Shown here piece after piece: positions 1 through 64,000 of a DNA stretch of 64,000 bases. Location of the stretch: assembly GCF_024223415.1 (NCBI RefSeq), contig NZ_CP100500.1; one strand, written 5' to 3'. This stretch comes from Escherichia coli. Lineage in GTDB: Bacteria > Pseudomonadota > Gammaproteobacteria > Enterobacterales > Enterobacteriaceae. The position numbers were made by a program, and so were the translations under genes. The number at the start of each line of letters is the position of its first letter. The stretch's first letter is position 1. The notes beneath the pieces were generated by a model. The model ran no database searches. It was not told the origin of the DNA and saw nothing but the letters and a program-made list of their open reading frames with translations.

Positions 1-981
1 GCTCAGGTGCTGTATCAGGAACTGGATATTGGTGCAGTCGCGATTACCGATCGAGAGAAATTGCTGGCCTTTACCGGAATTGGTGACGACCACCATTTAC
101 CCGGCAAACCGATTTCTTCAACTTATACTTTAAAAGCGATTGAAACCGGTGAAGTGGTCTACGCTGATGGCAACGAAGTACCTTACCGTTGCTCTTTGCA
201 TCCGCAATGCAAACTGGGGTCGACGCTGGTAATTCCGTTGCGTGGTGAAAATCAGCGGGTGATGGGCACCATCAAATTGTATGAAGCCAAAAACCGTTTA
301 TTCAGTTCAATCAACCGCACGTTGGGTGAGGGGATTGCGCAATTGCTTTCGGCGCAGATCCTTGCCGGGCAATATGAGCGGCAAAAAGCGATGCTCACCC
401 AGTCAGAGATCAAACTGCTTCACGCCCAGGTGAATCCCCATTTTTTGTTTAATGCGCTTAACACCATTAAAGCGGTGATCCGCCGCGACAGCGAACAGGC
501 CAGCCAGCTGGTGCAGTATCTTTCCACTTTTTTCCGCAAAAACTTAAAGCGGCCTTCGGAGTTTGTTACTCTCGCCGACGAAATTGAACATGTGAATGCT
601 TATCTGCAAATTGAAAAGGCGCGCTTCCAGTCGCGGTTGCAGGTCAACATTGCTATTCCGCAAGAATTATCCCAGCAGCAATTGCCCGCGTTTACCCTGC
701 AACCGATAGTGGAAAACGCCATTAAACATGGGACATCACAACTGCTGGATACAGGGCGAGTGGCAATCAGCGCCCGACGTGAGGGGCAACATTTGATGCT
801 GGAGATCGAAGACAATGCCGGTTTGTATCAACCGGTAACCAATGCCAGTGGGCTGGGGATGAATCTGGTGGATAAGCGTTTACGTGAACGGTTTGGCGAT
901 GACTATGGAATAAGCGTCGCCTGTGAGCCTGATAGTTACACCCGAATAACGTTACGACTACCATGGAGGGACGAGGCATGA
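1..981 (+). CDS. btsS: Sensor histidine kinase BtsS (YehU), C-terminal part; 5' end lies outside window
   Basis: ORF in frame from window start; translated sequence recognised as LytS-family histidine kinase C-terminus (HATPase motifs); ATGA overlap with downstream LytTR regulator. Confidence 0.88.
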
Positions 982-1697
982 TTAAAGTCTTAATTGTCGA
1001 TGATGAACCGTTAGCACGGGATAACCTGCGTGTATTTTTGCAGGAGCAGAGCGATATTGAAATCGTTGGAGAGTGTTCAAACGCCGTGGAAGGGATCGGC
1101 GCGGTGCATAAACTGCGCCCGGATGTGCTGTTTCTCGATATCCAGATGCCGCGCATCAGTGGTCTGGAAATGGTGGGGATGCTTGACCCGGAACATCGCC
1201 CGTATATTGTTTTTCTCACTGCGTTTGACGAATACGCAATTAAAGCCTTTGAAGAACATGCCTTTGATTATCTGCTGAAGCCAATTGATGAAGCGCGACT
1301 GGAGAAAACGCTGGCGCGATTGCGTCAGGAGCGCAGCAAGCAGGATGTTTCGCTGTTACCGGAAAATCAACAGGCGCTGAAATTTATCCCTTGTACGGGG
1401 CATAGTCGGATTTATTTGCTGCAAATGAAAGATGTGGCATTTGTCAGCAGTCGGATGAGCGGTGTCTACGTTACCAGCCACGAAGGGAAAGAGGGCTTTA
1501 CCGAATTGACATTACGTACCCTGGAAAGTCGTACACCACTACTGCGCTGCCATCGTCAGTATCTGGTTAACCTCGCGCATTTACAGGAGATTCGTCTGGA
1601 AGATAACGGCCAGGCCGAGTTGATTTTGCGTAATGGCTTAACCGTGCCGGTCAGCCGCCGTTATCTGAAAAGCTTAAAAGAGGCGATTGGCCTGTAA
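978..1697 (+). CDS. btsR: LytTR-family response regulator BtsR (YehT)
   Basis: Translation begins [14 protein letters not shown] (receiver domain) with C-terminal LytTR domain; start overlaps btsS stop. Confidence 0.9.
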
Positions 1698-1743
1698 AAG
1701 ACTGCTAAAATGGCTTTTTGCCTCATCAACACCTGAAGGCCTC

Positions 1744-2214
1744 ATGCTAAGTAACGATATTCTGCGCAGCGTGCGCTACATTTTGAAAGCCAATAATAAT
1801 GACCTGGTGCGTATTCTGGCGCTGGGTAATGTCGAAGCCACCGCGGAACAGATCGCCGTCTGGCTACGTAAAGAAGACGAAGAGGGTTTTCAGCGTTGTC
1901 CGGACATTGTTTTGTCGTCATTCCTCAATGGCCTGATTTATGAAAAACGCGGCAAGGATGAGTCTGCTCCGGCACTGGAGCCGGAACGTCGCATTAATAA
2001 CAACATCGTGCTGAAAAAATTACGCATCGCGTTTTCGCTGAAAACCGATGACATTCTGGCTATCCTCACCGAACAGCAGTTCCGCGTTTCGATGCCGGAA
2101 ATTACAGCGATGATGCGCGCACCGGATCATAAAAACTTCCGCGAATGCGGCGATCAATTTTTACGTTATTTTCTGCGTGGACTGGCAGCGCGCCAGCATG
2201 TGAAAAAAGGCTAA
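1744..2214 (+). CDS. yehS: DUF1456-family protein YehS
   Basis: ORF translation MLSNDILRSVRYILK... matches remembered YehS; internal ATG chosen over the longer ORF start. Confidence 0.8.
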   Translation: MLSNDILRSVRYILKANNNDLVRILALGNVEATAEQIAVWLRKEDEEGFQRCPDIVLSSFLNGLIYEKRGKDESAPALEPERRINNNIVLKKLRIAFSLKTDDILAILTEQQFRVSMPEITAMMRAPDHKNFRECGDQFLRYFLRGLAARQHVKKG

Positions 2215-2255
2215 AAAATTGGCGGTCATGTTTAGAGCATGACCGCCAACCGATT
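2213..2255. terminator. Bidirectional intrinsic terminator between convergent yehS and yehR
   Basis: Stem ggcggtcat/atgaccgcc (2221-2247) flanked by A-run upstream and T-rich downstream. Confidence 0.55.
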
Positions 2256-2715
2256 ATTTCACTTCTTTAAAACCAGCGGCTTTCATCACCAGTTCCATTT
2301 GCGCCATAGTGATACCTTTTTTGGCATCTTCAGCAGAAACGTTGATTCCTGAAATACCCTGCAGGGCTTTAAAATCCACTTTTTCCATATCGATAGTCAC
2401 GTTTTCCTGCGCGTAGGTATCGGTATAGGTTAATTTTTCTTCAACACCCGCGATGTTTTTGTATTTGGCGCTTAACGGCTCAAGTGTCTTGGCAGCATCT
2501 TCTTTGGTGGTTGCACCAATGGAGGCAAATTGAATTTTGGTTTCAGAAGATTGCTTAAGCACCTTGTCACCTTTGTAGACATAGGTAATGGCAATTTCAG
2601 TGCCGTTCAGATTGGCGCTGAATTTCTTCGATTCTTCTTTGTCACCGCAGCCAGCAAGAGAGAAAACCAGAACAGATGCAACAACGAGGGAAAACAGCTT
2701 ATTGAAAGCCTTCAT
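2254..2715 (-). CDS. yehR: Lipoprotein YehR
   Basis: Signal peptide with lipobox (LAGC) at N-terminus, MKAFNKLFSLVVASVLVFSLAGC. Confidence 0.8.
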   Translation of the reverse strand: MKAFNKLFSLVVASVLVFSLAGCGDKEESKKFSANLNGTEIAITYVYKGDKVLKQSSETKIQFASIGATTKEDAAKTLEPLSAKYKNIAGVEEKLTYTDTYAQENVTIDMEKVDFKALQGISGINVSAEDAKKGITMAQMELVMKAAGFKEVK

Positions 2716-2839
2716 GTAAAACTCCATTTTATTTAATCAAGGAACTGGTGACTCTCACCAGGGGCTATATAGGATATGCCTAATACCGTGGCGTGAGCAG
2801 TCCGGAACTGGAGTAGAACTCTTAGTAAAAAGCACTATT

Positions 2840-4840
2840 TCATCCTTGTTGCTGAAGCATGGGGAATAATTGTTCGCAAAGCAAAACACCGTTATTCATT
2901 GCTTCTACCCGTGCCTCGCTTTCTGTATTACGAAATTGTCCCAACACATGTGCCAGCCGATAAAAACCCACCGCGGTGAGGTCATTCGCCAGCAACTCTG
3001 CCTGACCAATAGCACTCTGTTCCTGATAGCGCCAGCCGTTATGGAGCAGTTGAATAAGTAACGCCTGGCAGCGTATCAGCAACTGATGAGCAGTAGACGG
3101 CACAGGCAAAACGCTGGCAGAAGGTAGCGGTGCCACAGGCGTAGTTTCTGCGTCCAGCGCCCAGGCACGGGTTTTTGTCATCATCACCCGTGGTTCCAGT
3201 GTCAATTGCCCTTCAACAAAACTGACAAAGCCAGAAACCAGACACACGGGGTCGTCTGTTTGTTGCAAAAGCGCCGCCATGCGTTCAACGGCATAAGGTG
3301 CGCTGGCTGAGGCTGGTAATGATAACGTCAGCACATTATCTTCCCCTTCGCCGCTAATGACCTGCGCATCCAGCGTCTGGCGGCTGCTGTCCCAACCGAG
3401 CGAAATACACTCAGCGACCGGCAGAATAAATAAGTTATCGACCTGATTAAGAGGCCGTATGCAGGCGGGGGGACGCTGGCGTAAATATTCCCGCAAAGCC
3501 ACAATGCCCGGCTGGCGTAACGGCGCGCTCAACATTTGCCAGGCATCAGGCGACAGCGGCACAACGCTGCTTAAGCGGTTGCGGGTAGCTAACAGCAGCT
3601 CGCCATCGGCACTGCGTTTTGCTGCTTGTGAAACAATTTGCCCGCCCGCCAGTGCGCCAGCCTGAAAACTAAACAGCCGACGCGTAGCTGCCGGTGAGTT
3701 TTCCTGTTCACTTCGCGGCCAACTGCGCGAAAGGTGCAAAATACTGCCGGTGTCGGGATCGGTAAACCAGATGCGTAAACCATAATGCTCAATATCCTGC
3801 CAGCAACGCATACCTAAAGACACCAGCCGCAGATGATCAAGCTTTGCTTCTCCGGCAATGCCAGAGCCAACGACCGTGCGCCACGGCACAGGAGGAACTT
3901 CACCAATACTGTCGCGCCGGGCCATCTCTTGTGCGCAATTTAATCGACTGTTTAATGCCGCAAGCTGATGTAAGCATTCTCCGGCATTATAGTGGCTGGC
4001 GCGGGCGTGGAAGGCATCAACGCTGGCGCGCAGTTGCCGTAGCGATTCACTCACCCAGCGCCAGTTGCAGGTCTCTGCCGCCTGCAATGCGCGGTTGAAT
4101 GCTGCCTCGTAATGGATGAGCGGCTGGCTGATGCCGCCAAGCCATAATGTCTGGCTTAATTGCTGAACATATTGACGACACGCGTTGCCTTCTTCGCTGG
4201 CAAACGGATCGTCAGATGATGTGACGTGTTCGCTGCGCATCTGCCAGATTAAATGGTTAAATTCTGCTTGCTGCGCTTTGGCCTCGACGAAGGCCTGTAC
4301 CGCCAGTACGACATGTTCGCAAAGTGTGCCTTCAATACAATCACAACGGGCGAAACGAATACTGCTGCGGGAATAAAAACGCACATCGCTCATCGGTAAG
4401 CGGGCAGAGGGAATTTCACCCGGCGCACAGAACAACTCAATGGTGATGCCTTTAGCGACCAGCGCCTGTGCGCGTTTGCGGGTAGCATCGGGAAGGGTAG
4501 CCAGTTCTTCCAGCCAGATTGCCGGATCCCACTCTTCTTCTTTTTCCGTAGACTGAGTGGTGGCACAAAGTCGTTGATAACTTAACACCAGCATCACGCG
4601 ATGACGGCACATACCGTTGGCCCCGCAACTGCACTGAGCCTCTTTCAGTGCCTGGCCGTTCGCCAGCTGGGTACGGACACCGTCACTGAAGGTGGCGATT
4701 AAAGCGTCGTTCTCATGGCTGATCTCCGGGACGTTGCCATTTTCCAGTTCCTTAAGACTGCGCTTAACAAAACCGGCATTGCTTAACGCCGTCAGGGCCT
4801 GCGGTGTCAGTTCTAATAATTCCGGACGTAGTGAATTCAT
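2840..4840 (-). CDS. yehQ: SWIM zinc-finger domain protein YehQ
   Basis: Long ORF; CxC...CxH SWIM-like motif (CSCGANGMCRHRVM); start placed at ATG forming ATGA overlap with yehP stop. Confidence 0.75.
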   Translation of the reverse strand: MNSLRPELLELTPQALTALSNAGFVKRSLKELENGNVPEISHENDALIATFSDGVRTQLANGQALKEAQCSCGANGMCRHRVMLVLSYQRLCATTQSTEKEEEWDPAIWLEELATLPDATRKRAQALVAKGITIELFCAPGEIPSARLPMSDVRFYSRSSIRFARCDCIEGTLCEHVVLAVQAFVEAKAQQAEFNHLIWQMRSEHVTSSDDPFASEEGNACRQYVQQLSQTLWLGGISQPLIHYEAAFNRALQAAETCNWRWVSESLRQLRASVDAFHARASHYNAGECLHQLAALNSRLNCAQEMARRDSIGEVPPVPWRTVVGSGIAGEAKLDHLRLVSLGMRCWQDIEHYGLRIWFTDPDTGSILHLSRSWPRSEQENSPAATRRLFSFQAGALAGGQIVSQAAKRSADGELLLATRNRLSSVVPLSPDAWQMLSAPLRQPGIVALREYLRQRPPACIRPLNQVDNLFILPVAECISLGWDSSRQTLDAQVISGEGEDNVLTLSLPASASAPYAVERMAALLQQTDDPVCLVSGFVSFVEGQLTLEPRVMMTKTRAWALDAETTPVAPLPSASVLPVPSTAHQLLIRCQALLIQLLHNGWRYQEQSAIGQAELLANDLTAVGFYRLAHVLGQFRNTESEARVEAMNNGVLLCEQLFPMLQQQG

Positions 4841-5973
4841 GACTGAAGATTCTCCGCAAGCCATGATGCCAGCTCGCCCGGCGTCATGGCGGCTATTTGT
4901 GCGCCGACATTAACCAGCGCCTGGGCCGTATCGCGGTCATAGCAAGGTGTTGCGGTGCTATCGAGCGCTGCCAGTCCCAGCACTTTGATGCCGCTCTGGA
5001 CACACTTTTTCACCTGATGCGTCAGTAATGATGATGAACCCCCTTCGTAAAAATCGCTCACGAGGATAATGACGCTTTTCGCTGGTTGTTCAATAAGTTG
5101 CCGACCATACTCCACGGCACTGGCGATATTGGTCCCGCCGCCCAACTGTACTTTCATTAATAACTCTACCGGATCGGCAACGTCTGCCGTGAGATCAACG
5201 ACGCTTGTGTCAAACGCCACCAGATGGGTACGAATGCCGGGTAACTGCCACAAACAGGCCGCCATCACCGCAGAGTGGATCACCGAATCGACCATCGATC
5301 CGCTTTGATCAACCAGTAAGACCAGTTGCCATTGTTCGCTTTGGCGTTTAATGCGGCTGTTAAAGCGGGGGGATTCGATATACAACTTGCCGTGTTGCGG
5401 GTGCCAGTGTTGCAGGTTGGCGCGCAGAGTACTTTTGAAATCAAAGTTTCGCGCCAGTGGAATAAATGAACGGCGACGGCGATCGCGGACACCAGAAAAA
5501 GCCTGACGAACTTCCTTTGCCAGTCGAGCCATAATTTCTTCAACAACCTGGCACACTATCCGGCGGGCGGCAGCCAGTACTTCGGGGTTCATCAGATGTT
5601 TGGTGTGCAAAACAGCGCGTAGCAGGCTTTCAGAAGGCTGCATACGTTCCAGCACGTCGAGATTCGTCACCACATCTTCAATGCCGTAGCGCAGCACGGC
5701 ATCGCTTTCCAGCCGCTCAATCACCTGCTGCGGAAACAGCGTGTGAATACTGTTGATCCACTCAGGGGTGGTGAGATTTGAGCCACCTAATCCACCGGAA
5801 CGTTCACCACGCTGGAGCCGTTCAGGATCGCGCCCATACAGCCACTCCAGCGCGTGGTCTATCTGCCGGGCGTTGTCATCCAGCCCACAAAGCGTCGTTT
5901 CTGCCGCTTCGCCAAGAATTAATCGCCAGCGTTGTAGCTCACGGGTGGTCAGAAGATCGTTCAGTTCAGACAT
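4837..5973 (-). CDS. yehP: von Willebrand factor A domain protein YehP
   Basis: VWA-like MIDAS motif (DQSGSM); start MSELNDLL chosen inside longer ORF; 8-bp overlap with yehM. Confidence 0.8.
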   Translation of the reverse strand: MSELNDLLTTRELQRWRLILGEAAETTLCGLDDNARQIDHALEWLYGRDPERLQRGERSGGLGGSNLTTPEWINSIHTLFPQQVIERLESDAVLRYGIEDVVTNLDVLERMQPSESLLRAVLHTKHLMNPEVLAAARRIVCQVVEEIMARLAKEVRQAFSGVRDRRRRSFIPLARNFDFKSTLRANLQHWHPQHGKLYIESPRFNSRIKRQSEQWQLVLLVDQSGSMVDSVIHSAVMAACLWQLPGIRTHLVAFDTSVVDLTADVADPVELLMKVQLGGGTNIASAVEYGRQLIEQPAKSVIILVSDFYEGGSSSLLTHQVKKCVQSGIKVLGLAALDSTATPCYDRDTAQALVNVGAQIAAMTPGELASWLAENLQS

Positions 5974-8245
5974 GGAAAACTCCCCAGTTTTGCAGCGATG
6001 CCAGTGCCTGCTGTTCGAGTTGTTGATGATGTGCAATGGCCTGTGGTGGACAATGCAACGGCATTTGCAGCGCCGAAACGGGAAGTTGCGCCAGTTGATA
6101 ATGCTCAAGCACCTGATGCGCCAGCGTCCCGCGTTCTCGTGGTGGTAGCCAGGCCATCGCCGCGCGTAAATCGGGCAGGGCGTTAATAAAATCGGCTTCA
6201 CTCAGTTGATTTAAATGACTGCTGAAACCAGCGATAAATGCCGGCTGACAGGCCAGTTGATGGCGGGCCAGCGCCAGCAAACCGTGCAGCGCCTCACCAG
6301 ATTGTGCCGGGGATAACTGCGCCAGCATCGTCAGCGCCGCTTCGGCACTGGCGTTGGGATGTTCCAGACGCATTAGTGCGCCAAGAGCCGCGCCGCGATC
6401 CAGCGCCGGGGCATGAATTGCCTGACTGCGTCGCTCCAGTAAGGCTACCGCCGCAGAAAGAGAAACGCCGGGTAAATTAACGCCGCTATGTAGATCGCGC
6501 AGAATATGGCAAAGCGCTTGCCAGCTATGCAGGTGAGCGTGAAACTCCTTTTCATCCGGTCTGCCGTTAGATTCACACAGCCACAGCGTGCGATCGATAG
6601 TCGCGCATAACGTCGTTTGTAATATCTGCGCGCCTTGCATACCGCTAATTTCATCCAGCCGCCATAAGGCATAAAGCACTTCCAGCGCCTGGCCCATTTC
6701 GGCAAATTGATTTTCCTGGGCGATTAATAGTGTGAGTTGCTCCAGTAATTGTTGACTGAAGGACGCCAGACCCGCTAACGCCGCCTGGCTAAGACATGTG
6801 GTGATACTGCCGATTCCGCCCGCGTCCAGCATATCGGCTTCTAATTTATTGCGTGCGGCTTCCTGGAGTGTGGCACCAAAACAGGCGGCCTCAATCAATG
6901 CCGCATGCTGGCTAAGCGGGCGGGTTAATTTCCAGCGTTCTTCACCGTTGCCTGCAAGTGTCAGTGTACTTCCCTGCTGGCGTACAATCCCAGGGATCTC
7001 CAGTATTGCCAGCCGATGTAACACCTGACTTTGCGCCAGCCCATCGGGGGTAAAGCGATTTAAGGTAAGCTCCGCCGGAAGGGAGATTGCGGTACGTTCC
7101 AGTTCGCAGGTGACATCTTTTGGCAGAGGCGGTTGTGGCGTAGAAGGGGCAAGTTTACCGAATCCGTCACCCGCTAATGTGTCTATCAACGTTAGCAGAA
7201 TCGGATCGGTATCGGGATGAATAACGCCGCGATAGCTCCACGGCAACGGCGCGTTCAGGGCTTCTTTAATCAGCGAGCCTGCTATGGCATCCAGCCAGTC
7301 AGTGCGTAACGGTAGTGTATGACCGCGCAACTGTGCCAGCGCCATCGCATGCAGATGAGCGGCAGCCATATCCGCGGTAGAAGCGGGCAATTTGTGCTGG
7401 CGCAAACGGGTAAGGATAGTTTTTAGCAGTTGTTCACCGGCCTTCTGCAAGCCCCACTGCCAGCACCAGTTTTGCCATACCGGGGCAGGCATTCCTGAAA
7501 GGTATCCTGCCAGCACATCAAGGCGCTTTTCACTGTAGGGTGTGAGATAACAACCTGTAACGGCATCTGCCAGCGAGGGCAATTCTGGCTTGTTAATTTT
7601 CTGAGGGCATTCGCGCCACATCTTTGCCAGTGCCGGAGCGTGCCAGCCACCGCAGACAACTAACACGTCGCCATTATTTTGCTGCATCGCCCATCCAATC
7701 CAGCGGGCCATAAAGGCTTCGCGCTGACGATTGAGCGCATCGCCGGAGGCGTCGCCCCGCAGTTGGGCAAAATAGTGCGCCAGCGCAGAGGGTAATGCAG
7801 TTTGCTGGCTTTCATCTTCGAACAAGTGATCCCACAGGGTATCGCTGTTATCCATGCGGGTGGCACGCAGCAGTAAGGCCTGGCTTTCATCTTGCGTATC
7901 AGGCGAATCGTCCTCTTCTTCACTCTGCGCCCAGCAAGGCAAATCGATGAAGTAAGTTTGTGCCTGAATGCGACGTGCGGCTTGTAGCGCCTGCCACTCC
8001 GGCGAAAATTCAGCAAATGGCGTCCAGGCACCACGCCCGGGGGCTGCACCGTCCTGATACTGGCAATAACTGTAAATAGCTACCGGAAGCTGGTGGGCTA
8101 AAAACAGTTCGTCTACCCGGTCATTAAAATCAGCCGGGCCTTCAATCAACACGTATCGTGGCCGCTGGCTTTCGATTAACGATTTCACCAGCCGGGCGCA
8201 GGCCGGACTATGATGCCGGATGCCGACAATTAACGGCTCGCTCAT
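5966..8245 (-). CDS. yehM: Large uncharacterised protein YehM
   Basis: 760-aa ORF beginning MSEPLIVGIRHHSPACARL; conserved position between MoxR ATPase and VWA genes. Confidence 0.8.
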   Translation of the reverse strand: MSEPLIVGIRHHSPACARLVKSLIESQRPRYVLIEGPADFNDRVDELFLAHQLPVAIYSYCQYQDGAAPGRGAWTPFAEFSPEWQALQAARRIQAQTYFIDLPCWAQSEEEDDSPDTQDESQALLLRATRMDNSDTLWDHLFEDESQQTALPSALAHYFAQLRGDASGDALNRQREAFMARWIGWAMQQNNGDVLVVCGGWHAPALAKMWRECPQKINKPELPSLADAVTGCYLTPYSEKRLDVLAGYLSGMPAPVWQNWCWQWGLQKAGEQLLKTILTRLRQHKLPASTADMAAAHLHAMALAQLRGHTLPLRTDWLDAIAGSLIKEALNAPLPWSYRGVIHPDTDPILLTLIDTLAGDGFGKLAPSTPQPPLPKDVTCELERTAISLPAELTLNRFTPDGLAQSQVLHRLAILEIPGIVRQQGSTLTLAGNGEERWKLTRPLSQHAALIEAACFGATLQEAARNKLEADMLDAGGIGSITTCLSQAALAGLASFSQQLLEQLTLLIAQENQFAEMGQALEVLYALWRLDEISGMQGAQILQTTLCATIDRTLWLCESNGRPDEKEFHAHLHSWQALCHILRDLHSGVNLPGVSLSAAVALLERRSQAIHAPALDRGAALGALMRLEHPNASAEAALTMLAQLSPAQSGEALHGLLALARHQLACQPAFIAGFSSHLNQLSEADFINALPDLRAAMAWLPPRERGTLAHQVLEHYQLAQLPVSALQMPLHCPPQAIAHHQQLEQQALASLQNWGVFHV

Positions 8246-8255
8246 GCATCTTTCC

Positions 8256-9344
8256 TCACGGCAGGCGGTGGCGGGCTTGATAATAAGCCTGCCAGTGAGC
8301 TTCTTTATGTGTGGCGACACGCTGTTCGAAGTAACGGCGCAGACGCGCGCGATCTTCTTCGTTATCTTTGACGATGGTTCCGGCAATACATTCCACCAGG
8401 TCGGCAGGCTCCCCCGCGCGATTCGCTAAAAACCAGGCGCGGACGCCCACAGCATGGGCCACGTTCACGGCTTCAGCGGTGGACATAATCGCTGTCAGTG
8501 TATCCATTGACGTTTTCTTTTCGCCGTTGGCACGCAGATCGCGGAAGGTGCGGACCAGTAATTCCAGTACCGCGTCAGGCACTTTATGCGGAATACCGCT
8601 ATGGGCCAGCAAACGCGCCGAAGCACTGGCGACCAGTTCCAACTCCTGGGCGAAATCCATAATCGGAAAAACCGTTTCAAAATCGAAGCGACGCTTTAGC
8701 GCAGCACTCATTTCATTGACGCCGCGATCGCGGGTATTGGCAGTGGCAATAATATTAAAGCCTTCTCGCGCATAGAGCTGACTGGCTTCACCAGTGAGTT
8801 CCGGCACCGTCATCACCCTGTCAGAAAGCATACCTAACAGACAGTCCTGCACTTCCAGCGGTGTACGCGTTATCTCTTCGAAACGGACGATTTTGCCGTC
8901 GCGCATTCCCTGATAAAGCGGGGCAGGGACCAGCGCTTCCGTTGACGGACCATGATTGATAAGCAAGGCGTAGTTCCAGCCATACTTGATTTGATCTTCG
9001 GTGGTAGATGCCCCGCCCTGGATGGTTAACCCGGCATCGCCGCTAATAGCGGTTGCCAGTAATTCAGAAAGAAGAGATTTTGCGGTACCCGGTTCCCCCA
9101 CCAACATCAAACCGCGGCCGGTAGCAAGAGTGACTAACATACGTTCGACAGCGGAGGGGCTAATCACCACTTTACGGCTGATATTTTGCGCTTCGTCGCC
9201 AAGGATAAAAGCACGGGCCGCAGGCAAACTTAACTGCCAACCGGGCGGGCAAGGTGCGTTATCATTTTGTTTTAATTTTGCCAGTTCATCGGCGTATAAC
9301 ACAGCAGCAGGCGGACGCTGCAGATGATTATTCTGCGGTGACAT
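8256..9344 (-). CDS. yehL: MoxR-family AAA+ ATPase YehL
   Basis: Walker A GEPGTAKS and AAA+ core seen in translation; start MSPQNNHLQRPP. Confidence 0.85.
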   Translation of the reverse strand: MSPQNNHLQRPPAAVLYADELAKLKQNDNAPCPPGWQLSLPAARAFILGDEAQNISRKVVISPSAVERMLVTLATGRGLMLVGEPGTAKSLLSELLATAISGDAGLTIQGGASTTEDQIKYGWNYALLINHGPSTEALVPAPLYQGMRDGKIVRFEEITRTPLEVQDCLLGMLSDRVMTVPELTGEASQLYAREGFNIIATANTRDRGVNEMSAALKRRFDFETVFPIMDFAQELELVASASARLLAHSGIPHKVPDAVLELLVRTFRDLRANGEKKTSMDTLTAIMSTAEAVNVAHAVGVRAWFLANRAGEPADLVECIAGTIVKDNEEDRARLRRYFEQRVATHKEAHWQAYYQARHRLP

Positions 9345-9454
9345 ATATTCATCCCTGAAATGTATTAATGAAATAAACGATATTTTACGCGCAATAAATG
9401 TTTGGCGCATTAGTTGTTTGAGCGAAAAATATCTGGAAAGCAGATCACAGTAAA

Positions 9455-9490
9455 TAAAAAAACCTGCTGGTGAGGCAGGTTCTTTTATTT
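9455..9490 (-). terminator. Intrinsic terminator downstream of yehK (minus strand)
   Basis: Hairpin aacctgctgg/ccagcaggtt with flanking A/T runs. Confidence 0.5.
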
Positions 9491-9650
9491 ACTATTTTCA
9501 GGCCTAACACCACAGCCTGTGCAACATCGTGTTCCAACGAACGAATTATAACCACGGCTGGACCCCGTTGCAATTAAGATAATGAGATTTATAATCCAGG
9601 CCATTGGGACGTTGCGCCGGATCGGACCAATTTGAATTATTTAGAGTATA

Positions 9651-9968
9651 TTATTCTATTTCTTGGTTGAATATATTCTGTAGTTCACGATTAAAAATTG
9701 CTATTACAGTTTCAGGTGATTCACCTCGTAATTTCCGCTCATCAATACACTCATCTCTTATATAAATCAACGCATCATTTATTAGCGGGTCAGCATCTTC
9801 TCGATCACGTTGATGAAATGTTGGACGTAGCCGGAATCGCTCCAGTCGATAGACGGAACCTGTAAATAATTCAGAGCATTTATGGATCTCAAGTCTGAAG
9901 GAAAACGGATCTTCAGGTACAGGGACCTCATAATCGTAAATAGCAACCAGCTCTTTTTGCACGATCAT
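9651..9968 (-). CDS. yehK: Small uncharacterised protein YehK
   Basis: 105-aa ORF in conserved position between yehL and yehI. Confidence 0.7.
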   Translation of the reverse strand: MIVQKELVAIYDYEVPVPEDPFSFRLEIHKCSELFTGSVYRLERFRLRPTFHQRDREDADPLINDALIYIRDECIDERKLRGESPETVIAIFNRELQNIFNQEIE

Positions 9969-10028
9969 CGCTTTCCCCGCTGGTAAGTCGTGTTGATAAC
10001 GGGCAGTTGCATCACTGCCCGCTGTGTT

Positions 10029-13000
10029 TTAATGGAAAATGACGTCAGGTGCGCTTAACGCCTCACTCAAATCAAACACATCAAGTTCGGCAAAGGTGAC
10101 GGATTTATTGTCACGGTACACTCGAAGAGAACGGAAGCTCATTAGCGCTTTGCTATCAACATTGTAGTGGTTAAAACCGGGTGAAAACTTAAGGACCAGC
10201 CGGTACTCACCCAGGTTATAGACAAATGCGTCCTCATAGCCTGACTCCCAGCCTTTGTATCGCATTCCCATAAGTTGCCCAACGGTAGCGGATTTACCTT
10301 CCCAGCGAGTCAGGCTGTTACTGGTTGACTCGTCAGGTGTGAGCAGCACCGTGCGGCGCGACAACTGGCGAAAAGGCGGCATAATTTCGTAATCGGCAAA
10401 AAGCTGTGCAAATTCACTGCGCATTTCTGCTGTCATTTCTAACGGGTGGGCAATGCCAATCAGAGCGTCCGCAGGCAGGTCAATTGGCTCATCTTGCGCA
10501 TTGCAGAACTCCCCCTCTGCGGCCACACGAAAGGCTTTGAGTAAACAACGCGGTTCATTTGCCGGATAAACCCCCCATATTAATCGCTGGGTAACCAGAC
10601 GGGTAAAGGGATGATTAACAAACAGAGAATGAAAATCTGCCAGCGACCAGCGTCGGGTGGTACGTAGGGCCGTTTCAAGACGCGGGAGCAGGTTTTTGCT
10701 CACCTGAGTAGCATCTTTTTTTAGCCCTTTTAGTCGGGCCAGTGCCTCGGGCGCTTTCAGTTGATCGTCATCGGCGCGCAAACGGGGAACGCTTTTCTGG
10801 CGAACGTTTTGCTGATCAAAGATAACCGGGTTGAGATTTTCATCGAAGCGAACGGTAAACTGCCGGGGACCAAAATCAAAACTCAACGCCTGCGGATCAT
10901 CAAGGCCCAGGGTTGGGACTAATCTGTCCGCTAGCTCTTCCTGGCTTAGCCCGCGATTTTCTGCGACCACCTGAAGAAATTCCGCCGCGTTATCACGTAA
11001 GGGGCGGGATTTAGCCCGTTGCGATATATGATGCAGCTGTATCAGCGCCATATCATTATTCATCAGGGTAAGGATGTTCAGGCCGCTGACAGCACGGGCA
11101 GATTTGCCTTCTTGTGGCCAGGCGAGGATCTGTGTCGTCAGATCCCGTGCCGTGCTTTCGTCACCAAAGAGACTTAACGCCAGAAATGCCCAGTTGTCTT
11201 TTGCGGGGGCACCAGCTTGTTGCCACGCAGTGAAGAGATCCCAAGCAAAAGCTGCCAGCGTTTGTGGCTGGCAGAACGTTTTCAGTTGTTCCAGCCCGCT
11301 ATAAAAACGTCCCCCCTGGGTAAAGCGCAGCATTTCGCCGATAATTTCCAGAGCGTCATTGGTAACAGTTTGATTATTAGTGATAAGGCGCGGCCTGGAC
11401 CACATTTGCGGATGCCAGAAATCAGGGGCTTTTGGAATGCGTGCCGGGTAAATGTCCATTGGACCCTGTTTAAGCAACTGCTCCAGGGCAGACCATACAT
11501 CTGTACGCTGCCAGCGGTTTGCCACGGTTTGTAGCAATTCGCCATGTCCCTGTTCGTACAGTAAACGCAGGGCAAGTAATGCGGCTTCGCTATTATCGCT
11601 GGGTTTGGTAAAGACAAGAGGGATAAGTGCACTAGCCGTATGTTCCGGCCATTGTAAAATCCACTGGCGAGCCAGATCACGCTGCGCCGCGAAACGTCGC
11701 CAGACGTGGGCAACAGGCAGCGCCAGTTCTGTTGCGCCAAAATTTAAAATTAACGGAAATGTTTCTTTTGGACGATGTGAAAAAGCCAACAGCAGACCTG
11801 GTAGCGCATCCAATCCGAGGATACTGAGAAAATAGTCCTCACCCGCGAACAGATGCTTTTTCTCATTGATACGCAGCCAGAAGGTCAAAGCCATCTCACG
11901 CGGCAACTGTGCCAATAAATACAGGTTCCAGACACTCTTTTCCGGACGATAATGTGAGTAGTTGTCATTTTCCCATATGTTAATTAACGCTTCTATGTGA
12001 CCGCTGCGGAGCGCCTGTTCTGCTAATTGTGCTTCCGGGGAGTTCCAGCCATTCAGGATCTCTTCAACCCGCCCCTGGTAGTAATGCCACTGAACAAAGA
12101 GTGAATTGCGTGCAGCATCCAGTTTTCCGGGGAGTATATAATTCAGAAACAGCCATACATCATCCCCAAAACCCAGTTCCTGTAATACAACTCGTCCACT
12201 TTTTTGTTCCATGCGTTGCGCAAGAGATTCCGTGCTGAAATAACGGGCAGGCTCAGTGGCGGCAAGCCTCTCTTGTTCGCCTGGTTGCCAGTAAACTTGC
12301 GGAGTTAATTCGAGCGGTGCCAAATCAAGACGTGGAGCTGTCATTTTTTTCTTACTACGCCACGGTGGTGAAACGAGGATTTCTGGCAGATTGCTGTTAT
12401 CGGTGCCATCAATAACCGGTTTGGGCGGTGCCGATAAATAACTCTTCAGCACTGACTGGGGTTGAGTACTTAACCACGGCATCACTTCTGCTGCCAGTTG
12501 TGGCTGCGATGCCATCAGCGTTTGTAACAGCGCACGCCAGTATTCATCGCGTGCTTTTTGCTGTGCAGGCAGCTTTTTGTCTTCGATGATTGGATAACCA
12601 GGGCGGGCTGGTGGTTCTGTTAACGCCAGCAGTTCTGCCAGTGCGGCGAGCGTCGCATGGGGGAAGTTTTTATGGTATTTAGCTACACGTTGCAGGCTGG
12701 GTTTGTTTTTATCAGCCACCAGTAGCAAGGTGCGGATGACTTGCGGATGGTTAATTTGTACCAGCAGACTGCCGCAATCTTCTTTATGGGCATACATCGC
12801 GAGGCGCGGAATGGCTGCCAGTCCTTGTTCGCGCAAAAGGGCGGCGCAGGCCGCGTAGCCGAAGTGGTTTTCATGCGACATGTAGCTGGCTTCTCGATCG
12901 CTAAATATATCCTGGCTCCAGTAGTGTTCGAGTTTTCTCACCGCTGTGGGGTCATTAGCAACAACTTTTAACCACTCCTTAGAATGAAAATGAGTTCGCG

Positions 13001-13661
13001 GGCATTCAAGGCCTACCAACTCATTGGCTATTTCTGGTTTTTCCGGGAGGATCAGCGCAATAAAAGGGCGGCGAACTTTGGTTATTCCTGGTAGTGCGGC
13101 AATGAGTTTGTCGGCGCAACGCTGCCAGCAGCTTTCCTCTGCCAGAGAGAGATGCTTACGCAGTCGGAGATCGAATTCGTTATAGGTTTCTGAGCGATAA
13201 CCATAGCCATAATCCTCGTCCTGATACTGCAATGTCACTACCAGAGGATCACTCTCATAACACCGCGCAATAAACTGGCGTGCAATCACCACCTCAGTCG
13301 CATATTCCAGCCCCTCTTGTTGGACGATTTCGTCGAGCAACTGTTGGCTGTCATTTTGCGCGATACAGGCTAGCGCCGCCATTGTCCGGTCCGGGATTGA
13401 GGGTTTGTGTTCGCCGATCAAGTTGATGGCCTGCGTGATGGCGGACTGCCACTCCAGTGAAAAATTCTCATAACGCCAGACAATGTTTTTTTTCTTCTCA
13501 GCTTTTTGTAGCAATTCATCACCCAATGTCTGGATGAGACTTCCAGTGATAACGGACACTGGTTCGCCCGGCCAGCGACGATGACTGAGCGGCGTTTTGC
13601 CTTTTTTATATTTCAGTTCCAGTTGGGCGTTATCCGCCAGCCACGGTAATTCCTTGTCCAT
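10029..13661 (-). CDS. yehI: DUF4132-family large protein YehI
   Basis: 1210-aa ORF; shares multiple long motifs with the adjacent molR paralog (e.g. RLRKHLSL.EES.WQ.CA.KLIAA.P, DFGPRQFTV.FDE, QLFADYE..PPFRQ). Confidence 0.85.
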   Translation of the reverse strand: MDKELPWLADNAQLELKYKKGKTPLSHRRWPGEPVSVITGSLIQTLGDELLQKAEKKKNIVWRYENFSLEWQSAITQAINLIGEHKPSIPDRTMAALACIAQNDSQQLLDEIVQQEGLEYATEVVIARQFIARCYESDPLVVTLQYQDEDYGYGYRSETYNEFDLRLRKHLSLAEESCWQRCADKLIAALPGITKVRRPFIALILPEKPEIANELVGLECPRTHFHSKEWLKVVANDPTAVRKLEHYWSQDIFSDREASYMSHENHFGYAACAALLREQGLAAIPRLAMYAHKEDCGSLLVQINHPQVIRTLLLVADKNKPSLQRVAKYHKNFPHATLAALAELLALTEPPARPGYPIIEDKKLPAQQKARDEYWRALLQTLMASQPQLAAEVMPWLSTQPQSVLKSYLSAPPKPVIDGTDNSNLPEILVSPPWRSKKKMTAPRLDLAPLELTPQVYWQPGEQERLAATEPARYFSTESLAQRMEQKSGRVVLQELGFGDDVWLFLNYILPGKLDAARNSLFVQWHYYQGRVEEILNGWNSPEAQLAEQALRSGHIEALINIWENDNYSHYRPEKSVWNLYLLAQLPREMALTFWLRINEKKHLFAGEDYFLSILGLDALPGLLLAFSHRPKETFPLILNFGATELALPVAHVWRRFAAQRDLARQWILQWPEHTASALIPLVFTKPSDNSEAALLALRLLYEQGHGELLQTVANRWQRTDVWSALEQLLKQGPMDIYPARIPKAPDFWHPQMWSRPRLITNNQTVTNDALEIIGEMLRFTQGGRFYSGLEQLKTFCQPQTLAAFAWDLFTAWQQAGAPAKDNWAFLALSLFGDESTARDLTTQILAWPQEGKSARAVSGLNILTLMNNDMALIQLHHISQRAKSRPLRDNAAEFLQVVAENRGLSQEELADRLVPTLGLDDPQALSFDFGPRQFTVRFDENLNPVIFDQQNVRQKSVPRLRADDDQLKAPEALARLKGLKKDATQVSKNLLPRLETALRTTRRWSLADFHSLFVNHPFTRLVTQRLIWGVYPANEPRCLLKAFRVAAEGEFCNAQDEPIDLPADALIGIAHPLEMTAEMRSEFAQLFADYEIMPPFRQLSRRTVLLTPDESTSNSLTRWEGKSATVGQLMGMRYKGWESGYEDAFVYNLGEYRLVLKFSPGFNHYNVDSKALMSFRSLRVYRDNKSVTFAELDVFDLSEALSAPDVIFH

Positions 13662-13670
13662 GCTCTTTCC

Positions 13671-16600
13671 TTATTCAAACAGGGCTTCAATATCGTTAAT
13701 TAGCTCGCTGGCGGTGATGGCATCGATTACGGAGAACTGCGCTTCCTGTGTTGAATTACTCCCCCAGCCATATCTTTCTGCTTTGCCTTCCCATAGCCAC
13801 AGCTTGCTTAAGAGCTGCTCAGCGCTGAGTTCGGCTGGCGACATGCCTACCGCAAAGCCTTCATCGATTTCCATGATTAACGACCAGCGACCCAAAGGTT
13901 TGATCATCCATCCGATCCAGCCTCCATCCTGTGGTTCGCCCTTTATCCAGCCTTTATTCGCCAGCCCCATGACCCGACCACTCGGGCATTTTCTGCCTGC
14001 CCAGCGGGTCAGTTCACTGGCATTGCGCTCGGCTTCTGTCAGGGCGTAGCTGTTACGGTCGATCTGGCGGAACGGTGGTAGCAGTTCGTAGTCGGCAAAA
14101 AGCTGACCAAAGGCGGCAGCATCCGTTGGTGATATTTCCAGAACGTGAGGAGTGCCGATAGAGATATCGCCTTCCGGCAGGGTGAAAAGATCATCGTCAG
14201 CGGTGCTGGAGCTGTTATCTTCTGCTACGCGAAAGCAAGCCAGTAGCTGGTTTTCGGCGCTATAAACGCCCCAAATCAGACGGCGGGTTAAGTGACGAAC
14301 CAGCGGATGCTCAACCAGGAAGAGCTGGAAGTTTTCCAGCGACCAGCGGCGGCGCAGGCACATGGCGGATTCCAGCCTTGCTACCTGCTGGGCGGCGATG
14401 GTACGCGCATCTTTTTTCAGCAATTTGTAGCGGTTAACCGCATCGTTCGCCCGCGTTTCATCATCGCTTTTGTTCGGTTTGGGCAGGTCTTTCAGGCGGC
14501 TGCCGGAAACATCACGCACAAACGGTTTTAAGGTTTCATCAAAGCTGACGGTGAACTGCCGTGGGCCAAAATCCAGCAGCAGCGAACCGTTATCATCCAG
14601 ACCGAGATCCGGTGCTAACCGATCTTCAAGCTCCGCCACCGTGAGTTCGCGGCTCTCGGCAATGTCGGCAATTTTTTCTTTTGCCCGCTCCTGTAATGCT
14701 TTGAATTTCAGTTTCTGGGCGATGCCGTTAAGCTGCATAAGGGCGATATCACTACCGATAGCAGCGAGAATATCCAACCCAACGGTGGCGCGTTTATGCT
14801 GGGATTCACCAGGCCAGGCGCGTATTAATGGCGTCAGTTTGCGGGCGGTGTCATCGTTACCGAGAACGCCTAACGCAGTGAACGCCCAACTCTCTTTCGA
14901 CGGCGCGCCAGCGGTCTGCCAGGCGGTAAACAGATCCCAGGCAAATCCCGCCAGTGAGTCGGCGGAACAGACGTCTTTCACCTGCAATAATCCCGGATAC
15001 AGAGCCTCTTCCTGAGGGAAGCGGAGCATTTCACCGAGGTGGAGGAGGGCGCTATCTGGCAGTGATTGGGCATTTGCTTTTAATACCGGGCGCGTCCAGA
15101 GCGATGGCTGATAAAAGGCCGGAAGAGTGGGGATTTTTGTCGGGTGATTATCTAAGGGATCGAGCGCAAGCAGAGCGTTCACCGCATCGGTTACTTCCGG
15201 CTGGTTATAACGTCGGGCGATTTCTTGCAGTAATGGCTGATGACCGTTTTCGGTAAGCATACGCAAGGCAGCGCGGGCGTTATCCTGGGCTTCACCGGCT
15301 TTGCCGAGCGCCGCAGGCAGCAGGCCGGTAAGGGCATGTTCCGGGTATTTCAACAGCCAGCTACGGGCGTTTTCGCGTAGCGTTTTCAGTTTGTTGAAGG
15401 CACGGGCGACGGCAGGAGCCAGCTCACTCGCTGCGAAGTAATTCGTGATGGGCAAGGCTTCTTGTGGATAGCGTGCAAGTGAGTTTACTAACCCAGGTAA
15501 CCCTTTGAGTCCAAAATGTAACATGGAGTATTCGGTATCGGTATGTGGAGATAGGGTAAGGGCATTCCATGCTTTTACTGCTTTCTCCAGCGGCAATGTT
15601 GTCAAAATCCCCAACTGCCAATAATGCCCGGTAGGTGAATGAAACACCTTAAATTCACTTAGTAAGGTTGAATAATCTTCATTTAGCCATGCCTCAACTA
15701 CCGCTTCGGGAGCTTTAATATATGTACCAGCGATCCGTCGTTGAAAACCCATCCTTGCCAACAGGTTGGTAGTACTTTCTTCATGGCTAACCGTGATGTG
15801 TTTTGAATACCAGATATATTTCGCCAAAAGTTGATTACTGATTTCTTCTGTCAGATAACAGATTGGCTCAATGCCTAATGGCGCTAAATCCAGCACCGGA
15901 ATCGGCGATTTTTTCTTTTTCGAAAGCCAGGGAGGGGAGACTACTACGGCTGGCAGTAGATCGGCGCTGGCATGGTTTGAGGGCTGTGTCAGTTGTTGCT
16001 GGCATGATTTCAGTACGGCAACTGCGGGTGTCGAGAGCCAGGGAATGACCTGTTCTGCCAGTGCTGGTTGTGAGATAAGCATTGTCATTAGCATAATGCG
16101 CCAACTGTTCTCTTCTTTTTGCCCAAGAAGTTCCGTCAGTGCCGCCATTGCTGCATGTGGGAACGCAGCAATGGCTTTCGTCATCCGATCGTGACAGCGT
16201 TTAGTTTGCCCGGCTACACGTATAAGCAGTGTCAATGCGAACGGATGATTGATATGACGCAACACATCGGCGCAGTAGTCACTTGCGGCATAGGGAGCAA
16301 ATCGGGGCAGGGCTGCAACACCTTGCTCCTGTAATACGGTGGCTGACCATATCGCACCACAATAGTAATCATCAAAAATGGCATATGGTTCGTGATATTT
16401 TTCTAATGAGGCAAGAATGTGCTCATCAGTCGCCACTATTTTTAACCACTCAAGCGAGGGTAATTTTTTTTGCCCCAGTAGACGCTGGGCAATTTCATGT
16501 GCAATTTCTGGTTTTTCGGGTAATAACAAAGCAATTAATGGTTGCCGCCATTCTGGAATATGTGGAATTGCTGCAATAAGTTTTTGTGCACATTTTTGCC

Positions 16601-17465
16601 AGAGAGACTCTTCCGTCAGTGATAAATGTTTACGTAGGCGTAATTCAAATCTGGAATATTGCTCCAAGTAGCTAGGTGCAATGCCAGACGGCAGAATAAT
16701 AATGACATTATTCGCATAATCCCATTCAATATCAATCTGTTGAAGGTGTGTTATTACATCAGTAGCATATTCCAGACCGCCTTCCTGGACGATCTGATCC
16801 ATAACATCCTCACGCACTTTATATCTTGTGCATTTCATTTCAAGTGCCGTGAGTACAGCCATTACTGGTGATGGTAACTGTGTTGTTTTCAGGCCGTCGA
16901 TCTGACTGATCGCCTGGGCGACGGTGTTTTGCCATTCTAAAGAACAGGCGCTGAAGTCAAATGTGGCTGTTTTATTATCCCGTTGCGACACACTACAGGC
17001 TAAGCGACGTAATTGGGTCAATTTGTCTGCTTGCTGAACAGGAACTCCGGGAAAGCGGCGATGACTTAACGTGGTGTGTACAACTTCGGGCGGAAAAACG
17101 ACAGCAATATCTTTCGCCAGCCACGGTAAAACAGCATCTGTATTTTTGTCAGGCGCACGGGTTTCTGCTACGAAAGAGGGTTGTTCCTGAATAATGGTGG
17201 ATAAGTCCGCTACCTTGAGAGAGCCCGTTACCGTTTGGGAAGGTTGCAAAGAATTATCCTTCGCTTGCTCCACATACCCCTTCTTCACCTTCTCCGCAAT
17301 CAGCTTAAGTTCCGCTTTTTCCGCTGCCGCAGCATCTGAAAAACTTTTTATCTGACTTTGCCCTTTGGTGCCAACTTTTCCCCAACTGATATGCAACTCG
17401 TTTCCCTGTTGCTCCACCGCCCAGAATTTATGTGATTTTTCGTCCTGATAGATAAAGTGTCTCAT
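13671..17465 (-). CDS. molR: MolR/YehH-family large protein with N-terminal WGR domain, intact
   Basis: 1264-aa uninterrupted ORF; N-terminus HKFWAVEQQGNELHISWGKVGTKGQ is WGR-like; paralogous to yehI. Confidence 0.8.
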   Translation of the reverse strand: MRHFIYQDEKSHKFWAVEQQGNELHISWGKVGTKGQSQIKSFSDAAAAEKAELKLIAEKVKKGYVEQAKDNSLQPSQTVTGSLKVADLSTIIQEQPSFVAETRAPDKNTDAVLPWLAKDIAVVFPPEVVHTTLSHRRFPGVPVQQADKLTQLRRLACSVSQRDNKTATFDFSACSLEWQNTVAQAISQIDGLKTTQLPSPVMAVLTALEMKCTRYKVREDVMDQIVQEGGLEYATDVITHLQQIDIEWDYANNVIIILPSGIAPSYLEQYSRFELRLRKHLSLTEESLWQKCAQKLIAAIPHIPEWRQPLIALLLPEKPEIAHEIAQRLLGQKKLPSLEWLKIVATDEHILASLEKYHEPYAIFDDYYCGAIWSATVLQEQGVAALPRFAPYAASDYCADVLRHINHPFALTLLIRVAGQTKRCHDRMTKAIAAFPHAAMAALTELLGQKEENSWRIMLMTMLISQPALAEQVIPWLSTPAVAVLKSCQQQLTQPSNHASADLLPAVVVSPPWLSKKKKSPIPVLDLAPLGIEPICYLTEEISNQLLAKYIWYSKHITVSHEESTTNLLARMGFQRRIAGTYIKAPEAVVEAWLNEDYSTLLSEFKVFHSPTGHYWQLGILTTLPLEKAVKAWNALTLSPHTDTEYSMLHFGLKGLPGLVNSLARYPQEALPITNYFAASELAPAVARAFNKLKTLRENARSWLLKYPEHALTGLLPAALGKAGEAQDNARAALRMLTENGHQPLLQEIARRYNQPEVTDAVNALLALDPLDNHPTKIPTLPAFYQPSLWTRPVLKANAQSLPDSALLHLGEMLRFPQEEALYPGLLQVKDVCSADSLAGFAWDLFTAWQTAGAPSKESWAFTALGVLGNDDTARKLTPLIRAWPGESQHKRATVGLDILAAIGSDIALMQLNGIAQKLKFKALQERAKEKIADIAESRELTVAELEDRLAPDLGLDDNGSLLLDFGPRQFTVSFDETLKPFVRDVSGSRLKDLPKPNKSDDETRANDAVNRYKLLKKDARTIAAQQVARLESAMCLRRRWSLENFQLFLVEHPLVRHLTRRLIWGVYSAENQLLACFRVAEDNSSSTADDDLFTLPEGDISIGTPHVLEISPTDAAAFGQLFADYELLPPFRQIDRNSYALTEAERNASELTRWAGRKCPSGRVMGLANKGWIKGEPQDGGWIGWMIKPLGRWSLIMEIDEGFAVGMSPAELSAEQLLSKLWLWEGKAERYGWGSNSTQEAQFSVIDAITASELINDIEALFE

Positions 17466-17564
17466 TCTGCATCCCTGTAATTTTATCCAGTTGAATGCAG
17501 ATGCTACCAGTATTTATGCGGGTTAGAGAGAGACAAAATCGCAAGAAAACAACTTTAGGAATTT

Positions 17565-17597
17565 ATAAAGAAAAGGCGCTGTCGATGCAGCGCCTTG
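17565..17597 (-). terminator. Intrinsic terminator after metG
   Basis: Hairpin aggcgctg...cagcgcct followed on the minus strand by a T-rich tract. Confidence 0.5.
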
Positions 17598-17605
17598 AAG
17601 GGGGA

Positions 17606-19639
17606 TTATTTCACCTGATGACCCGGTTTAGCACCAGCATCCGGGCTTAGCAGGAAGATATCTTTCCCGCCTGGACCGGCAGCCATCACCATGCCTTCGG
17701 AGATTCCAAAGCGCATTTTACGTGGTGCCAGGTTAGCCACCATAATGGTGTGACGACCAATCAGTGCCTGCGGATCCGGGTAGGCAGAACGAATACCGGA
17801 GAAGACATTGCGTTTTTCACCGCCGAGATCCAGTGTCAGGCGCAGCAGTTTGTCAGAACCTTCAACAAACTCTGCGTTTTCGATCAGCGCTACGCGCAGG
17901 TCAACTTTGGCGAAGTCGTCAAAGGTGATGGTTTCCTGAATCGGATCATCTGCCAGTGGGCCAGTAACTGGCGCGGCAGCTGCTTTCACTTCTTCTTTAG
18001 AGGCTTCCACCAGAGCTTCAACCTGTTTCATATCGATGCGGTTATACAGCGCCTTGAACGGATTCACTTTGTGGCCCAGCAGCGGTTGCTGGATACCATC
18101 CCAGGTCAGTTCCGTATTGAGGAAGGCTTCTGCACGCTCGGTCAGTTTCGGCAGTACCGGCTTCAGGTAAGTCATCAGCACGCGGAACAGGTTGATGCCC
18201 ATTGAGCAAATCGCCTGCAGGTCAGCATCGCGACCTTCCTGTTTTGCGACTACCCACGGAGCCTGTTCATCGACATAGCGGTTAGCCAGATCAGCCAGCG
18301 CCATGATTTCGCGCACAGCTTTACCAAATTCACGGCTTTCCCACGCTTCACCAATCACTTCAGCGGCATCAGTGAAGGTTTTGTACAACTGCGGGTCAGC
18401 CAGTTCGTTTGCCAGCACGCCGTCAAAACGTTTGTTGATAAAGCCCGCGTTACGGGAGGCCAGGTTAACCACTTTGTTAACGATATCGGCATTCACGCGC
18501 TGAACGAAATCCTCCAGGTTGAGATCGATATCATCAATGCGCGAAGAGAGTTTCGCAGTGTAGTAGTAACGCAGGCTGTCAGCGTCAAAATGATTCAGCC
18601 AGGTGCTGGCTTTAATAAAGGTGCCGCGAGACTTGGACATCTTCGCGCCGTTCACCGTCACATAGCCATGAACAAACAGGTTGGTCGGCTTGCGGAAGTT
18701 GCTGCCTTCCAGCATGGCAGGCCAGAACAGGCTGTGGAAGTAAACGATATCTTTACCGATGAAGTGGTACAGCTCGGCGGTGGAGTCTTTCTTCCAGTAT
18801 TCATCGAAGCTTACGCTGTCGCCGCGCTTGTCGCACAGATTCTTGAAAGAACCCATGTAGCCAATCGGTGCGTCCAGCCAGACGTAGAAATATTTGCCCG
18901 GCGCGTTCGGAATTTCAAAACCGAAGTAAGGGGCGTCGCGGGAGATATCCCACTGTTGCAGGCCAGATTCAAACCACTCCTGCATTTTATTTGCCACCTG
19001 CTCCTGCAACGCACCGCTGCGGGTCCATGCCTGCAACATTTCGCTGAAAGAGGGCAGATCAAAGAAGAAGTGTTCAGAATCACGCATTACCGGCGTAGCG
19101 CCAGAAACCACCGATTTCGGCTCGATCAATTCAGTCGGGCTGTAGGTCGCGCCGCAGACTTCGCAGTTATCGCCGTATTGATCCGGGGATTTACATTTCG
19201 GGCAGGTGCCTTTCACAAAACGGTCCGGCAGGAACATGCCTTTTTCCGGATCGTACAGCTGAGAGATGGTGCGGTTTTTAATAAAACCGTTTTCTTTCAG
19301 GCGAGAGTAGATAAGTTCTGACAACTGGCGGTTCTCTTCGCTGTGCGTCGAGTGATAGTTGTCATAGCTGATGTTAAAGCCTGCGAAATCAGTCTGATGC
19401 TCCTGACTCATTTCGCCAATCATCTGCTCCGGTGTGATACCAAGCTGCTGAGCTTTCAGCATGATCGGTGTACCGTGGGCATCGTCGGCGCAGATGAAGT
19501 TGACCTCGTGGCCGCGCATTCGCTGGTAACGGACCCAGACATCAGCCTGGATGTGCTCCAGCATATGGCCGAGGTGGATTGAGCCGTTAGCGTACGGCAG
19601 TGCGCACGTCACCAGAATTTTCTTCGCGACTTGAGTCAT
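17606..19639 (-). CDS. metG: Methionine--tRNA ligase
   Basis: Translation [35 protein letters not shown] with HLGH and KMSKS motifs. Confidence 0.95.
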
Positions 19640-19770
19640 AGTAGGCATTACTTCTTAATAGTGAAAAGGGGTTAGATAGTACCAAATGGGAAAATGTTAA
19701 GTAAGTACTTCTCTATATTCTTCAGGTAAACTATCAGCTGATGGTTTATCTATACAAAAAAGGAGTCGGG

Positions 19771-20880
19771 ATGAACGAACAATCCCAGGCCAAATCACCA
19801 GAAGCCTTGCGCGCAATGGTCGCCGGGACACTGGCCAATTTTCAGCACCCAACCCTGAAGCATAACCTCACCACGCTGAAAGCGTTGCACCATGTCGCCT
19901 GGATGGACGACACGTTGCATGTGGAACTGGTTATGCCATTCGTCTGGCATAGCGCGTTTGAAGAGTTAAAAGAGCAATGTAGCGCCGAACTGCTGCGTAT
20001 CACCGGGGCGAAAGCTATCGACTGGAAACTGTCGCACAATATCGCCACCTTAAAACGCGTGAAGAATCAGCCGGGTATTAATGGCGTGAAGAACATCATT
20101 GCGGTCAGTTCCGGTAAAGGCGGCGTGGGTAAATCCTCCACGGCGGTAAACCTGGCACTGGCGCTGGCGGCAGAAGGGGCGAAAGTCGGCATTCTGGACG
20201 CCGATATCTACGGCCCATCAATCCCAACAATGTTGGGCGCAGAAAATCAGCGTCCAACTTCGCCGGACGGTACCCATATGGCACCGATTATGTCTCATGG
20301 CCTGGCAACCAATTCAATTGGTTATCTGGTCACTGACGACAATGCGATGGTGTGGCGTGGACCGATGGCGAGCAAGGCGTTAATGCAGATGTTGCAGGAA
20401 ACCTTGTGGCCGGATCTCGACTATCTGGTGCTTGATATGCCGCCAGGCACCGGTGACATTCAATTGACGCTTGCGCAAAACATTCCAGTAACTGGTGCAG
20501 TCGTGGTCACCACCCCGCAGGACATCGCGTTGATCGATGCGAAAAAAGGCATTGTGATGTTCGAGAAAGTCGAGGTTCCGGTGCTTGGTATTGTCGAGAA
20601 CATGAGTGTGCATATTTGCAGTAACTGTGGTCACCATGAACCGATTTTCGGTACCGGTGGTGCAGAGAAACTGGCTGAAAAATACCACACACAGCTGCTG
20701 GGGCAGATGCCGTTACACATCTCCTTACGTGAGGATCTCGATAAAGGCACGCCAACGGTTATCAGCCGTCCGGAGAGCGAATTTACCGCTATCTACCGCC
20801 AGCTGGCTGACCGCGTTGCAGCTCAGCTCTACTGGCAGGGTGAAGTCATTCCAGGCGAGATTTCCTTCCGCGCGGTCTAA
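19771..20880 (+). CDS. apbC: Fe-S cluster carrier ATPase Mrp/ApbC
   Basis: P-loop GKGGVGKSS and CxxC motif; start MNEQSQAKSPEAL chosen inside longer ORF. Confidence 0.9.
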   Translation: MNEQSQAKSPEALRAMVAGTLANFQHPTLKHNLTTLKALHHVAWMDDTLHVELVMPFVWHSAFEELKEQCSAELLRITGAKAIDWKLSHNIATLKRVKNQPGINGVKNIIAVSSGKGGVGKSSTAVNLALALAAEGAKVGILDADIYGPSIPTMLGAENQRPTSPDGTHMAPIMSHGLATNSIGYLVTDDNAMVWRGPMASKALMQMLQETLWPDLDYLVLDMPPGTGDIQLTLAQNIPVTGAVVVTTPQDIALIDAKKGIVMFEKVEVPVLGIVENMSVHICSNCGHHEPIFGTGGAEKLAEKYHTQLLGQMPLHISLREDLDKGTPTVISRPESEFTAIYRQLADRVAAQLYWQGEVIPGEISFRAV

Positions 20881-20910
20881 CGCCTATTAACCATTCTGGT
20901 TATTCTTCAT

Positions 20911-20952
20911 ACACCGCAGAGATGTTACATTGATGCGGTGTATTAGTTTTTG
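20911..20952 (+). terminator. Intrinsic terminator after apbC
   Basis: Hairpin acaccgca...tgcggtgt followed by T-rich tract. Confidence 0.5.
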
Positions 20953-21142
20953 CCGCATTAATGAACACTTATTTAATACTGCGAATATTCTGCGGACCTT
21001 CGTCCGAAACTCTACAAAGTCGATTGATCATACAGGCAATGCTTCATTATCATCCTTCGTGGCTGTGTAGTGGATGTACAGCTATAGTTTGTTATGCACT
21101 CATTCTATCCAGGCATAACCTTTACTACAGGGATAACGTTCA

Positions 21143-21424
21143 ATGAATAAGTATTGGCTGTCAGGAATTATTTTTCTTGCCTATGGATTGGCTTCTCCCG
21201 CATTCTCTTCAGAGACTGCCACATTAGCGATTAATGGCAGGATCAGTCCCCCAACATGCAGTATGGCTATGGTTAATGGTCAACCTCAACAGCATTGTGG
21301 TCAGTTAACGTATAATGTTGACACCCGTCATCTGTTTTCTTCGCCCGTCAAAGGTGTAACGACAGAAGTGGTTGTTGCAGGTAGCGATAGCAAACGTCGA
21401 ATCGTGTTAAATCGCTACGATTAA
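21143..21424 (+). CDS. yehE: Small secreted protein YehE
   Basis: 93-aa ORF with signal peptide upstream of the fimbrial operon. Confidence 0.65.
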   Translation: MNKYWLSGIIFLAYGLASPAFSSETATLAINGRISPPTCSMAMVNGQPQQHCGQLTYNVDTRHLFSSPVKGVTTEVVVAGSDSKRRIVLNRYD

Positions 21425-21454
21425 TTTGGCAACCTGATTTTAATTGCATTTAGA

Positions 21455-21492
21455 AAGCCGAAATCATTTATATAAATGATTTCGGCTTTTTT
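21455..21492 (+). terminator. Intrinsic terminator after yehE
   Basis: Hairpin agccgaaatcattta/taaatgatttcggct followed by TTTTTT. Confidence 0.55.
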
Positions 21493-21716
21493 ATTGATAT
21501 CAACAATACCATTTACATAAATCTACATTAATTGATAGATGCGATAAATAGTTAATACTCTTAAATATTTGTTGTATTTATATTGCAATGGTTAATTTGT
21601 TTTAAATCAATAAAACAATGTGTTTACATTGCGGCAACTTTTTTGATGTGAGAAATTTGTTTCCAAGAGATACAGACTCTTAACAACCAAAAATAAATTT
21701 TATTAAGGAACATATT

Positions 21717-22259
21717 ATGAAACGTTCAATTATTGCTGCCGCTGTCTTTTCTTCTTTTTTTATGAGCACTGGAGTATTTTCTGCAGACGTTGATACCGGA
21801 ACATTAACTATTAAGGGGAATATTGCAGAATCTCCGTGTAAATTCGAAGCGGGTGGTGATTCAGTAAGTATTAATATGCCGACTGTACCAACCACTGTCT
21901 TTGAAGGTAAAGCTAAATATTCTACCTATGATGATGCAGTCGGTGTAACCAGCAGCATGTTAAAAATTAGCTGCCCGAAAGAAGTTGCTGGTGTAAAACT
22001 CTCGTTGATTACCAACGATAAAATAACCGGTAACGATAAGGCGATAGCCAGTAGCAACGATACCGTGGGGTACTATCTCTATTTAGGTGATAACAGCGAT
22101 GTCCTGGATGTTTCTGCACCTTTTAACATTGAGAGTTATAAAACAGCGGAAGGTCAATATGCTATTCCGTTTAAAGCAAAATACCTGAAACTGACAGATA
22201 ACTCAGTGCAATCAGGTGATGTGTTATCTTCTCTGGTTATGCGTGTGGCGCAGGATTAA
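21717..22259 (+). CDS. yehD: Fimbrial major subunit-like protein YehD
   Basis: 180-aa ORF with signal peptide and fimbrial-subunit-like C-terminus; first gene of chaperone-usher operon. Confidence 0.85.
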   Translation: MKRSIIAAAVFSSFFMSTGVFSADVDTGTLTIKGNIAESPCKFEAGGDSVSINMPTVPTTVFEGKAKYSTYDDAVGVTSSMLKISCPKEVAGVKLSLITNDKITGNDKAIASSNDTVGYYLYLGDNSDVLDVSAPFNIESYKTAEGQYAIPFKAKYLKLTDNSVQSGDVLSSLVMRVAQD

Positions 22260-22293
22260 TAAATAAAATTGTAAGTTTCTCCAGGTAATAAAC

Positions 22294-23013
22294 ATGGCCG
22301 CTATCCCATGGCGGCCTTTTAATTTAAGAGGCATTAAAATGAAAGGATTATTATCTTTACTCATTTTTTCTATGGTCCTTCCTGCACATGCCGGAATTGT
22401 TATCTACGGGACGCGCATTATTTACCCGGCAGAAAATAAAGAAGTGATGGTGCAGTTGATGAACCAGGGAAACCGTTCTTCGCTGCTGCAGGCGTGGATT
22501 GATGATGGCGATACGTCATTACCACCAGAAAAAATTCAGGTTCCTTTCATGTTAACGCCACCAGTGGCAAAAATAGGGGCAAATTCCGGGCAGCAAGTAA
22601 AAATCAAAATTATGCCGAATAAACTGCCCACTAATAAAGAAAGCATTTTTTATCTGAATGTTCTGGATATTCCACCAAATAGTCCAGAGCAAGAAGGTAA
22701 GAATGCACTGAAGTTTGCGATGCAAAACAGAATTAAGTTGTTTTACCGGCCAGCGGGTATTGCTCCGGTAAATAAAGCGACATTTAAAAAATTGCTGGTA
22801 AATCGCAGTGGCAATGGTTTGGTGATAAAAAATGACTCAGCTAATTGGGTGACGATTTCGGATGTCAAAGCTAATAATGTTAAAGTCAATTATGAAACTA
22901 TTATGATTGCCCCCTTAGAAAGTCAGAGTGTTAATGTCAAAAGTAATAATGCAAATAACTGGTATCTGACCATTATCGATGACCACGGCAACTATATTAG
23001 TGACAAAATTTAA
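22294..23013 (+). CDS. yehC: Periplasmic fimbrial chaperone YehC
   Basis: PapD-like chaperone features; the actual start may be the internal ATG at 22339 (MKGLLSLL signal peptide). Confidence 0.8.
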   Translation: MAAIPWRPFNLRGIKMKGLLSLLIFSMVLPAHAGIVIYGTRIIYPAENKEVMVQLMNQGNRSSLLQAWIDDGDTSLPPEKIQVPFMLTPPVAKIGANSGQQVKIKIMPNKLPTNKESIFYLNVLDIPPNSPEQEGKNALKFAMQNRIKLFYRPAGIAPVNKATFKKLLVNRSGNGLVIKNDSANWVTISDVKANNVKVNYETIMIAPLESQSVNVKSNNANNWYLTIIDDHGNYISDKI

Positions 23014-23028
23014 TTGCAGGAGCTGCCT

Positions 23029-25509
23029 ATGTTGAGAATGACCCCACTTGCATCAGCAATCGTAGCGTTATTGCTCGGCATTGAAGCTTATGCAGCTGAA
23101 GAAACCTTTGATACCCATTTTATGATAGGTGGAATGAAAGACCAGCAGGTTGCAAATATTCGTCTTGATGATAATCAACCCTTGCCGGGGCAGTATGACA
23201 TCGATATTTATGTCAATAAGCAATGGCGCGGGAAATATGAGATCATTGTTAAAGACAACCCGCAAGAAACATGTTTATCAAGAGAAGTTATCAAGCGGTT
23301 AGGCATTAATAGCGATAACTTCGCCAGCGGTAAGCAATGTTTAACATTTGAGCAACTTGTTCAGGGGGGGAGCTATAGCTGGGATATCGGGGTTTTTCGT
23401 CTCGATTTCAGTGTCCCGCAGGCTTGGGTGGAAGAACTGGAAAGTGGCTATGTTCCACCGGAAAACTGGGAGCGGGGTATTAATGCGTTTTATACCTCTT
23501 ATTATGTGAGTCAGTATTACAGCGACTATAAAGCGTCGGGTAATAACAAGAGTACATATGTACGTTTTAACAGCGGGTTAAATTTACTGGGGTGGCAACT
23601 GCATTCTGATGCCAGTTTCAGTAAAACAAATAACAATCCAGGGGTGTGGAAAAGCAATACCCTGTATCTGGAACGTGGATTTGCCCAACTTCTCGGCACG
23701 CTTCGCGTGGGTGATATGTACACATCAAGCGATATTTTTGATTCTGTTCGCTTCAGCGGTGTGCGGTTGTTTCGTGATATGCAGATGTTGCCTAACTCGA
23801 AACAAAATTTTACGCCACGGGTGCAGGGGATTGCTCAGAGTAACGCGCTGGTAACTATTGAACAGAATGGTTTTGTGGTTTATCAGAAAGAGGTTCCTCC
23901 TGGCCCGTTTGCGATTACAGATTTGCAGTTGGCCGGTGGTGGAGCGGATCTTGATGTCAGCGTGAAAGAGGCGGACGGTTCGGTAACCACCTATCTGGTG
24001 CCTTATGCAGCGGTGCCAAATATGCTGCAACCCGGCGTGTCGAAATATGATTTTGCGGCGGGTCGTAGCCATATTGAAGGGGCGAGCAAACAAAGTGATT
24101 TTGTCCAGGCGGGTTATCAGTATGGTTTTAATAACTTATTGACGCTGTATGGTGGCTCGATGGTTGCTAATAATTACTATGCCTTTACTTTGGGGACTGG
24201 CTGGAATACACGCATTGGTGCCATTTCCGTCGATGCCACGAAGTCGCATAGTAAACAAGACAACGGCGATGTGTTTGACGGGCAAAGTTATCAAATTGCC
24301 TACAACAAATTTGTGAGCCAAACGTCGACGCGTTTTGGTCTGGCGGCCTGGCGTTATTCGTCGCGTGATTACCGGACATTTAACGATCACGTTTGGGCAA
24401 ACAATAAAGATAATTATCGCCGTGATGAAAACGATGTCTATGACATTGCCGATTATTACCAGAATGATTTTGGTCGCAAAAATAGCTTTTCCGCCAATAT
24501 GAGCCAGTCATTGCCAGAAGGTTGGGGGTCTGTGTCATTAAGTACGTTATGGCGAGATTACTGGGGGCGTAGCGGCAGTAGTAAGGATTATCAGTTGAGT
24601 TATTCCAACAACCTGCGACGGATAAGCTATACCCTCGCGGCAAGCCAGGCTTATGACGAGAATCATCATGAAGAGAAACGTTTTAATATTTTTATATCGA
24701 TTCCCTTTGATTGGGGTGATGACGTTTCGACGCCTCGTCGGCAAATATATATGTCTAACTCAACGACGTTTGATGATCAGGGGTTTGCCTCAAATAATAC
24801 GGGATTATCAGGAACAGTAGGGAGTCGGGATCAGTTCAATTATGGTGTCAACCTGAGTCATCAACATCAGGGAAATGAAACGACAGCTGGGGCGAATTTG
24901 ACCTGGAACGCGCCGGTTGCGACAGTGAATGGCAGTTATAGTCAGTCGAGTACTTATCGACAGGCTGGAGCCAGTGTTTCAGGGGGCATTGTCGCCTGGT
25001 CGGGTGGCGTTAATCTGGCGAACCGTCTTTCCGAAACGTTTGCTGTGATGAATGCGCCAGGAATTAAAGATGCTTATGTCAATGGGCAAAAATATCGCAC
25101 AACAAACCGTAATGGAGTGGTGATATACGACGGAATGACACCTTATCGGGAAAATCACCTGATGCTGGATGTGTCGCAAAGCGATAGCGAAGCAGAATTA
25201 CGTGGCAACCGGAAAATTGCCGCCCCTTATCGCGGCGCGGTTGTACTGGTTAATTTTGATACCGATCAGCGCAAGCCCTGGTTTATTAAAGCGTTAAGAG
25301 CGGATGGTCAACCATTAATGTTTGGTTATGAAGTCAATGATATCCATGGTCATAATATTGGCGTTGTCGGCCAGGGAAGCCAGTTATTTATTCGCACCAA
25401 TGAAGTACCGCCATCGGTTAATGTGGCAATTGATAAGCAACAAGGACTTTCATGCACAATCACCTTCGGTAAAGAGATTGATGAAAGTAGAAATTATATT
25501 TGCCAGTAA
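23029..25509 (+). CDS. yehB: Outer-membrane fimbrial usher YehB
   Basis: 826-aa usher-like ORF with signal peptide MLRMTPLASAIVALLLG. Confidence 0.85.
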   Translation: MLRMTPLASAIVALLLGIEAYAAEETFDTHFMIGGMKDQQVANIRLDDNQPLPGQYDIDIYVNKQWRGKYEIIVKDNPQETCLSREVIKRLGINSDNFASGKQCLTFEQLVQGGSYSWDIGVFRLDFSVPQAWVEELESGYVPPENWERGINAFYTSYYVSQYYSDYKASGNNKSTYVRFNSGLNLLGWQLHSDASFSKTNNNPGVWKSNTLYLERGFAQLLGTLRVGDMYTSSDIFDSVRFSGVRLFRDMQMLPNSKQNFTPRVQGIAQSNALVTIEQNGFVVYQKEVPPGPFAITDLQLAGGGADLDVSVKEADGSVTTYLVPYAAVPNMLQPGVSKYDFAAGRSHIEGASKQSDFVQAGYQYGFNNLLTLYGGSMVANNYYAFTLGTGWNTRIGAISVDATKSHSKQDNGDVFDGQSYQIAYNKFVSQTSTRFGLAAWRYSSRDYRTFNDHVWANNKDNYRRDENDVYDIADYYQNDFGRKNSFSANMSQSLPEGWGSVSLSTLWRDYWGRSGSSKDYQLSYSNNLRRISYTLAASQAYDENHHEEKRFNIFISIPFDWGDDVSTPRRQIYMSNSTTFDDQGFASNNTGLSGTVGSRDQFNYGVNLSHQHQGNETTAGANLTWNAPVATVNGSYSQSSTYRQAGASVSGGIVAWSGGVNLANRLSETFAVMNAPGIKDAYVNGQKYRTTNRNGVVIYDGMTPYRENHLMLDVSQSDSEAELRGNRKIAAPYRGAVVLVNFDTDQRKPWFIKALRADGQPLMFGYEVNDIHGHNIGVVGQGSQLFIRTNEVPPSVNVAIDKQQGLSCTITFGKEIDESRNYICQ

Positions 25510-25524
25510 TAGTCAGGTGGTTCT

Positions 25525-26559
25525 ATGGAAATTCGCATAATGCTATTTATATTAATGATGATGGTTATGCCTGTGAGCTATGCGGCATGTTATAGTGAGT
25601 TATCTGTTCAGCACAATTTGGTTGTTCAGGGGGATTTTGCACTTACTCAAACACAAATGGCGACATATGAGCATAATTTTAATGATTCGTCATGCGTGAG
25701 TACAAATACTATCACCCCTATGAGCCCGTCGGATATTATTGTTGGACTTTATAACGATACCATTAAATTAAATTTACATTTTGAATGGACCAATAAAAAC
25801 AACATCACGTTGTCAAATAATCAGACCAGTTTCACCAGTGGTTATTCAGTTACGGTGACACCTGCGGCCAGTAATGCAAAAGTGAATGTTTCTGCGGGGG
25901 GCGGCGGTTCAGTGATGATTAATGGTGTTGCGACATTATCCAGTGCTTCATCATCGACACGCGGGAGTGCCGCAGTACAATTTCTACTGTGTTTATTAGG
26001 TGGCAAGTCATGGGATGCATGTGTAAATAGCTACAGAAATGCATTGGCACAAAATGCAGGTGTCTATTCCTTTAATCTGACATTGTCATACAACCCGATA
26101 ACCACAACCTGCAAACCGGACGATTTATTAATTACTTTAGACAGTATTCCCGTTTCACAATTACCAGCCACAGGTAACAAAGCAACAATAAATAGTAAAA
26201 AAGAGGATATTATTCTGCGTTGTAAAAATTTATTAGGTCAACAAAATCAAACATCACGGAAAATGCAGGTGTATTTATCAAGTTCTGACTTGTTAACCAA
26301 CAGCAACACAATACTGAAAGGTGCGGAAGATAATGGCGTAGGATTTATTCTTGAAAGTAATGGTTCGCCAGTCACACTTTTAAATATCACTAACAGCAGT
26401 AAAGGATACACAAATTTAAAAGAAATTGCGGCAAAGTCAAAACTTACAGATACAACGGTTTCAATTCCGATAACAGCCAGTTACTACGTCTACGATACAA
26501 ATAAAATTAAATCTGGCGCACTGGAGGCAACCGCATTAATCAACGTGAAATACGACTAA
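25525..26559 (+). CDS. yehA: Fimbrial adhesin-like protein YehA
   Basis: 344-aa ORF with signal peptide, last gene of the chaperone-usher cluster. Confidence 0.8.
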   Translation: MEIRIMLFILMMMVMPVSYAACYSELSVQHNLVVQGDFALTQTQMATYEHNFNDSSCVSTNTITPMSPSDIIVGLYNDTIKLNLHFEWTNKNNITLSNNQTSFTSGYSVTVTPAASNAKVNVSAGGGGSVMINGVATLSSASSSTRGSAAVQFLLCLLGGKSWDACVNSYRNALAQNAGVYSFNLTLSYNPITTTCKPDDLLITLDSIPVSQLPATGNKATINSKKEDIILRCKNLLGQQNQTSRKMQVYLSSSDLLTNSNTILKGAEDNGVGFILESNGSPVTLLNITNSSKGYTNLKEIAAKSKLTDTTVSIPITASYYVYDTNKIKSGALEATALINVKYD

Positions 26560-26614
26560 TAACAAGCAAGACGAGCAAGTGGCTAATAATAAAAAATAAC
26601 AAGGTGTCTGCATT

Positions 26615-26645
26615 TCCCCCTCATGATGAGGGGGCTTTTTTTAGC
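26615..26645. terminator. Bidirectional intrinsic terminator between yehA and rcnB
   Basis: Stem ccccctca/tgaggggg followed by T-run. Confidence 0.55.
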
Positions 26646-26979
26646 GATGATAAAAAATCTCACCGTCGTAGGCTTTAATGATTTTACCGTCGGTGTCGCT
26701 GATCAACACGTACGCGCCACCCATATAGGTCCAGTGCGTCCCGGCATCAGGCGCGGGCAGGTTACGTAACTGCCACTGCTTAATGTTGTACTCATCGGTG
26801 CGGTACATCTCTGGGACGGTATCACCTGGTTTGAAATGCTTAAAGTCAGCAATGAAACTACTTAACTCATACTTAGAAATTCCCGAGGTATTGGTCGAAC
26901 CCGCGGTGGCTGGTGCGGCCCAGGCGGCACTGGTAACCAGCAAAAGCACACCCAGCAACATCTTATTTTTAATGGTCAT
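26641..26979 (-). CDS. rcnB: Periplasmic nickel/cobalt homeostasis protein RcnB (YohN)
   Basis: 112-aa protein beginning MTIKNKMLLGVLLLVTSAAWA (signal peptide); internal start chosen. Confidence 0.85.
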   Translation of the reverse strand: MTIKNKMLLGVLLLVTSAAWAAPATAGSTNTSGISKYELSSFIADFKHFKPGDTVPEMYRTDEYNIKQWQLRNLPAPDAGTHWTYMGGAYVLISDTDGKIIKAYDGEIFYHR

Positions 26980-27197
26980 AAACTCTCCACTTTGGGGATC
27001 TGTAATATCAGTCGCATATCTTTCCTGCCATACAATATAACTGACAAGCGATATTTTGTTAGTGATCCCATGATTTCGTAAAAAGTGTAAATGAAAGGAT
27101 GCCCTAAAAGCATCCTTAGCGAGCAGAGAGTCAGCGGAAATAGCTGATTTAAGAATCATCCTGGGCTGAAGATAACATGCAAGCCTAAAGGATTGAG

Positions 27198-28022
27198 TTA
27201 TCGCATTATGCCCATGAAGCCATGTACGCCCATATACACACCGACTAAGCCAATCAACAGACTGGAAAAATAGGGGGCGCGTTTAGCGAGAGTGTTAAAT
27301 CCGCTCCAGCGTTTTGCGACCTGCTGAACGCTGATTGCTGCGCCAACGCCTACGGTGACAAGCGTTAACGCCAGGCCAATGCTGAAACTGACGACCAGTG
27401 TTGCGCCCAGTGTCAGGGCTTTCAACTGAATGCAAATCAACAGCACGGTAATTGCTGCCGGACAGGGGATAAGACCACCTGTTAAGCCAAATAACAAAAT
27501 TTGCCAGTTGGTGACCTCTCTACCATCAAAGCGTCGTTTAATATCATTGGCATGGGCTCGTGCATGGGCATCCTGATACTCGCCATGTTCGTGATGGTGA
27601 TGATGTCCATGGTCGTGGTGATCTTCGTGATCGTGGTGATGATGTTCATGATCATACTCGTGCATATTCTCCAGCCAGTTGCGTTCGCCGCGCCAGGTAC
27701 GCCAGAACATCCAGAACGCGGTGCCAATAATGATCACTGCGGAAATCAGCTGGAGCCACGGTTCTGCTGATTGAGCAGTAAAGCGCTTGCTGATCACCAT
27801 CCCGCCAAAGGCAATTAACCAGACCACTGCGGTATGCGAAATAGTTGCTGCCAGTCCGAGCATCACCGCCTGTTTAATGGTGCCTTTGATGGCGATGATA
27901 AACGCCGCCATCATCGTTTTTGAGTGCCCTGGTTCCAGGCCATGAAGCGCACCAAGTAAGATGGCGCTGGGGATGAAGAACCAGGCGTTTCCTTGCTGAA
28001 GAAGAGTTGTAAATTCGGTCAT
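27198..28022 (-). CDS. rcnA: Nickel/cobalt efflux protein RcnA
   Basis: Membrane protein with a long His-rich loop (HEYDHEHHHHDHEDHHDHGHHHHHEHGE) visible in translation. Confidence 0.9.
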   Translation of the reverse strand: MTEFTTLLQQGNAWFFIPSAILLGALHGLEPGHSKTMMAAFIIAIKGTIKQAVMLGLAATISHTAVVWLIAFGGMVISKRFTAQSAEPWLQLISAVIIIGTAFWMFWRTWRGERNWLENMHEYDHEHHHHDHEDHHDHGHHHHHEHGEYQDAHARAHANDIKRRFDGREVTNWQILLFGLTGGLIPCPAAITVLLICIQLKALTLGATLVVSFSIGLALTLVTVGVGAAISVQQVAKRWSGFNTLAKRAPYFSSLLIGLVGVYMGVHGFMGIMR

Positions 28023-28059
28023 GATAATAATTCTTAGTATTAATTCGGCAATCTGATTC

Positions 28060-28095
28060 TACTCCCCCCCCAGTACCTGATACTACCCCCCAGTA
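28060..28095. promoter_or_regulatory. Two RcnR operator-like sites (TACT-C-tract-AGTA) in the rcnA-rcnR divergent region
   Basis: tactccccccccagta at 28060-28075 and tactaccccccagta at 28081-28095. Confidence 0.7.
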
Positions 28096-28143
28096 GATTA
28101 ATAGTGCTATGATTTTTCATATTCTTGTTAACCAGGTGTTGCC

Positions 28144-28416
28144 ATGTCTCATACAATCCGTGATAAACAGAAACTGAAAGCGCGTGCCAGTAAGATTCAG
28201 GGCCAGGTCGTGGCGCTCAAGAAAATGCTCGACGAGCCGCACGAATGCGCTGCAGTTTTACAACAGATTGCTGCTATCCGTGGCGCGGTAAACGGTCTGA
28301 TGCGGGAAGTGATTAAAGGTCATCTGACGGAACACATCGTTCACCAGGGGGATGAGCTAAAACGTGAAGAAGATCTGGATGTCGTTCTGAAGGTGCTGGA
28401 TTCATATATCAAATAA
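28144..28416 (+). CDS. rcnR: Ni/Co-responsive transcriptional repressor RcnR
   Basis: 90-aa CsoR/RcnR-family protein. Confidence 0.9.
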
Positions 28417-28504
28417 TTTATTAACGCGATTGTAAAACTGCCGTTTTTCCTCGTTTACAACGCGTGCGCTGGACATTACCATCCTCCTCTGCGATTTATC
28501 ATCG

Positions 28505-28557
28505 CAACCAAACGACTCGGGGTGCCCTTCTGCGTGAAGGCTGAGAAATACCCGTAT
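28505..28557 (+). ncRNA. 5' fragment of thiM TPP riboswitch aptamer, severed from thiMD by the island insertion
   Basis: Sequence aaccaaacgactcggggtgcccttctgcgtgaaggctgagaaatacccgtat matches the 5' half of the thiM thi-box leader, then diverges into island DNA. Confidence 0.75.
28544..28557. repeat. attL core: 14-bp direct repeat AGAAATACCCGTAT
   Basis: Identical 14-mer found again at 39954-39967 at the other island boundary; both lie within riboswitch sequence. Confidence 0.75.
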
Positions 28558-28643
28558 TTTCTCATTTAGTGTTTTTTGTGGTTCGGGGTTGTTCGTGGTT
28601 GTTTGTGTATGTGTTTGATATATATTGAATTATTGTGTTTTCT

Positions 28644-28718
28644 TGTTTGTTGTTGTTCGTCGTTGTTCGTAGAGCTTCAACAAAATGTGTGGTCAGTTGT
28701 GTGGTCAGTTTTTTGAGG
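28644..28718. repeat. Left copy of ~75-bp near-identical direct repeat just inside the island end
   Basis: ttgttcgtcgttgttcgtagagcttcaacaaaatgtgtggtcagttgtgtggtcagtttt shared with 39821-39895; contains internal TTGTTCGT and TGTGGTCAGTT sub-repeats. Confidence 0.85.
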
Positions 28719-28745
28719 CTGGAGGACTGAAAAGAGGATCTGATA

Positions 28746-29969
28746 GTGGGAAAAGCACTAAACAAACTGAGCGATTCGACGTTAAAAAAATTGGCGTCTG
28801 TCCAAGCAGAAAAAGAGCGTTTTTACTCCGACGGGGGCGGGCTGGAGATTAAACACTCAAAGGGCGGCAAATTAACCTGGTATTTCCGGTACCGAACGGG
28901 AGGCCGTGAGGTTGCCGCAGAGCGGTTAAAGCTGGGGGCTTACCCTGAATTGTCGCTGAAAGCTGCAAGGGAAAAACGCGCACAGTGCCGGGCATGGCTG
29001 GCTGAGGGTAAAAACCCCCGTTATGAGTTGTGCGCCACAGTACAGGAAGCGCTAAAACCCGTTACGGTGAAGGAGGCGATTAACTACTGGCTGGATGAAT
29101 ATGCGAAGGATAACCGCAAAGACTACATAAAGCTGGTGCAACGTATGGATAAGCACATCATTTGCCATATAGGGGCAATTCCCCTTGATAAGTGTGATAC
29201 AAGGCAGTGGATCGCATGTTTTGACCGTGTACGAAAAAAAGCACCAGTAGCAGCAGGGCACGTCATGCAAACCTGCAAACAGGCGCTAAAGTTCTGCCGC
29301 AGGAGACGCTACGCGTTCAGTAATGCCCTGGACGATTTGATCGTCAGCGATGTGGGTAAGAGAGCAGAAATTCGCGAGAGGGTGCACAGCAACAGCGAAT
29401 TAAAGGAAATTTTACGCGCTATTGATGGTGATGTGTTCGCGCCTTACTACAGCGCGTTAATGCGCTTGCTGATTGTGTTCGGGTGCAGAACGGCAGAGGT
29501 CAGACTTTCAGAGATCAAAGAATGGGATCTGAAAGAAATGTTGTGGACAGTGCCAAAAGAGCATAGCAAAACGAAGGTAACGATATTCAGGCCAATCCCC
29601 GATGGCATTTTGCCGTTCATTCAGAAGCTGGTGGAGCAGAACCGGCATACAGGGTTATTACTCGGAGAACTGAAAAAAGATACCACGGTAGCGCAATATG
29701 GGCGAAATGCGCATAAGCGGCTTAACCAGGAACACTGGACGCTGCATGACTTTCGCCACACGTTTACAACGATGCTGAACGATTTAGGTGTCGATCCGCA
29801 TATCGTGGAGCACATCACAGCGCATCAGATGCCCGGTCAGCAAAAAACCTATAACCATTCACGCTATTTACAGGCGAAGCGAGACGCTCTGAATCTGTGG
29901 GTTGAGCGCCTCGATGTGCTGGCTGGAAATCATGAAAATATTGTCATATTAAGGGCTGAAAATGAATAA
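28746..29969 (+). CDS. int: Tyrosine recombinase, P4-type integrase
   Basis: N-terminal arm-binding-like segment (SDGGGLEIKHSKGGKLTWYFRYR) and C-terminal catalytic region (HDFRHTFTT...); apparent GTG start. Confidence 0.9.
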   Translation: MGKALNKLSDSTLKKLASVQAEKERFYSDGGGLEIKHSKGGKLTWYFRYRTGGREVAAERLKLGAYPELSLKAAREKRAQCRAWLAEGKNPRYELCATVQEALKPVTVKEAINYWLDEYAKDNRKDYIKLVQRMDKHIICHIGAIPLDKCDTRQWIACFDRVRKKAPVAAGHVMQTCKQALKFCRRRRYAFSNALDDLIVSDVGKRAEIRERVHSNSELKEILRAIDGDVFAPYYSALMRLLIVFGCRTAEVRLSEIKEWDLKEMLWTVPKEHSKTKVTIFRPIPDGILPFIQKLVEQNRHTGLLLGELKKDTTVAQYGRNAHKRLNQEHWTLHDFRHTFTTMLNDLGVDPHIVEHITAHQMPGQQKTYNHSRYLQAKRDALNLWVERLDVLAGNHENIVILRAENE

Positions 29970-30747
29970 TCTGGGCCGTGTATATCATACGCTGCCAATG
30001 GCAGCTAAAAAAATGGGATGTACTGTAGAGGATATTCTACATTTTGGTGCAACTAACCGACTTGAAATATGTGCGTATATTGATGATATTGAACAGAGAA
30101 AAGATTATTGCACTTTTAATGTGTTTTTTGATAATGAAGATAGCGAGAATAGTTTTTCTAAAACTATAAATAAATATAATTCCATATTTACTGACATGTA
30201 TGAAATATCATTGTTTAATTATAATGATGAGTTTTGTGTTGATGATGAGCGTATGGTTATTGAAGGTTTGTATGCTAATCATATGAAAGGCTTTTTTGCA
30301 ATACCATCTGAATTTCTTGTCGAAGTTGAATTGTCAAGTGCCTGTGAAATCATAAATCTATCGCCTCGTTATTTATATACACCGAAAGGTTATGGTGATT
30401 ATATTCGGTTGGATAGTATAGAAGGTCTTTCTATTCCAGAAAACAGGCTCGTGATATTCGATAGTGAGATATCGGGTTTTAATTATCAAAAGAAACCTAA
30501 ATATGCCGGAGGTGAAAGAGAATCACCTAAAACCAGAGCTAAAAAAGCCGAGATAATACCTGCTCTCATAAAACTGATCCCTGAGATGCAAGATGTGGAT
30601 TTGGAGGATACACCCGTATCCAAAATTGCAGAAATGATAGAGGTTATTGCTGCACAAAGAGGGGTTGAGTTACCTAGCACTCACAGGCAGACATGGCAGA
30701 AATATTTAGGGCGTGATGCTGGTGACGTTCCAAAACGTCAAAAGTGA
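29962..30747 (+). CDS. Hypothetical cargo protein, AT-rich, translationally coupled to int
   Basis: 261-aa ORF overlapping int stop by 8 bp; noticeably lower GC than flanks; no motif recognised. Confidence 0.6.
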   Translation: MNNLGRVYHTLPMAAKKMGCTVEDILHFGATNRLEICAYIDDIEQRKDYCTFNVFFDNEDSENSFSKTINKYNSIFTDMYEISLFNYNDEFCVDDERMVIEGLYANHMKGFFAIPSEFLVEVELSSACEIINLSPRYLYTPKGYGDYIRLDSIEGLSIPENRLVIFDSEISGFNYQKKPKYAGGERESPKTRAKKAEIIPALIKLIPEMQDVDLEDTPVSKIAEMIEVIAAQRGVELPSTHRQTWQKYLGRDAGDVPKRQK

Positions 30748-30803
30748 TATCACGTACAGATAGTGTGATATCACACAAACGGCATTTTACCACCGCCTAG
30801 AAT

Positions 30804-30837
30804 CGTCCTCGTTCGGCAACGTTCGAGGACGTTTTTT
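30804..30837 (+). terminator. Hairpin plus T-run immediately upstream of alpA start
   Basis: cgtcctcg...cgaggacg followed by TTTTTT then ATG; the 3' arm contains the GAGGA Shine-Dalgarno-like sequence. Confidence 0.5.
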
Positions 30838-31062
30838 ATGAATCAAAATACACAATTTCAATCACTATCAGATCGCGTAATCCGTGAGGATGAATGCCGT
30901 AAGTTAACAGGAGTGTGCCGCACTACACGCTACGAACTGGAGAAAAAAGGGAGCTTTCCGTCTCGCCGTAATCTTGGTGGGCGTTCTGTAGGTTGGCTGC
31001 TGTCCGAGGTTATGGAATGGGTTAAAAGCCGGGATCGCATTAATTCAGGCAAGGCAGCGTAA
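30838..31062 (+). CDS. alpA: AlpA-family phage transcriptional regulator
   Basis: 74-aa small HTH protein with typical AlpA-like pattern (SDRVIREDECRKLTGVCRTTRYELEKKGSFP). Confidence 0.8.
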   Translation: MNQNTQFQSLSDRVIREDECRKLTGVCRTTRYELEKKGSFPSRRNLGGRSVGWLLSEVMEWVKSRDRINSGKAA

Positions 31063-31200
31063 AGGGGAGTATATGACACATAAAACAAAGGCGACCGGGG
31101 GCGGTCGCCAATGGGAAAACACTAAACATAAGCCCGGCCATCATAGCGATTTGCTGGCTGGTGGGCAATGTGTCCAGTGTGGTGGCTTGCTGGTGGATTG

Positions 31201-31428
31201 TCAGCCAGGCGGTCGGTTTTTGCCGGATTTAAGCCGCCGTGGGTATTTATCGACAAAATCTTCAAGGGCAAATTTTTCTGGTGGCACTAAGCGCGGCGCT
31301 GGTGGTGGTATTTTTGTTCTGGTTAGTTCTTCCTCAAGTCTGGCGCAGGCTTCTGACTGCCTTTGCCGGATGATTTCATCATCTTGCGTTTGCGTGTCTT
31401 GTATTGGTGATAGTGTGTTGTTGGTCAT
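31201..31428 (-). CDS. Hypothetical protein, second gene of leftward operon
   Basis: 75-aa ORF downstream of the RHH-like gene on the minus strand, followed by a hairpin at 31094-31112. Confidence 0.45.
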   Translation of the reverse strand: MTNNTLSPIQDTQTQDDEIIRQRQSEACARLEEELTRTKIPPPAPRLVPPEKFALEDFVDKYPRRLKSGKNRPPG

Positions 31429-31485
31429 GATACTGCCCTGTAAAGCAATGCGCCGTAGTACCTCACACCACGGCGCTGATAGTGA

Positions 31486-31683
31486 TTATTCTGATTCTTT
31501 GGCCTTGCGGCGCTGTTCATATTTTAATTTGCGTCCACAGGCATCTAAGACCCATGCGGAAAAATTAGCACTAGGATTAGTTAATTTTTCTTGTTCAACG
31601 CTGGCATCAATCCCATCTATAAGCTCATGTGGGAATCGAATATTTTTCTTTGCTGATTTGTTGTTTGTGTTACCACTAGACAT
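31486..31683 (-). CDS. Putative ribbon-helix-helix DNA-binding protein, candidate island repressor
   Basis: 65-aa ORF; N-terminal KKNIRFPHELIDGID resembles the beta-strand/helix of CopG/Arc-type RHH proteins; divergent from rightward operon. Confidence 0.45.
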   Translation of the reverse strand: MSSGNTNNKSAKKNIRFPHELIDGIDASVEQEKLTNPSANFSAWVLDACGRKLKYEQRRKAKESE

Positions 31684-31710
31684 TGATGCACCTCACTTAA
31701 ATGGACTTTA

Positions 31711-31790
31711 TGGGCGCACACAATACAGCAAAAAAAGTGAGAAGTTAAGTATTGACATGTGCGCACACATGATTCTAATCTGTGCGCACA
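31711..31790. promoter_or_regulatory. Divergent promoter/operator region with three copies of palindrome TGTGCGCACA
   Basis: tgggcgcaca (31711-31720), tgtgcgcaca (31758-31767), tgtgcgcaca (31781-31790); TTGACA at 31752-31757 immediately precedes the second site. Confidence 0.55.
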
Positions 31791-31882
31791 GTTTGGGTTG
31801 CATTGCTCAAATTAAGCAACGCCCCGCAGTGCTCGCAACACATGCAGGGCGTCTAACCAAACCGTTAATAGGAGTAACGATT

Positions 31883-32083
31883 ATGGCTGGAACACAGCAT
31901 ACCCCACGCCTTGCGCACACACAAACCGCCTTTGTGTGGCGTTTTCTGGCACTGAGTGCCGGAGAATCTCAAATTATCCACGTAACCGCCTGGACGGAAC
32001 GCGAAGCGCGTAACCGTTGCCCGTCCGGTTGTGTCGCTGTATTCGCCGCCCGTATCCGTCAGGGGGAAACCTATGCACAATAA
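31883..32083 (+). CDS. Small protein, possibly Icd-like (host cell division inhibitor family)
   Basis: 67-aa ORF with good RBS (aggag), first gene of rightward operon; family assignment from memory of similar small P4-like proteins, weak. Confidence 0.4.
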   Translation: MAGTQHTPRLAHTQTAFVWRFLALSAGESQIIHVTAWTEREARNRCPSGCVAVFAARIRQGETYAQ

Positions 32084-32303
32084 AACAACACCGGACGCAG
32101 CAGAAGAAGCAATGCAAATACTGATACGTGCGCTCGTTGATGTTACCCACATGGTGGAGATTATGGAGAGAAAATCACAGTCGGAGCACGACAAAAGAAA
32201 ACTTAAAACAATAAAAATAATTGCCAAAAACTCGCTGATAAAAGTTACAGACATCCTTAATGAGGACATTAAAAGAATCAGGGAGAAAGTGTGTGATGCA
32301 TAA
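32073..32303 (+). CDS. Hypothetical protein
   Basis: 76-aa ORF, start overlaps upstream stop, RBS ggggga. Confidence 0.45.
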   Translation: MHNKTTPDAAEEAMQILIRALVDVTHMVEIMERKSQSEHDKRKLKTIKIIAKNSLIKVTDILNEDIKRIREKVCDA

Positions 32304-32523
32304 AATACCTTTTGATGTTCTTATTCATTCTGAAAACGCATTAATCCGTGCAAAGGAAATGGACGCATTACTACTTAAGTTAATTGATGTGCCGGAAAGT
32401 GGCGATGAATCTGATTCAATAATGTTTTCTGCCGTGCGTACGCTATTAACGCATGTTATTAATGAATTAAATACAGTGATGGCAATTCACGAGAATAATA
32501 AAGCGCAGCACACCGGAGAATAA
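32296..32523 (+). CDS. Hypothetical protein
   Basis: 75-aa ORF, start overlaps upstream stop, RBS gggaga. Confidence 0.45.
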   Translation: MHKIPFDVLIHSENALIRAKEMDALLLKLIDVPESGDESDSIMFSAVRTLLTHVINELNTVMAIHENNKAQHTGE

Positions 32524-32528
32524 AAACC

Positions 32529-32828
32529 ATGAAAAATAAAAATTCTGGCGTTAATGCCAGCGGCCCCGCTCGGCCTGAATTTATGAACGGCGATATTTAC
32601 CGCGACCAGTACGGCGGCACGGTAACGATTAAAGGCGTGGAGGAACGGCGCATCACTTACCGCCGTGAAGGCTACGAATATGATTGCGTGATGCCTGTTT
32701 ATCAGTTCCGGCGTGATTTTTCTCTGGTACAGGCAGCGCCCCGCAGTAAACCAACCAGCAGGGAGAAAGCACGCGCCAATATTCAGGAAATAAAAAAGAT
32801 GCTTAACGTATTCAGGGGTAAAAAATGA
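32529..32828 (+). CDS. Hypothetical protein
   Basis: 99-aa ORF, ATGA-coupled to the primase gene. Confidence 0.45.
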   Translation: MKNKNSGVNASGPARPEFMNGDIYRDQYGGTVTIKGVEERRITYRREGYEYDCVMPVYQFRRDFSLVQAAPRSKPTSREKARANIQEIKKMLNVFRGKK

Positions 32829-34573
32829 AACTGGCACCGAACGTAAAAAAACAGCCGCGTGGAATAAAACACAAAGACACAGAGGTGATTATCTTTGCGG
32901 GTAGTGATGCCTGGGCGCACGCGAAACAGTGGCAGGAACAGGACGGCCCCGCATCCGGCGATGATGTGCCGCCTGTGTGGCTCGGGCCAAATCAGCTTGC
33001 TGAACTGGATGCACTGAAAATTGTACCGGAGGGAAAAAAACGCGTAAGGCTGTACAGGGCCGGAGAACTGGATTTGGTGGAGACCAAAAAGATTGGTCAG
33101 AAGCTGGCGGCGGCAGATATTCAGGATGCGAATTTTTACTCTGAAGGAATGCACGGCCAGAAGGTGCAGAACTGGCGGCGCTATCTGAGTGCTGAGCGTG
33201 AAAATATTGCCGCAGGGCTTACCATGCCGGAACAGAAAAAAGCACAACTTTCACAGATGGCAGACAGTGAACGGGCACAGCTTCTTTCTTCCCGCTTTGA
33301 TGGTGTCTGCGTCCATGCAGAAAGTGAAATCGTTCACGTATGGCGCGGCGGGGTATGGTGTCCGGTCAGCACAATGGAACTTAGCCGCGAAATGGTGGCG
33401 ATCTATTCAGAGCACAGGGCCACTTTCAGCAAGCGCGTAATCAATAACGCCGTGGAAGCGTTAAAAGTTATTGCCGAACCAATGGGCGAGCCGTCCGGCG
33501 ATTTGCTGCCGTTCGCCAATGGTGCGCTTGACCTGAAAACGGGGGAATTTTCCCCGCACACGCCGGAGAACTGGATCACCACGCACAACGGCATTGAGTA
33601 CACGCCACCAGCACCAGGGGAGAATATCTGCGACAACGCGCCAAACTTTCATAAATGGCTTGAGCACGCAGCCGGAAAAGACCCGCGCAAGATGATGCGT
33701 ATATGTGCCGCGCTGTACATGATTATGGCGAACCGGTACGACTGGCAGATGTTTATTGAGGCCACCGGAGACGGCGGGAGCGGCAAAAGTACATTCACAC
33801 ACATAGCCAGCCTTCTGGCAGGGAAACAGAACACGGTAAGCGCTGAGATGACATCGCTTGATGATGCTGGTGGGCGTGCGCAGGTTGTCGGGAGTCGGCT
33901 TATTGTCCTGGCAGACCAGCCGAAATATACAGGCGAAGGAACGGGCATCAAGAAAATCACGGGCGGAGACCCCGTGGAAATAAACCCGAAATATGAGAAG
34001 CGTTTTACGGCGGTAATCAGGGCGGTGGTGCTGGCTACCAACAATAACCCGATGATATTCACCGAACGGGCCGGAGGTGTGTCACGTCGTCGCGTAATTT
34101 TCCGTTTCGACAATATCGTCAGTGAGGCTGAAAAAGACAGGGAGCTACCGGAAAAGATTGCGGCTGAAATCCCTGTCATTATCCGCCGCTTGCTGGCGAA
34201 CTTTGCCGACCCTGAAAAGGCACGGGCTTTACTCATTGAACAGCGAGACGGTGATGAAGCTCTGGCAATAAAGCAACAGACGGATCCGGTTATTGAGTTT
34301 TGCCAGTTTCTGAATTTTCTGGAGGAAGCGCGCGGCCTGATGATGGGCGGCGGCGGTGACTCTTCCAGGTACACGACCAGAAACAGCCTTTACCGCGTCT
34401 ATCTGGCGTTTATGGCGTATGCAGGCAGGAGCAAACCGCTAAACGTAAATGACTTTGGCAAGGCTATGAAGCCAGCGGCGAAAGTTTACGGACATGAATA
34501 TATAACGCGCAGGATTAAAGGGTTTACGCAAACCAACGTGACAACAACAGACGACTGCGACGCGTTTTTATAA
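32825..34573 (+). CDS. Phage/plasmid primase, P4 family (NTPase/helicase domain)
   Basis: 582-aa ORF with Walker A GDGGSGKST and D5/P4-alpha-like C-terminal NTPase architecture. Confidence 0.8.
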   Translation: MKLAPNVKKQPRGIKHKDTEVIIFAGSDAWAHAKQWQEQDGPASGDDVPPVWLGPNQLAELDALKIVPEGKKRVRLYRAGELDLVETKKIGQKLAAADIQDANFYSEGMHGQKVQNWRRYLSAERENIAAGLTMPEQKKAQLSQMADSERAQLLSSRFDGVCVHAESEIVHVWRGGVWCPVSTMELSREMVAIYSEHRATFSKRVINNAVEALKVIAEPMGEPSGDLLPFANGALDLKTGEFSPHTPENWITTHNGIEYTPPAPGENICDNAPNFHKWLEHAAGKDPRKMMRICAALYMIMANRYDWQMFIEATGDGGSGKSTFTHIASLLAGKQNTVSAEMTSLDDAGGRAQVVGSRLIVLADQPKYTGEGTGIKKITGGDPVEINPKYEKRFTAVIRAVVLATNNNPMIFTERAGGVSRRRVIFRFDNIVSEAEKDRELPEKIAAEIPVIIRRLLANFADPEKARALLIEQRDGDEALAIKQQTDPVIEFCQFLNFLEEARGLMMGGGGDSSRYTTRNSLYRVYLAFMAYAGRSKPLNVNDFGKAMKPAAKVYGHEYITRRIKGFTQTNVTTTDDCDAFL

Positions 34574-34597
34574 TTTTTTGTAATTGCTGTCTACCCT

Positions 34598-34815
34598 GTC
34601 TACCTGAGTAAAGAAAAATACATTTAATTCAGTGCATTAAGTTAGGTAGATAGCCTTTTTTTACTGTCTACCCACTATCTACCCTCTCTACCTGATTTTA
34701 CCAGAATCAGACAGGGAGGTAGACACGGGGTAGATAGTGGATAAAAGCACTCTACCCCGCTGAAAGCCGCGCCATTACTGGCATGAGGGCCACTAAGGTA
34801 GGTAAGGTAGACAAG
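34598..34815. repeat. Iteron cluster, putative island replication origin
   Basis: Many direct and inverted copies of GTCTACC/TCTACCC/GGTAGA motifs immediately downstream of the primase gene. Confidence 0.6.
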
Positions 34816-34861
34816 GGGAGGCACAACTCAAAACTTTTTAAACGAGGGGGTAAAAATAAAA

Positions 34862-35119
34862 ATGCACACATCAGAAAAATTTAACAATCAGAAGAAATCA
34901 CATAACCGCGCCATTGACCTTACAGAGCACTGGCTGAGGGTGGCGATAAAAATCATCGACCGCAACGCGGGAGAAGGATACGCGAAAGCACATCCCGAAC
35001 TGATAAGCGCATTCATGACCACAGCGGCGGCAAACTTTGCCACGTTGACAGAACGGGAGATTGCCGAAGCGGAACAGGTGACAACCATCAATGTTAAAAC
35101 CGGAGAGCAGACAGCATGA
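34862..35119 (+). CDS. Hypothetical protein
   Basis: 85-aa ORF, ATGA-coupled to ssb. Confidence 0.45.
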   Translation: MHTSEKFNNQKKSHNRAIDLTEHWLRVAIKIIDRNAGEGYAKAHPELISAFMTTAAANFATLTEREIAEAEQVTTINVKTGEQTA

Positions 35120-35526
35120 CAGCACAGATAGCGGCTTACGGGCGGCTGGTGGACGACCCGCAGACAAAACAGACCAGCAAGGGAACACCGATGACGCTGG
35201 CACGTATGGCGGTATCGCTGCCATGCAGCCAGGCACAGGATGGACAGGCGACGTTATGGCTATCGGTCATCGCATTTGGTAAGCAGGCCGACTTCCTGGC
35301 TAAACATCAAAAAGGCGACGTTGCCAGCGTATCCGGCACGATGCAGGTCAGCCAGTGGACCGGACAGAACGGGGAAACGCGGCAGGGTTATCAGGTTATT
35401 GCAGACAGCGTAATCAGTGCCCGTGCGGCACGTCCTGGCGGGAACAGACGCAAAACCACAGGCACACAGGGTAATCAGCCACCAGCGGGAGGCGATGACC
35501 CTTACGGTGATGATATTCCGTTCTGA
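35116..35526 (+). CDS. ssb: Single-stranded DNA-binding protein
   Basis: OB-fold-like N-terminus, Gly/Pro-rich linker and acidic C-terminal tail ending DDIPF. Confidence 0.8.
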   Translation: MTAQIAAYGRLVDDPQTKQTSKGTPMTLARMAVSLPCSQAQDGQATLWLSVIAFGKQADFLAKHQKGDVASVSGTMQVSQWTGQNGETRQGYQVIADSVISARAARPGGNRRKTTGTQGNQPPAGGDDPYGDDIPF

Positions 35527-35536
35527 GGGGGTGACG

Positions 35537-35809
35537 ATGGTACATGACCGGATAGCGGAGGAACTGGAGGCGAAAGGATTTTACCGGAGGGCGGCCGCGC
35601 GATGGGGTGAAGTTATGAGGCTGGTGAGCACTGACAAGGAGCGCGAACAGGTGGCAATGCGACGGCTGGAATGTTCACAGAAGGCACAGAGGCCACCGGA
35701 GCCGCCGGATGATTTAGGCGCTCTGAAAAGGTCAGTTAATCGCACTGAAAAACAAATGGGGATAGCTGGTATTGGCAAAGCAATATGGCGCAACTACCCG
35801 CAGAAGTGA
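35537..35809 (+). CDS. Small putative transcriptional regulator, PerC-like
   Basis: 90-aa ORF; resemblance to PerC-family prophage regulators is from memory and weak. Confidence 0.4.
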   Translation: MVHDRIAEELEAKGFYRRAAARWGEVMRLVSTDKEREQVAMRRLECSQKAQRPPEPPDDLGALKRSVNRTEKQMGIAGIGKAIWRNYPQK

Positions 35810-35815
35810 GCACAC

Positions 35816-35839
35816 AGCCGGAGCAATCCGGCTTTTTTG
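35816..35839 (+). terminator. Intrinsic terminator
   Basis: agccggagcaatccggc followed by TTTTTT. Confidence 0.6.
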
Positions 35840-35843
35840 CACC

Positions 35844-35887
35844 CAAAAAAAGCCCGATAAGTACAGGAGGCATCTTATCGGGCTTTT
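35844..35887. terminator. Second hairpin, bidirectional-looking
   Basis: A-run, stem gcccgataag...cttatcgggc, T-run. Confidence 0.55.
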
Positions 35888-35966
35888 GCATATGAGGTTT
35901 TTTTTGGTGCACTGACACACATGATCGGGATAATCATTTCATAATTTGCAACGTAACTCAATATTG

Positions 35967-36015
35967 TTGCGCAAAATGCAATCATGATTATAATCAGGAC
36001 TGGATGAACATCCAG
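35967..36015 (+). promoter_or_regulatory. Sigma70-like promoter with downstream dyad operator ahead of the capsid operon
   Basis: TTGCGC (35967-35972), 16-bp spacer, TATAAT (35989-35994), then perfect dyad ctggatgaacatccag (36000-36015). Confidence 0.5.
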
Positions 36016-36050
36016 TTATGATTTTTTAAGTCAAAGAGGAATTTCTGACT

Positions 36051-36257
36051 ATGGCAGAAGAGAAAAAAGGCGGGGTGACGGTCTACATAAGCCCCGACAT
36101 CGTGGAGGCGCTCAAGGAACGCCACCAGCAGAATGTAAAAGCAGGCATTGCGGCAGGACTTGATCCGCTGGCGATGGTTGAGCCGTCAACAGGCTGGCAG
36201 GTGCGTACCTATTTACGTGCGGCGCTGGGTATCAATCAGGTTCACGGAGGTGAATAA
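36051..36257 (+). CDS. Hypothetical small protein, first gene of capsid operon
   Basis: 68-aa ORF with RBS, stop overlaps capsid gene start. Confidence 0.45.
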   Translation: MAEEKKGGVTVYISPDIVEALKERHQQNVKAGIAAGLDPLAMVEPSTGWQVRTYLRAALGINQVHGGE

Positions 36258-37312
36258 TGACAGGCAAAGCAACGGCACTTACAACTAACCAGCTTTTCGC
36301 GTACCTGAATCGCGGGGATATTTCGGAATTAAAATTCAGTCCGCTGTTTACCACGCTGTTTTTCCCGAACGTGGCGACCTTCAACACCCAAAACATCATG
36401 CTGGACACCCTGGACATTGAAGAGGTTACGATGTCAGCGTTCTGTTCGCCTATGGTGGGTAGTCAGGTCCAGCGCGATAAAGGGTACGAAACCAGCACAA
36501 TCAAACCTGGCTACATGAAGCCAAAGCACGAAATCGATCCAACAAAGACCATCATGCGCATGGCTGGAGAAGATCCGGCACAGCTTAACGACCCAACCTA
36601 TCGCCGTATGCGCCTGATTACTGGCAACATGCGCCGCCAGGTAAACGCCATTAAAGCGCGTGTTGAATGGCTGGCGGTGAATGCGGTAACGACCGGAAAA
36701 AACATCATTGAGGGCGAAGGCATAGAACGCTATGAAATCGACTGGAAAATACCGGAAAACTGCATCATACAGCAGGCCAGTGGTAAAAAATGGTCCCAGC
36801 AGGATAAAGACATGCACGACCCAATCTATGACATCGAGCTTTATGCTGATCAGGCAGGTTGCCCCGCCAACGTCATGATTATGGGCGGTGAGGTATGGCG
36901 CACATTACGCAGCTTTAAAAAATTCCGTGAACTGTACGATCTTTCCCGTGGATCAGAATCCGCCGCCGAGCTGGCCTGTAAAAACCTGGGCGAAGTGGTG
37001 AGCTTTAAAGGCTATCTTGGTGATCTGGCCCTTATCGTCTATTCCGGCAAATACACTGACAGCGACGGCACCGAAAAATATTTCCTTGAGCCTGATTTGC
37101 TGGTCCTGGGTAACACCAATAATAAAGGGCTGGTGGCATATGGTGCGATTATGGATCAGGAAGCGGTAAGAACGGGCGCAACGCAAAACATGTACTACCC
37201 GAAAAACTGGATTGAGGACGGCGATCCGGCGATTGAGTACGTGCAGACGCACAGCGCACCGCAGCCGGTACCGGCAGATATTCGCAAATTTGTTACCGTC
37301 AAAATTGCTTAA
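36257..37312 (+). CDS. Major capsid protein, lambda gpE-like
   Basis: Clear blocks of similarity to lambda gpE from memory: KFSPLFTTLFF, KPGYMKPKHEIDP, EDPAQLNDPTYRRMR, YSGKY, YPKNWIEDGDPA. Confidence 0.85.
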   Translation: MTGKATALTTNQLFAYLNRGDISELKFSPLFTTLFFPNVATFNTQNIMLDTLDIEEVTMSAFCSPMVGSQVQRDKGYETSTIKPGYMKPKHEIDPTKTIMRMAGEDPAQLNDPTYRRMRLITGNMRRQVNAIKARVEWLAVNAVTTGKNIIEGEGIERYEIDWKIPENCIIQQASGKKWSQQDKDMHDPIYDIELYADQAGCPANVMIMGGEVWRTLRSFKKFRELYDLSRGSESAAELACKNLGEVVSFKGYLGDLALIVYSGKYTDSDGTEKYFLEPDLLVLGNTNNKGLVAYGAIMDQEAVRTGATQNMYYPKNWIEDGDPAIEYVQTHSAPQPVPADIRKFVTVKIA

Positions 37313-37323
37313 CGGGGGATTCT

Positions 37324-37659
37324 ATGGACGCTCCATATATTGAGTTATTTGCAGGCAGCCAGCAGGTATCCACGACGCTGGTACATTTTGCCGCTGATGC
37401 TGGCGTTATTCAGGAATTTACCCCGCTGATGCTGGCAGACAATGGCGAGTTTAAGGCGTGGGATGGTCAGGAATCTGGCAAAGCTGTTTATCTGACTTCG
37501 CACCCCGTGGACACGTCAAAGCAGAAATCAGCACAGTGTTACAAAACGGGGATATTCAATATTGCCGCCGTTAACTGGCCTGACAGCGTCGACACCGATG
37601 CGAAAAAATGCGCCGCCTTTGCGGGTTCCGGCGTATCCGTTCAGCCGCTGGCCCGATAA
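37324..37659 (+). CDS. Head decoration protein, lambda gpD-like
   Basis: Similarity to lambda gpD blocks: TPLMLADNGEFKAWDG and YKTG.F....WPDSVDTDAKKCAAFAGSGVSV. Confidence 0.75.
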   Translation: MDAPYIELFAGSQQVSTTLVHFAADAGVIQEFTPLMLADNGEFKAWDGQESGKAVYLTSHPVDTSKQKSAQCYKTGIFNIAAVNWPDSVDTDAKKCAAFAGSGVSVQPLAR

Positions 37660-37671
37660 GCAGGGGGAACG

Positions 37672-38085
37672 ATGGCAACGAATGAAAGTATCATGACGCT
37701 ACCGCTGGCGAGTAAATTTAAAGCCGAAGCGCGGGCAATGGCTGACAGAGGTTTATCAACCTACGAGGCCATACACCGACTAAACAAACTGGAAGAACAG
37801 GACAAGCCGCGCGCTGATGCGATTATGGCGCTTCATGAATCTGACGACTACCAGCCGCTGTTACGTGCAATGGCTAACGTGCCTTGTATCGATGTTGGTA
37901 CGGCTAAAAGCATCCTTAGCATGACCATAGAGCAGGAACGCCCGAAGGTTGCACCAGAGCTTACTTCAGCCTTTGAAAACTTTATGGACATGCACAGCCC
38001 GAAAGCCGTATCAGCTGGCATGGCATACGATGGCAGAACCCCGTGCGATGACGGCGACATCGACCGCATACTGAAAACCATCTGA
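37672..38085 (+). CDS. Hypothetical head-module protein
   Basis: 137-aa ORF directly after the decoration gene; no motif recognised. Confidence 0.45.
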   Translation: MATNESIMTLPLASKFKAEARAMADRGLSTYEAIHRLNKLEEQDKPRADAIMALHESDDYQPLLRAMANVPCIDVGTAKSILSMTIEQERPKVAPELTSAFENFMDMHSPKAVSAGMAYDGRTPCDDGDIDRILKTI

Positions 38086-38090
38086 GACAA

Positions 38091-38116
38091 GGCCGGAGAA
38101 ATCCGGCTTTTTTTGC
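38091..38116 (+). terminator. Intrinsic terminator after capsid operon
   Basis: aggccggagaaatccggc followed by TTTTTTT; near-duplicate of the hairpin at 35816. Confidence 0.6.
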
Positions 38117-38200
38117 GGGTCCTTTCCGGCATGTGGACCCGTTACGGGGCGTCGACCTCGCACGTTTTCGCTATTTATGACGTTTTTCCGTGAAGGTGAC
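38115..38200 (+). other. Lambda-like cos site (cosQ-cosN-proximal cosB), copy 1, upstream of terS-like gene
   Basis: gggtcctttccgg...gttacg GGGCGTCGACCT cgcacgttttcgctatttatga closely resembles remembered lambda cos (gggtcctttccgg...gttacg GGGCGGCGACCT cgcgggttttcgctatttatgaaaa). Confidence 0.7.
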
Positions 38201-38247
38201 ACCACCACCACTTGATTAATATTTAACCATGTAGTTAAGGTAACATT

Positions 38248-38682
38248 ATGATTGATAAAGCTTGTTTTGTAAGTCAGCAGGAAATAGCTGAACATTTCAA
38301 TGTTAACAGAACCACTATTCGCGCATGGACCAAACAGGGGATGCCGTATCTTAATGCGGATCGCGGAAAGTCTGGCGGTTATCACATCGGGCATACATTG
38401 TTTTGGTATTCAGGTAAAAGCCATCTTCAGACCATCGGATATCACGTAGAAACCAGTGCGCTGGAAAAAATTATGTTTGCCAGGCTGCTTTCATCTGAGC
38501 GTGACGAGTACTCCAGTGAAGAAACAGAACATCGATTTGATGAAGGTTTGCAGATTTACGGCTATTCACCGGAAGATGTGAGCAAGGCACGAAATAAAAT
38601 GGCTGGCTTTCTGGCTGGGTGGCGTCATGCCGTAAGCGTTCGCCGTGCCAGCATGGAGCAATCAGCCGATACAGAACAGTAA
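38248..38682 (+). CDS. Terminase small subunit-like protein (Nu1-like winged-helix N-terminus)
   Basis: N-terminus QQEIAEHFNVNRTTIRAWTKQGMPYL parallels lambda Nu1 KKQLADIFGASIRTIQNWQEQGMPVL; C-terminal part is divergent. Confidence 0.7.
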   Translation: MIDKACFVSQQEIAEHFNVNRTTIRAWTKQGMPYLNADRGKSGGYHIGHTLFWYSGKSHLQTIGYHVETSALEKIMFARLLSSERDEYSSEETEHRFDEGLQIYGYSPEDVSKARNKMAGFLAGWRHAVSVRRASMEQSADTEQ

Positions 38683-38714
38683 AGCCGATAACTTGTTAAT
38701 CACGCGCAGCAATG

Positions 38715-38850
38715 CGTGTGATTTTTGCACACTTCCGGTTAACGGGTACGATGTCCGGTTTGTTTGTACATTTTTTGCACATGTCCGGTTCGCAGAAAGC
38801 ATGTTTTTATATTTTTCAGATAGTTAACTTGCAGAGAAACCGGACATGGA
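38715..38850. repeat. Direct and inverted repeats TTTTTGCACA..TCCGGTT / AACCGGACATGG downstream of terS-like gene
   Basis: tttttgcacacttccggtt (~38722), ttttttgcacatgtccggtt (~38771), aaccggacatgg (38838-38849). Confidence 0.6.
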
Positions 38851-38930
38851 TCCCGAAAAATTTTCATAAATAGTGAAAACGCGCGGGTTCGACGCCCCGT
38901 AACGGGCCATAATTCCAGAAGGACCCGACG
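38845..38930 (-). other. Lambda-like cos sequence, copy 2, inverted relative to copy 1
   Basis: Reverse complement reads cgggtccttctgg...gttacg GGGCGTCGAACC cgcgcgttttcactatttatgaaaatttttcggg; long imperfect inverted repeat of 38115-38200. Confidence 0.65.
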
Positions 38931-38960
38931 ACACCAGACTATCAGAGCGATGGGGGCACA

Positions 38961-39242
38961 ATGACAGAAGCCGAACTACTGGGATTAATCCGCCGCGTTA
39001 CCGGAATCAGCCAGCAGCATGACGAACAGGCCACGCAGCCGGACAGCGTGACCGCCGAAAATTATGTGCGTGTTGTTGCGGAGGTGATGCGCCGTGACGG
39101 TATTGAGCTTAACGGCGTGGATATGCGCGACATACGGATCCGCGTTCTGGAAATGCTGGCATACCGTCGCCGCGTGCAGACGTACAGGGAAAAAGCAAAA
39201 ATAACGTACCACTGGAAGAAGCCGGAACGACTGCGTACGTAA
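38961..39242 (+). CDS. Hypothetical protein
   Basis: 93-aa ORF downstream of cos copy 2. Confidence 0.4.
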   Translation: MTEAELLGLIRRVTGISQQHDEQATQPDSVTAENYVRVVAEVMRRDGIELNGVDMRDIRIRVLEMLAYRRRVQTYREKAKITYHWKKPERLRT

Positions 39243-39374
39243 TACGTACGGACATCGAGATAACGCAAAATTGCGCTGGCTACATCCCTCACATCTGAGG
39301 ACTGATAACAAGCTGCCTGAAAGACAGTCACAAACTACGAAATTTTCGCAGTTTAATTAATGGTCAGCTTAATC

Positions 39375-39665
39375 GCTAACCCGCTGATATTTTCGGAAAC
39401 ATCAATTTGAGGAAGTCGGCGCGGTAACTCGCTGAACTTAAAGCAAAGCGCAAAATTGCGCTGATTACTGGTTGGAATTGTTCCAGAGTGCAAATTTGCA
39501 CTCTGGCCTAACCCGTTGATTATTTCGAAAACCTGCAATGCAGGAAATCGGGGAAGTAAGCCTAAGCTATTGATTGTTTCGAAAACCACCATTGGGGGAT
39601 GTCGGGAAAGTAAGACTAACCCATTGATTCTTCCACAATCCTCAATGTGAGGAGGCCGGACATCG
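39375..39665. repeat. Four ~54-bp imperfect repeats (three in tandem), each with a variable central CAAT-containing near-palindrome
   Basis: Units at ~39375, 39506, 39560, 39614 share CTAACCC.TTGATT.TTTCGAAAAC and TCGGG.AAGTAAG flanks around a variable centre (e.g. cctgcaatgcagg, cctcaatgtgagg). Confidence 0.7.
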
Positions 39666-39820
39666 TGACAGAGCGTGACAACCAGGTAACTAATCTCGCT
39701 GGTGGGCGTGATGTCGATATGGTGATCCCCATAACGGGTTATCCGTGATCATCCACCAGCTTCATGGCAGATAGCCGGAAAATGATAACGGTTAAGCAAA
39801 ACTGCCAGCAAATTTCCCTT

Positions 39821-39895
39821 TTGTTTGTTATTGTTCGTCGTTGTTCGTAGAGCTTCAACAAAATGTGTGGTCAGTTGTGTGGTCAGTTTTGAGGT
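39821..39895. repeat. Right copy of ~75-bp near-identical direct repeat just inside the island end
   Basis: Same ~60-bp core as 28644-28718. Confidence 0.85.
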
Positions 39896-39953
39896 TTTTA
39901 ATTCTTATGTGCTGAAAAACTTATTAATTATCAACTGATAACAAAAATTAGTA

Positions 39954-39967
39954 AGAAATACCCGTAT
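39954..39967. repeat. attR core: 14-bp direct repeat AGAAATACCCGTAT
   Basis: Identical to 28544-28557; continues directly into riboswitch 3' sequence. Confidence 0.75.
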
Positions 39968-40048
39968 CACCTGATCTGGATAATGCCAGCGTAGGGAAGT
40001 CACGGACCACCAGGTCATTGCTTCTTCACGTTATGGCAGGAGCAAACT
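39954..40048 (+). ncRNA. 3' part of thiM TPP riboswitch (P4/P5 plus expression platform) retained upstream of thiM
   Basis: gaaatacccgtatcacctgatctggataatgccagcgtagggaagtcacggaccaccaggtcattgcttcttcacgttatggcaggagcaaact ATG matches the thiM leader 3' half. Confidence 0.75.
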
Positions 40049-40837
40049 ATGCAAGTCGACCTGCTGGGTTCAGCGCAATCTGCGCACGCGTTACACCTTT
40101 TTCACCAACATTCCCCTCTTGTGCACTGCATGACCAATGATGTGGTGCAAACCTTTACCGCCAATACCTTGCTGGCGCTCGGTGCATCGCCAGCGATGGT
40201 TATCGAAACCGAAGAGGCCAGTCAGTTTGCGGCTATCGCCAGTGCCTTGTTGATTAACGTTGGCACACTGACGCAGCCACGCGCTCAGGCGATGCGTGCT
40301 GCCGTTGAGCAAGCAAAAAGCTCTCAAACACCCTGGACGCTTGATCCAGTAGCGGTGGGTGCGCTCGATTATCGCCGCCATTTTTGTCATGAACTTTTAT
40401 CTTTTAAACCGGCAGCGATACGTGGTAATGCTTCGGAAATCATGGCATTAGCTGGCATTGCTAATGGCGGACGGGGAGTGGATACCACTGACGCCGCAGC
40501 TAACGCGATACCCGCTGCACAAACACTGGCACGGGAAACTGGCGCAATCGTCGTGGTCACTGGCGAGATGGATTATGTTACCGATGGACATCGTATCATT
40601 GGTATTCACGGTGGTGATCCGTTAATGACCAAAGTGGTAGGAACTGGCTGTGCATTATCGGCGGTTGTCGCTGCCTGCTGTGCGTTACCAGGCGATACGC
40701 TGGAAAATGTCGCATCTGCCTGTCACTGGATGAAACAAGCCGGAGAACGCGCAGTCGCCAGAAGCGAGGGGCCAGGCAGTTTTGTTCCACATTTCCTTGA
40801 TGCGCTCTGGCAATTGACGCAGGAGGTGCAGGCATGA
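40049..40837 (+). CDS. thiM: Hydroxyethylthiazole kinase
   Basis: 262-aa ORF, translation recognised as ThiM. Confidence 0.93.
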
Positions 40838-41634
40838 AACGAATTAACGCTCTGACGATTGCCGGTACTGATCCGAGTGGTGGTGCGGGGATTCAGGCCG
40901 ATCTTAAAACCTTCTCGGCACTTGGCGCTTATGGTTGCTCAGTTATTACTGCACTGGTGGCGCAAAATACCCGTGGCGTACAGTCGGTGTATCGCATTGA
41001 GCCTGATTTTGTCGCCGCCCAGCTCGATTCGGTGTTCAGCGATGTGCGAATCGATACCACTAAAATCGGTATGCTGGCGGAAACCGATATTGTTGAAGCG
41101 GTGGCAGAACGGTTGCAACGTTATCAGATCCAAAACGTGGTACTCGACACCGTTATGCTGGCAAAAAGCGGCGACCCGCTGCTTTCACCTTCGGCGGTTG
41201 CTACGCTGCGCAGTCGATTATTGCCACAGGTTTCATTAATAACGCCAAACTTGCCCGAAGCTGCCGCCTTGCTCGACGCGCCACACGCGCGCACCGAACA
41301 GGAAATGCTGGAACAAGGGCGATCGCTGTTGGCGATGGGCTGTGGCGCAGTGCTAATGAAAGGTGGTCATCTGGATGATGAGCAAAGCCCGGACTGGCTG
41401 TTTACCCGCGAGGGTGAACAACGGTTTACCGCACCGCGCATTATGACCAAAAACACCCACGGCACTGGTTGTACACTCTCTGCGGCGTTGGCTGCACTAC
41501 GCCCGCGCCATACAAACTGGGCTGACACCGTACAGGAGGCAAAAAGCTGGCTTTCATCGGCGTTAGCCCAGGCCGACACGCTGGAAGTTGGTCACGGTAT
41601 TGGTCCGGTTCACCACTTCCACGCCTGGTGGTGA
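40834..41634 (+). CDS. thiD: Hydroxymethylpyrimidine/phosphomethylpyrimidine kinase
   Basis: 266-aa ORF overlapping thiM stop; PfkB-like kinase motifs. Confidence 0.93.
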
Positions 41635-41698
41635 GCACCGTACTATAGCTGCTTTGGTTATTGTCAGCCTTTGGCACTGACATTCAGGGATGAAACCA

Positions 41699-42517
41699 AT
41701 GCAGCTAAGAATTACCAGTCGAAAAAAACTCACCTCTCTATTATGCGCTCTTGGGCTAATTTCCATCGTTGCAATTTATCCGCGTCAGACGGTGAATTTT
41801 TTCTATTCGACAGCAGTTCAGATTACAGACTACATCCACTTCTACGGTTATCGCCCGGTTAAATCTTTCGCTATTCGCATTCCTGCCAGTTACACCATTC
41901 ACGGAATAGATGTTTCGCGCTGGCAGGAGCGGATCGACTGGCAGCGGGTGGCAAAAATGCGCGACAACGGTATCCGCTTACAGTTTGCTTTTATTAAGGC
42001 GACGGAAGGCGAAAAGCTGGTGGACCCCTATTTTTCGCGTAACTGGCAACTAAGCCGCGAAAATGGCCTGCTGCGTGGGGCGTATCATTATTTCTCCCCG
42101 TCGGTATCCGCTTCAGTTCAGGCGAGATTATTTCTGCAAACGGTGGATTTCTCACAAGGCGATTTCCCTGCCGTGCTGGACGTAGAAGAACGGGGAAAAT
42201 TATCGGCAAAAGAATTACGCAAGCGGGTAAGTCAGTGGCTAAAAATGGTCGAAAAAAGTACGGGGAAAAAGCCGATTATTTACTCAGGAGCCGTTTTTTA
42301 TCACACCAATCTGGCGGGCTATTTCAATGAATATCCGTGGTGGGTGGCTCACTACTATCAACGTCGTCCGGACAATGACGGAATGGCCTGGCGCTTCTGG
42401 CAGCATTCCGACCGTGGACAGGTAGATGGCATCAATGGTCCGGTGGATTTTAATGTATTTAATGGCACGGTGGAGGAGTTGCAGGCATTCGTTGATGGGA
42501 TTAAAGAAACGCCTTAA
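41699..42517 (+). CDS. yegX: Glycoside hydrolase family 25 (lysozyme-like) protein YegX
   Basis: N-terminal membrane anchor and GH25-like region; start may be at 41690. Confidence 0.8.
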   Translation: MQLRITSRKKLTSLLCALGLISIVAIYPRQTVNFFYSTAVQITDYIHFYGYRPVKSFAIRIPASYTIHGIDVSRWQERIDWQRVAKMRDNGIRLQFAFIKATEGEKLVDPYFSRNWQLSRENGLLRGAYHYFSPSVSASVQARLFLQTVDFSQGDFPAVLDVEERGKLSAKELRKRVSQWLKMVEKSTGKKPIIYSGAVFYHTNLAGYFNEYPWWVAHYYQRRPDNDGMAWRFWQHSDRGQVDGINGPVDFNVFNGTVEELQAFVDGIKETP

Positions 42518-42568
42518 ATAAGAAGCAGTGATATACTCCCACCAGACTCCCCGGCAGGAAAAAGACAA

Positions 42569-43315
42569 ATGGAACAAGCGCATACCCAGCTGATTGCCCA
42601 ACTGAACGAGCGTATTTTAGCGGCGGATAACACGCCGCTTTATATTAAGTTTGCCGAAACGGTAAAAAATGCCGTGCGCAGCGGGGTGCTGGAGCATGGC
42701 AATATTTTGCCCGGTGAGCGTGATTTAAGTCAGTTAACCGGCGTTTCGCGCATTACGGTGCGCAAGGCGATGCAGGCGCTGGAAGAAGAGGGTGTGGTGA
42801 CGCGTTCGCGCGGTTACGGCACGCAGATCAACAACATCTTCGAATACTCGTTGAAAGAAGCGCGAGGTTTTTCTCAGCAGGTGGTATTGCGCGGGAAAAA
42901 GCCCGATACGCTATGGGTTAACAAGCGTGTCGTGAAATGTCCCGAAGAAGTCGCGCAGCAGCTGGCGGTCGAAGCAGGAAGTGATGTCTTTTTGCTTAAG
43001 CGTATTCGCTATGTCGATGAAGAAGCGGTATCGATTGAGGAATCGTGGGTTCCGGCGCATTTAATTCATGATGTTGATGCCATCGGGATTTCACTTTATG
43101 ACTATTTCCGCAGCCAGCACATTTACCCACAACGTACGCGTTCCCGCGTTAGCGCCCGGATGCCAGATGCCGAGTTTCAGTCACATATTCAGTTAGATAG
43201 CAAAATACCGGTGCTGGTGATCAAGCAAGTGGCGCTTGACCAACAGCAACGGCCTATTGAATACAGCATTAGCCACTGTCGCAGCGATCTATACGTTTTT
43301 GTGTGCGAGGAGTAG
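42569..43315 (+). CDS. yegW: GntR/HutC-family transcriptional regulator YegW
   Basis: N-terminal GntR wHTH (LPGERDLSQLTGVSRITVRKAMQALE) and UTRA-like C-terminus. Confidence 0.85.
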   Translation: MEQAHTQLIAQLNERILAADNTPLYIKFAETVKNAVRSGVLEHGNILPGERDLSQLTGVSRITVRKAMQALEEEGVVTRSRGYGTQINNIFEYSLKEARGFSQQVVLRGKKPDTLWVNKRVVKCPEEVAQQLAVEAGSDVFLLKRIRYVDEEAVSIEESWVPAHLIHDVDAIGISLYDYFRSQHIYPQRTRSRVSARMPDAEFQSHIQLDSKIPVLVIKQVALDQQQRPIEYSISHCRSDLYVFVCEE

Positions 43316-44254
43316 TTCCTCGCGCGTTGGCGCACAATCACCGCCCCGATGCCCGACAACCCACGACGCCACTGCATTGCCCAGTAATACGGCATCCGCC
43401 AGTGGCAGACCAGAGGCCAGCCCGGCAAGTACGCCACCGGCATGACTGTCGCCCGCCCCAATGGTGTCGACAACTTGCGTTGGAAATGCCGGAATGCAGC
43501 CAGAAGCGTCGTTGCTGAAATACCATGCGCCTTCTTTATCGAGACGAACGATCAACGGCGCGGCAAATTTCTCCTGCCATTGTTTGCCAAGTGTTGTTAT
43601 CTCTGCGGATAAAGCAAAACGTTCGGCGGCAATCTCAGCCTCTTGACGATTGAGCGACACTAAAGGTCGACAGGCCATGATCCGCGCCAGTAATGCATCC
43701 GGGATATCGCCAATACGTGGGCCAAAATCGATAAACGGCGTCACGTCTTGCAGCTTTTCCAGCCATTCCACTAATAATTCGCCGCAGGGCGAGGCCAGTT
43801 GATAACCGGAAAAATAGAGCAGGCTGCCAGGCGCAACGGTTAATCGCGCCAGACACTGGCGATTCCACTGATTTTCCACACCGCTGAATGACATAAAAGT
43901 GCGTTCGCCATCCGGCTCAACCAGCGCCAGACACCAGCCGTTATCACCTTCGGCGTTATCGATCAGGCTGATTAAGCCCTCTTTTGCCATCCGGTTGCGA
44001 ATAATCTCCGCCCACACGCCCTGACCGAGCGGCAAGGCATTACCCGCTTCGATGCCGAGGCGCTTTAACGCCACGGCAATATTCAGTGCGCAGCCGCCAA
44101 CGTTAACGCTCTGCTGTTTCAGTTCGATATCGCACCCACGCCAGGGGAGGGCATAAGCGTCGGCGATCACGTCAATGACCGCCGCGCCGACGACCATCAC
44201 CGACTGACGCGTGGTTAATTCAGGCAGCAGCGTGTGTAATCGAGCGCCGCTCAT
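43289..44254 (-). CDS. yegV: PfkB-family sugar/nucleoside kinase YegV
   Basis: Ribokinase-like motifs (GAGD) in translation; 3' end overlaps convergent yegW by ~27 bp. Confidence 0.85.
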   Translation of the reverse strand: MSGARLHTLLPELTTRQSVMVVGAAVIDVIADAYALPWRGCDIELKQQSVNVGGCALNIAVALKRLGIEAGNALPLGQGVWAEIIRNRMAKEGLISLIDNAEGDNGWCLALVEPDGERTFMSFSGVENQWNRQCLARLTVAPGSLLYFSGYQLASPCGELLVEWLEKLQDVTPFIDFGPRIGDIPDALLARIMACRPLVSLNRQEAEIAAERFALSAEITTLGKQWQEKFAAPLIVRLDKEGAWYFSNDASGCIPAFPTQVVDTIGAGDSHAGGVLAGLASGLPLADAVLLGNAVASWVVGHRGGDCAPTREELLLAHKNV

Positions 44255-45255
44255 ACCGCCTCCCGTTGTTGACGATATTTCGCCAGCGCTGTGGCATAGC
44301 GGTTGAAATCAAGCTGATTTACCGCATCCAGCTCCGCCTTTAACGCAGGATCGATAGCGTTAATGCCATGCAACGCGCCGCAGATTGCCGTCGCCATAGC
44401 ACCGATGGTGTCTGTATCGCCGCCAAGGTTAGCGCACAGTACGGCGCAACGGTTCGGGTCGGTTTGTGCCAGTTCAACCAGCGCAATGGCGCACGGAACG
44501 GACTCAATAGTGCTGGTACCTGCGCCAACGACCTGGTAAAGCTGTTCGCTGGCGGATTCGGTGCCGTCGGCATTGCGCACAATTTTCAGCGCAATCTCCA
44601 ACCGCGCTGCCAGTGAGGCGCTGAACGTAGTGATGCGTTTTTGCTGTGCATGTCGCGCAATTGAAGGCAGGGAATCAACAATCGCTGACCAGCTTTCTCC
44701 GTCAATGGCACGAGAAATCGCCCATGCGATGACTACCGCGCCTGCAACCGCCAGATCGGATTTATGGGTCGGGCTGGACGCCAGCGCTACATCATCAATA
44801 AAGGAATCAACATCACGCGCCGGAAGCAAACAACCTAATGGCGAGACGCGCATCGCTGCGCCGTTGGTCACGCCGTTGTTTTCCAGTTCAGCAACGGGTT
44901 TACCGTCGCGAATGGCGTTAAGCGCAATCTTCGAGGTCGGACCTAGTACGTTTTTGTTAAAGGCGTCGAAACGCAGCGCCCAGTCGAGAATATTACGCCC
45001 AATCAGATCCGGATCGATCTTGCCTTCACGTTCCAGTAACGCATCCGCCAGACACAGCGCCATCGAGGTATCGTCGGTGAATTCGGCGCGGTTAAAATAA
45101 CAGGCCGCGTTATTCTCCTTTGGTCCAGGAAGAAAACGGTCAATCCAGCCAAAGTGTGCTTTAACGCGGCTGCGTGGCCAAAGCTCGGAGGGCATCCCCA
45201 TCGCATCCCCTAACGCCTGCCCATAAAGAGCACCGAGAATACGTTCTGTTTTCAT
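44251..45255 (-). CDS. yegU: ADP-ribosylglycohydrolase family protein YegU
   Basis: 334-aa ORF with ADP-ribosylglycohydrolase-like sequence, overlapping yegV start. Confidence 0.85.
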   Translation of the reverse strand: MKTERILGALYGQALGDAMGMPSELWPRSRVKAHFGWIDRFLPGPKENNAACYFNRAEFTDDTSMALCLADALLEREGKIDPDLIGRNILDWALRFDAFNKNVLGPTSKIALNAIRDGKPVAELENNGVTNGAAMRVSPLGCLLPARDVDSFIDDVALASSPTHKSDLAVAGAVVIAWAISRAIDGESWSAIVDSLPSIARHAQQKRITTFSASLAARLEIALKIVRNADGTESASEQLYQVVGAGTSTIESVPCAIALVELAQTDPNRCAVLCANLGGDTDTIGAMATAICGALHGINAIDPALKAELDAVNQLDFNRYATALAKYRQQREAV

Positions 45256-46529
45256 TTAACTTCCCCTTGTGTCAACGCAATATCGCGATCATCGACCTTG
45301 ATAGCCGTAATTTCGTTGTCGGATTCGCGGAAAAAAATCATGAACAGCACGGCGATAATGGCAATCATCACCGCGCCGAAAGTCCACATCCCGGACCAGT
45401 TGAAAGTCAGTCCGTTTACCGGTTCCTGATAAGCGAACATCTTTTCCATCATCACACCGCCAAGACGATAGCCGAGCAAACTGCCGAAGCCCTGGCAGCA
45501 GAGCGTGATCAGCCCCTGCGCAGCGGTACGCATATGCACGGGGGCTTTTTTATCGACATAGATGTAAGCGGTAACGTAGTAAAAATCGTAACTTACGCCG
45601 TGAAGCAAAATACCGAGGAACAGTAACGCGTAGGTGAAATATTCATCCGCACTACCGTAAATAAAGAAGCCATAGCGGATCGCAGCGGTGACCAGACCAA
45701 GCAATAATACCTTTTTGATACCAAAGCGTTTAGTGAAAAACGGCAATGCCAGCATAAAGAAGATTTCAGAGAACTGGCCGAGCGTCATCCAGCCGGTGGC
45801 GTTTTTCATGCCAACTTCGGTCAGATAACCGTTGGCAAAGATGTAATAGAACGCTAGTGGCATCGCAAACAGGAATGAACAGAAGAAAAAGACGAGGAAG
45901 TTTTTATCGCGCAGCAGGATCAGCGCATCCAGGCCGAGCATGACTTTAATATCCATTTTGCCGGTGCTTTTTGGTGGCGTGTCGGGCAGGAAAAACGCAA
46001 ACACACCGAGCAGAGCAGAACTTCCGGCGGTAATCAGCAGCGGGATGTTAGTCGGTGAGATATCGGCATACCCCAGTATTTGCGGCAAGAAACCACATGC
46101 CAGACCGGAGGCAATCCAGCCGATAGTGCCCATCACACGAATGCGCGGGAAATCACGCTCAACATCCGGCACGTTGGCAAAAGCGATGCTGTTAGTCAGC
46201 GCAATGGTCGGCATATAGGTTAGCGAGTAGGCCAGCAGTAACGGGAAGAACCCGGCAAAAGTGGTCTGTTGCGCAGCGAAATACATCAGCAGCGCGCCTG
46301 CGAACATCAATACCGCCAGCACTTTCTGCGCCGAGAAAAAGCGGTCAGTGATGGAGCCAACCAGAATTGGCGACAGGATCGCCGCAATGGCGGTACAGGC
46401 ATACGACCAGCCAATTTCTCCGGCACTAAAACCGCTTTTACTTAACCACAACCACAATGGCACAAACCACGCGCCCCAGATAAACCATTCAACAAACATC
46501 ATGAACGACAGCTTTGCTGTTGTTTTCAT
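45252..46529 (-). CDS. yegT: MFS nucleoside transporter-like protein YegT
   Basis: 425-aa polytopic membrane protein, overlapping yegU start. Confidence 0.85.
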   Translation of the reverse strand: MKTTAKLSFMMFVEWFIWGAWFVPLWLWLSKSGFSAGEIGWSYACTAIAAILSPILVGSITDRFFSAQKVLAVLMFAGALLMYFAAQQTTFAGFFPLLLAYSLTYMPTIALTNSIAFANVPDVERDFPRIRVMGTIGWIASGLACGFLPQILGYADISPTNIPLLITAGSSALLGVFAFFLPDTPPKSTGKMDIKVMLGLDALILLRDKNFLVFFFCSFLFAMPLAFYYIFANGYLTEVGMKNATGWMTLGQFSEIFFMLALPFFTKRFGIKKVLLLGLVTAAIRYGFFIYGSADEYFTYALLFLGILLHGVSYDFYYVTAYIYVDKKAPVHMRTAAQGLITLCCQGFGSLLGYRLGGVMMEKMFAYQEPVNGLTFNWSGMWTFGAVMIAIIAVLFMIFFRESDNEITAIKVDDRDIALTQGEVK

Positions 46530-46785
46530 CTTTTAATTCCTTCATGACAGGTAATGTAAGGTACGCGATGACAATACCACTTAATAATACCTTTTAAATA
46601 CCTTTGCGGTGAAAACTTGACCGCGCTAACATTTTTTCTGATGAATCGAGCCAACAGAAAACGCTGAAAAAACATCCAAAAGATGGAAAAACTCGCCCGT
46701 AACGACCAGGATTATGATTGCCCGCAAAAGGCGGGCCAGGAAAATCCATAGCCGATATCCAATCGGAATTTACGGGAGCATAGTA

Positions 46786-47838
46786 ATGACAGATATTGCG
46801 CAGTTGCTTGGCAAAGACGCCGACAACCTTTTACAGCACCGTTGTATGACTATTCCTTCTGACCAGCTTTATCTCCCCGGACATGACTACGTAGACCGCG
46901 TGATGATTGACAATAATCGCCCGCCTGCGGTGTTACGTAATATGCAGACGTTGTACAACACCGGGCGTCTGGCTGGCACAGGATATCTTTCTATTCTGCC
47001 GGTTGACCAGGGGGTTGAGCACTCTGCCGGAGCTTCATTTGCTGCTAACCCGCTCTACTTTGACCCGAAAAACATTGTTGAACTGGCGATCGAAGCGGGC
47101 TGTAACTGTGTGGCGTCAACTTACGGCGTGCTGGCGTCGGTATCGCGGCGTTATGCGCATCGCATTCCATTCCTCGTCAAACTTAATCACAACGAGACGC
47201 TAAGTTACCCAAACACCTACGATCAAACGCTGTATGCCAGCGTGGAGCAGGCGTTCAACATGGGCGCGGTGGCGGTTGGTGCGACTATCTATTTTGGCTC
47301 GGAAGAGTCACGTCGCCAGATTGAAGAAATTTCTGCGGCTTTTGAACGTGCGCACGAGCTGGGCATGGTGACAGTGCTGTGGGCCTATTTGCGTAACTCC
47401 GCCTTTAAGAAAGATGGCGTTGATTACCATGTCTCCGCCGACCTGACTGGTCAGGCGAACCATCTGGCGGCAACCATAGGTGCAGATATCGTCAAACAAA
47501 AAATGGCGGAAAATAACGGCGGCTATAAAGCGATTAATTACGGTTATACCGACGATCGCGTGTACAGCAAGTTAACCAGCGAAAACCCGATTGATCTGGT
47601 GCGTTATCAGTTAGCTAACTGCTATATGGGCCGGGCTGGGTTGATAAACTCCGGCGGTGCTGCGGGCGGTGAAACTGACCTCAGTGATGCAGTGCGTACT
47701 GCGGTTATCAACAAACGCGCTGGCGGAATGGGGCTGATTCTTGGACGTAAAGCGTTCAAGAAATCGATGGCTGACGGCGTGAAACTGATTAACGCCGTGC
47801 AGGACGTTTATCTCGATAGCAAAATTACTATCGCCTGA
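46786..47838 (+). CDS. fbaB: Fructose-bisphosphate aldolase class I
   Basis: 350-aa protein beginning [20 protein letters not shown]; internal start chosen. Confidence 0.9.
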
Positions 47839-47839
47839 T

Positions 47840-47975
47840 ACGCCTTATACGGACAACACCACCCCGTAGGACGGATAAGGCGTTTACGCTGCATCCGGCA
47901 ACCTATGCCTGATGCGACGCTGAAGCGTCTTATCATGCCTACATAGCACTGCCACGTATGTTTACACCGCATCCG
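47840..47975. repeat. REP/BIME-type palindromic elements
   Basis: gccggatgcagcgtaaacgcc-type units and tgtttacaccgcatccggca seen after fbaB. Confidence 0.5.
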
Positions 47976-48089
47976 GCATAAAAACACGCGCACTTTGCTA
48001 CGGCTTCCCCCGGGAGGCCGTTTTTTTTGCCTGTCATTCTGGATTAATTTTCACATTGTCGTTTTTGTGATCGTTATCTCGACATTTAA

Positions 48090-50289
<2,200 letters not shown>

Positions 50290-50298
50290 GGACGGTAT

Positions 50299-50751
50299 AT
50301 GACTAACCTGTTTGTTCGTAGCGGAATTTCTTTTGTCGATCGTAGCGAAGTTTTAACCCATATCGGTAATGAGATGCTCGCCAAAGGTGTGGTTCATGAT
50401 ACCTGGCCACAGGCATTAATTGCCAGAGAAGCAGAATTCCCTACCGGGATAATGCTTGAGCAGCACGCTATTGCAATACCGCATTGTGAGGCGATTCATG
50501 CTAAGTCGTCAGCCATTTATCTGTTAAGGCCAACAAATAAAGTTCATTTTCAGCAAGCGGATGATGATAACGACGTGGCGGTATCGTTGGTTATTGCGTT
50601 GATTGTGGAAAATCCGCAGCAGCAATTGAAACTTTTACGCTGTTTATTTGGCAAGTTACAACAGCCCGATATCGTCGAGACACTAATCACTCTTCCTGAA
50701 ACCCAGTTAAAGGAATACTTCACAAAGTATGTTTTAGATTCAGACGAATAA
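50299..50751 (+). CDS. gatA: Galactitol PTS EIIA component
   Basis: 150-aa PTS EIIA-like. Confidence 0.9.
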   Translation: MTNLFVRSGISFVDRSEVLTHIGNEMLAKGVVHDTWPQALIAREAEFPTGIMLEQHAIAIPHCEAIHAKSSAIYLLRPTNKVHFQQADDDNDVAVSLVIALIVENPQQQLKLLRCLFGKLQQPDIVETLITLPETQLKEYFTKYVLDSDE

Positions 50752-50781
50752 ATCCCTCTGTAACAATAAAAAGGACTATTT

Positions 50782-51066
50782 ATGAAACGCAAGATTATTG
50801 TCGCTTGCGGAGGCGCGGTTGCGACCTCTACGATGGCGGCGGAAGAAATTAAAGAGTTGTGTCAGAATCATAATATTCCTGTTGAATTAATCCAGTGTCG
50901 GGTTAATGAAATAGAAACCTATATGGATGGTGTGCATTTGATATGCACCACTGCCAAAGTGGATCGTAGTTTTGGCGATATTCCGTTAGTTCACGGCATG
51001 CCTTTTATTTCTGGTATCGGTATCGAAGCATTACAAAATAAAATTCTGACTATCTTACAGGGGTGA
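50782..51066 (+). CDS. gatB: Galactitol PTS EIIB component
   Basis: 94-aa PTS EIIB-like with active-site Cys near N-terminus. Confidence 0.9.
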
Positions 51067-51069
51067 CCT

Positions 51070-52425
51070 ATGTTTTCAGAAGTCATGCGTTATATTCTCG
51101 ACCTCGGCCCTACGGTGATGCTGCCGATTGTCATCATTATTTTTTCTAAAATATTAGGCATGAAGGCAGGCGATTGCTTTAAAGCGGGTCTGCATATCGG
51201 GATTGGCTTTGTTGGCATTGGCCTTGTGATTGGCTTAATGCTGGATTCCATTGGCCCGGCGGCGAAAGCGATGGCGGAAAATTTCGACCTGAATCTGCAT
51301 GTGGTCGATGTTGGCTGGCCGGGCTCTTCACCAATGACCTGGGCGTCGCAAATTGCGCTGGTGGCGATTCCGATTGCGATTCTGGTTAACGTGGCGATGT
51401 TACTGACCCGTATGACGCGGGTGGTAAATGTTGATATCTGGAATATCTGGCATATGACCTTCACCGGCGCGTTGCTGCATCTGGCAACCGGTTCATGGAT
51501 GATAGGGATGGCAGGTGTGGTAATTCACGCGGCGTTTGTTTATAAGCTCGGCGACTGGTTTGCCCGCGATACCCGAAATTTCTTTGAGCTGGAAGGTATT
51601 GCTATTCCGCACGGTACGTCGGCGTATATGGGGCCGATTGCGGTGCTGGTCGATGCTATCATCGAGAAAATCCCAGGCGTTAACCGAATTAAATTTAGCG
51701 CCGACGATATTCAGCGCAAATTTGGTCCATTTGGCGAGCCTGTCACCGTGGGTTTTGTGATGGGGCTGATTATCGGCATCCTCGCGGGTTACGATGTCAA
51801 AGGTGTATTGCAGCTGGCGGTAAAAACGGCGGCAGTGATGCTGCTAATGCCACGGGTGATTAAACCCATCATGGATGGTTTAACGCCCATCGCTAAGCAG
51901 GCTCGTAGTCGTTTACAGGCGAAGTTCGGCGGTCAGGAGTTCCTGATTGGCCTTGATCCGGCGTTGCTGCTGGGACATACGGCGGTGGTATCGGCAAGCC
52001 TGATTTTTATCCCACTCACCATTTTAATTGCTGTTTGTGTGCCGGGTAATCAGGTGCTGCCGTTTGGCGATCTTGCCACCATCGGCTTCTTCGTGGCGAT
52101 GGCGGTCGCCGTGCATCGTGGAAATCTGTTCCGCACCTTAATCTCGGGTGTCATCATTATGAGCATCACCCTGTGGATCGCGACGCAAACTATTGGTTTG
52201 CACACCCAACTGGCGGCTAATGCTGGGGCGTTAAAAGCCGGGGGTATGGTGGCTTCAATGGATCAGGGCGGTTCTCCCATTACCTGGTTACTGATTCAGG
52301 TTTTCTCCCCGCAAAATATTCCCGGTTTCATTATTATCGGTGCAATTTATCTGACCGGTATTTTCATGACCTGGCGTAGAGCGCGTGGCTTTATTAAACA
52401 AGAGAAAGTCGTTCTCGCAGAATAA
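51070..52425 (+). CDS. gatC: Galactitol PTS EIIC component
   Basis: 451-aa polytopic membrane protein. Confidence 0.9.
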   Translation: MFSEVMRYILDLGPTVMLPIVIIIFSKILGMKAGDCFKAGLHIGIGFVGIGLVIGLMLDSIGPAAKAMAENFDLNLHVVDVGWPGSSPMTWASQIALVAIPIAILVNVAMLLTRMTRVVNVDIWNIWHMTFTGALLHLATGSWMIGMAGVVIHAAFVYKLGDWFARDTRNFFELEGIAIPHGTSAYMGPIAVLVDAIIEKIPGVNRIKFSADDIQRKFGPFGEPVTVGFVMGLIIGILAGYDVKGVLQLAVKTAAVMLLMPRVIKPIMDGLTPIAKQARSRLQAKFGGQEFLIGLDPALLLGHTAVVSASLIFIPLTILIAVCVPGNQVLPFGDLATIGFFVAMAVAVHRGNLFRTLISGVIIMSITLWIATQTIGLHTQLAANAGALKAGGMVASMDQGGSPITWLLIQVFSPQNIPGFIIIGAIYLTGIFMTWRRARGFIKQEKVVLAE

Positions 52426-52472
52426 TTTTTACCTGAGGGGGAGGTTATCCCCCTTAACAATCAGGAGTTTTT

Positions 52473-53513
52473 ATGAAATCAGTGGTGAATGATACTGATG
52501 GTATCGTGCGCGTTGCAGAAAGCGTCATTCCTGAAATTAAACATCAGGATGAGGTGCGGGTAAAAATTGCCAGCTCGGGCTTATGTGGTTCCGATTTACC
52601 CAGGATATTTAAAAATGGTGCACATTATTATCCAATAACGTTAGGCCATGAATTTAGCGGCTATATTGATGCGGTGGGATCCGGTGTTGATGATTTACAC
52701 CCTGGCGATGCGGTTGCCTGTGTGCCGTTATTACCCTGTTTTACTTGTCCAGAGTGTCTGAAAGGGTTTTATTCCCAGTGCGCAAAATATGATTTTATTG
52801 GCTCGCGGCGTGATGGTGGATTTGCTGAATATATTGTCGTTAAGCGAAAAAATGTCTTTGCTCTACCCACGGATATGCCTATTGAGGATGGGGCTTTTAT
52901 TGAGCCGATTACCGTTGGTCTGCATGCTTTTCATTTAGCGCAAGGTTGTGAGAATAAAAACGTTATTATTATTGGTGCCGGAACCATTGGCCTGCTGGCC
53001 ATTCAGTGCGCTGTCGCGCTGGGAGCAAAGAGTGTGACGGCGATCGACATTAGTTCAGAAAAACTGGCACTGGCAAAATCTTTCGGTGCGATGCAAACAT
53101 TTAACAGTAGCGAAATGAGCGCGCCGCAAATGCAGAGCGTTTTACGCGAACTGCGCTTTAATCAGCTTATCCTCGAGACGGCTGGCGTACCGCAAACTGT
53201 CGAACTGGCGGTAGAGATTGCCGGTCCTCATGCCCAACTGGCGCTGGTGGGCACGTTGCATCAGGATCTGCATTTAACATCGGCAACGTTTGGCAAAATA
53301 TTGCGTAAAGAGCTGACGGTTATCGGCAGTTGGATGAACTACTCCAGCCCTTGGCCGGGGCAGGAGTGGGAAACGGCGAGCCGGTTGCTGACAGAACGTA
53401 AGTTAAGCCTGGAGCCATTAATCGCTCACCGTGGAAGCTTTGAAAGCTTCGCCCAGGCGGTGCGTGACATCGCTCGTAATGCTATGCCGGGCAAAGTGTT
53501 GCTCATTCCCTGA
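52473..53513 (+). CDS. gatD: Galactitol-1-phosphate 5-dehydrogenase
   Basis: Zn-dependent alcohol dehydrogenase family motifs (GHEFSG, Cys cluster CFTCPEC, GAGTIG). Confidence 0.9.
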   Translation: MKSVVNDTDGIVRVAESVIPEIKHQDEVRVKIASSGLCGSDLPRIFKNGAHYYPITLGHEFSGYIDAVGSGVDDLHPGDAVACVPLLPCFTCPECLKGFYSQCAKYDFIGSRRDGGFAEYIVVKRKNVFALPTDMPIEDGAFIEPITVGLHAFHLAQGCENKNVIIIGAGTIGLLAIQCAVALGAKSVTAIDISSEKLALAKSFGAMQTFNSSEMSAPQMQSVLRELRFNQLILETAGVPQTVELAVEIAGPHAQLALVGTLHQDLHLTSATFGKILRKELTVIGSWMNYSSPWPGQEWETASRLLTERKLSLEPLIAHRGSFESFAQAVRDIARNAMPGKVLLIP

Positions 53514-53618
53514 AACCGCGGGCCAGCGTGATGCTGGCCCGGTATTGTGCAAAACAGATCATTCACCAATGGTCCCCCTTCGTTTACACTAGCCACAATT
53601 GAATATGGGTAAATGACG

Positions 53619-54392
53619 ATGAATTCATTCGAGCGAAGGAATAAGATCATCCAATTAGTGAATGAACAGGGAACCGTGCTTGTTCAGGATCTGGCGGGAG
53701 TATTTGCTGCCTCGGAAGCGACAATCCGTGCCGATTTGCGCTTTCTCGAACAAAAAGGCGTGGTTACGCGCTTTCATGGCGGTGCGGCGAAAATAATGTC
53801 TGGTAATAGTGAAACCGAGACCCAGGAAGTCGGGTTTAAAGAGCGATTTCAGCTCGCCAGCGCGCCAAAAAACAGAATAGCGCAGGCGGCAGTCAAAATG
53901 ATCCACGAAGGGATGACCGTTATTCTCGACAGCGGAAGTACGACAATGCTTATCGCCGAAGGATTAATGACCGCCAAAAATATCACGGTGATTACCAACA
54001 GTCTCCCGGCAGCGTTTGCCCTTTCCGAAAATAAAGACATTACTCTGGTCGTCTGTGGTGGCACGGTCCGCCATAAAACGCGCTCGATGCATGGTTCCAT
54101 TGCCGAGCGTTCATTACAGGATATTAATGCCGATTTAATGTTTGTCGGTGCTGATGGTATTGATGCGGTTAATGGTATTACGACCTTTAATGAAGGTTAT
54201 TCTATTAGCGGTGCGATGGTCACAGCCGCTAATAAAGTGATTGCCGTTCTCGATTCATCGAAATTTAACCGTCGCGGTTTTAATCAGGTACTACCAATCG
54301 AAAAAATTGACATTATTATTACCGATGATGCTGTGTCAGAGGTGGATAAACTGGCATTGCAGAAGACGCGGGTAAAATTAATTACGGTGTAG
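53619..54392 (+). CDS. gatR: DeoR-family repressor GatR, apparently intact
   Basis: Uninterrupted DeoR-family ORF (HTH plus sugar-binding domain). Confidence 0.85.
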   Translation: MNSFERRNKIIQLVNEQGTVLVQDLAGVFAASEATIRADLRFLEQKGVVTRFHGGAAKIMSGNSETETQEVGFKERFQLASAPKNRIAQAAVKMIHEGMTVILDSGSTTMLIAEGLMTAKNITVITNSLPAAFALSENKDITLVVCGGTVRHKTRSMHGSIAERSLQDINADLMFVGADGIDAVNGITTFNEGYSISGAMVTAANKVIAVLDSSKFNRRGFNQVLPIEKIDIIITDDAVSEVDKLALQKTRVKLITV

Positions 54393-54405
54393 TATTGTTC
54401 TGTAT

Positions 54406-54435
54406 GCCGGATAAGGTGTTTACACCGCATCCGGC
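54406..54435. repeat. REP element
   Basis: gccggataaggtgtttacaccgcatccggc. Confidence 0.5.
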
Positions 54436-54473
54436 ATTACGGATTCTCCCTGGTTCAAGAGAGAATAGTTTGA

Positions 54474-55373
54474 TTAACGCAACAGTGGACAATCTGGTGG
54501 CAGACGGCAACGCAACGCTGCCGGAAGTATTTCAATATGAAAATTTTGCCCACTCAACGGTTCGCCATCAAGATTAAAGGTGATGTCGTGTGGTGCCTGA
54601 ATATCAAACCACGACGAAGCGCCTTCGATAATATTCGGGTTATCTTCGTCAGATTTTAAGGTTGATACGAGAGCCGGAAGTATTTCATCGCCGGTAAAAA
54701 TGCGCAGTTGCAGCAAGCCATCGTTAATTAACGCGTTCGGACACAATTGCTGACCGCCACCGGCCTGACGCCCGTTACCAATACCAATGACCAGGGCGTC
54801 ACCTTGCCAGTGAAAGTTTTCACCGCGGATTTCACAACGGTCCGGTTGCAGAGTATCCATGCGCATTAAGCCATGAATGATGTAAGAGACGCCACCCAGC
54901 GCGGCTTTTAATTTTTCCGGCGTTTCTGTGGTAATACGCGTCCCAAATCCGCCTGTCGCCATATTAATAAAACAGGTTTGTTTGTTGACCTGCGCCATAT
55001 CTATCGCAATGGCGTTACCGGCAATTGCCAGTTTCAGCGCCTTATCCAGTGCCTCAGGAATCCCTACACTGGTGGCAAAATCATTGGCGGTTCCTAATGG
55101 CAAAATTCCCAGCGCGGGTATGTCATCCCCCTCACACTGAATCAACGCCGTAGAAACTTCATTAATGGTGCCATCGCCACCACCGGCAATCACCGTTGCG
55201 ACGCCCAACTTCCGGGCCTCCTCTACATATCGTGCGGCATCGCCTTTCTCCCAGGTGACCCGCACATGGATCGTCATTCCTTCCTCACGCAACAGCATAA
55301 TTGCTTCGCGCAAGGGTAAATTGTCAGTACTTTTGCCATTAAGAATCAGTAAGCTGGCGGGAAATTCTGCCAT
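54474..55373 (-). CDS. yegS: Lipid kinase YegS (DAG kinase-like)
   Basis: 299-aa protein beginning [15 protein letters not shown] with GGDGT motif; internal start chosen. Confidence 0.88.
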
Positions 55374-55777
55374 GATCGTATGTGCCTTTATGATTGGTCT
55401 GTAGATAGTGTAGAGCAGAAAAGAAAAGGTGGAGTCAGAACAGGATGAAAGTCGGAGGATAAAAGTCAGTTCAAGTATGGAGGATTCAGTGGTTACCACC
55501 AGGAGCTTGCAATGGGGACAGCGAATACTAACGGCAGCCACCGATAAATTTCAAAAAAGAGAATATACCTAATATTCAACTAAACGGTGGCATCTTCAAT
55601 ATAATATATTAAAGCCCTCATGGAGTTACCCGGAAGGGCCTCCATGTCCGTAATTCCTACTTATGTAGGAAATGTTGTACAGAACATTTATTATAATCCT
55701 ATTCAATTATAATAATCATGCCATTATTATATTTAAACACTAGAGAGTGTCGTTGGTATTTAATGGGGGAAGGTGAG

Positions 55778-56095
55778 ATGAAAAAGATAGCTGCTATATC
55801 ATTAATTAGTATTTTTATTATGTCTGGTTGTGCTGTGCATAATGATGAGACAAGTATCGGTAAATTTGGTCTTGCATATAAAAGTAATATTCAGCGTAAA
55901 CTCGATAACCAATACTACACCGAAGCCGAAGCTTCTTTAGCCAGGGGTAGAATATCTGGTGCAGAAAATATAGTAAAAAATGATGCAACTCATTTCTGTG
56001 TTACTCAGGGCAAAAAAATGCAAATAGTTGAGCTGAAGACAGAAGGTGTAGGATTACATGGTGTCGCTCGTCTGACATTCAAATGTGGAGAGTGA
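55778..56095 (+). CDS. yegR: Small lipoprotein YegR
   Basis: 105-aa ORF with signal peptide and lipobox (IMSGC); AT-rich context. Confidence 0.7.
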   Translation: MKKIAAISLISIFIMSGCAVHNDETSIGKFGLAYKSNIQRKLDNQYYTEAEASLARGRISGAENIVKNDATHFCVTQGKKMQIVELKTEGVGLHGVARLTFKCGE

Positions 56096-56253
56096 GAATA
56101 TTTTTTGGTAAGCGTCAAATATGCGCTTTCTGGCTGTGCGTAGCCGGAACCTGTGGGAGCACGATGCCGATAAGTGAAAGGCATCGTGCTATGAAGGAGG
56201 ATTCTATCGATGTGGTCAATGGAAGACGGTTACCAGAGATAGGGCTTATGCAT

Positions 56254-56340
56254 AAAAAAATAAGCCCGTGTAAGGGAGATTACACAGGCTAAGGAGGTGG
56301 TTCCTGGTACAGCTAGCATTTTATGGGTTATGTTTTTCAG
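56254..56340 (-). ncRNA. cyaR: CyaR (RyeE) Hfq-dependent small RNA
   Basis: Reverse complement reads gctgaaaaacataacccataaaatgctagctgtaccaggaaccacctccttagcctgtgtaatctcccttacacgggcttattttttt, matching remembered CyaR with terminator hairpin. Confidence 0.8.
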
Positions 56341-56425
56341 CGAAACGGATGATAACCTTAATAAATGCAGCTGTATGTGATCGGTTTCTAAGAATTTTCC
56401 ATCCGGGAAAAATAATCGAAATTAA

Positions 56426-57787
56426 TCACTTACCGTGTGGGTTACGCGTGGTTTCCCCGGAGAAATTACGCATCAGCAGAGCGTAATTGAGCTCAAGATC
56501 CTGCGGGACCGGGAGCCACACAGTATAACCATCGCCTGGTGCGACCGGCATCGCTTCACCTTTGGCGTTTTCCATGTGCTCAAGGGTAAAGTTAATGTTG
56601 CCTTGCGGCGTCATCAGCTCAAGGCTGTCGCCAACGGAGAATTTATTTTTCACCGCTACCGCCGCGAGGTCCCCCTTGCGCTCACCGGTAAACTCACCAA
56701 CAAACTGCTGGCGGTCAGAAACTGAATAACCGTATTCGTAGTTCTGATAATCGTCGTGAGTATGACGACGCAGGAAACCTTCGGTATAGCCACGATGCGC
56801 CAGACCTTCCAGAGTTTCCAGCAGGCTGGTATCGAACGGTTTGCCCGCAGCGGCGTCATCGATAGCTTTACGGTAAACCTGTGCGGTGCGTGCGCAATAG
56901 TAGAAAGATTTAGTACGGCCTTCGATTTTCAGCGAATGCACGCCCATTTTGGTCAGGCGTTCTACATGGGCGATGGCGCGCAGATCTTTCGAGTTCATGA
57001 TGTAAGTGCCGTGCTCATCTTCAAACGCGGTCATATACTCGCCCGGACGCTGGGCTTCTTCGATCATAAACACTTTGTCGGTTGGCGCGCCGATACCCAG
57101 CGTCGGCTCAACATTTTGCACCGGAATCGGCTCGTACTTGTGTACGATGTTGCCAACGTCATCTTCTTTCCCTTCCTGGACGTTGTACTCCCAGCGGCAG
57201 GCGTTGGTGCAGGTACCCTGGTTCGGATCGCGCTTGTTGATATAGCCAGAGAGCAGGCAGCGACCGGAGTAGGCCATGCACAGTGCGCCGTGAACGAAGA
57301 TCTCGATCTCCATATCCGGCACCTGATTGCGGATCTCTTCAATCTCTTCCAGCGACAGCTCGCGAGAGAGGATCACGCGGGTCAGGCCCATTTGCTGCCA
57401 GAATTTCACCGTCGCCCAGTTTACGGCGTTAGCCTGCACCGAGAGGTGGATCGGCATTTCAGGGAAGTGCTCACGCACCAGCATAATCAGCCCTGGATCG
57501 GACATAATCAGCGCATCCGGCCCCATTTCCACCACCGGTTTCAGGTCACGGATAAAGGTTTTCAGCTTGGCGTTGTGCGGTGCAATGTTGACCACGACAT
57601 AAAACTTTTTCCCCAGCGCGTGGGCTTCATTGATGCCGAGCTGAAGATTTTCGTGGTTGAATTCGTTGTTGCGCACACGCAGGGAGTAACGCGGCTGGCC
57701 CGCATAAACAGCATCTGCGCCATAAGCGAAAGCGTAACGCATATTTTTCAGCGTTCCCGCCGGGGAAAGGAGTTCCGGTTTAAACAT
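56426..57787 (-). CDS. yegQ: Peptidase U32-family protein YegQ
   Basis: 453-aa ORF with U32-family sequence. Confidence 0.88.
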   Translation of the reverse strand: MFKPELLSPAGTLKNMRYAFAYGADAVYAGQPRYSLRVRNNEFNHENLQLGINEAHALGKKFYVVVNIAPHNAKLKTFIRDLKPVVEMGPDALIMSDPGLIMLVREHFPEMPIHLSVQANAVNWATVKFWQQMGLTRVILSRELSLEEIEEIRNQVPDMEIEIFVHGALCMAYSGRCLLSGYINKRDPNQGTCTNACRWEYNVQEGKEDDVGNIVHKYEPIPVQNVEPTLGIGAPTDKVFMIEEAQRPGEYMTAFEDEHGTYIMNSKDLRAIAHVERLTKMGVHSLKIEGRTKSFYYCARTAQVYRKAIDDAAAGKPFDTSLLETLEGLAHRGYTEGFLRRHTHDDYQNYEYGYSVSDRQQFVGEFTGERKGDLAAVAVKNKFSVGDSLELMTPQGNINFTLEHMENAKGEAMPVAPGDGYTVWLPVPQDLELNYALLMRNFSGETTRNPHGK

Positions 57788-57933
57788 AATTCTCTCGTTC
57801 TGATGACAGGTCAGATCCGCTTCACCTGATGAAGCGGTTAGGGGAGTGCCCCCACTTTAAGGGCGGGCATTGTAGCGCTGTGGGGGGATCTGGTAAAGCG
57901 CCGGACGCCAACAACCCACGCCCGGCATCGTAA

Positions 57934-58266
57934 TTACGTATTGTCTTTCACCGTCTGGCTTGTGCCATTGGCTTTAACGGAGGCAATTCCGGTTTCACGA
58001 GATTGCGCGGTGGCGTACATCTGGCTGGAGCCGATAATTTGATGATTAGCGGCTTTCAGATTGAAATAGAATTTGCCGTTACTTGCCGTTTTTTTCTCAT
58101 AGCGTTCTTCTTGCGGGCTGTTGCTACGCACCGACGCGATGCCCTTTTCCGCAGAGGCTTTTGAGGTATAAAGCTCGCTGGTGAGGATAGTCTCACCATT
58201 GCCCGCTTTTAGCACAAACCGGAACTGATTATCACTGCTCTTACTGAGTTCAAACCAACCAGCCAT
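57934..58266 (-). CDS. yegP: DUF1508 tandem-domain protein YegP
   Basis: 110-aa protein beginning MAGWFELSKSSDNQFRFVLKAGNGE with an internal repeat of the same domain. Confidence 0.85.
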   Translation of the reverse strand: MAGWFELSKSSDNQFRFVLKAGNGETILTSELYTSKASAEKGIASVRSNSPQEERYEKKTASNGKFYFNLKAANHQIIGSSQMYATAQSRETGIASVKANGTSQTVKDNT

Positions 58267-58456
58267 AATGACTCCTTGATTGAAATTGTGTATCGAAAAC
58301 AGCATCTAAAGGTGCTGTTTACCGATTAAAGTATGAGCGATTTTCTGATGCCTGCCAGGGCGGAGAGATAATGTCAGTTTGCTGACCATGCGTGGGATAA
58401 TGTTGCCGGATCTGGTCTGAACGCCATCTCCGGCTAACAAAATAATGTCGCTAAAA

Positions 58457-59179
58457 CTAAACGATGCGGCAGGCGTCGGCTTCCCAGCGGTAACCGACGC
58501 CATAAACGGCGCGGATAAATGACTGTTCGGCGTCGAGAGATTCCAGCTTGCGGCGCAGGTTTTTAATGTGGCTGTCGATGGTGCGGTCGGTTACTACGCG
58601 GTAGTCGTCATAAAGATGATTGAGCAATTGCTCGCGGGAGAACACTTTTCCTGGTTCGTGAGAGAGCGTTTTCAGCAGACGAAATTCCGCAGGCGTCAGG
58701 TCAAGCATTTTACCGCGCCATGAAGCCTGAAAACGACCTTCGTCGATAATCAACGGGCTTTCAGCATCCTGTTGCTGCAACTCGCGCTGCGGTTTGCAAC
58801 GGCGCAAAATGGTTTTGACGCGCGCTACCACTTCCCGTGGGCTGTACGGCTTACAGATATAATCATCTGCGCCAATCTCCAGCCCCAGCAGGCGATCGAT
58901 CTCTTCGATTTTTGCCGTCACCATCACGATCGGAATGTCAGAAAAACGACGAATTTCCCGGCACAGCGTCAGGCCATCGGTGCCAGGGAGCATCAGATCT
59001 AACAGGATCAGATCCGGTGGTGTCTGGCGCACATACGGCAGTACCTGATCGCCGTGGCTGATAAGCGTCGGCGCATAGCTCGCAGCACGCAGATAATCAA
59101 TGAGCAACTGCCCCAGCTTCGGTTCATCTTCCACGATCAAAATACGCGGTGTGTTTTCGTCGATTGGTAACTCGGTCAT
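58457..59179 (-). CDS. baeR: OmpR-family response regulator BaeR
   Basis: Receiver domain (ILIVEDEP...) plus winged-helix C-terminus; overlaps baeS stop. Confidence 0.92.
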
Positions 59180-60579
59180 ACTTCTCTCTGTAAATCCCGT
59201 TCCAGCGGTAACTCTACTGTAATGCTTACCCCGCCAAAAGGCGAATGGGCAGCAATAATGCGACCATTATGTGCTTCAACAATGTTCAGGCAAATCGCCA
59301 GCCCCAGCCCGGAACCGCCGCTGGCACGGTTGCGGGAACCTTCGGTGCGATAAAAACGTTCAAACAATTTTTGTAGCTGATCGTCACTGACACCTGGCGC
59401 ACTGTCGGCAAAGGTCAGGCGCACCGTTTTGTCGCGCTGCCCGGCAGAGATTTGCAGGCTGCCGCCGCTGTCAGTGTAGCGCAGGCTGTTTTCCAGTAAG
59501 TTATTGAATAACTGCATTAAACGGTCGCGATCGCCAAATACGGTAATACTGTCTGGCAGGGAAAATTGCAGTTTCAGGCCACGACTGGCGAATCGTTCGC
59601 GAAATGCGCCGCCCGCCACTTCCAGCAGTGGGATCAAATCTACCGGTGCTTTTTGATAGGCGAGAGCGCCTTCATCAGACATCGACAACTGATGGAGATC
59701 GTCAACCAGTTTGGTCAGTGTACCGACCTCCGCCTGTAAAGACGCCACCGTCTCCGGCGTGAATTTACGCACGCCATCCTGAATGGCTTCCAGTTCACCG
59801 CGCAGCACCGCTAATGGCGTACGCAGTTCGTGAGAAATATCGGCCATAAAATCGCGCCGCATTTGCTGGTTTTTCTCCAGTGTGCTGGCAAGCTGGTTGA
59901 AGTCTTGCGCCAGTTTGCCCAGTTCATCTTCACTGGTGGGCGTTACGCGGGTAGTGAAATCGCCCGCCGCCAGTTTGTGCGTGCCATCGACAAGTCGTTT
60001 TACCGGTGCCAGTAAACCGCGCGCCAGCAGAAAAGTGGCAAGTGCCGCGAGTAACGTTGCCAGGGCGACAATCAACCAGCTGGTTTGCCGCTGTTGTTTA
60101 TCGAAATTGATATCAGTATTGCGCGTTAACCGCTCAACGGGGGAGGCGATCACCGCGCCAACTTCCGCACCGTTGACCAGAATGGGTCGCCGTGTACCGT
60201 CAGGTGGAATCGGCGCTCGCGGACCAACCAGCACTTTGTTGTTTTGATCAACCACCCAGAACTGGGTACGCCAGCCGTGCGGTGGCATACCCGGGCCGGG
60301 TTTATCTTCCGAATTATCGTGTTCAAATGAACGCAGGATCTGAAAGACAAAGCGATCATTGTTGCGCAGGAAGCGCCAGTTGCCATGCTGCGCATACTGC
60401 TCGCCAAGCGCATCACTTAACAGTTGTAATCGCTGTTCATTACCATGCTTGATGTAATCAATAAAGCCACGCTCAAAACTGATACGCACCGCCCAGTGCA
60501 TACTGATCAGCAAGACAATGCAGGTGGCGAAAATCGCCAGAAACAGTTTGCCGGTAATACCGGGTCGCCAGAACTTCAT
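59176..60579 (-). CDS. baeS: Sensor histidine kinase BaeS
   Basis: HAMP, H-box (HELRTPL) and HATPase motifs. Confidence 0.92.
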
Positions 60580-61991
60580 TGCGCGCTCCTTTTTCGCCGC
60601 GAAATAGCTACATTTTGATGCGTATCGTTCGGCACTCTGGCAAAGATGAACGCCGGAAGGGCGATGATCAACGCCATGCTAAGCCAGGTGTACATAAAGA
60701 CGGTTTGTGTGGTGCCGCTGTCGACGCTGACATGCTGTGAACCAAAAAGTCCCAGCAACAGCCCGGCGATAGTGACGCCGATACTCATCGACAATTGCAT
60801 AATCATCGACAGCAGGCTGTTGCCGCTGCTCGCCAGATTGTCCGGGAGATCTTTCAGCGTCAGGGTGTTCATGGAGGAGAAACGCGTCGAGTTGACCATC
60901 CCTTGTAAAAACAGGACGAACGGCAAAACGTAGTACCAGCCCAGCAGGGCGGTAGTCATAAACAACAGGGTGACCAGCGACAGACCCAGCGTGGTCGCTA
61001 CCAGTACCCGACGATAACCAAAGCGATTCACCACCTGTACCACAATTCGCTTCATTCCCATGCTGCCAAGCACCATCGGGATCATCATCAGTCCGGCATG
61101 AAACGGCGAGAAACCGAGGCCAATTTGCAGGAAAACCGGTGTCATAAAGGGCAACATGCCACTGCCAATACGTCCGGCAAAGCTCCCCGCCAGGCCCAGC
61201 GAAAAGGTACGAGTACGGAACAGTTTCAGACTGAACAGGGCACGGTTGTTATTTCTGGCGTGCAGCAGATAAAGCACCAGTGCCACCACGCCAACTGCGA
61301 CCAGGCCTGCAATCGTCAGCGGCGATAAACCTGTACCTTTACTGCCGTCCAGCGCCAGGGTTAATACCGCCATGCCAACCGCCAGCAATAAAAATCCGGA
61401 GAGATCAAAGCGCCGCGTCTGCATGGTGTAGTTTGGCATTAACAGCAATGTGGCGATCGCACCGATAATCCCCACCGGAATGTTGATCAAAAAGATACAG
61501 TGCCACGATGCGTACTCCACCAGCAGACCGCCGAGCGCCGGACCGAGCAGCGGACCGACCTGACCGGGTAACGTGACAAAGGTCATCGCCGCCATATATT
61601 GCTCGCGCGGTACGATTTTCATCACCGTCAATCTGCCGACCGGCACCATCATCGCGCCGCCAACGCCCTGTAACGCGCGTGCCAGCAACAGTTCGTTCAG
61701 CGTGCCGGAAAGCGCGCAAAACAGTGAACCGAGAGTAAACAGCACGATGGCGGTAAAGAAAATATTGCGCACGCCGACTTTGTCCGCCAGCCAGCCGCTG
61801 GCGGGCAGCATCACCGCCACGGTCAGCACATAAGAGACAATGACCATGTGCATATGCAACGGACTTTCCCCGAGGCTTTGCGCCATTGAGGGAAGGGCGG
61901 TGTTTACGATGGTGGTGTCCAGCGACTGCATAAAGAAGCCGAAAGCCACAATCCACAATTGCCAACGGGTGCTGTCGGGAAGATCTGTCAT
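60576..61991 (-). CDS. mdtD: MFS-type multidrug transporter MdtD
   Basis: 471-aa 14-TM-like MFS protein; overlaps baeS start. Confidence 0.9.
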
Positions 61992-64000
61992 TTACTCGGT
62001 TACCGTTTGTTTAGGTTTACGCGAAAAACGCAGCCGCAGACGGTCGAAAAAGAGATACACCACCGGCGTGGTATACAGCGTAAGGAGCTGGCTCATTACC
62101 AGTCCGCCGACAATGGTGATCCCCAGGGGTTGCCGCAGCTCCGAGCCGTCGCCGCCCGACAATACCAGCGGCAGCGCACCAAACAGCGCCGCCAGGGTAG
62201 TCATCATAATCGGGCGAAAACGCAGCAGACAGGCCTGGAAAATAGCTTCCTGCGGCGTCAGGTTACCGTGCCGTTGGGCTTCAAGCGCAAAATCGACCAT
62301 CATAATGGCGTTTTTCTTCACGATGCCGATTAATAGCATGATCCCTATCAGGGCGATTAGGCTGAACGGGGCATTGAACAGCTCCAGCGCCAACAGCGCT
62401 CCAACGCCCGCCGAGGGCAGGGTGGAGAGAATCGTCAGCGGATGTACGTAACTCTCGTAAAGGATACCCAGCACGATATACACCGTGGCGATGGCGGCGA
62501 TAATCAGGATCACCTGCGAGTTCATCGTCTCCTGGAACACCTGCGCCGTGCCGGCAAAACTGCCGCGCACCGTCGAAGGCACACCAAGCTGGGTCATTGC
62601 GCGATCGATCGCCGCACTGGCGTCCGAGAGCGATTTTCCGGTCGGCAGGTTAAACGAAATGGTCGAGGCCGCCGATAATCCCTGATGATTCACCGATAGT
62701 GGGGCATTCGCCGGTTGCCATTTAGCGAAATACGACAGCGGGATCGCTTTGCCTTCGTTATTGATAACGAACATTTTTTCCAGCGCACTGATGTCCTGGG
62801 TATAGCGCGGATCCACTTCCATCACCACTTTATACTGGTTCATCGGCTGGTAAATGGTCGAGATTTGCCGCTGACCGAAGGCGTTATTTAACAGACTGTT
62901 GGCGGCTTGTACGTCGATTCCCAGCCGTGCCATGGTGTCGCGGTCGTAAACCAGATTCATCTCCGCGCCGTTATCCTGCTGATCGGAGTTCACGTCCGCC
63001 AGTTCCGGCAACGTCGCCAGTTTTTTGCGGATTTTCGGCTCCCATTCTCGCAGTGCCGCCAGGTCGTCGGATAACAACGTGTACTGGTAGCTGGCGTTCG
63101 ACTGACGCCCACCAACGCGAATATCCTGTACCGCCATCAGGAACAGATTCGCCCCCGGTTCTTTCGCCAGTTTTACGCGCAGACGGTCGATAATTTGCTG
63201 CGCCGTTTCGCTGCGTTCGTCGCGTGGCTTGAGGGTGATAAACATCATCCCGCTGTTCACTCGCGAACCGCCTGTAAAGCCGGTGACATTATCCACTGCC
63301 GGATCGTCACGGATAATTTTCATGAAATCCTGCAACTTACCGCGCATCGCCTGAAACGAAATACTCTGATCCGCCTGAATCCCGCCCATCAACACGCCAG
63401 TGTCCTGCTCCGGGAAGAAGGTTTTCGGGATCGAGATATACAGCCAGATATTCAGCGCAATGGTGCCAAGCAGCACCACGCCCACCAGACGGGTATGATT
63501 GAGCACCCATTTCAGTGACTTGCCGTAGCCTTGTTGCAGGGCTACCAACATGCGACCAAAACCACGCAGTCGCTTTTGCTCGCGCGGCTTGCTGGCTTTC
63601 AGCATCCAGCCACACATCATTGGCGTTAATGTCAGAGAAACCAGCAACGATATACCAATGGCGACAGAAAGCGTCACGGCAAATTCGCGTAACAGTCGGC
63701 CCGGCAATCCGCCCATCAACAGCAGCGGCAGGAACACCGCCACCAGTGACAGACTCATCGACAGCACCGTAAAACCGACTTCGCGAGTACCTTGCAGTGC
63801 GGCTTGCAACGGTTTCATTCCCGCTTCCAGATGACGTGCAATGTTTTCCAGCACCACGATGGCGTCATCCACCACGAAACCAGTAGCGATGGTGAGCGCC
63901 ATTAACGAAAGGTTATTGAGACTGAATCCGCACAGGTACATCGCCGCAAACGTACCAATCAGCGAAACCGGCACCGAAACGGCGGGAATAATAGTGGCGC
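61992..64000 (-). CDS. mdtC: RND multidrug efflux transporter MdtC, C-terminal part; 5' end outside window
   Basis: RND permease-like sequence running off the window end. Confidence 0.88.

Follow-up and report, generated by a model that had tools for sequence, protein, structure and literature searches.

Several phages use the 3′ end of a tRNA, tmRNA or small RNA (sRNA) gene (for instance ssrA, rybB or a tRNA gene) as their integration target, and the attP sequence of the phage rebuilds the end of that gene. The closest described counterpart of the locus reported here is locI, a chromosomal attachment site of phage P2. PMC3931495, which cites the 1992 study of Barreiro and Haggard-Ljungquist, gives locI as the preferred site of P2 in E. 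coli C, states that locI of K-12 holds a P2 remnant, reports that P2 integrates there in vivo in an Int- and IHF-dependent manner, and quotes the sequence of the core; PMC3091744 also cites the P2 attB locI from the 1992 study. A further account lists the states of a ‘cyaR RNA’ insertion site: Wphi2 (P2) in strain W, ogr-D′ in K-12, P2*B in B and none in Crooks (Archer et al., 2011; PMC3032704, Table 2). In the annotated genome of the K-12 strain MG1655 the order is trhP, cyaR, the cryptic prophage PR-X (629 bp; ogrK and the pseudogene yegZ), yegR, yegS and gatR interrupted by IS3E. CyaR is an Hfq-dependent sRNA whose expression depends on CRP. As at the other sites of this kind, the locI core overlaps the terminator of a small RNA gene, which remains intact upon integration because a copy of that sequence comes with the phage; the difference is that the target is an Hfq-dependent sRNA instead of a tRNA.

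We analysed a stretch of 64,000 nucleotides of an E. coli chromosome (NZ_CP100500.1), hereinafter the window, and concentrated on the interval between yegR and yegQ (Table 1). An earlier, sequence-only reading had put this interval at about 330 bp and had placed in it a minus-strand CyaR with its terminator: by the ORF list and the sequence the interval is exactly 330 bp, and the CyaR call is borne out by Rfam, a terminator scan and the predicted fold. The match to the Rfam family RF00112 (CyaR_RyeE; 56258..56343, minus strand) spans the full model (positions 1-85 of 85) with 100.7 bits and E = 1.3e-19, the gathering score being 47, and the cyaR sequence in the window is identical to that of K-12. 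In the minimum free energy fold a small CCUCC hairpin with the C-rich loop ACCACCUCC is followed by a Rho-independent terminator with its U-tail, which corresponds to a T-run at 56255..56262 after the terminator stem. The gene lies directly downstream of yegQ/trhP in the window, in K-12 and in 15/15 outgroup loci with a yegQ match. Upstream of cyaR there is a CRP-like pair of half-sites, the single match in the window against 0.1 expected by chance, and given the known CRP dependence of CyaR this is a putative CRP site of the cyaR promoter. On the other side of the interval the yegR-like ORF, whose 105-residue product has the K-12 length, stops at 56095; its translated lipoprotein signal reads MKKIAAISLISIFIMSGC, and YegR homologues bear the precomputed Pfam assignment PF27694 (YegR). 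Beyond yegS, the DeoR-type gatR is an uninterrupted ORF of 259 aa in the window (53613..54392), whereas the K-12 gene is split by IS3E, which is absent here.

Table 1. Coordinates of the features discussed in the text, numbered from the first nucleotide of the window.
Feature	Position	Strand	Description	Basis
yegS	54474..55373	-	299 aa	translation; tblastn against outgroup loci; K-12 annotation
yegR island	55455..56253		799 bp, 39% GC	BLAST break-points against six outgroup loci; same two boundaries in E. albertii
Putative decayed attL-like island end	55455..55516	-	P′-proximal sequence and degenerate core, directly before ancestral flank CGACTTTCATCC	alignment
yegR	55778..56095	+	predicted lipoprotein of 105 aa, lipobox IMSGC	translation; so annotated in matching genomes
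yegR-yegQ intergenic interval	56096..56425		330 bp	ORF list and sequence
Perfect 11-bp inverted repeat AGCACGATGCC ... GGCATCGTGCT	56158..56190	+	downstream of yegR	read from sequence
Relic of P2-type Int arm-binding site (P arm) TCGATGTGGTCAATGGAAGACGGTTACCAGAGATA	56207..56242	+	12 bp from core	alignment with P2
cyaR (ryeE) sRNA gene	56255..56341	-	87 nt	Rfam; colinear with annotated K-12 cyaR (b4438)
P2 attB ‘locI’ core AAAAAATAAGCCCGTGTAAGGGAGATT	56255..56281	+	single unoccupied copy	identity to P2 attP core
CyaR intrinsic terminator	56263..56290	-	11-bp stem, 6-nt loop	terminator scan, MFE fold, Rfam structure line
CRP-like site TGTGATCGGTTTCTAA	56376..56391	+	centre about 42 nt upstream of cyaR start	motif match
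yegQ/trhP	56426..57787	-	453 aa, upstream neighbour of cyaR	ORF list; annotation of matching genomes

The last 27 nt of cyaR are identical at 27/27 positions to the annotated attP core of P2 (AF063097, 24356..24382). The same 27 nt recur unchanged in several other Peduovirus genomes, and PMC3931495 quotes this very sequence as the locI core (citing Barreiro and Haggard-Ljungquist, 1992). Within cyaR the core extends over the T-tail of the terminator together with its 3′ arm and loop. The P2 integrase would thus recombine the attP core with the identical nucleotides at the cyaR 3′ end; because the phage carries the same core sequence, integration would rebuild the cyaR terminator at attR, and it would leave a second copy of the core at attL beside yegR. 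The junctions of loci that carry a prophage show the corresponding arrangement: int lies beside yegR and ogr beside cyaR, with the order yegR-attL-int-C-cox in REL606 and in the prophage record 720R8, and the order D-ogr-attR-cyaR at the opposite end in TUM12357, where the phage-borne core restores the cyaR terminator at attR. In comparison with locI of other strains, the window has an identical core in the same position between yegQ/cyaR and yegR, and it shares the empty configuration of Crooks; there is no essential difference. The P2 attachment site at the cyaR 3′ end, which had gone unrecognised in the sequence-only reading, is the mechanism behind the polymorphism of this interval: since the P2 core is the end of cyaR, strains differ in whether the site holds a P2-like prophage, its decay products or neither. 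This is a presence/absence polymorphism at a documented P2 site, and the window has its common allele, which is already known in the literature. The cyaR 3′ end is nonetheless worth flagging as a P2 attB in genome annotation, as prophage calls, remnants of the PR-X type and the cdtABC cargo of E. albertii (see below) all hinge on it.

The sequence-only reading had ogrK and yegZ of K-12 at this site, and the MG1655 annotation has precisely this order. Their absence from the window is likewise exact: BLAST aligns the window and K-12 as two colinear blocks with an overlap of 18 nt in the window and 611 extra bp in K-12, so that the window is K-12 minus PR-X and lacks 611 bp as well as one of two 18-bp repeats. 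The repeat, TACACGGGCTTATTTTTT, flanks PR-X on both sides in direct orientation and is the last 18 nt of cyaR (56255..56272 in the window), that is, the first 18 nt of the core. PR-X hence occupies the same locus and uses the same att core, its attL copy being trimmed to 18 nt and joined to a gene D fragment. By annotation it lacks int and cox; K-12 keeps just ogrK and the gene D fragment of a P2-like prophage. The end point of this truncation recurs: in K-12 D′ (5813..5830), TUM12357 I′ (about 3656..3673) and BS-01 D′ (about 660..677; all positions in locus extracts) the deletion on the yegR side ends at the same nucleotide of the attL core, ...AAAAAATAAGCCCGTGTA, the short BS-01 remnant being noisy in sequence and read at its attL junction only. 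A shared deletion end in three different P2-like remnants suggests an Int-mediated or otherwise site-directed truncation rather than a random deletion.

To count the states of the site, 5,426 complete E. coli genomes were searched with queries that span the junctions. The contiguous, empty junction is present in 4,207 genomes (77.5%), the intact int-side attL junction of a P2-like prophage in 812 (15.0%), and the K-12-type D′/core junction in 357 (6.6%), the last figure agreeing with what remains when the 4,207 genomes of the junction query are taken from the 4,564 that a 1.3-kb query covers. Other remnants, rearrangements or genomes with no match amount by subtraction to about 50 (about 1%). 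Strains with the empty junction share 96-100% identity with the window and come from a number of well-known lineages: these include Nissle 1917, O157:H7, O55:H7, O104:H4 and ST131, with phylogroups B2, E and B1 represented. Nissle 1917 and many other strains additionally have an AT-rich segment of 169 bp right behind the yegR stop codon (at window position 56100; 2000..2168 of the Nissle locus extract). We considered this length variant as a smaller phage relic and rejected it: it is an AT-rich indel far from the core and unrelated to the att site.

These counts bear on the choice, left undecided in the sequence-only reading, between an ancestral empty configuration and a deletion. If the interval were the product of a deletion, the lineage would once have harboured a remnant of the K-12 type, with ogrK and yegZ, or else a larger P2-like prophage, and would since have lost it through recombination between the core repeats, through Int and Cox acting in trans, or through acquisition of an empty allele by homologous recombination. 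Such a history is compatible with the sequence itself, as recombination between the 18-bp repeats of PR-X would restore that of the window exactly, and the frequency of P2-like prophages at the site (with the int-side junction in about 15% of genomes) makes a past occupancy followed by clean excision plausible. Nevertheless, the PR-X remnant has neither of the genes that would serve its excision, int and cox; the empty state extends over 77.5% of genomes in several lineages, whereas the K-12-type junction is confined to 357; and the flanks of the window differ by 0.6-1.7% from those of K-12, indicating that it is no K-12 derivative. As nothing requires a loss, we regard a deletion as improbable. 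The evidence favours the window being in the pre-insertion state relative to PR-X, because it has one intact 27-nt core with no scar and because the remnant lacks int and cox; an earlier intact prophage that had been excised would look identical, since scarless excision by Int and Cox leaves no trace. The empty half of the earlier alternative is accordingly the one to be retained, given the single clean core and its prevalence, while the word ‘ancestral’ holds only relative to PR-X: in the outgroups the yegR segment is itself absent.

Species-representative genomes were scanned with an exact pattern, which yielded cyaR loci of other Escherichia species as well as of other genera. In six of these cyaR is next to yegS, namely those of ‘E. 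coli’ E69 (so labelled, although it represents a species of its own), E. whittamii, Escherichia sp. E1V33, Silvania, Enterobacter sp. EA-1 and Kosakonia. Here the yegS start codon lies within about 90 bp of the cyaR terminator, yegS being the gene directly after cyaR in lineages without the intervening DNA. The break-points of these alignments define a segment in the window, the yegR island, which starts exactly where the cyaR T-run ends, includes 159 bp of the 330-bp yegR-yegQ interval, and has a GC content of 39% as against 50% for the window. No yegR is found at this site in the six outgroup loci (three Escherichia lineages and three other genera), nor in E. albertii; this sampling, without E. 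fergusonii, dates the gain only roughly. Conversely, the cyaR-yegS junction of the E69 type is contiguous in at most 1 of the 5,426 E. coli genomes, and the island is therefore effectively fixed in E. coli. The one complete genome labelled E. coli in which the cyaR and yegS flanks are just about 500 bp apart is FDAARGOS_1077 (NZ_CP068155.1, 4039884..4040601); it has no yegR annotated beneath the match and may hold a shorter or different island.

One end of the island resembles the P arm of a P2-type attachment site, and the other may be a decayed attL. On the cyaR side a 36-nt stretch, with an exact match of 15 nt, aligns to the P2 sequence TCGATGTGGTCAATGTGTGGACGTGACCAGAAATA, annotated as ‘Int, P arm’ (24293..24320), and it sits 15 bp closer to the core than its P2 counterpart does. 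Its local alignment score of 38 compares with 14.5 +/- 2.1 for dinucleotide shuffles, 0/5000 of which reach this value, and with 13-16 for the flanks downstream of cyaR in the six outgroup loci. The perfect inverted repeat downstream of yegR ends 16 nt (56191..56206) before this P-arm relic, in the position that the ogr terminator has in P2; it is without a T-run and may serve as a terminator of yegR. At the far end, towards yegS, a position-constrained, colinear global alignment to the attL of E. albertii gives a score of 10, against -9.3 +/- 4.1 for shuffles (1/10,000 of which reach it) and at most -2 for other pieces of the island; the unconstrained local alignment of the same end is weaker (p about 0.02-0.03). 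No recognisable second core repeat is left at this end of the island.

A better-preserved parallel is found in E. albertii NBRC 107761: the 3.4-kb P2-like remnant that separates cyaR from yegS there (4945..8340 of the locus extract) retains both att cores. It carries cdtA, cdtB and cdtC, which encode the cytolethal distending toxin (Pfam CDtoxinA and Exo_endo_phos), and no yegR. The two elements have exactly the same chromosomal boundaries, are small and cargo-bearing, and have the P-arm side beside cyaR. They differ in preservation and content: the E. albertii remnant has two core copies, a well-preserved P′ side and cdtABC, whereas the E. coli island has yegR, its attL would be decayed, and it is fixed in E. 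coli.

We hence read the yegR island as, most probably, what is left of an ancient integration of a P2-like phage, since fixed in E. coli. Following such a first integration the attR side would survive as the intact core plus the P-arm relic and the attL side would have decayed; the core would have stayed intact because, as the cyaR terminator, it is under selection. The contrary view, that the island is ordinary host intergenic DNA never touched by a phage and that its resemblance to the P2 arm is coincidental, finds some footing in its content and distribution. Searches of the island with the P2 Int and Ogr proteins (tblastn) detected no fragments of either gene, structural genes have left no detectable fragment either, a short-word blastn for P2 gene fragments returned just the core and the 15-nt P-arm match, and blastn of the island against a phage collection gave no matches apart from records that include host flank; moreover, nearly every E. 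coli genome conserves the interval. It does not explain, however, why the whole 799-bp segment is missing in outgroups in which cyaR abuts yegS, why it is low in GC, or why a clear P2 remnant sits between the same boundaries in E. albertii. Coincidence also accounts poorly for the P-arm likeness, which is at the expected place by the core and is matched by none of the shuffles while the outgroup flanks remain at background, and for the attL-like end, matched by 1 in 10,000 shuffles in the constrained alignment. The view of untouched host DNA is in our estimation very improbable and already largely refuted. We consider the preferred reading highly probable: the interval is an unoccupied P2 attB locI coinciding with the cyaR terminator, and the adjoining yegR DNA would be an older, decayed P2-like remnant.

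The order of these events would be as outlined above, with yegR having arrived with the ancient element or into it. Homologues of yegR elsewhere (82-46% identity) lie at unrelated loci, with nucleotide homology confined to the ORF, and yegR is therefore an accessory gene. None of the homologues found is in a phage context, the divergent ones lying in an island rich in IS elements or in ordinary chromosomal surroundings; given these non-phage contexts, yegR may have entered the remnant or the site independently of the phage. Two apparent links of yegR to phages were set aside. The record of Escherichia phage vB_EcoM-720R8 (ON470606.1) contains in 1..2820 the host genes gatR, yegS and yegR beyond attL, and this flank was rejected as phage DNA since the prophage extract overruns into the host. 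The strong match of YegR to phrog_21109 was discounted as phage evidence for the same reason; prophage records that overrun into the host probably explain why YegR has a PHROG family of its own.

In the literature searched, to which the primary paper of 1992 does not belong, no account came up of the nested ancient remnant, of yegR belonging to such a P2 remnant, or of a P-arm relic beside the core. The nested remnant is a further instance of a familiar process, and the island furnishes a modest but concrete case of nested, repeated use of a single att site in an sRNA terminator over evolution. An island bounded by probable relics of the P2 arms also offers a testable idea on why P2 prefers locI: the ‘empty’ site would be an attR-like hybrid, left by a fossil prophage of which yegR remains, and the retained P arm could help to recruit Int, thereby aiding the preference of P2 for locI over secondary sites or biasing the direction of recombination. 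This is speculative, and we think it unlikely to be the case.

Other DNA is also found directly after cyaR. In E. coli SCPM-O-B-8794 (about 3480..3700 of the locus extract) a different variant of the P2-like arm follows the cyaR core and about 150 nt further on rejoins sequence like that of the window at about 56140..56165, CACAGGTTC(C/T)GGCTACGCAC, which hints that the proximal part of the island has undergone mosaic replacement. In Mangrovibacter (three loci), Kluyvera and Leclercia, 0.7-3 kb of different, unrelated DNA comes right after the cyaR terminator; the 3′ end of cyaR looks to be a hot spot for insertions far outside E. coli as well. A contig of a metagenome-assembled genome labelled Collinsella sp. 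(JAIJJM010000051.1) opens with cyaR followed by an ogr of the K-12/P2 type, with 100% identity to the P2 Ogr, and almost certainly represents E. coli DNA that contaminates an actinobacterial assembly.
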